The notes beneath the pieces are model-generated. The model did not search any database, was not told the origin of the DNA, and saw nothing but the letters and a program-made list of their open reading frames with translations. A stretch of 64,000 bases of DNA from the human T2T-CHM13v2.0 reference genome, Homo sapiens, in the NCBI RefSeq assembly GCF_009914755.1, contig NC_060943.1; one strand, written 5' to 3'. The translations under genes and the position numbers were made by a program. Positions 1 to 64,000 of this stretch are shown here, piece after piece; positions within the stretch are counted from its first letter, which is position 1; every line of letters starts with the position of its first letter.

Positions 1-138
1 GGCGTGTGCCTGTAATCCCAGCTACTCGGGAGGCTGAGGCAGAACATTGCTGGAGCCTGGGAGGCGGAGCTTGCGGTGACCCGAGATCGCACCATTGCGC
101 TCCAGCCTGGGCGACACAGCGAGACTCTGTCTCAAAAA

Positions 139-177
<39 letters not shown>

Positions 178-178
178 A
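1..178 (+). mobile_element. Alu right arm with (AAAT)n tail
   Basis: Alu consensus match; TAAA microsatellite at ~134-178. Confidence 0.95.
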
Positions 179-1139
179 TCTGGCTTGAGTTTTGACAAAT
201 GTATATGCAGGGTCAATGGGAAGACAGACGCTGGAGGGTGGAAGCCTGACTGTGAGAGTGAGCCCCGTGCTTTCCTGAACAGTCAGTGGAGGAGGTCCTG
301 GGAGCTCAGGTGAGCACCTGAACGGTAGGGCAGAGCCTGAGGGTCTTGGTGGAGACAGGCAAGAAGGTTGCAGGAACCTAGTCTGGCCCAGTGCCTGGGA
401 GAACGGGAGGGAACACGGAGGCAGGGAGGCAGAGGGGTTGGCAGGACCTGGACTGGACTGTGCGTCGCAGCTACCCACAGCTTGACCCCACTGCCTTGAA
501 GTGAGTGATGCACCCTCACTAGTGTTCAGCGTCCAATTTCATCCTGGCCCTGAGTGTGTAACGGCTTTGCCCTTGCGGGGCCCCCTGGGATGAGGGGTGA
601 GCCCTGTCCCTTCCTGGTCACTGTCTGCCATCAGGAGCTGCCCCGCTTACAGCTGTGATTCAGGAGCCACTGCATTTCCTCCAGCCCCCTGGGTGCTGCC
701 AGGGGGTCCTCCTATTCTGGGAGCTGGTGTGTTCTGACTGGAGGCTGCCATGTGCAGAGTGCTGTCAAGGAGAAGGGGTGTCCACTGCCCAGCCCTGAGG
801 CCCAAGGCCTTGGCCAGCCTTGCTGCCAGCGCTGCAGGGAAAAAGCCTCCTTTGTGTGTGGGAAGTTTAATAAACTCCGCTCAGATTGTGTCTCGCAGCG
901 AGTGTCTGGAACCTTCCAGACAAGCCTCAGGCGTCCGGTCCTCCAGTTGGTGTGGAAAGCGTGGGCGATCACCAAGGGGGGTGGGTTGGGGCAGATGGAG
1001 CCGGCGTGAGTCCCGTCTCTTCCCTTCCTTCCCAGAAAGGCAGCCCTGGAGTCCATGCCTTGTCCCGCTCTCACCGGCAAAAAGTATAATCTTATTAGAA
1101 ATAGGAAAGTTCCAAAAAGCATCAATGAGTTAAAAAGAG

Positions 1140-1845
<706 letters not shown>

Positions 1846-2822
1846 AATTAATTAAAATAAAATCAGTGCCATAGGCTGTTTCTGGTAGGCAGTGGGTTCC
1901 TAGGGTGGAGCAGGGAAGGGCTGGAAAGGGTCGCCTGTGCCCAGCCCGACTCCCCGTGCTTCTCGGGGGACAGCACGGCTAGCTGCTGCTGCGGAGCCCA
2001 CAGTGGGGTTCTGGGGGGGGGGTGCAGGCAGAAGGCCGCCATGCCTCCCTCCCCCTTTCCACCCCAGTGAGAGTGGGCTCGAAGGCAGGGAGTGTGCCCG
2101 CCTTGTGGAGCCTCCGCAGAGGCACCCAGGGCTGCCGTGAGCGCACAGCCTGGCGGTGTCCCACGGCCCTGCCCTTTCCTGTCACTTCCACCTGTTGCAA
2201 AACACTGTGCTTTCGTATCTTTTCTTTCTACCTGTTTGGAAATGTGAAAATCACTGCTGCCGTAGGAAACGGGCCCAGATCCGGGCTGTGGCTCTCCCAT
2301 CCGCACCGCCCCCGCGGTGTCCAGCCAGGAGGTGGGAGGTGGGCGGCACTCAGTGTGCCTGGTTGCGGCGATGATTGGCAGATGCTTGGACCTATGGTAA
2401 AGAGGATTTTCGCGAGCTGGGAGTCAGTCCTGGACTTTGTAGGTCTTTACATCCCAGGCGGCCTTTATGGGGTTCCAGCATCTGCTGAGGCCCCTGCGCC
2501 AGCCATGTGAGGCCTGGGTGTCCTCGAGGCCTCTGTTTGTGCCCCTCTCTGGGCAGCGGGAGGGAGAGCTCTGAGACCCAGAGGGAGCTCGGGCTGGGCA
2601 GCCGCAGAACAGCGGGGGTAATGGGTCCACTGGGGGTTCTGGGCTGTGCACACAGTGGGCTTCCGGTGCCCAGCCAGCTGGGGCAGGCCTGGAATGTTGG
2701 TTCCTCTCTCAGGATCTGGGGCGCTGCTGTAGCTGTCGGGGAATCAGTGAGGCGGCTGGACGGCCCGTATATCCCACAAACGCCACCGTATTGCTCAAAC
2801 TGGACTCAATTTTCTTAACACC

Positions 2823-3842
<1,020 letters not shown>

Positions 3843-4290
3843 AAAGTTCACCTTTTTAAAGTGTGTAATTCAGTGGCATATAGTACATTGACAGAGTTGC
3901 ACAACTATCACCTCTATCAGCTTCCAGAACATTCTTGTTACCCCAGAAGGAAACCCCGTCTCTGTCAGCCATCACTCCCCATTCCCTCCCCAGTCCCGGC
4001 ACCCACGCATTCCCTTCCTGCCTCTGGATTGGCCTGTCCCGAACATTTCACACGAGTGGTGTCACACACCGCGTGGCCTTTTGCGTCCGGCTTGTCTCAC
4101 GGAGTGTGCTGTCCTCAAGGGGCATCCGCGCCGTGGCCTGGGTCCGAACCTCTCTGCTGTTCACGGCTGCGTCACTTTCCAGTGTGTGGAGGGCCACGCT
4201 GCGTTTGACTGCTCATCTGTGGCTGGACACTTGGGCTGCTCCCGCCTCTGCCTGTGAATTGTGGCTGCTTTGGTGCACGTGTGCTCAGCC
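3843..4290 (-). mobile_element. Ancient L1M 3'-end fragment
   Basis: TTAAAGTGTGTAATTCAGTGGCATATAGTACATT...CAACTATCACC...CCAGAACATT pattern typical of antisense old L1 3' ends. Confidence 0.7.
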
Positions 4291-6290
4291 GGCGTCCCTC
4301 TAGAATCCTTGAGGGCCTTGTTTCAGCCACATCAGGAGGGATTCAGGGACCAGGGCACGCGGGTCTGGAGCTGGGTGTTCCTGGGTCTCCATGTGCCTCC
4401 CAGTCCTGCTCTGAGCCGTGGGAGGCCGGGGCGAGGGCCAGGCCCATCTCTTCCCTGTATGATCTGTTTCTAGGCAGACGGAGGCTCCTAGCCCCACCTC
4501 TCTGTGAGCTTGAGTGGCGTTTATGACTCTCCTTCCTATTTCCTGTCCTGCTAATCAACAAGTCAGCTAAACAGTCCATGCTGCCTGGGCAAGCCCAGTA
4601 GGCCCCTAACGTGGCACCTCGGAGCGGCTGGCGATGCCCCAAGAGCCGGGCTTCCCCCTCCTGGAGGCTCTTCCTGTTCCTCGCCAAGCTCTTAGGTTTC
4701 GCTGGGCCTCCTCTTCTGCTCTTTTTCTGGCTGGAGACGTCAGAGGAAGCCTGGCGATCTAGAGAAGCTGATGTGCACCCATCATCCCGGAGGTGACTGC
4801 CACCAGGCGGGGGTGGCTCCACCCCCACTCCTCCCCTGGCATAAATCGGGGGACGCACGTGCCTGCGCAGAATGCCTTGGTCCCTTTTAATTAAACAGAC
4901 AACCCAGTGTCCCTTGGTCTATGCTGACCTGCTCAGGAGTGCCTGGGCTCTTCCACGTTTCAGCTGCTGTGTGTCCTGCTGCTGTGAAGTGTCCCCGTTG
5001 AGGTGGAGGCAGGGCAGGGCGCCTTCGGTGAGGGCGAGTCCTCCTGTGCCCGTTTCCCCATCTGTAGAATGATGGCTCATGGAGGAGACATGGTGTCGGC
5101 AGGTGGTGGCCGGCGCAGGGAGGTTTCCAGGAGGGAGTCCTCCACCCTCATTTGCTTTTAGGGCCGTGCAGCCTCCCGAGCGGCCCCCACGAGGCTCTGA
5201 GGCTGCATGCAGGTTGAGCTCCTGGCCTCACTGCCCCTCCTCAGGGTTAGGACTGTGCTGGAGCCTGGGTGGGTGTGGGGTGGTCCCTGCACAGGCAGCA
5301 GGAGGTGGGCCAGAGCGGTGCTGGACCTGAAGGCCCGTGGCTCCCTCAGCTCCACTGAGGAGGCTGGAATAGTGTCCTGGGCCACCTTCCCTGCCGGTAG
5401 CCGGCTCCTGCTGAGGGAGGGGGTGCTTTCGCCTCCTGGTGGAGCATCAGGCTCTTGGGGCCTGTGCGTCCGAGCATCTGGCCTCTGCTGTCTGAAAACA
5501 GCACCTTCCCCGCCCCCCGGCCACCGCATCTCCTCTGAATAGAAGGCAAGTCTTGCCTCCCAGGAATGGCCTGTGACCTTCATCAGCGGGGGAGGTTAGG
5601 GGCACACAGAGCCCTGGGGAACAAGGGGATCTGGGGCTGAGCCGGGCCTCTCGGGCCCACCCCGAGCTCTCCTGAGCAGCCTGGCAGGCAGGAAGGCGCT
5701 GGGCCCCGGGGCCTTTGCCGAGCCCAGCCTCACCCTCAGCGTCCCCCTCAATGCCCTGGGTGCCTGCCAGGCTGTGGACACAGGCCCTGGCCAGTTCTAT
5801 AAATAACCTTGCCGGGCCCTGCTGGGAATTGGTGCCACCACCACATAGCCCAGAGAGAACGGAAACACAGGGCTTCTCAGCGAGCAGACCAGGCCTGCGG
5901 TGACCAGTGGAAGTGGGGGACGCTTTCAGGGCTGGGCAGCCCGACAGGGCACCGGGCACAGCCAGGGGCCGGAACCAGTTGCTCACTGGCTCCGCTTCTG
6001 GGGGACTGTGTCCCTCTGTGCCCCGTCCCCATCACACCTTGCTTTCCCTTCATCCTGCTCTCCTAGCCCCTCCCCAGACTGGCGGCCCCTTGTCCAGGCC
6101 CAGCCCCAGCACAGCCTGCAGCCCTGGCAGAGCTCAGGCCTTGGCCTTCTGAGGTTGCCCTGAGGGCAGTGAGCAATGAGCCCTGGGACTGGTGCACTGG
6201 GAGGGAAAGGTGAGCCAAGGCTTCCTGCAAGAGGCAGCCCTGAGCTGGGGGTGGGGAAGGCTGGGTCGTGGGATACCCCTGACACCCCAA

Positions 6291-6583
<293 letters not shown>

Positions 6584-6818
6584 CCCCAGCTGTTTTTTAT
6601 GCTCCATGCTTGGGCTTCCTGTTAAGAATTAAAAAAGAAAAAAAAAACTATGGAGATGGAATTTACATACTGTACAACTCATTCGTTCACAGTGTACAAT
6701 TCAGTGGCATTAAGTACATTCACACGGCTGTGCAACCACTACTTCTAATTCCAGAACGTTCGGTCACCCCAAAAGCAAGCCCCATTCCCATTGTGTCACT
6801 CTCCATCCCCTCCACCAG

Positions 6819-6949
6819 CTCCTGGCCACTCTGAATCCACTTCCTGGCTCTGGATTGGCTTGTCCTGGATATTGCATAGAAATGGGATCCTGTCGGCCGG
6901 GCGCGGTGACTCACGAGAGCAAGAGATCCAGACCATCCTGGCCAACATG
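6819..6949 (+). CDS. STK11: STK11 alternative 131-nt exon 1b (L1/Alu chimera). ATG 6882 encodes [23 protein letters not shown] in frame with exon 2
   Basis: Pyrimidine-rich acceptor ...ctccatcccctccaccAG at 6818 and donor ATG|GTGAAA at 6950. 68 nt from the ATG plus the first G of exon 2 reads into EIQLLRR. The length matches my recollection of a described 131-nt intron-1 exon. Confidence 0.7.
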
Positions 6950-7145
6950 GTGAAACCCCATCTCTACTAAAAATACAAAAATTAGCTGGGCGTGGTTGCG
7001 GGCACCTGTAGTCCCAGCGACTCAGGGGCTGAGTCAGGAGAAATCGCTTGAACCCGGGAGGCAGAGGTTGCAGTGAGCTGAGATCATGCCATTGCACTCT
7101 GGCCTGGCGACAGAGTGAGACTCCGTCTCCAAAAAAAAAAAAACA
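6895..7145 (+). mobile_element. Alu with 44-nt internal left-arm deletion and 17-bp TSD
   Basis: TSD AGAAATGGGATCCTGTC at 6878-6894 and 7146-7162. The deletion lies between the two TCACG words of the Alu consensus. Confidence 0.92.
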
Positions 7146-7162
7146 AGAAATGGGATCCTGTC

Positions 7163-7401
7163 ATCCCAGCGTTTTCCGAGGCCGAGGTGGGCAGATGACT
7201 TGAGCCTAGTAGTTCAAACGAGACCAGCCTGGGCAGCACGGTGAAACTGTCTCTACTAAAATACAAAAATTAGCTGGGCATGGTAGCACACGTCTGTAGT
7301 CCCAGCTACTTGCGGGGCTGAGATGGGAGGATCGCTTGAGCCTGGGAGGTGCACTCCAGCCTGGGCGACAGGGAAACCCTGTCTCAAAAAAAAAAAAAAA
7401 A
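7163..7401 (+). mobile_element. Alu (older, partial)
   Basis: Alu consensus match with A tail. Confidence 0.9.
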
Positions 7402-7752
7402 GTGCATCACACACTGTGTGTCCTTTAGTGTCTCACTGTGACATCCTCAAGGTGCAGCTAGGCTGTGGCTCGAGTCAGAGCCTCACTGGTTTTTGTGGCT
7501 GAGTCTTGTTGAGTGCGTGGATGGGCTGTGCTGATCCTCGTCTGTGGAAGGGCCCCTGGGTGGTTCCACATCTCGGCTGCTGTGCGTCCTGCTGCTGTGA
7601 GCATCTCGTGCTCCGTTTCTGCGTGGCGTGTACTGTTCCTCAGGGTGTGTACCTGGGAGTGGAGCTGCTGGCTCACAGGGTAACAGACCTTTGGAGAAGC
7701 TGCAGACGCTTCCACGCCCACCCACTGGGTGTGAGGACCTTGCTCCTCGTCA

Positions 7753-8020
7753 TTTTTGTTTTTGTTTAATTTTTTCTTTTATGAGACAGGGTCTTATTCT
7801 GTTGTCCAGGCTGGAGTGCAGTAGCACGATCACAGGTAACTACAGGCTCAAGTGATCCTCCCACCTGAGCCTCCCGAGTAGCTAGGACTTGAGGCACGTA
7901 CCTCCACACCTGGCTAATTTTTGTATTTTTAGTAGAGACAGGGTTTCGCCGTGTTGCTCAGGCTGGTCTCGAACTCCTGAGCTCAGGTGATCCACCCGCC
8001 TCGGCCTCCTATAGTGCTGG
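7753..8020 (-). mobile_element. Alu
   Basis: Antisense Alu. Confidence 0.9.
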
Positions 8021-8441
8021 GAGAAATGAAGTGTCTGCGACAGGGCAGCAGCTGCAGAGGGGGCTGTGCTCTCTGGCCTGTTGTGCCCCACCCTTGTGAC
8101 AGGCAGGTGGGCGTGGCCAACTGGGCGGCAGCTGCAGAGGGGGCAGTGACAGGCGGGTGGGTGTGGCAGGACCCCACAATGTCTCTTTCTGTGGCGTCTC
8201 CTTCTTCGCCTGCCCCTTCCTATGGGCCATCCTTCCAGCTCACCTGCGGCCCACCCTCCAAGGAGTGGGACCCTCGGAGTTGGGAGCCCTTGGCTGCGTG
8301 GGACTGTACTGTGTGACGGAGCCATCACCAGGGCTCCAACTCACCCTGGCTCCTGCCACAGTCTGGGCTCCATCTGTGCTACCATTGCAGTAGTCTGGTT
8401 TCTAGGAAGCAAAACTGTTACTGAGTTACAAAGCTCAATTA

Positions 8442-8777
<336 letters not shown>

Positions 8778-8854
8778 CTACCGCCCTGAGCCTGGACGCG
8801 TGGCCCCTGCAGGGCCCTTTCCCACAGCACTGTGAACTCACAGCTTCTCTCTAG

Positions 8855-17205
<8,351 letters not shown>

Positions 17206-18150
17206 GGCTGGCCGCCTGCAGGTGGGGCGCGGCGGGGCCCGGGTGGGGCATGTGGGGACAACGCCTGGATGCCACAGCCAGCCGTGAGCATAGCCCGCGC
17301 TAGTCAGTCATGGTGACCGTCACGTGGCTGTGCGTGGTTGCCATGTGGCCTTTGGGTGGCTTGGCCACGTAGCGATCCCCGTGGAGGGTGCCGTCTCGGG
17401 GCCTGGTGTCTGGCCAGCGTGCTGGTCATGGAGGCCTACGTGTGGCGGGGCTCTGGGGGTGCGTGCCGTCCTCACAGCCACCTCTCAGAGTGGGTGCATT
17501 CCGAGGACCCTGCCCTGGGCCTGGCGCCCCCTCCCCATGCCCGCGCCGCTTCCAGGAAAGGCTTATGCTGGGCTCAGCCCAGAGGCTTTTGAGCACCAGT
17601 GGGTGGTGGGTGGTGGGGAGGGGCCGCGGCCTCCATGGCTCTGCCGGGGTGCCGCAGGCTCTGAGCCAGCTGCCAAGTATGGCTGAGGCTGAGTCGTGCC
17701 GGACGCTGCCCTGTCTCTCCCTGTGTGCCTGCCTCCTCTCCCAGCCCCAGCCCCAGCCCCGGGTGGGAGACGGAGTCCCAGAGGTGTCAGAGACCCTTAA
17801 GTCACCTGCCGAGGATGCGGGGTGGATGGGGGCCCGAGGCTGAAGCCCCTGCCTTGCCACAGCCCCTCTCCCAGGTTTTGGGGGCCACCGCCTGAGTTAC
17901 ATGTCTGTCCCCCAAATGGGTGCCCACAGCCCATCCACCAGCGTCAGAGCCCGCCAGGCCCCACTGCAAAAGGCCACACAATGTACCCCGGGAGTGACTC
18001 AAGGGTGGCCTTCCCTGGCCTCCCCTGCTGCCCCCCAGGAGTCCGGTAGCCCCATGACTGTACCTCAGCTTCTCCATCCTCCCAGGGGCCCGCGGGAGGC
18101 GGAGAACCGGTGCCCAGGCTGACCTCTTCCGTCTTCCTTCCACCCTGCAG

Positions 18151-18990
18151 CCCGTGTCCAGGAGCCCCGCCAGGTGCCCGCGCCAGGCCCTCAGTCTTCC
18201 TGCCGGTTCCGCCCGCCCTCCCGGAGAGGTGGCCGCCATGCTTCTGTGCCGACCACGCCCCAGGACCTCCGGAGCGCCCTGCAGGGCCGGGCAGGGGGAC
18301 AGCAGGGACCGGGCGCAGCCCTCCCCCCTCGGCCGCCCGGCAGTGCACGCGGCTTGTTGACTTCGCAGCCCCGGGCGGAGCCTTCCCGGGCGGGCGTGGG
18401 AGGAGGGAGGCGGCCTCCATGCACTTTATGTGGAGACTACTGGCCCCGCCCGTGGCCTCGTGCTCCGCAGGGCGCCCAGCGCCGTCCGGCGGCCCCGCCG
18501 CAGACCAGCTGGCGGGTGTGGAGACCAGGCTCCTGACCCCGCCATGCATGCAGCGCCACCTGGAAGCCGCGCGGCCGCTTTGGTTTTTTGTTTGGTTGGT
18601 TCCATTTTCTTTTTTTCTTTTTTTTTTTAAGAAAAAATAAAAGGTGGATTTGAGCTGTGGCTGTGAGGGGTGTTTGGGAGCTGCTGGGTGGCAGGGGGGC
18701 TGTGGGGTCGGGCTCACGTCGCGGCCGCCTTTGCGCTCTCGGGTCACCCCGCTTTGGCGGCCCGGCCGGAGGGCAGGACCCTCACCTCTCCCCCAAGGCC
18801 ACTGCGCTCTTGGGACCCCAGAGAAAACCCGGAGCAAGCAGGAGTGTGCGGTCAATATTTATATCATCCAGAAAAGAAAAACACGAGAAACGCCATCGCG
18901 GGATGGTGCAGACGCGGCGGGGACTCGGAGGGTGCCGTGCGGGCGAGGCCGCCCAAATTTGGCAATAAATAAAGCTTGGGAAGCTTGGAC
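18151..18990 (+). other. STK11: STK11 non-coding exon 10 (3' UTR); end approximate
   Basis: Exon 9 donor at 17222, 16 nt after the stop. Acceptor ccttccaccctgcAG at 18150. AATAAA at 18636-18641 and tandem AATAAATAAA at 18964-18973. Confidence 0.9.
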
Positions 18991-19736
18991 CTGGCCGTCT
19001 GGGTTTTGTTCGCGTCTCAACGTGGATGGGGCGGCAGCGGGGCGGGCGCCGTTGACATGCGGAGGGCAGTGGGGACTCGGGGCGCGGGAGGGCCGGGGCC
19101 GGCTCCCTCAGGGCCGGCGGCAGCAGCGGTGGCGGCGCGGTTATTGCTCGGAGGCGGCGCGGGCTGCCGCCAGCACACGCCGCAGTGAGGTAAACGGTCT
19201 CGGAGGTCGGCAGTCACGGTGTTGAGCCGCCTCCCGGCCCAGGGCGGCGAACTCGTCTGCGACCGTTAGCGCCCCGCGGCCCCCGCCCGGGCGAGCTCGC
19301 GCACGCGCCCGGCACGCGGCGGCTCCATCGGGCCCAGTGGGCTGCGCGACCCTCGGGTGGCGGGCCCTGCGACTAAGCGGCCGCCCCGTCCGGGACTGAG
19401 GGCGAGTGATCGTTGTCCTCAGGAGCCCGAAGCTGAGAGCCGTTCACGCCCCTTCCTTCCCGCCCAGCCGGGGTCTCCGCGGCCCGCGCCTCACGACGCC
19501 CAGCACCCGGCAAGCACCGGAAAGAGCAGTGCGCACTTCGGCGGCGCGAGGGCGGCCGGGGCTCTGCGCCTGCGCCCTGAAGCGGCGAGCGCGCCTCCGT
19601 CGCCCGGCGCGTGCGCGAAGGGCCCGCGGTCCCCGCGCATTCGCGTCGGGGCGTCGCGCCCCCACGTCTCTCCCGCCGCCGAGGCCCCGTGCGGCGCCGG
19701 AGAAGCTGCCAGAGAGATGGGCCCAGGACGCGGGAC

Positions 19737-22700
19737 TTAGGCCGGGCTGTGGTCGGGGGACGTGGGGGCGGCGGCGACCAACGCGGGAGTCGCCACGACG
19801 GGCTCGGCGAGGCGCGGCGGAAAGAGTCTCTCGTCGAGGCCAGCCGCCAGCTTGTCCAGCACCGACCCGGATGGTAGGACGCACAGGCCCGAGCCGGGGC
19901 ACCCCCCGCCGCCCGGCTCCTCCTCGATGACGGGGATGGCGGGGTCGTCGCCGGCGCCGCCCAGGGTGCGACCGTCGGGCGGGCCGTCCACGCTGTCGCC
20001 GCGCCGCAAGGGCGCACGCGCGGGTCGGGCCGCGCCGGCAGGCGGTGCCGGGGTTCCGGCCAGGGCCGGGGCCGCGCGGGCGCCGGGGTCGCTGTGCTGC
20101 CGGCCACGCTGCCACTGTTTGCGGGCGTGCGGGTGCGCGCGGGCGCGGTGTCGCGCGGCAGCCGGCGTGTCGTCGAAGTGCGGGTCGTGGCGCAGGAACT
20201 CGTGGAACAGCGCGTCCGTCTTCTCGTCGATGCTGTAGTCGCGGCGCGGGCGGCGGGGCCAGGCGCGCGGGCTGCGGGGCCGGGCGGGCGCGGCAGGTGG
20301 CTCGGTGTCGTCGCCTGCGCCGCGGCCCTCGATGCTGGCGTAGCCACTGTCCATCTGCAGCAGCCGGCGCGCCTCGCCGTCCTTGGGCCGCGGCGCGGGC
20401 GGGGAGGGCGGCGGGAAGGCGGGCGCCGCGCCCCCGGAGCCTGAGCCCGAGCTGTCGCCGCTGCGCACCGAGTCGCGGTCGTTGCCGCTGCTGCTGTGGT
20501 CCGAGGCGGCCGCATGCAGCTCAAGCGAGGCGCGCAGGCTCCACAGGTCGCGGTAGCTGGTCTGGGCCTGCTCGGGGCCCGCGTCCCGCTCGGCGTCCGG
20601 CTCCAGTGGCGGCTGCTGCTGCTCAGGCCCCGCGCTGCCCGCGCCGCGCTCCGGGGGGGAATCGGGGCTCGCTCCTCCCGCTGCCTCGGCCGCCTCTAGC
20701 CTGCAAGCCAGGCCGCGCCGTCAGAGCCCCGCCGAGCCCCGCGCCCCCTACCCGGCCGGCCATCCCGCCTCTGGATCAGGGAGGGTGGACGCGGGTGGGA
20801 CTTGGGACTCGGGCGGGCCTTGGAAGGTGAGAGCTTTAAAATGAGCCAGTGTGTTTTGCAGGGGATGCGTCTTGCATTGACCCTGAGCTGTGGCGCCTGC
20901 TTATTAAGCAGGGTGCCTCCATGCTGGACTGCAGACGGCGGGGCCCCCTCCCTTGGAAGCCCCCAGGAAAAGTCAACATGCTTCTCTCCGGGAGTCACGT
21001 TTTCCCAGCCTCCCAGTGGACGTGGGAGCCGCAGGGGATGGACTGGACGCGGTTGAGTCCAGCTCAGCCCCTGCTCCAGGCTAGGGCTCTCTGCCCACCC
21101 ATGCTGGATAACCAGCAGGAGGACAGTGCACAGACGTGAGGGTCACCCGCCATACCAGGGCTGCCCCAGGAACCCTGCTCTGCCCCAGCCCCACGCCCCA
21201 TTCCCATCCCACCGACGTGGGCCCTGGGCTTCAGGGAAGTTGCCCTTGGGTTGGGGGAGGGGTGCTGCTGGCCGGAGTGGTCACAGCAGCTTCTGAGAGG
21301 AGTCTGCCCAGCCTTGGGAGCATGGGCGGGGCGGGGGTGGGAGAGGGCCTGGGACCACAGCAGAACCCTTCAGGCCTCGGACTCCACCAGCAAGCAGCAG
21401 TACCAGCGCCATCCTCGGGGGGCCCCTCCTCCCCACCCACCGCCCTACCCTTACCCAGTCTCTCCCTGCTTCCCTCCTCTGGTCCATGCTGGAGAGGTGG
21501 CCCCAGTGAGTCCGCCTCTGGGAGGGGCCTTGCCGCTGGAGGCAGGCGAGCGCGTGTCCACGGGGCCTGGAGAGCGCTCCCTGGGCCGCCTAGGGGGGGG
21601 CGAAGGGGGGCAAGGGCCCACAGGTCCACCCCTAGCACCTCCATCTACTGAAAAATACCTGCCGAGAGCAGGGGGCGGGCTGGCCAGAAAGGGGCGGGGG
21701 CGCGGGAAGGCCACGGCGTCGCCCGCCCGGGCAATGTACTGGATGAAGTCCTCCTGGGGGGCATCCCCCTCCTCCTGCTCCGTGCTCTCACTGGCTGCCC
21801 GCTGCCGCTGGAAGTGGTGCCGCTTGGGGGAACCTGCGCACGGGATGTGCCGTAAGCGTCAGCCGGCATGTGCCTCCACCCGCTCCACACACACACAGAA
21901 TGCCTATGCCCCCCCGCCACACACACACAATGCCTGTGCCCCCCCGCCACACACAACGCCTGTGGACCCCCACCACACACACACAACGTGTGCCCCCCAC
22001 ACATACAACGCCTGGGCCCCCCCCACACACAGAACGCCTGTGGCCCCCATACACACACATAGAACGCCTGTGCCCCCCACCACAGAACGCCTGTGGCCCC
22101 CTCACACACACACGCCTGTGCCCCCCCCACAGAACGCCTGTGCACCCCCCATGCCTGTGCCCCCCCCACAGAATGCCTGTACCCTCCTACACACAGAACA
22201 CCTGTGGCCCCCACACACACACAACGCGTGTGCCCTGTCTCTGTCTCACACACACAGGAGTGGGCCCTGGCTTGGGCCAGACCCTGGCTGGCATCTCCCC
22301 GGGTCAGGTGGGTGCGGACAGTGGCTGTGTGTACACCCTGGAGTACAGGTGAGAAAACTGAGGCACGGAGGGAAGAGGTGCTGGGACCAGAGAGCCTGAG
22401 CAGGGCAGGGCCAGGAAGCGAGTGAGTGGAAGGGCCTCTGGCACCGATAGTGCCTTGTGGCAGCCCTGGTCAACATGTGGCCACTCATAAGGGCGTGTCC
22501 TGGACACCTGGTGGCCTGCACAGCCTGGCTGAAACTACGGAAGGCATGAGAGAGTCACATACAGGCTGGTGGGGGCCAACGAGGAGAGGGAGAGAGGTGC
22601 CCTCTCCTGCCAGCTCCACCCTGGTCTGGAGAGCGCTGGGGGACTGCCCCACCCCTGCCTCGGCCCCCTTCTCCCAACAGCCTCCCCAGCAAAGCTTGAG

Positions 22701-25700
22701 TGGGCAGGCCCCAGCAAACAGGTTCTGGGATGTGCTGCAACCACATTGGACTCTAAATGTCTCTAGTCACCCCTGGGCCCCATTCATTTCAAGATCTGGA
22801 TTCTCTCAGCTGGAGCGGGGCAGCCAGAGGAGGCCTTCCCCTCCCTGGCCCCTAGCTACCTTGGGGGTGGGGGCTGGGAGAACTCACCCCACCCCCGCTG
22901 GCTGGAGCCACAACACAGGGTCTCCCACTGTCTGATGATGTGTCCTCTGTCATGCTGACAGCACCTTCTCTCTGCACTTGTCCCCTATCCTGGCCTCACC
23001 TGACGACAGGACCTGCCACCCTGTCCACAAGGCAGAGCGGGCCCCAGCCCCTCTGGGCTGCCCTGGCCCTGCTGAGCTGGCTGAGCAGGGCTGGTGCCTG
23101 CTGCCAGTGCTACAGATGGGACACCTCTGCTCCCCACACAAACTCCTGCCTCGAGCCCAGATAAGGCAGCCCTGTCTCCAGGATCCTGCCTGACCCAAGG
23201 CCTGCAGAATTGAAGGGCTACTGTCAAACAGTCCAGGGATCTATGTGCTACAGCCCAGAGGGCAAAAGCACCCCCTGCCCCCGAGCTTCGGTAAGTTTTA
23301 CTGGCACACAGCCACGTGCATTCGTCATGCAGCGCCTCTGACTGCTTCCTCGCCTCAACAGCAGCAGAGTTGTGGAGACACAGCCTCTCTGACCATAACC
23401 CCACGAACACCACCATCCGGGGCCTGATGGGAAAAGTCTGCTGACCCCTGGCCCAGTCCAACACTTACTTCGTGTTAGAGGAAGTCAGAGCCCAGACAGG
23501 CAGAGGGCCTCGGCCAAGGTCACACAGCAGCTGATGGTCTGCCAGCGGGCGAGGGAGGGGCCCCGGGGGAACCCGCCTTCCACTCACATTCCCAGGGATG
23601 AGAGCCGAGCATGGCTGGGAGGGGATGCAGGCCACAGGCCCCACCCTCTGCGCTCCACAGTGACCAGGTGGCCCCCGACACCCTCCTTTACCACCTCATC
23701 CTGGATGCCCCAATGGCCCGAGAGCAGTCGGGGCGCGCAAAGCCTTCCCGCACAGGTTCCCGGAGCTGGGTGGGTCTGGCTCAGGCCGCCCGCACACTCA
23801 GCCCTCCCAGCCACCTGCAGAACCTCAGGCAGCACGCCCGCTGGCAGACTGGGCAGGACTCAGCCCCAGAGCACCGGCTCCCCACCCAGCCCACAACCTC
23901 CTGCTCCTGGATGTCCAGGGCAGCCCCTGGCAGCCAGCACCCAGCCCACAGGGGCCCACTCTCCACCAGGTGCTACAGCTCACCTCTCGTGTCCAGACTG
24001 GCTGCCCGCTGGCTGGGCTCCAGCTTCCACTTCTTGACCTTGAAATAGGGGCTGGCCCCATCCAGGCTGGCATGGCGGCGCAGGCGGGTGAGGAACTGCA
24101 GAACGGTACCTGCCCCGGATCCCGGGCCCGCCTCCCCAGGCCCTGCTGCAGCCCCGGGCCCTCCAGCCTTGGTGCTCCTGGTACCGGCATCCAACTGGCA
24201 GGGAACAGAGATGGCGCTCAGGCTAAGACTTCTTCCTGGGCCCGTGTGCTGGCCCCAGGTGGCCCTAGGTCTGAGAGACAGTCCCAAGGGCCCCCCATCA
24301 CTGGGACAGAGAGGGGTACCTGCTCGGAGAGGGGCAGAAGCGGGAGGAGGGGCGCTCAGTGGCTGGGTGGGCTACACTAAGGTGCTCTGCCCTCTGGGGA
24401 AGGTCCCTGGATATGGGGTTTGGAGAGAAAAGGAGGTGCGTGTCTAGAAGGTCTCTCGCCCACGGCGTGGGCTGCAGGTGAGGGAGGGCAGGGGTGGCGC
24501 ACCCTCTCCAGAACCTAGGGAATGTCAAATGAGGTGGGAGCCTGGGGTGCCCCCTGCATGTGTGAGGACACGCCTGTGTCCGGTGTGCGGCCGGCTCCCT
24601 CTTTCTCCCGTGTGCAATGACCCGGCGGGCCAAGGAGGGCTGCGGTGGCTGGCAGGTCATAGGTTGACCTTGGTCCTGGACTGGGGACAGGGAGGGGAAG
24701 GAGCCTCCCCGGCTGTGGACACCATGGGGGACACGCAGGGGCCCTCACCGAGGTGCCTTCCCCAGAGTCGCTAGATGCCGAGGGGCTGATCTCTGCGAAG
24801 TCAGTGGCGCCCGCGGCTGAGTTGTAGGGGTCACCTGGCAGGGCGGAGCTGGGGCCCACAGAGCGGCCGGTGAGGGCCTTCCCCGGGGGCTGTGGGACAG
24901 AGCCAGGTGGGGGAGGAAGCAGTGACAGGTCAAAGAGCATGGGTGGGTGAGGGACATGGGCAGGTGAGGAGCATGCTGGGCTTGGCCCCCTGCCCTGCTC
25001 CACCCCACCCCGCCCATCCCGAGATGAGGGCCACCCAGAAAAAGAGTGGGTGAGGGCGTGGGGGTCCGGGAGTCCCCGGGGCTGCCTCCCGTCCCCCGAG
25101 GAACCGGGGCTGCTGCCCATAGGCTCACCTGGAAGATGGCCAGAGTGGCCTTGGGAGAGGTGGCCGGGTGGGGCGTGGTGGCTGAGCTGGCCTCGCCTGA
25201 GTCACACTCGTGGATGGTGACAATCTTGAGGGGCGGCAGGTGCAGGTGCGTGAGCCGGGCATTCTTCAGGTGGTGGAAGTCCCCCTCCGTCAGTGTGTAC
25301 CTGCGACAGCATCTGGCCATCAGAGCCCGCCCACCTCCCATGCCCGATGCCCCAGCTGCCGTGCTCTGCCATCCACCCTGCCGGCCTGGGCAGGGGCAGG
25401 CGAAAGGGGGGCAACTGGCCAAGGCCGCCCCACCCCACGGTCCCAGTCCAGGAGCCTCTGCCTTGGTCCCTGCAGCCTCCGCACCCAGCTCCTCCCCCGT
25501 CCCGGCGGCCAGGACCTCAGACAGGCCCTGGGGTGCCTCCCAACGCCGCCCCGCTTACCGGCGACCCTTGTCCTGCGTCTTGCGGCTCTGCTCAAACAGC
25601 GCCGCCTCATTGAAGGAGACCCGGCGGCCCGTGGAGCTGGTGGACAGGAAGCGTTCGGTCTCCGCATCCTGGCACTCGGGGTCCTCTCCCCGGAAGTCGG

Positions 25701-26658
25701 GGTCTGCGTGGAGAGGCAGGAGAGGGTGGGCCCCGGGCGGGCCACGCCAGGCGCCTGGTCCCGGGAGGGCTGCTCCTCCGGGCGGCCACGGCAGGGAGGG
25801 CTGGGGCCGCGGCACGGGCGGCCGGGCTGGCGGGGCGAGGGACACTCGTCCATCCGCTCACACACTCACTCGCTCAGCACGCGCCTGGGCCCACCTACGC
25901 CTGGGCGTTAAGGAAACAGAGATGAGTCGGAATCGAGCTGCGCCCAGTCTGGTGGGGGAGACAGACAGACACAGACGGTCAGGCAGCCCGAGGGGGCGGC
26001 GGGTGGCCGAGGGGCGGATGGACAGGCGAGCGCACAGCCAGGCTGGCCAGCACCTCACCTTGGGCTGGGTGGGTGCCGTTGTCCAGGTAGGTGGTGGTGG
26101 TCTTCTCCGCTTCCTCCATGGCCCTGGGAGAGACGTTGGGAGAGCCCAGTGGCACGGAGGGCCCAGATAGCCACAGTGGGTCTCGGCTCTTTGCCCCAAG
26201 CCAAGCCCTGCGCATCACCCAGTCTCCAGAGGCATAGCCCACCCTGTGACTCAGAAGCCAGTGAGGTAGACCCCCCACCACCCGATGGCACCCACAACCA
26301 CCATGCACCTGCCCAGCCGAGGTGGGGGCCTCGCACCTGTTGAGGCGCTGGTGGACGTCCCAGCAGCGCTTGCAGAGGAGCAGGACGCCAGACAACACCA
26401 CCAGCGTGCCCCCCACGAACAGCGACATCACCACCACCAGCAGCACGTAGTTGTCCAGGATGGGGTCTGGCTCTGCCTGCGGGTGTGCAGGGGGGGTCAG
26501 GTGCTGCTGGCCTGGACGACCTCCTGCCCCTCCCACCTGTCCCCTGCACCCACCGTGGGGCGTCCAGTGGCATTGTCCCACGACGTCGTCAGGGCTACTG
26601 TGGCAGTGGTGGTGGTGGTGGTGGTGGCGGCTGTGGCCATGGTGGCTGTGGGCTGCAT
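19737..26658 (-). CDS. CBARP: CACN beta subunit-associated regulatory protein (BARP, C19orf26), 705 aa single-pass membrane protein
   Basis: Exons 26658-26554, 26476-26337, 26123-26059, 25703-25559, 25300-25129, 24889-24749, 24194-23984, 21833-21659 and 20700-19737, all GT-AG. Total 2118 nt = 705 aa + stop. MQPTATMATAATTTTTTT N-terminus and TM helix YVLLVVVMSLFVGGTLVVLSGVLLLC. Confidence 0.95.
21451..21658 (-). CDS. CBARP: CBARP alternative C-terminus by read-through of the exon 9 donor (453-aa isoform)
   Basis: The frame continues past the donor at 21658 as YFSVDGGARGG...GKQGETG*. Total 1362 nt = 453 aa + stop. Confidence 0.65.
21880..22255. repeat. CA/C-rich VNTR, unit ~(CA)nGAACGCCTGTG(G)CCCCCC, more than a dozen degenerate copies
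   Basis: Direct inspection; lies in CBARP intron 8. Confidence 0.92.
23234..23450 (-). mobile_element. MER58A-like hAT-Charlie DNA transposon fossil
   Basis: CAGGG...CCCTG termini. Minus strand CAGGGGTCAGCAGACTTTTC...GTGGCTGTGTGCCAGTAAAACTT resembles the MER58 consensus. Flanks AAACAGTC/GCCCAGTC match 5/8 as a decayed 8-bp TSD. Confidence 0.75.
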
Positions 26659-28313
26659 TCTGAACTGGGGAGGAGGGCCCTGTGGGGAGGAAGCCTGGTC
26701 AGCTCCAGCTAGACCTACTTCTCCTGCAGGAGCCACTGCAGACAAGCTGGGTCTTCCCTGCAGGAGCAGGAGCCCACACAGGGGGCAGTGACTCATGGAG
26801 AGGTAGCAGAGCCGGAGGCAGCCTCCACCCGGCTTGGCTCTGCCCAGCGGGCCCCGGGGGCTCTCTCTGGACCTCCATCTCCCATCCCCATGGCGGGGGA
26901 GGAGGCCTGGCCCTCTGAGGGTGCGCCTGTACCCATCACAACTGCACACAGCCGGTGCGGCCTGTCCTGCAAGGTAGCGCCAGGCCCTGGAGCTCAGCGC
27001 TGGGCAGGGCAAGCACTCGGAGGAATGGGGACGCCAAGGCGGTGCAGCCGGCTCGAGAAGGACTCCAGACGCCCTGTCCGCCCCATCACGGGGGTGGGGG
27101 GCTACCCCCACCCCAAGAAGTTCAGCTACACCCTGGCAGGGCCCACCCGGCCATGGTTGGGTAGAGGGAGACCTCCCGCTGCCTGCGCGCCAGGGAGGGT
27201 GCAGGGGCTGGGCGCGTGCTCCCGGGTCACGACTCCGGGAGGTGGAGGTCTCCCCGGTGCTGAGTGCTGGTGGGAGTGCAAGGGACAAAGAAGGCGCATC
27301 TGTTCCCAGCCCCGGAGAAGCTGGTTCCCATGGCGACTGCGGAGCAGGCCGCGGCTGGGGGGGCGGGTTGCCAGGGAGCGGCGGGGAGGGGGCGCGGGGG
27401 CGGCGGCCTGGGGGGGGGCGGCGGCCTCGGGGGGGCGGGCGCGAAGCCGCAAGATGGCCGCGGCCGCCTCCCCGCCGTGCCCAGCCCGGGCGCCCGGAGC
27501 ATCCCCGGCCGCCTTACGCTCGGGGGAAACTGAGGCGGGGCGCGGCACCAGGGAAAGGAGCCGCCTGGACGCTGTGCGGCGCAGCCGGGTGGGGAGGCCC
27601 GGGAATCGCAGGGGGTCGGGGCTGGCGCCGGGGTGCTCGGCGGCCCCAGGTCAGCACCGCACGCGCGAGACCTTTCCCGGAGCGAGAGGAGCGCACAGGC
27701 GGCAGCCGCTCCTGCCCTTCCCGGACTTCCGCCCACACGCGACAGCGGGAAACTGAGGCCCAAAGCCGGGCAGGGTCCCGGCGGGGGCTGGTGTCCTCAG
27801 CGCTCCCGGTCACAGGCTGCCCGGGCCCTGGTACTGGGGGAAGGGGCCGCATATGTAGGTCGGGAAATGAGTTCAGGCTGGAGGGGGTGGGGACAGGCGC
27901 AGGATGGTGACCGGAGGCCGGGGAAGATGGCAGGAGGCCGAGGGGAAGAGGGGGGCTCCTGGGGGAGGCGGCTGCGGGAGCCGAGGGCGGAGGTTCCCCA
28001 CGGGGCAGCACCGCGCCCCCGAGCCGGCCAAGGGTGGGGATGGCGAGCCAGGGGAGGCAGGGACCCGACGCCAGGGCTGAGCCGAGACGCCATCGTCCTC
28101 GCCCGACCTCACAGGGAGAAACTGAGGCTGGGGCGGGGCCTGAGCGGGGGTCCCTCTGGAGGCAGCCGGGTGGGGGGCGCAAGGCCCGGATCTCGGTCCC
28201 CACGCCCGCCGGACTCCTCCGCGCCCTCCCTCCGGCCGCTTAGCCCACAGCCGGCTGCGATCCCCGGCCTGTCCCCCGTCCGCCCCCCGCAGCCCCGAGC
28301 CCGCCGCGCCTAC

Positions 28314-28395
28314 CTCAGCGCCGGGACGAGCGGCCCATGGGCGGCGGGCTGGCGGCGGGCGGCTGCGTGGCGCTCGCGGCTGGCTCCGGCGCCCG
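28314..28395 (-). other. CBARP: CBARP non-coding exon 1 (TSS approximate)
   Basis: Donor GAG|GTAGGC at 28313 inside a CpG island. CATAAA TATA-like box at 28419-28424 (minus) and E-box CACGTG at 28473-28478. Exon 2 acceptor at 26680. Confidence 0.7.
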
Positions 28396-28729
28396 GTGGC
28401 CGCGGAGCAGGCGGAGAATTTATGAATGGAGAGCGCGGCGCGGGGGAGGCCGGCGCGAGAGGAGGGGCCGCGCACGTGACCGCGTTGGCGGCGCGCCCGC
28501 TCCGCGCGCCCGGTGCTGCCCGGTCCCCGGCCCGCCGCCCCCGCTGCGCTCGCCGCTGGGTCTGGCTGGCTCCGCGCCGGCCACCGCCTCCCCTTCCCTT
28601 CCGGCGGGGCGGGGGGCGGAGCCTGCGCTCCCGGGCGCCCACTCCGCACGCGGAGCCGCCCCCCGCACCCGCCGCGGCGGCCGAGCCCCGCCCCCGGCCC
28701 ATCGGCACGATTCACCTCGCCCGGTCCTG

Positions 28730-30210
<1,481 letters not shown>

Positions 30211-31219
30211 TAATGGCGCCCTCACCCGTGGGCGACCCTGGAGTGGGGACTGGAGGGAAGTGGTTCCACGAGTGAGACTGAGTCTATTAGGCCTCCCAGT
30301 TTCCTGGAGTGGCAGCTGGATATGCGGTCCTGAGAGCCAGGAGGTGCACAGGTCACGACTCGAAAAGTGAACAGGCCTCCTCCTCTGCACCCCCCGAGCC
30401 AGGGCCAGGATGACCAGGCTCCAAGTGACCGTCACAGCGCTGGCCCGGTGGGAGGAGCCAGGCCCACGCCTTCATCCTGAGTCGGACCAGCAGGGCCTTC
30501 TTCAGGTGCTTGGGTTCCAGGGGACAGTGGCGCCCGCCATTGCACTGGCCTGAACACGGGCAGGGGGCGAGGGTGCAGCCTCCGGATGTAGGGAGCCACG
30601 GATCGTGTCGGATTCGCCCACAGCAGGAGGCATTGGATCTCCCTGGCTGCACCCTTGTAAAGCCACAGCCCCAGGGCCTCCCCTGCTCCCTGCACCCCTG
30701 GGGTCCAGCCCACCGCGCCAGGCTCAAGGCCCTTTCCAGGGAGCCCGAGCCCCAACCCCCGCCATCCCCGATTCCGCATTTTCCCGGAGCCTAAGGAGCG
30801 GGGCTGGGGGCCCGGCCGGGTGCCGCAGACCTGCGTGAGCGCGGGGGCGGGGCGGTGACGTCATAGCCGCGAGCGAGGCTGCGCGGGCCGCTGGCTGACG
30901 GCAGCGGAGCCCCGAGCCGCCCGCGCACGCGCTCCTGCGTCAGAGGCGCACGGGGGCGACGGCCAGGCAGGAGGTGGGGGGTCGGCGAGCGCATCTCCGG
31001 GCGCGGAGCGCCCTCTGCCGGCGTCGAGGAGCAGCGCGCCGGGGTCCGGGATCCCCAGCGAGCCCTCCCGCGTCGCCCGCGCTGTGCCCCTCGCCGCGGT
31101 CGCCGTTTCCTAGAACAGCTGCACCTGCAGCCTTCCACCCTGTCCCGTCCTGCACACTTTCTCGGCTTTTACTGTGATTTATTTTTGGCTTTTGCCACCA
31201 CCTACCACTACGACCTGTT

Positions 31220-32095
31220 TGTTTTTAAATTTTATTTATTTTTTTGTTTGAGACAGAGTCTTGCTCAGTCGCCCAGGCTGGAGTGCAGTGGCGCGATCTC
31301 GGCTCACTGCAACCTCCCCCCCCCCCCCCCCGCCCGGGTTCGAGCTATTCTCCTGCCTCAGCCTCCCGAGTAGCTGGGATTACAGGCGCCCACCACCATG
31401 CTCGGCTAATTTTTGTATATTTAGTAGAGACGAGGTTTCGCCATGTTGACCAGGCTGGTTTCAAACTCCTGACCTCAGGTGATCCGCCTGCCTCGCCCTC
31501 CAGATCGGATAAAGTGCTGGAATTACAGGCGTGAGCCACCGCGCCCGGCCTGACCTGCTTATTAATGATCTCAAATGTCTGCTAAATAACCCCCGGCCCC
31601 AGAGTGGGATTCTCACTCTGTTGCCCAGGCTAGGCAGTGGCGCAATGATAGCTCACTGCAGCCTCAATCTCCTTAGGCCCAAGCGATGCTCCCGCCTCAG
31701 CCTCCCCAGTAGCTGGGACCACAGGCGTGCATCACCACGCCCGGCTAATTTTGATTATTTGTAGAGACGGGGTCTCCCTCTGTTGCCCAGACTGGTCTCC
31801 ATCTCCTGGGGTCAAGTGATTCTCCTGCCTTGGCCTCTCAAGGTGCTGGGATTACAGGTTGGAGCCACCACACCTGGCCCAGAGCCGGAAACTTGATGTT
31901 TTCTTGATGTCTATCCAGGGCCCTGCATCCAATGAGCGCCCCAAAAATCTTTTTTTTTTTTTTTGTACAGACGGGTCGGGGGTGGGGGCGATCTACACTA
32001 TTGCCCAGGCTGGTTTCCAGCTCCTGGCCTCAAGTGATCCTCTGGCCTCAGCCTCCTAAAGCGCTGGTATTACAGTCGTGAGCCACCACGCAGCC
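31220..32095 (-). mobile_element. Antisense Alu cluster upstream of ATP5F1D
   Basis: Two Alus plus a monomer; poly-C expansion at ~31316-31331. Confidence 0.9.
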
Positions 32096-32198
32096 GAATC
32101 TTGAATTTCACTGAAGTTCGTTTTACTCCACCTCCCAGGACGGTTTCACCGCCCTTATCTGACCACCCCCTGGTTCTGCCGCAGCCCGGGCCGGAACA

Positions 32199-32277
32199 AA
32201 ACTGCAACCCCCAGAATACCTCACGACGGGGCACTGCGTCGTCAACGTCGCGTGCGCCCTGCCGGGAGTCGTAGTTC
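32199..32277. promoter_or_regulatory. ATP5F1D promoter: convergent pair of ZNF143/ACTACA-type motifs
   Basis: + strand AACTGCAACCCCCAGAATAC near 32200-32219 and - strand GAACTACGACTCCCGGCAGGGC at 32256-32277. TATA-less CpG island. Confidence 0.55.
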
Positions 32278-32409
32278 GCGCTTGCGCTCTCGCCGGGACT
32301 CCTCCTCCCAGACGTCCCTGCGCGTCGTCCTCCTCGCCCTCCAGGCCGCCCGCGCCGCGCCGGAGTCCGCTGTCCGCCAGCTACCCGCTTCCTGCCGCCC
32401 GCCGCTGCC

Positions 32410-34996
32410 ATGCTGCCCGCCGCGCTGCTCCGCCGCCCGGGACTTGGCCGCCTCGTCCGCCACGCCCGTGCCTATGCCGAGGCCGCCGCCGCCCCGGCTG
32501 CCGCCTCTGGCCCCAACCAGATGTCCTTCACCTTCGCCTCTCCCACGCAGGTTCGGGCGCTGCGGGTCGGGACCCTCCGTGGCCGCCGCCCCCGGAGTCC
32601 AGGGTCCCCACCCCCAGGGCGCGACCCCCGCTTCCGGGCCCCCGGACCCGCGCGCCCCGGAAGCCGAGGCTACTCAGCCCTGGACCCTCGGCCCTGCCTC
32701 TGCTGCCCGAGCCCTGCGCTGCCCTCGTCCCGGGCACCTCCCCGAGATAAGCGTCTCCTGGGTGCCCTCCCCGATCTCCCTGGCCAAAGCCTGGGTGTCG
32801 CCGGATCGTTGCATTCCCATTTCGCGGATCAGTAGAATGAGGCGCAACTGTTGAGGACCAAAGCTGCAACTTCGGATCCCTGCGCTGGGTTGTCTCAGTG
32901 CCTCACATCAGCGCCAGGTCCTGCCCTGACCCATTACTTAGCAGGACAGGCCGAGTGCCCGGTGGGCGCGGGGCCGGCCTGCCCCGCCATCATTCCCCAC
33001 GCTGTTGTCTGCAGGTGTTCTTCAACGGTGCCAACGTCCGGCAGGTGGACGTGCCCACGCTGACCGGAGCCTTCGGCATCCTGGCGGCCCACGTGCCCAC
33101 GCTGCAGGTCCTGCGGCCGGGGCTGGTCGTGGTGCATGCAGAGGACGGCACCACCTCCAAATACTTTGGTGAGTCCGGTGGAGGGCTGCAGGGCCAGGCC
33201 AGGCTGGGGCTCCACATCCCAGGTCAGTCTCCGTCTCAGTTGAGGCTGCGAGAAAAAATAGTTTTAGGCCGGGCACGGTGGCTCAAGCCTGTAATCCCAG
33301 CACTTTGGGAGGCCGAGGCAGGTGGATCACCTGAGGTCAGAAGTTCGGAGACCAGCCTGGCCAACATGATGTAACCCCGTCTCTTCTAAAAATACAGAAA
33401 ACTGGCCGGGTGCGGTGGCTCCCGCCTGTAATCCCAGCACTTTGGGAGGCCGAGGCGGGGGGATCACGAGGTCAGGAGATCGAGACCATCCTGGCTAACA
33501 CGGTGAAACCCCGTCTCTACTAAAAATACAAAAAATTAGCCAGGCGTGGTGGCGGGTGCCTGTAGTCCCAGCTAGTCAGGAGGCTGAGGAGATTGTGCCA
33601 CTGCACTCCAGCCTGGGCAACAAGAGTGAAACTCCATCTCAAATAAGAAAAATACAGTTTTAGCAGGTTTGTCCACTGAGGAGCCTGGGCTGGCCGGTGA
33701 TGAAAGCGAACCAGAGGGGACCCTGCTCTCAGCCGGTTTATGACTGGCTCTGGACCAACCAATGTAGGATGGTCGAAGCAAGAGATGTAAAACCACCCAG
33801 GCCCAGTGGTTCATGCCTGTAATCTCAGCACTTTGGGAGACTGAAGTGGGAGAATCGCTTAAGCCCAGGAGTTTGAGACTAGCCTTGGCAACATAGTGAG
33901 ACCCTGTCTCTACAAAAAATAAAAAGAAACTGACCAGGCGAGGCTGGGTGCGGTGGCTCACACCTGTAATCCTAGCACTTTGGAAGGCCGGGGTGGGAGG
34001 GTCTCTTGAGCCCAGGAGTTTGAGACCAGCCTGGGCAACATAGTGAAATCCCATACTACAAAAAATTAGCTGGTTGTAGTGGTGCACACCTGTAGTCCCA
34101 GCTACTCGGGAGGCTGAAGCAAGAGGACCGCTTCAGCCGGGGAAGTCAAGGCTGCAGTGAGCCAAGATCATGCCACTGCACTTCAGCCTGAGCAACAAGA
34201 GTGAGACCCTGTGCCAAAAAAACCCCTCAAAAAACCATGTTGGGAGGGCTGATCAGATTAGGGGAGGAAGGTCATTTGTGCAGGAAAAAAAGCAGTTCTA
34301 AGCCTCACTGGTTTCCAGTGGTGGCCAGATTTGAACTCAGCTTGCCTTTGGCCCTGACCCCAGCTCAACCCATGGGTGGTGGGTCAGAGGGAGGGCCTCT
34401 GTCCCCAGGCAGTGCTTTTGGGGGTTCCTCCAGCTTCTAGTCCTTTCTTGCGGCCCCTGTTTTGTTCTTCTCTAGCAGTTGCCCGCCATGTTGGGCCCAG
34501 GGCCAGTCCTGTGGGTCTGTTTGCACACTCAGGACACAGACTTGGATGTTTGTGGAGCTCCTGGTTCACAGGGGGCTCTGGACTTGACCAGGGGAGTCCC
34601 TGAGGCTGTGCAGCCCTTTGGGGTCTCACGCCTTCCCCCCGCCCCATTCCCCCAGTGAGCAGCGGTTCCATCGCAGTGAACGCCGACTCTTCGGTGCAGT
34701 TGTTGGCCGAAGAGGCCGTGACGCTGGACATGTTGGACCTGGGGGTGAGTGTCAGAGGGGACCTGAGGCTCAGCAGGTTGGAGCTGTCCAGGCTGCGGGG
34801 GAGGGAGCGCTGGGGGACCAGGAGCCGGGCTGGGGTCGCTGCTGGCCCCTCACCGCCCCTCAACCCCTTGCAGGCAGCCAAGGCAAACTTGGAGAAGGCC
34901 CAGGCGGAGCTGGTGGGGACAGCTGACGAGGCCACGCGGGCAGAGATCCAGATCCGAATCGAGGCCAACGAGGCCCTGGTGAAGGCCCTGGAGTAG
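32410..34996 (+). CDS. ATP5F1D: Mitochondrial ATP synthase F1 subunit delta precursor, 168 aa
   Basis: Exons 32410-32550, 33015-33168, 34656-34744 and 34874-34996 = 507 nt. Arg-rich presequence [22 protein letters not shown], then [26 protein letters not shown]...[17 protein letters not shown] at 35364-35369. Confidence 0.99.
33267..34222 (+). mobile_element. Sense Alu cluster in ATP5F1D intron 2
   Basis: Several nested or partial Alus. Confidence 0.9.
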
Positions 34997-36940
34997 GCGG
35001 TGCGTACCCGGTGTCCCGAGGCCCGGCCAGGGGCTGGGCAGGGATGCCAGGTGGGCCCAGCCAGCTCCTGGGGTCCCGGCCACCTGGGGAAGCCGCGCCT
35101 GCCAAGGAGGCCACCAGAGGGCAGTGCAGGCTTCTGCCTGGGCCCCAGGCCCTGCCTGTGTTGAAAGCTCTGGGGACTGGGCCAGGGAAGCTCCTCCTCA
35201 GCTTTGAGCTGTGGCTGCCACCCATGGGGCTCTCCTTCCGCCTCTCAAGATCCCCCCAGCCTGACGGGCCGCTTACCATCCCCTCTGCCCTGCAGAGCCA
35301 GCCGCCAAGGTTGACCTCAGCTTCGGAGCCACCTCTGGATGAACTGCCCCCAGCCCCCGCCCCATTAAAGACCCGGAAGCCTGACTGTGTGCTCGGCTCT
35401 TGTTCCTCCACCTGGCCCGGTGAAGCCGGGAGCGTCCTGGGCCCCTGCTCACGTCCTCCATGTCCCTTGCAAATAGGGCCTTTGAGCTCCCCTGGACTAT
35501 GTCCCTTAGGGCACCTGGAGGTCCGTAGGAAGCAGGCTCGAGGGGGTGGGTGGGGTGCAGCCAGGCGGGCAGGCTGCTGACCTTCACCCTACAACGGTGG
35601 GGAGGGTGAAGGTCACCAGTGATGGGGACATCGGTCAGGGAGGGGTGTCCCTGCTGCTCCTGGCGCCTCTGCCGAGTTCCTGGTCTCCAGGCCTTGACCC
35701 TGAGCCCTGCTGGCCCTTGGCCCTGCCCACCAGCCTCTGGAAAGAGGCGGGCCCCACCCGCTCCCACGCTGGCCCCGCCCTGTGCCAGCCGGTCCTGTGG
35801 GTGGCCCTGCCTGGCCGGGTGCCGAATCTGCAGTGTTTTTGGCACCTCCGTGGGCACCTAGGCTTCTGGGTTGGCCCCAGATGGAGTGGGGTGGGCCCAG
35901 GAGGGGGCGGCTCCCTGGCACTGCCCCGTTGGGCCTGCCTCTTCTCCTTTCCATAACCCTGGGGGCGGGCAACACTGGCTCCAGCTGGTGTGTGGACGGC
36001 GGGGGCTGGGGTCTCCTGACCTCCTCCCTTCCTTGGGACAGGGCCCTGTGCAGTGGGGTAGGCAGGGAATTCCAGGGGGGTGAGTGGGGAGGGTGGGCCT
36101 GCCTGTGTCACTGGAGCTGGGATGGTGACAGAGAGGCCGCCCCGGGCCTGTCAGCACGGACGGGCAGCTCACTCCCACGTCATGGCACTATGCGGGTGAC
36201 TTGCCACAGCTTCACTTGAGGCGAGGTGCCGTTGGGGGCCTTGCGACTCTGAGGCCGCCGGTCAGCAGATCAGGTATTCTGGAACAGCCCACGGTCCCCT
36301 GCCTGGCTCCCCCTCCACTTGGGCCTCGGGACACGAGTGACCAGGCCCCCACTTCTCCAGGAATCCGCAGCCCAGGGAAGGTTGTGTCAGCCACCAGGCC
36401 ACAGGAGCAGCCTCTGCCCAGGCCCCCCCTCCCCCCCGCCCCCAGTTCCAGCCCCAGGTCTTCAAGTTCCTGCCAGGCCACCAGGACCCTATAAATAAGA
36501 CCAAGGGCACAGCTGGGACTTAGCAGGGGCCCAGCGGGAGGAGCTGCTCACTCCGGGGACCTCCCCTGCCCCCACCACCAGGGAGGGTGTGAACCTTGGA
36601 GCCAGGCCTCAGGACACCCGAGACACCTGACACTCGGATGGAACAGCCCGTGCTGGCTGGATGCGTCCTGGAGCAGGAGGCAGTCAGGGTGGGGCCGGGA
36701 ACCAGGCGGTCAAGGCCCTTCAGTGAGGGCAGCCCCTGGCTTAGTGAGGCAGAACAGAGCACAGGGTTTGTCCCCATCACACCCAGGAACAACCCACTCA
36801 ACCATGGGGACGCCGAGTATGGGAAATGGTGGGGAAGCGTTTTAGCATGTTTATTCATTTAGACTGGCTCTGGGCATCTGGTCCCCAAAGGGCCACACAG
36901 TGGCCCCTGTGAAGCCCAGCAAGTTCCTACAACCCGTGTC

Positions 36941-37986
<1,046 letters not shown>

Positions 37987-38359
37987 TCATTCCTCAAACC
38001 GCAGCCCCTGTGACCCCCTTCCAAGGGTTATCCCAGCCTCTCCCTCTCTGGCCTAGCCCTGACCCTTCGGGGCTGGGTGTGCCTGTCAAGGTGGGGGCCA
38101 CGGCTGCCGGGAGCATGGGTGGCAGCCGGAAGGAGACCTGGGGAGGAGCGCAGCCCTGGGAGGGGCGCCCATGGCCAGGGTGGGGGTGGAGGTGGTCAGG
38201 CCAGATAAAGGGAGGGGCCAGATGAGTGGACAGGAGGTGCTCCCGTAGGAATGGGGTCCCCTTCTCTAAATAGAGGGGCAGGACGGGGCCCACCTCAACC
38301 AGGACCATCCTCAAAAAGCCGACGGGGAAGGGTGAGATGCACACCACATTCGTGTCTCA

Positions 38360-38405
38360 TTGGCTGTGGCCTCAGTTTCTTCATCTGTAAAATGGGGTAA
38401 TGCCC
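38360..38405. mobile_element. MIR core fragment
   Basis: GCCTCAGTTTCTTCATCTGTAAAATGGGG. Confidence 0.7.
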
Positions 38406-39104
38406 ACCCCAAAGGCTGGGAACCAGTGCATGTCCTGCATTAATGGGGGGTGATGGCCCCAAAGTGATCCTGCCGCATCCCCTCACCACACTCCCACCCA
38501 CCCTGGAGAAACTGAGGCTTGGAGAGGCCAGTTACCTCCCGGGGTCACAGCATAGCCGGCTGGTGACTGGCTGGGCACAAGGCAGGCCTGGCACTGGCTA
38601 ATCGCTCCATAAATGCCCTCTGAGGTCACCATTGACAGATGCAGGAGGCCAGGGCTGGCCAGGGCACCCCCACTCTACGGCAGGTGACTCCAGCCTGTTT
38701 TCCTGGACGACAGCCGCTGACTCAGGCCCCTCTTCCCGTCCCCCCCACGCGGGCGCCCCCAGGCGGAAGCACCGGGCCTGGGGCGACAGGAAGGGGGCGG
38801 GGCAGCGAGTCGCGCTGTACACCCCAAAACCCTGTCCCGCTGACGATTCGGGGTGCATCTCAGCCCGCGGCGAGGCGGGCCGAGACCCTTGGCTCGGGGC
38901 ATTCAAGGGGAGTCCCCCCATGAACTGCGCCAAGCCTGGGTCCCGGGTGGCCCAGCCGTCAAGGCGCCCCAGGGCCAGGGCCGGCAGGCAGGGGCGGGGG
39001 CCAGTCTGCGTCACCGCCCGCCCGGCCCCCCGCCCCCCTGCCCGCCCTAACTCCACCCCGAGGGAAGGCGGCGCGGATAAAGGCTGAGGGCCGCGCGCTT
39101 GGCC

Positions 39105-39183
39105 CAGACCGGCCCGGCCAGCGCGCATTCGGCCCCGGACGAAGGTACTCGCAGCACTTGGAGCGCAGAACCGGCCGCGCCCG
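39105..39183 (+). other. MIDN: MIDN non-coding exon 1 (start approximate)
   Basis: GATAAA TATA-like box at 39076-39081, donor CCG|GTGAGT at 39184, exon 2 acceptor at 40412. Confidence 0.75.
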
Positions 39184-40819
39184 GTGAGTGTGGAGGGGGG
39201 GGACCTGCGGGCCGAGGAAGGGTGCCCACTCTAGATGGCTCAGGATGCCCGCACTTTTCTTTGTTCTTGGGACAGGAGGGATCGGGGAGCCTCCGGTCCT
39301 GGGAAGCCCCCCGGGGTGCGGGGTGGGAGGGGCTCCGCGCAGCCAGCGCCGCCCTGGCCGGACCTCAGCCCCCGCCCCGCCCCCCGGGGCACTCCCCCTT
39401 CACCGCGGGTGACCTTGAACTGGTTGCCGTTCCGCCCTCCGTTGCCCAGCCACACGGTCCCAGTCTCCCGACTACAGTCTTTCGTTCCCGATCGGGGTTC
39501 CTCCCCCGCGCGCAGCCCAGTCGTCTTCCTCCCCTGCCAGGGGCAGCGCGGCGCCCCCTCCCCGGGACTCCGGGCGGCGCTCCCAGGCGGGCCCGGCAGA
39601 GGGCGCGCCCGAGCTGCTGACTCACCGCATCCCCGAGCGCGCGCGGGCGCAGCCGGGGACGCCGCGTCACGTCACGGCTCGAGCGGGCGCGCCTCGGGGA
39701 AACGGGTTCTGCCCGCGGCCGGCGGGTGGGCGCGCGGGGCCCCCGGCGGCAGCCACCCGGCCACGTCACCGAGGTGCGGGCGCCCCGCCCCGGCCACAAC
39801 TCCGCCCCCACGCACCACGCCCTCCCCGGGGCCGCGGCCCTAGCCTCACCGTCGCCCGCCCGCCCCGGGACCCCGGCCACGAGGCGCGGACTTCGCGCTC
39901 CCGCTTCCGCTCGCGGCTTTTCCCGGACGAAGGCGGCGGGGTGGCCCCACGACTTCCTGCCCCTCCCGGCGCCGGGAACAATGGCCCGCGCCCCCTCCCG
40001 CTCCCGGCCGCTCCCTTGGGATCGCGAGGGGTACCAGACCCGTCTCCAGACCTGGGTCCCGCGCCCCCCGGGGCGCGCCCGCCCTTTGTTGCGGGCTCCG
40101 GGCGCTTATGAATGGCTGCGGGCGCGGGCGGGGCGGGGGCGGGCGCGGAGAGGCGCCAGCCCCGCCCCCGCTGCGCTCCCCTTGGTCGCCTGGGCGCTGG
40201 GGGCGGGGCGAGGGGGCGGGCCCGGCTGCCACGTGGGGCGGTGCCGCGGCGGCTCTCATAGGCCCGGGCTCGCGGCCGACTGGGCGCTCGGCGCGCGGCG
40301 ATTGGCCGGCGCCCGGCCGGCGGAGTAAGTAGTGAATGGGAGGGGGCGGCGGCCCCGCCCCCTGGAACGTTGATACATTATAACTTTTTTTTCTTGTTAC
40401 TTTCACCCCCAGATCCTCCGAGCGGCGGCGACGGCTGTTGCTAAGGGAGGGGACGCGCGAGGAAGCGCGACCCGGGCGGCAGACGGCACCCAGCGCCACC
40501 AGCCGAGCGGCGCCCCCTCCCCAGGACCCTTAACCGCGCCGCGTCCCGGTCGCGCCCGCCGCCCTTTGAAGGAGAAGCAAGTGCCGTCCCCACCCCCGGA
40601 AGGCGCCCCCAGGAGCCGGAGCGACCTCGGAGCGCCACTCGGATTTTGGATTTCGGTCTCGCATTCCGCGGCCGGGACTTTCTCGAGGAGGACGCGCGCT
40701 GCTCCGCGCCCCCGAGTGCCCGGAGGACCCGGCATCCGGGGAGCCTCTCGCCCCTGTCCCGGAGGCGCGGCGAGGATTGGCGGCGCCCGCCGCCCCCAGC
40801 CCCCCAGCGCGCGCCGGGG

Positions 40820-47795
<6,976 letters not shown>

Positions 47796-49672
47796 GATCT
47801 TCGGATCGGCCACCCTCGCCCCTCGCACCCCAGCCCAGGGCGGCGGGGACTCCGAGAGCCCCGGAGAGAACGTGGCCCAGCCCTGGAGGGCAGGCGGCCA
47901 CTCCCCCAGCCAGAAGTCTTTTTTTCTTTTCTTCTTTTTTATTATTTTTTTCTTTTTTTAAAAAGTTCTGACCGTGGTTTCCTGGACTCTTCATGGGCTT
48001 TGCTTCCTACCTCCTTCACCCTTCACTCCTGCCCTCCTCTTCCTCCTCCTCCTCCTCCTCCGTCTGTCTCCTTTCACCTCTGCGCCAGGTCGGTCCTCCC
48101 TGCCAACCTTCCCCAGCTCCAATATGTAGCAGTCTCTCTGGATGGCGGAGAGTGAAGGAGACGGAGAAACGCGCCCCATCCCTTCCGCCGCCTCCTTTCC
48201 CCCCCGACCCTATTCAGGTTTTAAGTCAAAAATGTCGATATGTCATTATGCACTTTACAGATGAGGGGAGGGGCCGCAGTGCGCAGAACCCACCCCACCC
48301 CCCAGTGCAGACTTCGGGGTCTCCACCCCAGGCCAGCAGCGCCCACTGGGCTACAGCAAGCCAACAGGTCACAGAAGCCAACGAGGGGACTGTTTCTCTT
48401 CCACTCCTATCCTCTTTTCTTGATCTTTTTTTTGCATTTTCCTTCATTTCTTTAACAAGGAGAGCAAAGCTGTTTTAGCAGAGGCTGGGGCTGAGGTCCC
48501 CATGGGGTTTGGGTGCAGGGGCATGGCACCCTTTCCTGTCGGGAAGGGAGAGGGGAACTACCCCCCCAGCCTGCCCTCCGCCCCGCCCCAGCCGGCGGAC
48601 TGTGCTGTTTCCTCCGCCCCCACTCCCGTGTTTTCTGACCTCCTGCCTGAGTTTGGGGTATTTATAGACTATTAATTTTCTGACTGAGCCAATAGTGGTT
48701 GGGGAACTCTTGAAAAAGGGGAGAGAATGGCTGGGTGCTGGGGAGTTCCCCCCTCCGAGCCCTCCTTCCCGGCCCAACCTGAGGGATGTGGATTTGGGAC
48801 TGTCTGGGGGCCCCTCCTGCAGCGAGGATGGGAGGGGGTGCTGAGCTGTGAATCCCCTGGGCAGGGGGCGACAACTCCGTGTAGCATTAACCCCCGTGGC
48901 GGGGTCCGCTGCTGGTCTAATTTGGACCCCCTGCCTCTCAGTGCCCCTGCCCTAGGGGTGTCTGTCTCCAGAGGGGAGGGACAAATCCCCTACTGGGGCC
49001 ATTTCAATGGGGTAGTTTTTGGATTTTTTTCCCCACTCACTTTTTATTTTTTAATGATAATGGAGATGTCTGGACCCTTCCTCACCCCACCTGTCGGTCT
49101 TGTCCTGGCTCTGCCTGTCCCCCACCGTTGTTCTCGTAGGTGAACCCCAGGTCCTCAACTCCCCCCCTTTATGTGTTGAAAGTTAATGGTTTCAGATGTG
49201 AACATCACGTGTTATAACTGTAGCGCTGTAAATTTTTTTGTGGGAGGGTGGGCAGGGAGGGGTCCCAGAGGGTAGAGCTCAAGGATTTTGGGTTTTGTTT
49301 TGTTTTCATTTTTCCAAAAAAAAAAGAAAAAAAAATAGAAAAAAAAGGAGTAAAAGGGGCGGGTTTGTTTTTTGAAGAACTGTCTTGGATACCTATTTAA
49401 ATGTGTGTTCTGTTTTGTTTTTTAACGATTTTTAAATAACGTCTGTGCCTCCACTGGTTGAGGGTGGAACCTCCAGGCAGGAACCGGCTCGCCACCCTCT
49501 GCCCGGTAAGGGCTGCCCAAGAAAGCATTACCCGCCCTCGGGGGGTCGGGCTGTGGGGGTCCCGGCACCTGGCGTGAGTTTCATGTATGAAAACATAAAA
49601 TTGAAAAAAAAAAAAAAAACCTACACGAGCACCGTGATTTCAAGTAATAAACAGAAAATGAAACACACATTG
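47796..49672 (+). other. MIDN: MIDN 3' UTR (~1.9 kb; end approximate)
   Basis: U-rich tracts, AATAAA at 49646-49651, miR-17-family 8mer GCACTTTA at 48250-48257. Confidence 0.85.
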
Positions 49673-50564
49673 ACTCCCGCCTGCTCGCCTAGTGGGGGGA
49701 TCTGGCCTTGGTTGGGAGGGTTCCTGGGGTGGGATGTCAGCTCAGGGAGTCAGAGGGACTGACCTGGGTCCCAAGGCCCCGAAGAGGGGGTGGGGCAGGG
49801 GTCAGGGCCCTGAGAATTTCCCACGCTCCTTCCCCGGCTGCCGGGTGGGCAGGAAGCAGCCAGGGTGGGAGGGAGGAGCCCAGCCACTTCCTGGTACCCA
49901 AGGCCGGAAGTCCCTTAGGGTGTGGGGCGAGGGCCTGCCTGCCTGCTTCGTGGCCTGGGCAGGACCCTGGCCCCCTCAGGACCTGCCAGTATGGGGGAGA
50001 CGCGACCACCAGCTCTCCCCAGCCACAGGAGTCGGGGACTCCCACTCTGCCACACCCACCTGCTCCCCTTCCTGGAGTCTCACATCTGTGTGGCTTGCTG
50101 CAGGGAGATCACCAGGCCGACTGGGAGGACCTAGGACTCCGCAGGGTACCTTGGGCTGGCAGGTGATACAGGCCTGGCTTGACCCAGCCCTGGGGGGCCT
50201 CTCTGGCCACACCTCCTGACATTCCAGCCCTTCCCAGACCTGGCCTTCAGCTCCAAACCTCCCGGCCTTTGCCCCCTGTCTAGGAACACCCCTGGTCCGG
50301 CTGTCCCTTGCTGTCTGGGAACTTCCCCAGCCTGCGCCTTCCACCCCTGTCCACCCCGTCCCGCAGACCCCACCCTTCCCTCTCTCTGTCCCTAGCCTGG
50401 AGCTCCCCGTGAGCCTCACCAGGACTGAGTCCTCTCTGGGGTCCCACCTCCACCCATGTCCGGGCTGGGCAGAGATGAGGCAATAACACTATTTCATGTC
50501 TTTTTTTAAATTTTGTAACCTGTATTTCCTCAGGTAACAAGAGTTGCCTATGAGAAGTAATTGG

Positions 50565-50625
50565 GCTCCCATTTTATAGATGGGAGAACAGAGGCCCAAA
50601 GAGGAACATCACTTGGCCCAGAGGA
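50565..50625. mobile_element. MIR core fragment
   Basis: CCCATTTTATAGATGGGAGAACAGAGGCCCAAAGAGG. Confidence 0.65.
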
Positions 50626-51299
50626 TTTGGGGTGTTTGTTCAATGATGTGACCTCCACCCCTTATCCCATCTCTAGGGGCCCCAGTACCGGGAGCCCCCA
50701 GGGGAAGGGGCACAGGTTCAGAGAGTGGCCTGGGAGCACCTTCCTGAGACCCCTCTGCCCCTCCCAACGCCCAGTCAACCCCAAATCATCGCACGCCCAC
50801 GGCAGGAAGGCGGATGCCCAGTCAGGCGGCACCCACCCCCCGCCCCGTCCCTGGTGCGGATGTCCCCTCGGGGCTCAGGGTGGGGGTGCGGGTCACCGAC
50901 GCCAGGCCTGGGGTCAAGGCGAGGGCCCCAGGGCGCCACCGCCCCCTCGCTGGGCGGGGTGGGAAGGAGGAAGGAGGATGTTGTCTGAAGCACCTGCTGA
51001 ATCACAGGGGCTGTGTCTGTAGCCTGCAGGGTGGGGGGCGCGTCCCCTGCACTCCAGGACCCGCCCCTCGGGATGCCGACCCCCACCCCAGACTGGGGAT
51101 CCCAGGGGTCAAGGCTGTGCCCTGGGGGCGTGGGGTGGGGTATGGAGCTCCAGGCTCAGAGCCCTGGCCTGGTAGGGTCAGCCCAACCAGGGGTGCAGCG
51201 GGCGGAGGGGCGGCAGGCGGAGGCCAAGTGTGCGTAGGGAAGCACGGAGAGGTAAACTGAGGCACAAAGAGGGCAGGGACCGCTGGGATCTCGCGGGGC

Positions 51300-51900
51300 G
51301 GGGTCGGCCCTGGATCGCTCCCTTCCCCCAACCATTGAGGAAAAAGCTGAATGGGAGGGGGCGGCCCCCGGAAACCCGCCGGGATGGAAACGCGGTTTCC
51401 AGGGCAACGCGCCGCGAAAGGAGCCTGACGTCACCCCGGGTAGGGCGCCCTGCCCGCCCCCGTCCGCGCGTCGCGCGGCCCAGGCCCCGCCCACCAGCGG
51501 GGAAGCCTCATTGGTGATCGCACCGCTCGCTCATCGGCGTGCCCCAGTAGCAGCGCGACGAAGCCTCCAGAAGGCGGGACTTCAGCCCGGCAGCGCCGAG
51601 TGCGCAGGCGCAAGCGCGGAGGCGCTGCAGCCCCGCCTCTCTCCCCGCGCGTCTGCAAAGTTGGGGGCGGGAGGCGCAGCCGAGGGTCTGACGGCTGCGG
51701 CGGGGCCTGGACGGAAGAGGGGGCGAGCCCCGGGGCGCCGCACGTGGACCCCCGGCACGGGCACGCTCACGTGCACCCGTCCTTTCACGCCAACGCGTTT
51801 CCTGCTGCCCCCACCCCTGCACCACTGCACGTCCCAGACCCCGGCCCAGCCTCCCCGCGGTCCCTAGGCTGGGGGAGCTCAGACAGGAGGCTAGGAGGAG
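51300..51900. promoter_or_regulatory. Orphan CpG island with promoter motifs
   Basis: CRE TGACGTCA at 51426-51433, GC box, ATTGG ~51510, NRF1-like TGCGCAGGCGCA at 51601-51612. Confidence 0.65.
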
Positions 51901-54122
51901 GGGGACTTTGGGGCTGAGGCTTTGCCAAAGGAGCAGGAGTTTGCCAAGTGTTGTAGGAAGCGGGAAGGGTGCGCCAGGTAGGGGGCACGGCGTGTGCCAA
52001 GGCCCGGAAACGTGAAACCGAGTGCTTTTCGGGGGCAACCGGGAAGTCAGTTGGTGGAGAAAAATCAAAGATGGGAGGAAAGGCGAGGCTGACAAGGACC
52101 CTAAACGGTGATTCCCCAAGTCGGCCACTGGAGGGATGACTTGGGGGACCAGAGAGGAAGAGCAGGTGAGGGGGAGCGGCGGCCAGGACATCTGGGAGGT
52201 GGCTAGACCCGTGGCCTGGACTTTGGGGGGCGGTCGAGTTGGATCGATGATCGATGGGGACCCTGGCGGCCTCACCCTGGGGGAGGTAGAGACGAAAAAG
52301 GAACTACGGTGTGCCCGGAAGGTGGTGGCTTTAGGTCCACAGGGAGGTGGTTGGCAAGGCGGGGGTAACAGGGGGAAGGAGAAAATCTGAAATGCCGGTG
52401 TGAGCTCCGGGCCAAGAGAGTTGAGGACTCAGGAGGCAGGAATCCCCCGTGGCCGCCCGCTGCTTGGCTGTGGGCTCCAACTTGGTGTGTGCTCAGAGAA
52501 GGCAGTGGTTGGAGTGAACAGGGCCTGTGCCAGGTGGGGAGACTAGCCAAGGTGTTTGTGCAGCCTGGCCTCTGGAGCGGCCTGGGAAGAGCTGGAGTTC
52601 GCAGGGTGGGAGCTGCCCTGTGGCTGGGAGCCCGTGCTGGCGTCCCTGCCAGGCGGTGATCTCACAGGTGAGCGGTGCTTGGGGAGACGCGGAGCTGTGG
52701 GCGGGCAGGAGAAGGTCAGTGGAGGTCATGGCTTTTGGCTTGAGGCCGGAGTCCTCTGGGGGTGGCCGAATGGGCCCTTGGAGCTGCCTTGGGAGGTGGC
52801 TAGGGTGGACAGCAGTGGAAGCCAGGCCCTTGGCTTAGAGCCACTGGGTTGGAGGGATTGAGCCAGTGCCCGGGCACAGCCGCCCCCACAGGGCCTTGCC
52901 CCACCCGCCCTCCTCTCCCAGCACCATGGGAATGGGAGTTACCGGGCTGGAGGCTGGGGACGCCACCACCCCGTGGCCAAGGGCGTTGGGGCCCAACCCA
53001 GGAGCCTGGTGCAGCCCCACCCACGGGCCGCCCAGCCCTGGAAGGGCAGAGAACTGGCTGCCTCTGGGGTCACTTGGGACAGGTGAGCAGCCCAGCCCAG
53101 CCCAGCGGGTGGGGGAGGGGAGGCTGTCACCTGGGCCCTGCCTCCACCCTCTTTCTGGTTCTCACTCCCTCCATTTCTCTTTCTTTTGCCTTTCTCTATT
53201 TCTGTCCCGATCTCTGGCGCTCTCCCCAACCCAGTACCACCATCTCCGCCCCTCCGTCCCTCCCCTGCTTCCGCCCCCTCTCTGGGGGCCCCCTTCACCC
53301 CGGGGCACATTCCAGCTTCCTCCCCCGCCTTGCAGTCCCTCCCTGGAGCCAGCTGCCTCCTCGGTTGCCAGAGCAGAGAGAGTGGGCTTGGGCCGAGGTC
53401 GGAGGTCGAGGAGCGGGCGGGAGCCTGGGAGGGCACCCCCAACCCCTCTGGAATGTGGGTGGAGCGGGGCAAGGGAGACAGCTGGTTTCCACGGAGGGCA
53501 CATGCCCCATACCCAGGACGCTACCCACACTCAGCCCTGGGGGAGAGCAAGCAAAACCAATGGGTGCCATCCCACGAGGGGCCTGCACAGCCATCCCACA
53601 CCCCCGACCAGCACGCCCGGGACAGCCCTCCACAGGCCACGCATTTATGGGTGCGGCTGGTGTGCCAGGCTCCCAGATACACAACCCCCCCCCCCAGACA
53701 CACCCCATATACCTGTCCCCAACCTCAATCCACTGTGTGACCCTAAAACAAACAGAACCTCCTTGCTCAGCCTGGGCCAAGGCCTCCCCAAACAAAACTC
53801 CAGCCTGCAGAGTCCCACCACACCCCGCAGCTGTCACCAGATACAAAGAGGGCCCTGACCAGATACAGAGAGGGCAGCAGCCTTCCCCCACAACCAACAC
53901 ACGCCTGGGCGGGGGCAGGAACACCCCCAGGGCCTCCAGCCACAGACACTCACCCACTCACCCCTCTGTGCACCAGTGATCCTCCGCTGCCCAGCCAAGC
54001 TTGACTCCAGCCTGCTGGAGTCTGGGTGGGGGATGGAGAGGGGTTCCCAGGCGAGCCCCAACCTATGCCTTCCAAAAGTCTTTCTGTGCATGTTGGAAAT
54101 ACAAATGAAACAGGAGAGTTAG

Positions 54123-54880
<758 letters not shown>

Positions 54881-57800
54881 ATGATTCCATGTGGACTGCC
54901 ACATCAAGGAAGCAAACAACAAGGAAAGCCTGGCGCTGCGTGGAGCTGTCTTTTGCTGCTAACTGCCCTTGACCGACTTCCTACCAGGTCTTCCCTGTGC
55001 GCCTCTAACCCCAGGAGGTGCTGCTGGCATGCCCACCTCTCAGATGAAGCAGTGCGGTCCAGAGAGCGTCTTGGGCACCGCCTGCCTCACAGCTGGGCCC
55101 CTGACCCTCCAGGGACTGTGGCTGAGCAGCCATGGCTGCCTGGACGGGTGTCCCCTGGCCCGTCTGTCCGTCTGGATGTGGGAACCCTCCAGGCACGCTG
55201 GGGCGGGCAGGTGCCAGGTGCCTCTCCAGCAAGATGCAACATAGGTGTCTTCACTTGCACTCCGTAGGTCCTGAGCCCCTGCAGCTGCCTGGGAGAGTGG
55301 GGAAATACTCTCCACTTGTCCCACTCCACTGTTGCCATGGAGATACCTCCCACCCTAGGCAGGGCCACCCTGAGCCTGGTTGGCTTTGCAGGAAATCCCC
55401 ACTCTTTGACCTCTCTGTTAGGCACAGGACGTGTAGTCCCATGAGAGGGAACTGGGCCCAGGTGGAGATCCATCCGCCTACCCCAGAGCGCGCATCTGTT
55501 GCTAAGCAACATCTGAGGCTGCATGGAGGTGGGGGCTCCGGAGCCCCCAGACCTTTTCCCAGTTTCAGAAACTAGGTGGCTGCATCCCCAGCGTCCACGC
55601 AGGCGAGCCTAAGCCTCGGTCAGCTTTAGGGTGTCCGTGGGCCATGCAGGGTCTTGGGCCTTTCACAGACACCTGATCTGCACGTCACAGACACGCATGG
55701 GTGCACGTCACTACACGTCCGCCACATGTGCTTGGCTGGTCTGCGCCCCAGCAGAAGGGGTCACCTATGTCTCTGCAGTATCCTGTGTACTGAAAGAGCA
55801 AACAGGTGTGTGACCCCAGGGCAGGTCGGGGTCCGTCCTGTCCCCAGCCTGTCTACTGCGTGTGCCTGTGGCAGGCAGGGTCTCCGGATGCCGAGTGCAT
55901 GGTGTATGACTTTGTGTCCAGTGGGTACGAAGCAGGGGTGTGGGTGTGCACCTGTGTGTGGCCTGTGGCGGGGTGTGTGTGCCGGGGATGTCCCTCTGTG
56001 GCCCAGGCCTGGCCTTTGGGCTGCTGGGATGGCCTGGCCGGGGCAGGAGTAGACAGGGCCTCCCAGCCTCCACATTCCTGAGCTGTGACTCAGGCCTGTG
56101 GGGAGGGGGTGAGTCACAGGGAAGGGAAGCCGACCCACCCTGCGAACGCATCCGAGGAACAGGAGGGAAACTGAGGCTGGGGAGCAGCTCAGTCCGGCTT
56201 TCCTGTGTAGCAGCCCCTGAATCTCAGGCCCGGGGGTGGGGCGGGGTGGCGGGGGGGGGCGCGCGGGGCCTCCCAGGGGACCTGAGATCCCAGCCCTGGA
56301 CTCAGCTGGGAGCTGGGGGAAGAGGCAGGTTTAACCCTTCCTCTTCTGGGCTTCTGGAACTCTGGGCTGCCCTGGGAGGCGCGGCTCCCGCTGACACAGC
56401 ACGCGTGCCCACCCCAGGGACATGAGTCACAGCACCAGGCATGGACACATATGCTCTGTGGGTCCCGGCACACCCGAGTCACGCACACCCAGCCCTGTCC
56501 CCGGCTGCCCCCACATCCACATCCGGATAAGCGCACACTTTGGAGTCCAAGCGCCCACCTCCTTGGGTTGCACACACAGCGCCACGCAGACGGGTTCCTG
56601 TGTCTTTGCACACACGCGGGTGCCGGGGGCTCTGTGCACACACCTCCAAGACTGCGTGCACGCCCCTATATGCCCTGCGCACCGACGCAGGCCGGCCTGG
56701 GGTCCCTGCACTCACCACGCCGTGTGCACTCGCACATAGCTACACATTCGTGTCCACACAAGCTTGTGTCTCTGTACTCTGCCCACGGGCACACATGTGC
56801 GCCACACCTGGCAACCCGCACGCCCGGTCTCTGCATCCCCCACCCTGGCTCTGGGCCCTGCGTAGTGGGGCCAGCTGGGTCGGCTGCAGCCTCTGCCAGG
56901 ACGGTCCTATTTCTGCGCCCCCGCGGGGCGGCCGCCAGGTGCACGGTCCCGGCCCCCGCCTGGCTAGGAGGAGGCGGTAATTATGCGGCCCCGGGGTCCC
57001 CCCCACGCGCCTTTCATCCTCGGCCACGCCCGTCGCAGGCCTAGACGCTCTCTACCGCCTCCCGCCCGGTCATTAGTCGGGGTCGGGGGAGGACCTGGCG
57101 TCCGGCGGGCGGGGCCCCGTGGGGAGGGCGGAGTGGGCGGTGCGGGAGCGAGGGAGCTCCGCCCTCGTCTCCATGGCGACGCCCCGCAGGGGAGGAGGCC
57201 CGGGAGGAGTATCAGGGTGCAGGAGGTGCGCGCCCCTTCCGAGACGGCAGGCTGGAAAGGGGGCGGATTTGTGAATGGGCCCACGGGGCCCAAGACAGAC
57301 GCGCGGGGAGCAGGTTCGGGGACTCTGACTGATCCCCGCGCCTCGCCGGGCAGGGGCGAGCCCCGCGCGTCGGGCCCGGAATAGCAGTCTCGCCCCCGCC
57401 CGGCGCGGCTATTTTGAGCTCCTCCGTTGGGGCCGAGGCGCGGGGGCGGCGGGAGGCTGGGGGTCGACACGCAGGCTGCGTCCTCGCCCCGCGAGATTGG
57501 ACCCCTCGAGGACTGTGCGCTGTGGCCGCGCAGGGCTGGGCGGCGGGGCCCCCTCTCCCACGCGAGGCGTCTGCGTGGAGCGGCGGCACCGGGAGCCCGG
57601 CCGCTCGAGCCAAACGCCGCGGACGGAGCGAGGCCGCAGCGCCCCCTGGTGTCCGCAACGGGCAGCGCGTCCCGGTCGGGTCCCGCATGGTCAGTGGCCA
57701 GCAGGGGTGGATGAAGGGGTCCCAGCCGCCTGAGACCCCCGGTGGGGACACAGGATCGCGGTGAGATACCTGGGAGTCACGGGTGCTCGCAGACGCAGCT

Positions 57801-57994
57801 GACCCCAGAGGCACAGGTACCGACACAGGTCCACACCTGGAAGCCGGTGCACAGTGCTCGGCACAGATGCAAAGCGGCAGGTGTGCGCAGGTGCGTGTCA
57901 ACGCCACCCTGGGAACCCAGGATGGCTGCGGACACTCACGGAGCCCGCACCCAGGAACCCGCTCGTAGTAAGCGCTTAATAACTAGGCACTGGC

Positions 57995-58017
57995 TGAATG
58001 AATGAATGAATGAATGA
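57995..58017. repeat. (GAAT)n microsatellite
   Basis: Direct inspection; likely an L2 tail remnant. Confidence 0.8.
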
Positions 58018-58339
58018 ACACGGCGCTTCGCAAAACCAGGAAAAGGCAGAGGCTCACAGAACCAGGGAACGATGGGCTGGGGGGAGCGGCAAGAATTACG
58101 CAATTATGCAGGGGCCGCTGTGACTACCAGGCACCCCCTCCAACTCCCCCCCTACAAGGGCTGCTCTGGGTCAGAGAACGTCCACCGCGCTGACTGCTGG
58201 GGCTGGGGGCTGGGGGCGCAGATCAGAAAGAATGGGCCTGAATTGCTCCCAGGCTGGGCATGTGGCGCCCGCGTCTGGGGCTCCAGTGGGTGGGTGGCCC
58301 CTCCCGCATGGACGGCGGGCGCAGGGGAGCTCGGTGCTG

Positions 58340-60810
58340 ATGTCTCTCTCCTTTAATAACCACCCTGCGTGAGTGGCTGACGCAGCAGCCGGCTGCCGCT
58401 GACGGGGAGTGGGGCGGCTGTAGTGGGGGGGCCCGAGGTGCAGAGGGGGTGGTGATGAATCACACAGCTGCTGCCTGGGGGAGGGGGTCTTGAGCCCATG
58501 AGGGGTCCCAGAGACCTTGTCACTGGAGACAGCGCCCCTGGCTACCCCCACCTCGATCCACTTGAGGGTGGAAGTGAGTCTGAGGTCAGGAGTGGGGCCG
58601 GGATTTCCCTGGGATGAGCAGCAAAGCGGGGGTCTCTGTACGCCAACTTCCCCCAGCTTGTCAGCAGAGGGTCATCCCTCCGAAGACTTTCTGGGGCAGA
58701 GAAGCAGGGGTCCGCGCTGGCTTCTTCCACCAGGGCTGGGGGAGGCGGCGGCATGAGATGACTCCTGGGCGAGGAGCAAGTGGTGGCCATAGAGGGCCCC
58801 CCAGAGGCTTTGGGGCCGCCGAAGAGTAGTGAGTGAGGGTCCTTGTAAAGCTGGTTCTCCAGATGGCGGCGGCTTTAAGACTCCCCTCCGCCAACCAGGC
58901 TCAGTAGGGGAGGCCTGTGGAAGGAGAGAAAAGGCCTGGGTGGAGGAGCAGAGTGGGCCTGGCCCCGCGTGGGGAGCGAGTGCGCCGTTGCTGTGCAGCA
59001 CGGTGGGAGGGGAGGCCGAGGGCCGGGCGGAGTGCTGGGGTGCAGTGGGGACTCGGGGTGTCCGCCTGCACCCGACAGCAGGGACGCACAACACTATCCG
59101 GCCAGGCGAGTGTGGGGGTGTGGGCCACGCACCCAGCCGTGATAATCGCGGTTCCAGTGGGAGTTAGGCTTGGGTGCGGGTTGGAGTTTGTAGGCAAACT
59201 GGGTTGCGTAAAGTTGGGGTGCACCAAAGTGTGGCGATGTAGGAAGAATTGGGATTGCGAATATTGGGGTTCGCATGAATGGGGTTGTCTCTGTTGGGGT
59301 TTTGGTGGGCATGGGGTTGATGGCAGGAATGGAGTGCTGGGGTGCTGGGAAAACTGGGACGTCGGTTGTATTGGCAAGAATATCACGACAGGTGTCGGGG
59401 TTCAGATGAAGTTGGGATGTCTGACAGCCGGGTCTTGGTTGGGTAGGGGATCTGGGCTAGGTTGTTATGTCGGGACTGCTGGAGCACAGGCAAAGTCGGG
59501 GTCCCAGTGACACCCAGAGGTCCCCATGAGGCCTGAGGCCTGGGAATCGGGGCTAGAGGCCCATTTGTTCCCCGCCGCAGGCCAGGGAGCAGGCACGCGT
59601 AACTGGGTCAGCCCCGCCCCGCCCCGCCGCGCGCTGGTCACGCCCCCTCGAGCGCGGGTGGAGGACTGCGGACTGCAAACGTCTCGGCCAATAGTCGAGC
59701 CCGACACCAGTCCGCGGGAGGGGGCGGAACCGAGATAGACTCGGCCCCCAGCTCATGAATATAAGACGCAGGCGCGCCCTCTGATTGGCCCAGGATGTGT
59801 AGGGGGCGGGGCCCGGCGGAAGCGTATATAAGGCCGGGCTCGGGGACGCCCCCCCCTCACTCGCGCGTTAGGAGGCTCGGGTCGTTGTGGTGCGCTGTCT
59901 TCCCGCTTGCGTCAGGGACCTGCCCGACTCAGTGGTGAGGGCCCTGGCTGCACCGGCTCCGAGGAGCTCGGGGCGGCGGGCGGCCTGCGGCGGCCAGGCG
60001 AGGCGGGGCCGCAGCGGCACGCCCCTGGGAGGGGGCGGGCCCGGGGTGGAGTCCGCCCCGCCGGCGGCGAGGGACAGCGGGAGATTGGGCCGAGTAGCGG
60101 CCAGAGGGCCTCTCCCCGCCGGTCCGGGCCGCCGGCGACCCGGTTGCCGCCGCAAAATGGCGGCCGCGAGCTCGAGGCTGTGCCCAGCGAAATGGCGGGA
60201 GCGCCGAGTTCCCGGATGGAGTGGCGCAGGGTGCGCGCGGGGCGCATGCGCACGCGGCGGGGGCGGGGCCACGTGGCGCCCCCGGTCTCCAGGGCCGCTT
60301 TCCCGGCCTTGGGGCTGGAGGTATCCACACACCAACGCTTTTGCTTACCGAGCCTTAGTTTCCTCCTTTTCCCATTGCGATTGCATGAGGGAAAGGACGG
60401 CCTCGTAAATCTTGGGTAGGCGTGGCCCGTTCTAGTGTGGTTCCTCGTCTGCCACGTCGTGCTTTGCGCCCAAAGTTTGGTCCAAGTTGGCACAGCTCCC
60501 AGTGCCAGACTTCCAAGTCTAGTTCTCAGAGCCACTGGGTGGCGGCCATTCCCAGCCAGTGAATGCTTTGTCTGTGTCAGCACTGACCGCCCCCTTAAAT
60601 AGCCAGTTCTCCTAAATGCCACTTCCCCTGCCTGGAAATCCTGCCTTATCACTTCCGGGGCCATCCCTTCCCGATTCCCGGCCTAGGTCCTGGCTATGGA
60701 AGTCAGTACCTGCCCTGAGGTGCCCCCCAGGACGGGGCGGCCTCCCTGACAGCCAGCCCCCCCCCAGTCTCAGGAGGCATTTTACAGTGAGCAGAAGCAC
60801 GTTCTGGTCC
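58340..60810 (-). ncRNA. CIRBP-AS1: CIRBP antisense RNA 1 (formerly C19orf23), two exons; outer bounds approximate
   Basis: Minus-strand donor CTCG|GTAAGC at 60348 and strong acceptor ccttttctctccttccacAG at 58915. The spliced ORF 60664-60349 + 58914-58901 is 109 aa (MAPEVIRQDF...KLRLGLPY*). Candidate ATTAAA at 58352-58357. Confidence 0.7.
59687..59934 (+). promoter_or_regulatory. CIRBP: CIRBP core promoter and non-coding exon 1
   Basis: CCAAT (~59688), ATTGG (~59784), GC boxes, TATATAA at 59825-59831, donor GTG|GTGAGG at 59935. Confidence 0.85.
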
Positions 60811-61009
60811 AGCAACAAGTAGATGTCAGTTGGTTAGGGTAGGAGTTGGCACCCGTTCGGAAATAGGAGAACCTGAGAGTGCAGTCCTGCCCAGGGCACA
60901 ACTGGAAGGCTGTGGGGGAAGGGAGACACCCATTGTGGAAATGGGTGCGGCCTGCCTTCAGTCTTGGGGGTGGATGGAGTAAATTATTTGAATTAAGAAG
61001 TCCTAGGTG

Positions 61010-61300
61010 GCTGGGTGCGGTGGCTCACACCTGTAATCCCAAAACTTTGGGTGGCCAAGGTGGGAGGATTGCTTGAGCCCAGGAGTTTCAGACCAGCCTG
61101 GGCAACAGAGCAAGACCCCATCTCTACTAAAACAAATTTAAAAAAATTATCCAGGCGTGGTGGTGTACACCTACAGTCCCAGTTTCTTGGGAGGCTGAGG
61201 TAGGAGGATTGCTTGAGCCCAGGAGGTGGAGGCTGCAGTGACCCCTGCACTCCAGTCTGGGTGACAGTTAGACACACTGCCCCCGACCCCAAAAAAATAA
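61010..61300 (+). mobile_element. Alu (J-like) in CIRBP intron 1
   Basis: Diverged Alu consensus match. Confidence 0.9.
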
Positions 61301-61456
61301 GTCCTAGGTATGAGTTTGAGATAATGAAAAATAAAAATCTGATTTTCTAATATTTCCCCTAAAAAACACATGTCATTTACATAAAATAGGAAGCGGGGAG
61401 AGGTGGTGAGAGATGACCCCTGTTGAGGATTTCATTGGTGTCTGCCACAGGCCGCC

Positions 61457-62966
<1,510 letters not shown>

Positions 62967-64000
62967 AAACCCTTCCTGCTCAAGATCGTCCTTCCAATGG
63001 CTGTGTGTTTAAAGATTGTGGGAGCTTCGCTGAACGTTAATGTGTAGTAAATGCACCTCCTTGTATTCCCACTTTCGTAGTCATTTCGGTTCTGATCTTG
63101 TCAAACCCAGCCTGACCGCTTCTGACGCCGGGATGGCCTCGTTACTAGACTTTTCTTTTTAAGGAAGTGCTGTTTTTTTTTGAGGGTTTTCAAAACATTT
63201 TGAAAAGCATTTACTTTTTTGACCACGAGCCATGAGTTTTCAAAAAAATCGGGGGTTGTGTGGGTTTTTGGTTTTTGTTTTAGTTTTTGGTTGCGTTGCC
63301 TTTTTTTTTTTAGTGGGGTTGGCCCCATGAAGTGGGTGCCCCACTCACTTCTCTGAGATCGAACGGACTGTGAATCCGCTCTTTGTCGGAAGCTGAGCAA
63401 GCTGTGGCTTTTTTCCAACTCCGTGTGACGTTTCTGAGTGTAGTGTGGTAGGACCCCGGCGGGTGTGGCAGCAACTGCCCTGGAGCCCCAGCCCCTGCGT
63501 CCATCTGTGCTGTGCGCCCCACAGTAGACGTGCAGACGTCCCTGAGAGGTTCTTGAAGATGTTTATTTATATTGTCCTTTTTTACTGGAAGACGTACGCA
63601 TACTCCATCGATGTTGTATTTGCAGTGGCTGAGGAATTCTTGTACGCAGTTTTCTTTGGCTTTACGAAGCCGATTAAAAGACCGTGTGAAATGAACCTTG
63701 CTCTGACAATTCCCTTGCATTGCACCACACACTCCTTGCTGCGGGCTCCTGCAGCCAGACCTGAGCAGAGAGAGAAGGTGGAGAAGCAGCGGGTCTGCAA
63801 GCCTTCCCTGGGGCCTGCAGAGCTAGAAAGGGAGGCCCAGCAGACTGGCGCTGGTCAGGGTAGGGGAGCCAGGCGGGGGACGGGAGCGGGCAGCTCAGGC
63901 CTCAGGGCAGCCCTGGGAGGCTTCTGGCAGTGGTGGCCAGAGGGCTGGACTGTGCGGGCAGCTTAGCAGGGACAGTGGACGTGCACCTGACGCTGACCTG

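What the first reader, a model, noticed from the sequence alone, without database searches (positions are those of the whole stretch)
6819..6949. Transposon-built STK11 exon: start codon inside an Alu TSD, frame created by a 44-nt Alu deletion
Seen: an old L1 fragment supplies the acceptor (6818) and a sense Alu supplies the donor (6950), giving a 131-nt exon. A strong-context ATG (gaaATGG, 6882) lies within the 17-bp target-site duplication. It reads [23 protein letters not shown] straight into exon 2 (E98 onward). The Alu has lost 44 nt between two TCACG microhomologies; 44 is not a multiple of 3, so an intact Alu would be out of frame. In the exon-1 frame (phase inferred from exon 2) the exon gives TGA at 6832-6834. 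Known: I recall a 131-nt exon 1b and a mitochondria-targeted LKB1 variant being described. Inference: the exon is both a poison exon for full-length LKB1 and a primate-restricted de novo N-terminus that removes the NLS, the Gly-rich loop and Lys78. Its origin by insertion then deletion is what seems under-appreciated.
Basis: partly seen in the sequence, partly recalled or inferred. Interest (0 to 1): 0.8.

Follow-up and report, generated by a model that had tools for sequence, protein, structure and literature searches.

The report
Known transposon-built STK11 exon 1b
This is the already published 131-base "exon 1b" of the tumour-suppressor gene STK11, built from an old L1 fragment and a shortened Alu; it mostly makes a message destined for decay and is reported to encode a mitochondrial form of the kinase.

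Summary

- L1 acceptor, Alu donor and sensitivity to decay: Masuda 2016.
- Start codon and the 359-aa mitochondrial mLKB1: Tan 2023.
- Alu-Sc exonization, the 44-bp deletion and restriction to great apes: Tan 2025.
- RefSeq lists the exon only in non-coding NR_176325.1.

I did not find four details in those papers:
- The start codon lies in the duplication and is L1-derived. It is present in 21 of 33 other copies and in the 3' duplicate, so it predates the Alu.
- The donor GT is the usual Alu state (15 of 22 copies).
- Five exon bases come from a third, older Alu.
- The deletion is flanked by TCACG.

A gap remains. In the annotated transcript this ATG is the tenth, 47 nt after a 101-codon reading frame, so how mLKB1 is translated is unexplained.

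Verdict: real, and already known.

The parts
6650..6889 (-). Left part of an old dispersed repeat, L1 by RepeatMasker in Masuda 2016, antisense to STK11. It supplies the pyrimidine tract, the AG acceptor, exon bases 6819-6889 and the ATG.
   Evidence: 549 first-look candidates in the genome, 39 other scored places at 69-79% identity; the paper states that L1 occupies the first 71 bp of the 131-bp exon (= 6819-6889); homology to other copies ends at 6889.
6796..6818 (+). Acceptor: pyrimidine-rich tract and AG (6817-18).
   Evidence: 17 of 20 pyrimidines at -23..-4; 11 of 48 annotated AG acceptors in the window have 17 or more. AG at the homologous place in 23 of 33 other copies of the repeat.
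6819..6949 (+). Exon 1b of STK11 (131 nt), a cassette exon between exon 1 and exon 2.
   Evidence: present only in NR_176325.1. EST, RT-PCR and sequencing in the papers.
6832..6834 (+). TGA stop in the frame coming from exon 1.
   Evidence: 101-aa product; the stop lies 1143 nt before the last exon junction, with 9 junctions downstream.
6878..6894 (.). 5' copy of the 17-bp target-site duplication: 12 nt of L1 (6878-6889) plus 5 nt CTGTC (6890-6894) from the 5' end of the older Alu.
   Evidence: D4 exact 17-mer; D3 shows CTGTC... aligning with Alu sequence; other L1 copies continue differently after ...GGGATC; 71 + 55 = 126 of 131 nt assigned, leaving these 5.
6882..6884 (+). ATG reported as the start of mLKB1 (G at -3, G at +4).
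   Evidence: ATG in 21 of 33 other copies; also present in the 3' duplicate.
6895..7145 (+). Sense Alu (called Alu-Sc in Tan 2025) with A-tail 7131-7145. It supplies exon bases 6895-6949 and the donor.
   Evidence: 78.9-86.4% identity to 13 other copies in the window..
6911..6915 (+). Junction of the 44-nt internal deletion. TCACG is the shared motif over which the junction can slide.
   Evidence: gap placed after query positions 13-21 in different pairs, and TCACG at both ends in copy 46785-47018; rhesus and baboon keep 44 bp here.
6947..6955 (+). Donor ATG|GTGAAA (GT at 6950-51), a weak site with no G at +5.
   Evidence: 4 of 9 matches to the recalled consensus, the lowest of 45 annotated GT donors in the window. 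GT in 15 of 22 other Alu pieces, identical 9-mer in 9 of 22.
7146..7162 (.). 3' copy of the target-site duplication. It also holds the ATG.
   Evidence: D4.
7158..7401 (+). Older, 5'-truncated sense Alu that already lay in the L1 when the exon-forming Alu landed at its 5' edge.
   Evidence: (D1-D3, D6, D7).
7402..7585 (-). The L1-like repeat resumes after the two Alus.
   Evidence: window 7406-7585 matches L003, L004 and L005 directly next to the match of the left part..
8968..9051 (+). STK11 exon 2. Its first whole codon is residue 98, at the start of the kinase alpha-C helix region.
   Evidence: 27 of 27 identical to STK11 chains 2wtk_C and 8vsu_C, and aligned to CDK5 51-75..

Best explanation
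This is STK11 exon 1b, a low-inclusion cassette exon assembled from three nested mobile elements.

Origin. An old L1 3' end lies antisense in intron 1 and offers a pyrimidine tract, an AG and an ATG. An older truncated Alu had landed in it. A second, sense Alu (Alu-Sc in the literature) then inserted at the L1/older-Alu edge, duplicating 17 bp that include the ATG. That Alu carries the family's usual GT 131 nt downstream of the AG. A later 44-nt deletion between two TCACG motifs put the ATG in frame with exon 2.

Shown in papers. When the exon is spliced between exons 1 and 2, the canonical frame stops at TGA 6832-34 after 101 codons, and the message is a target of nonsense-mediated decay.

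Reported by one laboratory. The ATG at 6882 yields a 359-aa protein (mLKB1) that lacks the NLS and the first three beta strands of the kinase and goes to mitochondria.

Inferred by me. The AG, ATG and GT were inherited ready-made from the elements, so the deletion was the main enabling change. The route by which ribosomes reach this ATG is not explained. All the main points are already published.
For: Anatomy.

Annotation: (exon only in non-coding NR_176325.1, which carries exon 1 with the canonical start).

Papers:
- Masuda 2016, passages: L1 71 bp + Alu 55 bp; the isoform was detected in blood cells only after puromycin, and was also found in subjects without an STK11 germline mutation.
- Tan 2023, abstract, sections 5, 6, 9 and passages: EST BM819015, RT-PCR minor band, 48-kDa band, exon-1b siRNA, localisation of the tagged protein, 101-aa truncated product.
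- Tan 2025, whole main text: Alu-Sc; 44 bp kept in rhesus and baboon and 30 bp in marmoset; in-frame stop in gibbon; junction reads in human heart but not confirmed in apes.

Inherited signals: ATG in 21 of 33 other L1-type copies and AG in 23 of 33; ATG in both duplicate copies; GT in 15 of 22 Alu pieces.

Weak donor: lowest of 45 GT donors in the window, which fits the low inclusion.
Against: - Tan 2025 states that marmoset and rhesus lack the ATG and that monkeys lack the GT, and reads both as later gains. I could not see any primate sequence, so my claim that they were inherited rests on human-internal evidence alone.
- The 33 L1-type copies were chosen as the best matches to this fragment, so they lean towards its states. 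At about 75% identity per site one expects about 42% identical triplets by chance; I observed 64%.
- Protein: no isoform-specific antibody exists, and 'mass spectrometry', 'reinitiation', 'leaky' and 'IRES' each occur 0 times in Tan 2023. The ATG is the tenth in the annotated transcript.
- My own attempts to confirm the L1 identity by protein signatures failed, so it rests on the RepeatMasker result quoted in Masuda 2016.
Confidence: 0.88

Rival explanations
1. The exon is a selected, functional coding exon. Its main role is to make mLKB1, a mitochondrial kinase isoform that protects against oxidative stress, and the decay-prone transcript is a by-product.
For: Tan 2023: a 48-kDa band in the mitochondrial fraction, its loss with an exon-1b siRNA, rescue with an siRNA-resistant construct, respiration and DNA-damage effects, and mitochondrial localisation of the tagged protein and of its N-terminal piece. 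Tan 2025: the frame is intact in all great apes.
Against: - One laboratory. Of 10 papers holding the word mLKB1, only its two concern this isoform, judging by titles (listing only).
- The ATG is tenth in the transcript, after a 101-codon frame.
- The donor is the weakest of 45 in the window.
- Junction reads were not confirmed in apes, and gibbon carries a stop.
- The protein lacks the G-loop and the beta-3 lysine and does not phosphorylate AMPK.
- 68 coding bases give no power to test selection.
Confidence: 0.4
2. The exon is splicing noise. It is a chance pairing of a good L1 acceptor with a weak Alu donor, removed by decay, with neither a regulatory nor a coding role.
For: Minor band only. 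Seen in blood cells only after puromycin. Filed as non-coding by RefSeq. Weak donor. All three signals are the ordinary states of the parent elements. An in-frame open ATG is expected about 1 time in 8 by chance.
Against: The siRNA and rescue experiments of Tan 2023, and the reported rise after oxidative stress (abstract).
Confidence: 0.4
3. The Alu is not internally deleted but 5'-truncated by 44 nt. Its first 21 bases would then be the internal stretch of an Alu that resembles the Alu 5' end.
For: BLAST aligned the whole element end to end with three copies without a long gap (hits 8458-8707, 37608-37359, 37911-37662). In one search three copies gave no internal gap for this reason or because they are themselves truncated.
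Against: In 10 of 13 pairs the best alignment puts the first 13-21 bases on the true 5' end and opens a gap of 44 to 54 nt. Tan 2025 reports that the orthologous element of rhesus and baboon still has the 44 bp.
Confidence: 0.03
4. The published order of events is right: the ATG and the GT arose by point mutation after the Alu inserted, and are not inherited.
For: Tan 2025: marmoset and rhesus lack the ATG; marmoset has CT and rhesus/baboon have GA/GG at the donor.
Against: - Both copies of the 17-bp duplication hold the ATG, which a later mutation in one copy would not give.
- 21 of 33 related L1-type copies have it.
- Baboon has it while rhesus does not, which looks like a loss.
- GT is the state of 15 of 22 Alu pieces, and the monkeys show three different non-GT states.
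Confidence: 0.2

Closest known systems
STK11/LKB1 exon 1b and the mLKB1 isoform (Tan et al., J Biol Chem 2023, PMC10404683; Tan et al., Sci Rep 2025, PMC11772596)
   Same: It is the same object: 131 bp, 9064 bp after exon 1 and 2018 bp before exon 2, ATG with G at -3 and +4, a 101-aa truncated product from the canonical start, a 359-aa protein, Alu-Sc origin, a 44-bp deletion, confined to great apes and human.
   Different: The papers do not mention the target-site duplication, the TCACG motif or the L1 origin of the ATG; 'target site', 'duplication', 'microhomology' and 'L1M' each occur 0 times in Tan 2025, and 'Alu' occurs 0 times in Tan 2023. They treat the ATG and GT as later gains. They do not discuss how the tenth ATG is reached.
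The '131-bp insertion' normal splicing isomer of STK11 (Masuda et al., Hum Genome Var 2016, PMC4775769; Abed et al., Hum Mutat 2001, seen only as a reference)
   Same: The same exon, described as L1 (71 bp) plus Alu (55 bp) with an AG-GT pair, coming from the normal allele and held down by nonsense-mediated decay.
   Different: The paper places the premature stop in exon 2. My reading and Tan 2023 place it inside the 131 bp. No coding role was proposed.
Alu exonization in general (recalled: the work of Sorek, Lev-Maor and Ast; also the enrichment shown in PMC7054216)
   Same: An intronic Alu contributes a splice site and part of an alternatively spliced, mostly frame-breaking exon.
   Different: Typical cases use antisense Alus for both sites; one search reports the enrichment particularly in the antisense direction. 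Here the Alu is sense and gives only the donor, and the acceptor is from an L1.
Delta-N LKB1 (cited in the discussion of Tan 2023)
   Same: An N-terminally shortened LKB1 made from an alternative start, lacking the NLS.
   Different: It starts at an in-frame ATG in exon 3 of the normal message. No new exon and no transposon-derived residues are involved.

Membership tests
Alu retrotransposon insertion | Flanking target-site duplication and a 3' A-tail | tested here: met
   Exact 17-bp direct repeat at 6878-6894 and 7146-7162; A-tail at 7131-7145.
Alu retrotransposon insertion | Sequence similarity over the whole element to other Alu copies | tested here: met
   78.9-86.4% identity to 13 copies in the window. 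I did not test the subfamily (Sc); it is taken from Tan 2025. The 44-nt rather than 46-nt gap fits the type of copy with ...ATCACGAGG....
LINE-1 3' end fragment (antisense) | Dispersed, many diverged copies | tested here: met
   549 first-look candidates, 39 other scored places on many chromosomes at 69-79% identity.
LINE-1 3' end fragment (antisense) | Continuity with an L1 ORF2 (reverse transcriptase) reading frame | tested here: inconclusive
   Pfam gave no L1-related family (one chance-level, unrelated match) for 6 open pieces on the opposite strand, from the window and L007. PDB gave 0 hits for 2 pieces. The own-genome protein search found only 2 places. Assignment to L1 rests on RepeatMasker as quoted in Masuda 2016 and on my recall of the L1M 3' end.
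Cassette exon that triggers nonsense-mediated decay (poison exon) | Inclusion introduces a stop more than about 50 nt before the last exon junction | tested here: met
   TGA at 6832-34; 1143 nt and 9 junctions before the end of splicing. The 50-nt rule is recalled.
Cassette exon that triggers nonsense-mediated decay (poison exon) | The transcript rises when decay or translation is blocked | not testable with these tools
   Reported: the isoform was detected in blood-cell RT-PCR only after puromycin (Masuda 2016).
Cassette exon that triggers nonsense-mediated decay (poison exon) | Regulated inclusion that tunes the gene's output | not testable with these tools
   No data seen. Tan 2023 reports a rise of the protein after oxidative stress (abstract), not of exon inclusion.
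Mitochondrial presequence | N-terminal, net positive, few acidic residues | tested here: met
   Residues 1-23: 4 K+R and 1 D+E, net +3.
Mitochondrial presequence | Amphipathic helix | tested here: inconclusive
   The helical moment of the exon-1b part is at most 0.30. The positively charged stretch with the highest moment (0.46-0.49) starts at residues 20-26, mostly exon-2-encoded. The overall maximum was reached by 1645 of 2000 shuffles, so there is no significant signal.
Mitochondrial presequence | Import shown experimentally | not testable with these tools
   Tan 2023: co-localisation of the tagged protein and of its N-terminal piece with SIRT3. The length of that piece was not stated in the text I read.
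Microhomology-flanked deletion | The same short motif at both break points, one copy left | tested here: met
   TCACG at 6911-6915. Other copies carry TCACG or a one-base variant at both ends of the 44 nt, and the gap position slides by 5-8 nt between pairs. The mechanism itself is inferred.

The most novel reading that the evidence does not exclude
All three signals of the exon (acceptor AG, start ATG, donor GT) were ready-made in the parent elements on the day the Alu landed. The ATG is older than the Alu and was merely copied into its target-site duplication. Five exon bases come from a third element. The single enabling event was therefore the 44-nt deletion between two TCACG motifs, which corrects the published three-step history. 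In addition, the reported protein cannot arise from the annotated transcript by ordinary scanning. It needs either reinitiation 47 nt after a 101-codon frame or an unseen transcript that starts inside intron 1.
Probability: 0.55. Interest if true: 0.3.

Novelty: already known. Interest (0 to 1): 0.15.

Why it matters
STK11 is a major tumour suppressor. This exon appears in RNA-based diagnostics of Peutz-Jeghers syndrome, where it was once taken for a pathogenic event, so knowing that it is a normal, decay-prone isoform matters for variant interpretation. As a scan result it adds little, because the exon, its transposon make-up, its start codon, the 44-bp deletion and the primate restriction are all in print.

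Two things remain worth a specialist's attention. First, the published order of events is probably wrong for the ATG and the GT. Second, no mechanism has been offered for translating a tenth ATG behind the canonical reading frame, which bears on whether mLKB1 is a real product of this transcript.

Tried and rejected
1. Confirming the L1 identity with my own tools led nowhere.
- Pfam on three open pieces of the window's minus strand gave 0 families. Pfam on three pieces of L007 gave only a chance-level, unrelated match.
- PDB sequence searches with L015:6792-7100 and window:7486-7725 gave 0 hits at E up to 10.
- An own-genome search with a 40-aa piece found 2 places only.
- Five extended copies held mostly Alu-derived or unrelated open frames, so I did not scan them.
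- I therefore rely on the RepeatMasker statement in Masuda 2016.

2. In one search my end-free alignment made it look as if CCTGT belonged to the L1 copies. Reading the copies directly showed this was an alignment artefact: the copies continue ...GGGATCACAC..., so 6890-6894 is not L1.

3. The amphipathic-helix analysis of the N-terminus was not significant.

4. The alternative that the Alu is 5'-truncated was rejected (see the rival explanations).

5. Things I could not do:
- Hand the spliced 359-aa protein to the homology, Atlas or structure tools. It is a joined sequence and exists under no reference, so none of those searches was run.
- See any primate genome.
- See RNA-seq, Ribo-seq or proteomic data.
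- See supplements. Supplementary Table 1 of Tan 2025 and Figs S1-S4 of Tan 2023 may bear on the expression, antibody mapping and AMPK claims.

6. I did not test whether other Alus genome-wide carry the same deletion.

7. 'Not in print' rests only. Of the two papers and eight of the ten I saw only the listing.

8. In one search, 6 of the 39 places were left out because their matches end more than 25 nt before the ATG.

Full report
**Observation.**
- AG lies at 6817-6818, the exon runs from 6819 to 6949 (131 nt), and GT lies at 6950-6951. The only ATG of the exon is at 6882-6884, with G at -3 and G at +4.
- translates 6882-6947 into 22 codons without a stop. With the exons joined inside a script, the frame runs on for 359 residues and is identical to canonical STK11 from residue 98.
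- The coding part of exon 1 is 290 nt, so 6819 completes codon 97. Four codons later comes TGA at 6832-6834, giving a 101-residue product.
- The exon 2 peptide is 27 of 27 identical to the solved STK11 chains 2wtk_C and 8vsu_C. It aligns with CDK5 residues 51-75, the alpha-C helix region by my recall. The shortened protein therefore begins where the kinase's first three beta strands end.

**The Alu and its deletion.**
- An exact 17-mer flanks the Alu at 6878-6894 and 7146-7162. The Alu ends in an A-tail.
- I compared the Alu pairwise with 13 other copies of the window. Five show a single 44-nt gap, one a 36+8 gap, three a 46-nt gap and one a 54-nt gap. Three show no internal gap: one copy is itself truncated, and in two the aligner used an internal near-repeat.
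- The gap position slides over TCACG (6911-6915), which stands at or near both ends of the missing stretch in the other copies.
- 44 is not a multiple of three. In the shifted frame, exon 2 stops after four codons.

**What the rest of the exon is.**
- The stretch 6650-6894 is a dispersed repeat. It gave 549 first-look candidates and 39 other scored places at 69-79% identity.
- Homology to those copies stops at 6889 and resumes at 7406, after the two Alus.
- My attempts to tie the repeat to L1 ORF2 by Pfam or PDB searches failed.
- Masuda 2016 reports that RepeatMasker assigns the first 71 bp of the 131 to L1 and the last 55 bp to Alu. These correspond to 6819-6889 and 6895-6949.
- The five bases left over, CTGTC at 6890-6894, match the 5' end of the older, truncated Alu at 7158-7401 (D3). 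They sit in the exon because the younger Alu's duplication copied them.
- The exon is therefore made of three nested elements.

**Inherited signals.**
- I fetched 33 of the 39 other copies. Six were left out because their matches end well before the ATG. Of the 33, 21 have ATG at the homologous place (4 have a gap there), 9 of them with G at -3 and +4. AG is at the acceptor place in 23 of 33.
- The 3' copy of the duplication also holds the ATG.
- Of 22 other Alu pieces in the window that cover the donor, 15 have GT there and 9 have the identical 9-mer.
- So the acceptor, the start codon and the donor are the ordinary states of their parent elements.
- These copies were picked as the best matches to the window, so they lean towards its states. 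The argument from the duplication does not suffer from that bias.

**Splice-site quality.** The donor has the fewest matches to the (recalled) consensus of all 45 annotated GT donors of the window. It lacks the G at +5 that 39 of the 45 have. The acceptor has 17 of 20 pyrimidines. A good acceptor paired with a poor donor fits a minor isoform.

**What is known.** RefSeq carries the exon only in NR_176325.1, a non-coding record that includes exon 1. The papers are:
- Masuda 2016 (passages). The 131-bp insertion comes from the normal allele. It is also present in subjects without an STK11 germline mutation. In blood cells it was detected only after puromycin, which the authors read as nonsense-mediated decay.
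- Abed 2001. I saw it only as a reference.
- Tan 2023 (abstract, sections 5, 6 and 9, passages). The paper describes exon 1b, the Kozak-like ATG, the 101-aa truncated product and a 48-kDa band in mitochondrial fractions. It also reports loss of that band with an exon-1b siRNA, localisation of tagged constructs, activity on histone H1 and none on AMPK.
- Tan 2025 (whole main text). It names the Alu as Alu-Sc. Rhesus and baboon keep 44 bp and marmoset 30 bp. The paper proposes three events (start codon, donor, deletion). It reports that gibbon has an in-frame stop at 'position 97' and that junction reads were confirmed in human heart but not in apes.
- Counting from the exon start, position 97 is window 6915, the first base of codon 12 right at the deletion junction (my arithmetic).

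**Where my reading departs from print.**
- The ATG in both copies of the duplication and in most related copies means it was present before the Alu arrived. Its absence in rhesus and marmoset is then a loss, which fits baboon having it. The same is likely for the GT.
- None of 'target site', 'duplication', 'microhomology' or 'L1M' occurs in Tan 2025. 'Alu' does not occur in Tan 2023. Further searches found nothing on these points.

**An unexplained step.** In the exon 1 + exon 1b transcript, the 6882 ATG is the tenth ATG, at nucleotide 1490. The canonical ATG has A at -3 and G at +4, and four more in-frame ATGs lie upstream. Their shared frame ends 47 nt before the 6882 ATG. Tan 2023 does not use the words 'reinitiation', 'leaky', 'IRES' or 'mass spectrometry'. 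It states that no isoform-specific antibody was available. I recall that reinitiation after long frames is inefficient. So the protein-coding claim is weaker than the decay claim, unless a transcript starting in intron 1 exists. No ATG lies in the exon before 6882, so such a transcript would use it first.

**Targeting signal.** The 23 exon-1b residues have net charge +3 and three prolines, and a low helical moment. The charged, more amphipathic stretch begins at residues 20-26 and is mostly encoded by exon 2. The signal is not significant: 1645 of 2000 shuffles reach the maximum.

**Verdict.** The residue of novelty is small: the L1 origin and greater age of the start codon, the third element, the deletion motif, and the unaddressed translation problem.

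Noticed in passing
window 9052-9060: The intron after STK11 exon 2 starts with ATATCCTT rather than GT. It is the one non-GT donor among 46 annotated donors in the window (sequence). By recall this is the known U12-type AT-AC intron 2 of STK11.
   Followed up: no
window 8458-8707: A second sense Alu, 5'-truncated, lies about 260 nt before exon 2. It has the identical donor 9-mer and reads a similar peptide tail (ORF 8445-8516). It is not annotated as an exon, which shows that the Alu donor alone is not enough.
   Followed up: partly
window 3343-3795 and 10109-10355: RefSeq marks Alu-mediated non-allelic recombination regions in STK11 intron 1 and intron 3 that recombine with each other. The Alus at 3548-3783 and 10107-10342 were among my comparison copies.
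   Followed up: no
window 7458-7725, minus strand: Open pieces on the strand opposite to STK11 show motifs that I recall from the C-terminal part of L1 ORF2. Neither Pfam nor PDB confirmed this.
   Followed up: partly
window 18845-18989: The 3' ends of STK11 (+) and CBARP (-) overlap by 145 nt in the annotation given with the finding and.
   Followed up: no
PMC7054216: The pan-cancer RNA study shows an exonization event in STK11 tied to a somatic change at the 3' end of a new cassette exon. The text I read gives no position, so I cannot say whether it is exon 1b.
   Followed up: no
PMC4775769 against window 6832-6834: Masuda 2016 places the premature stop 'in exon 2', whereas the sequence and Tan 2023 place it inside the 131-bp exon.
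   Followed up: yes
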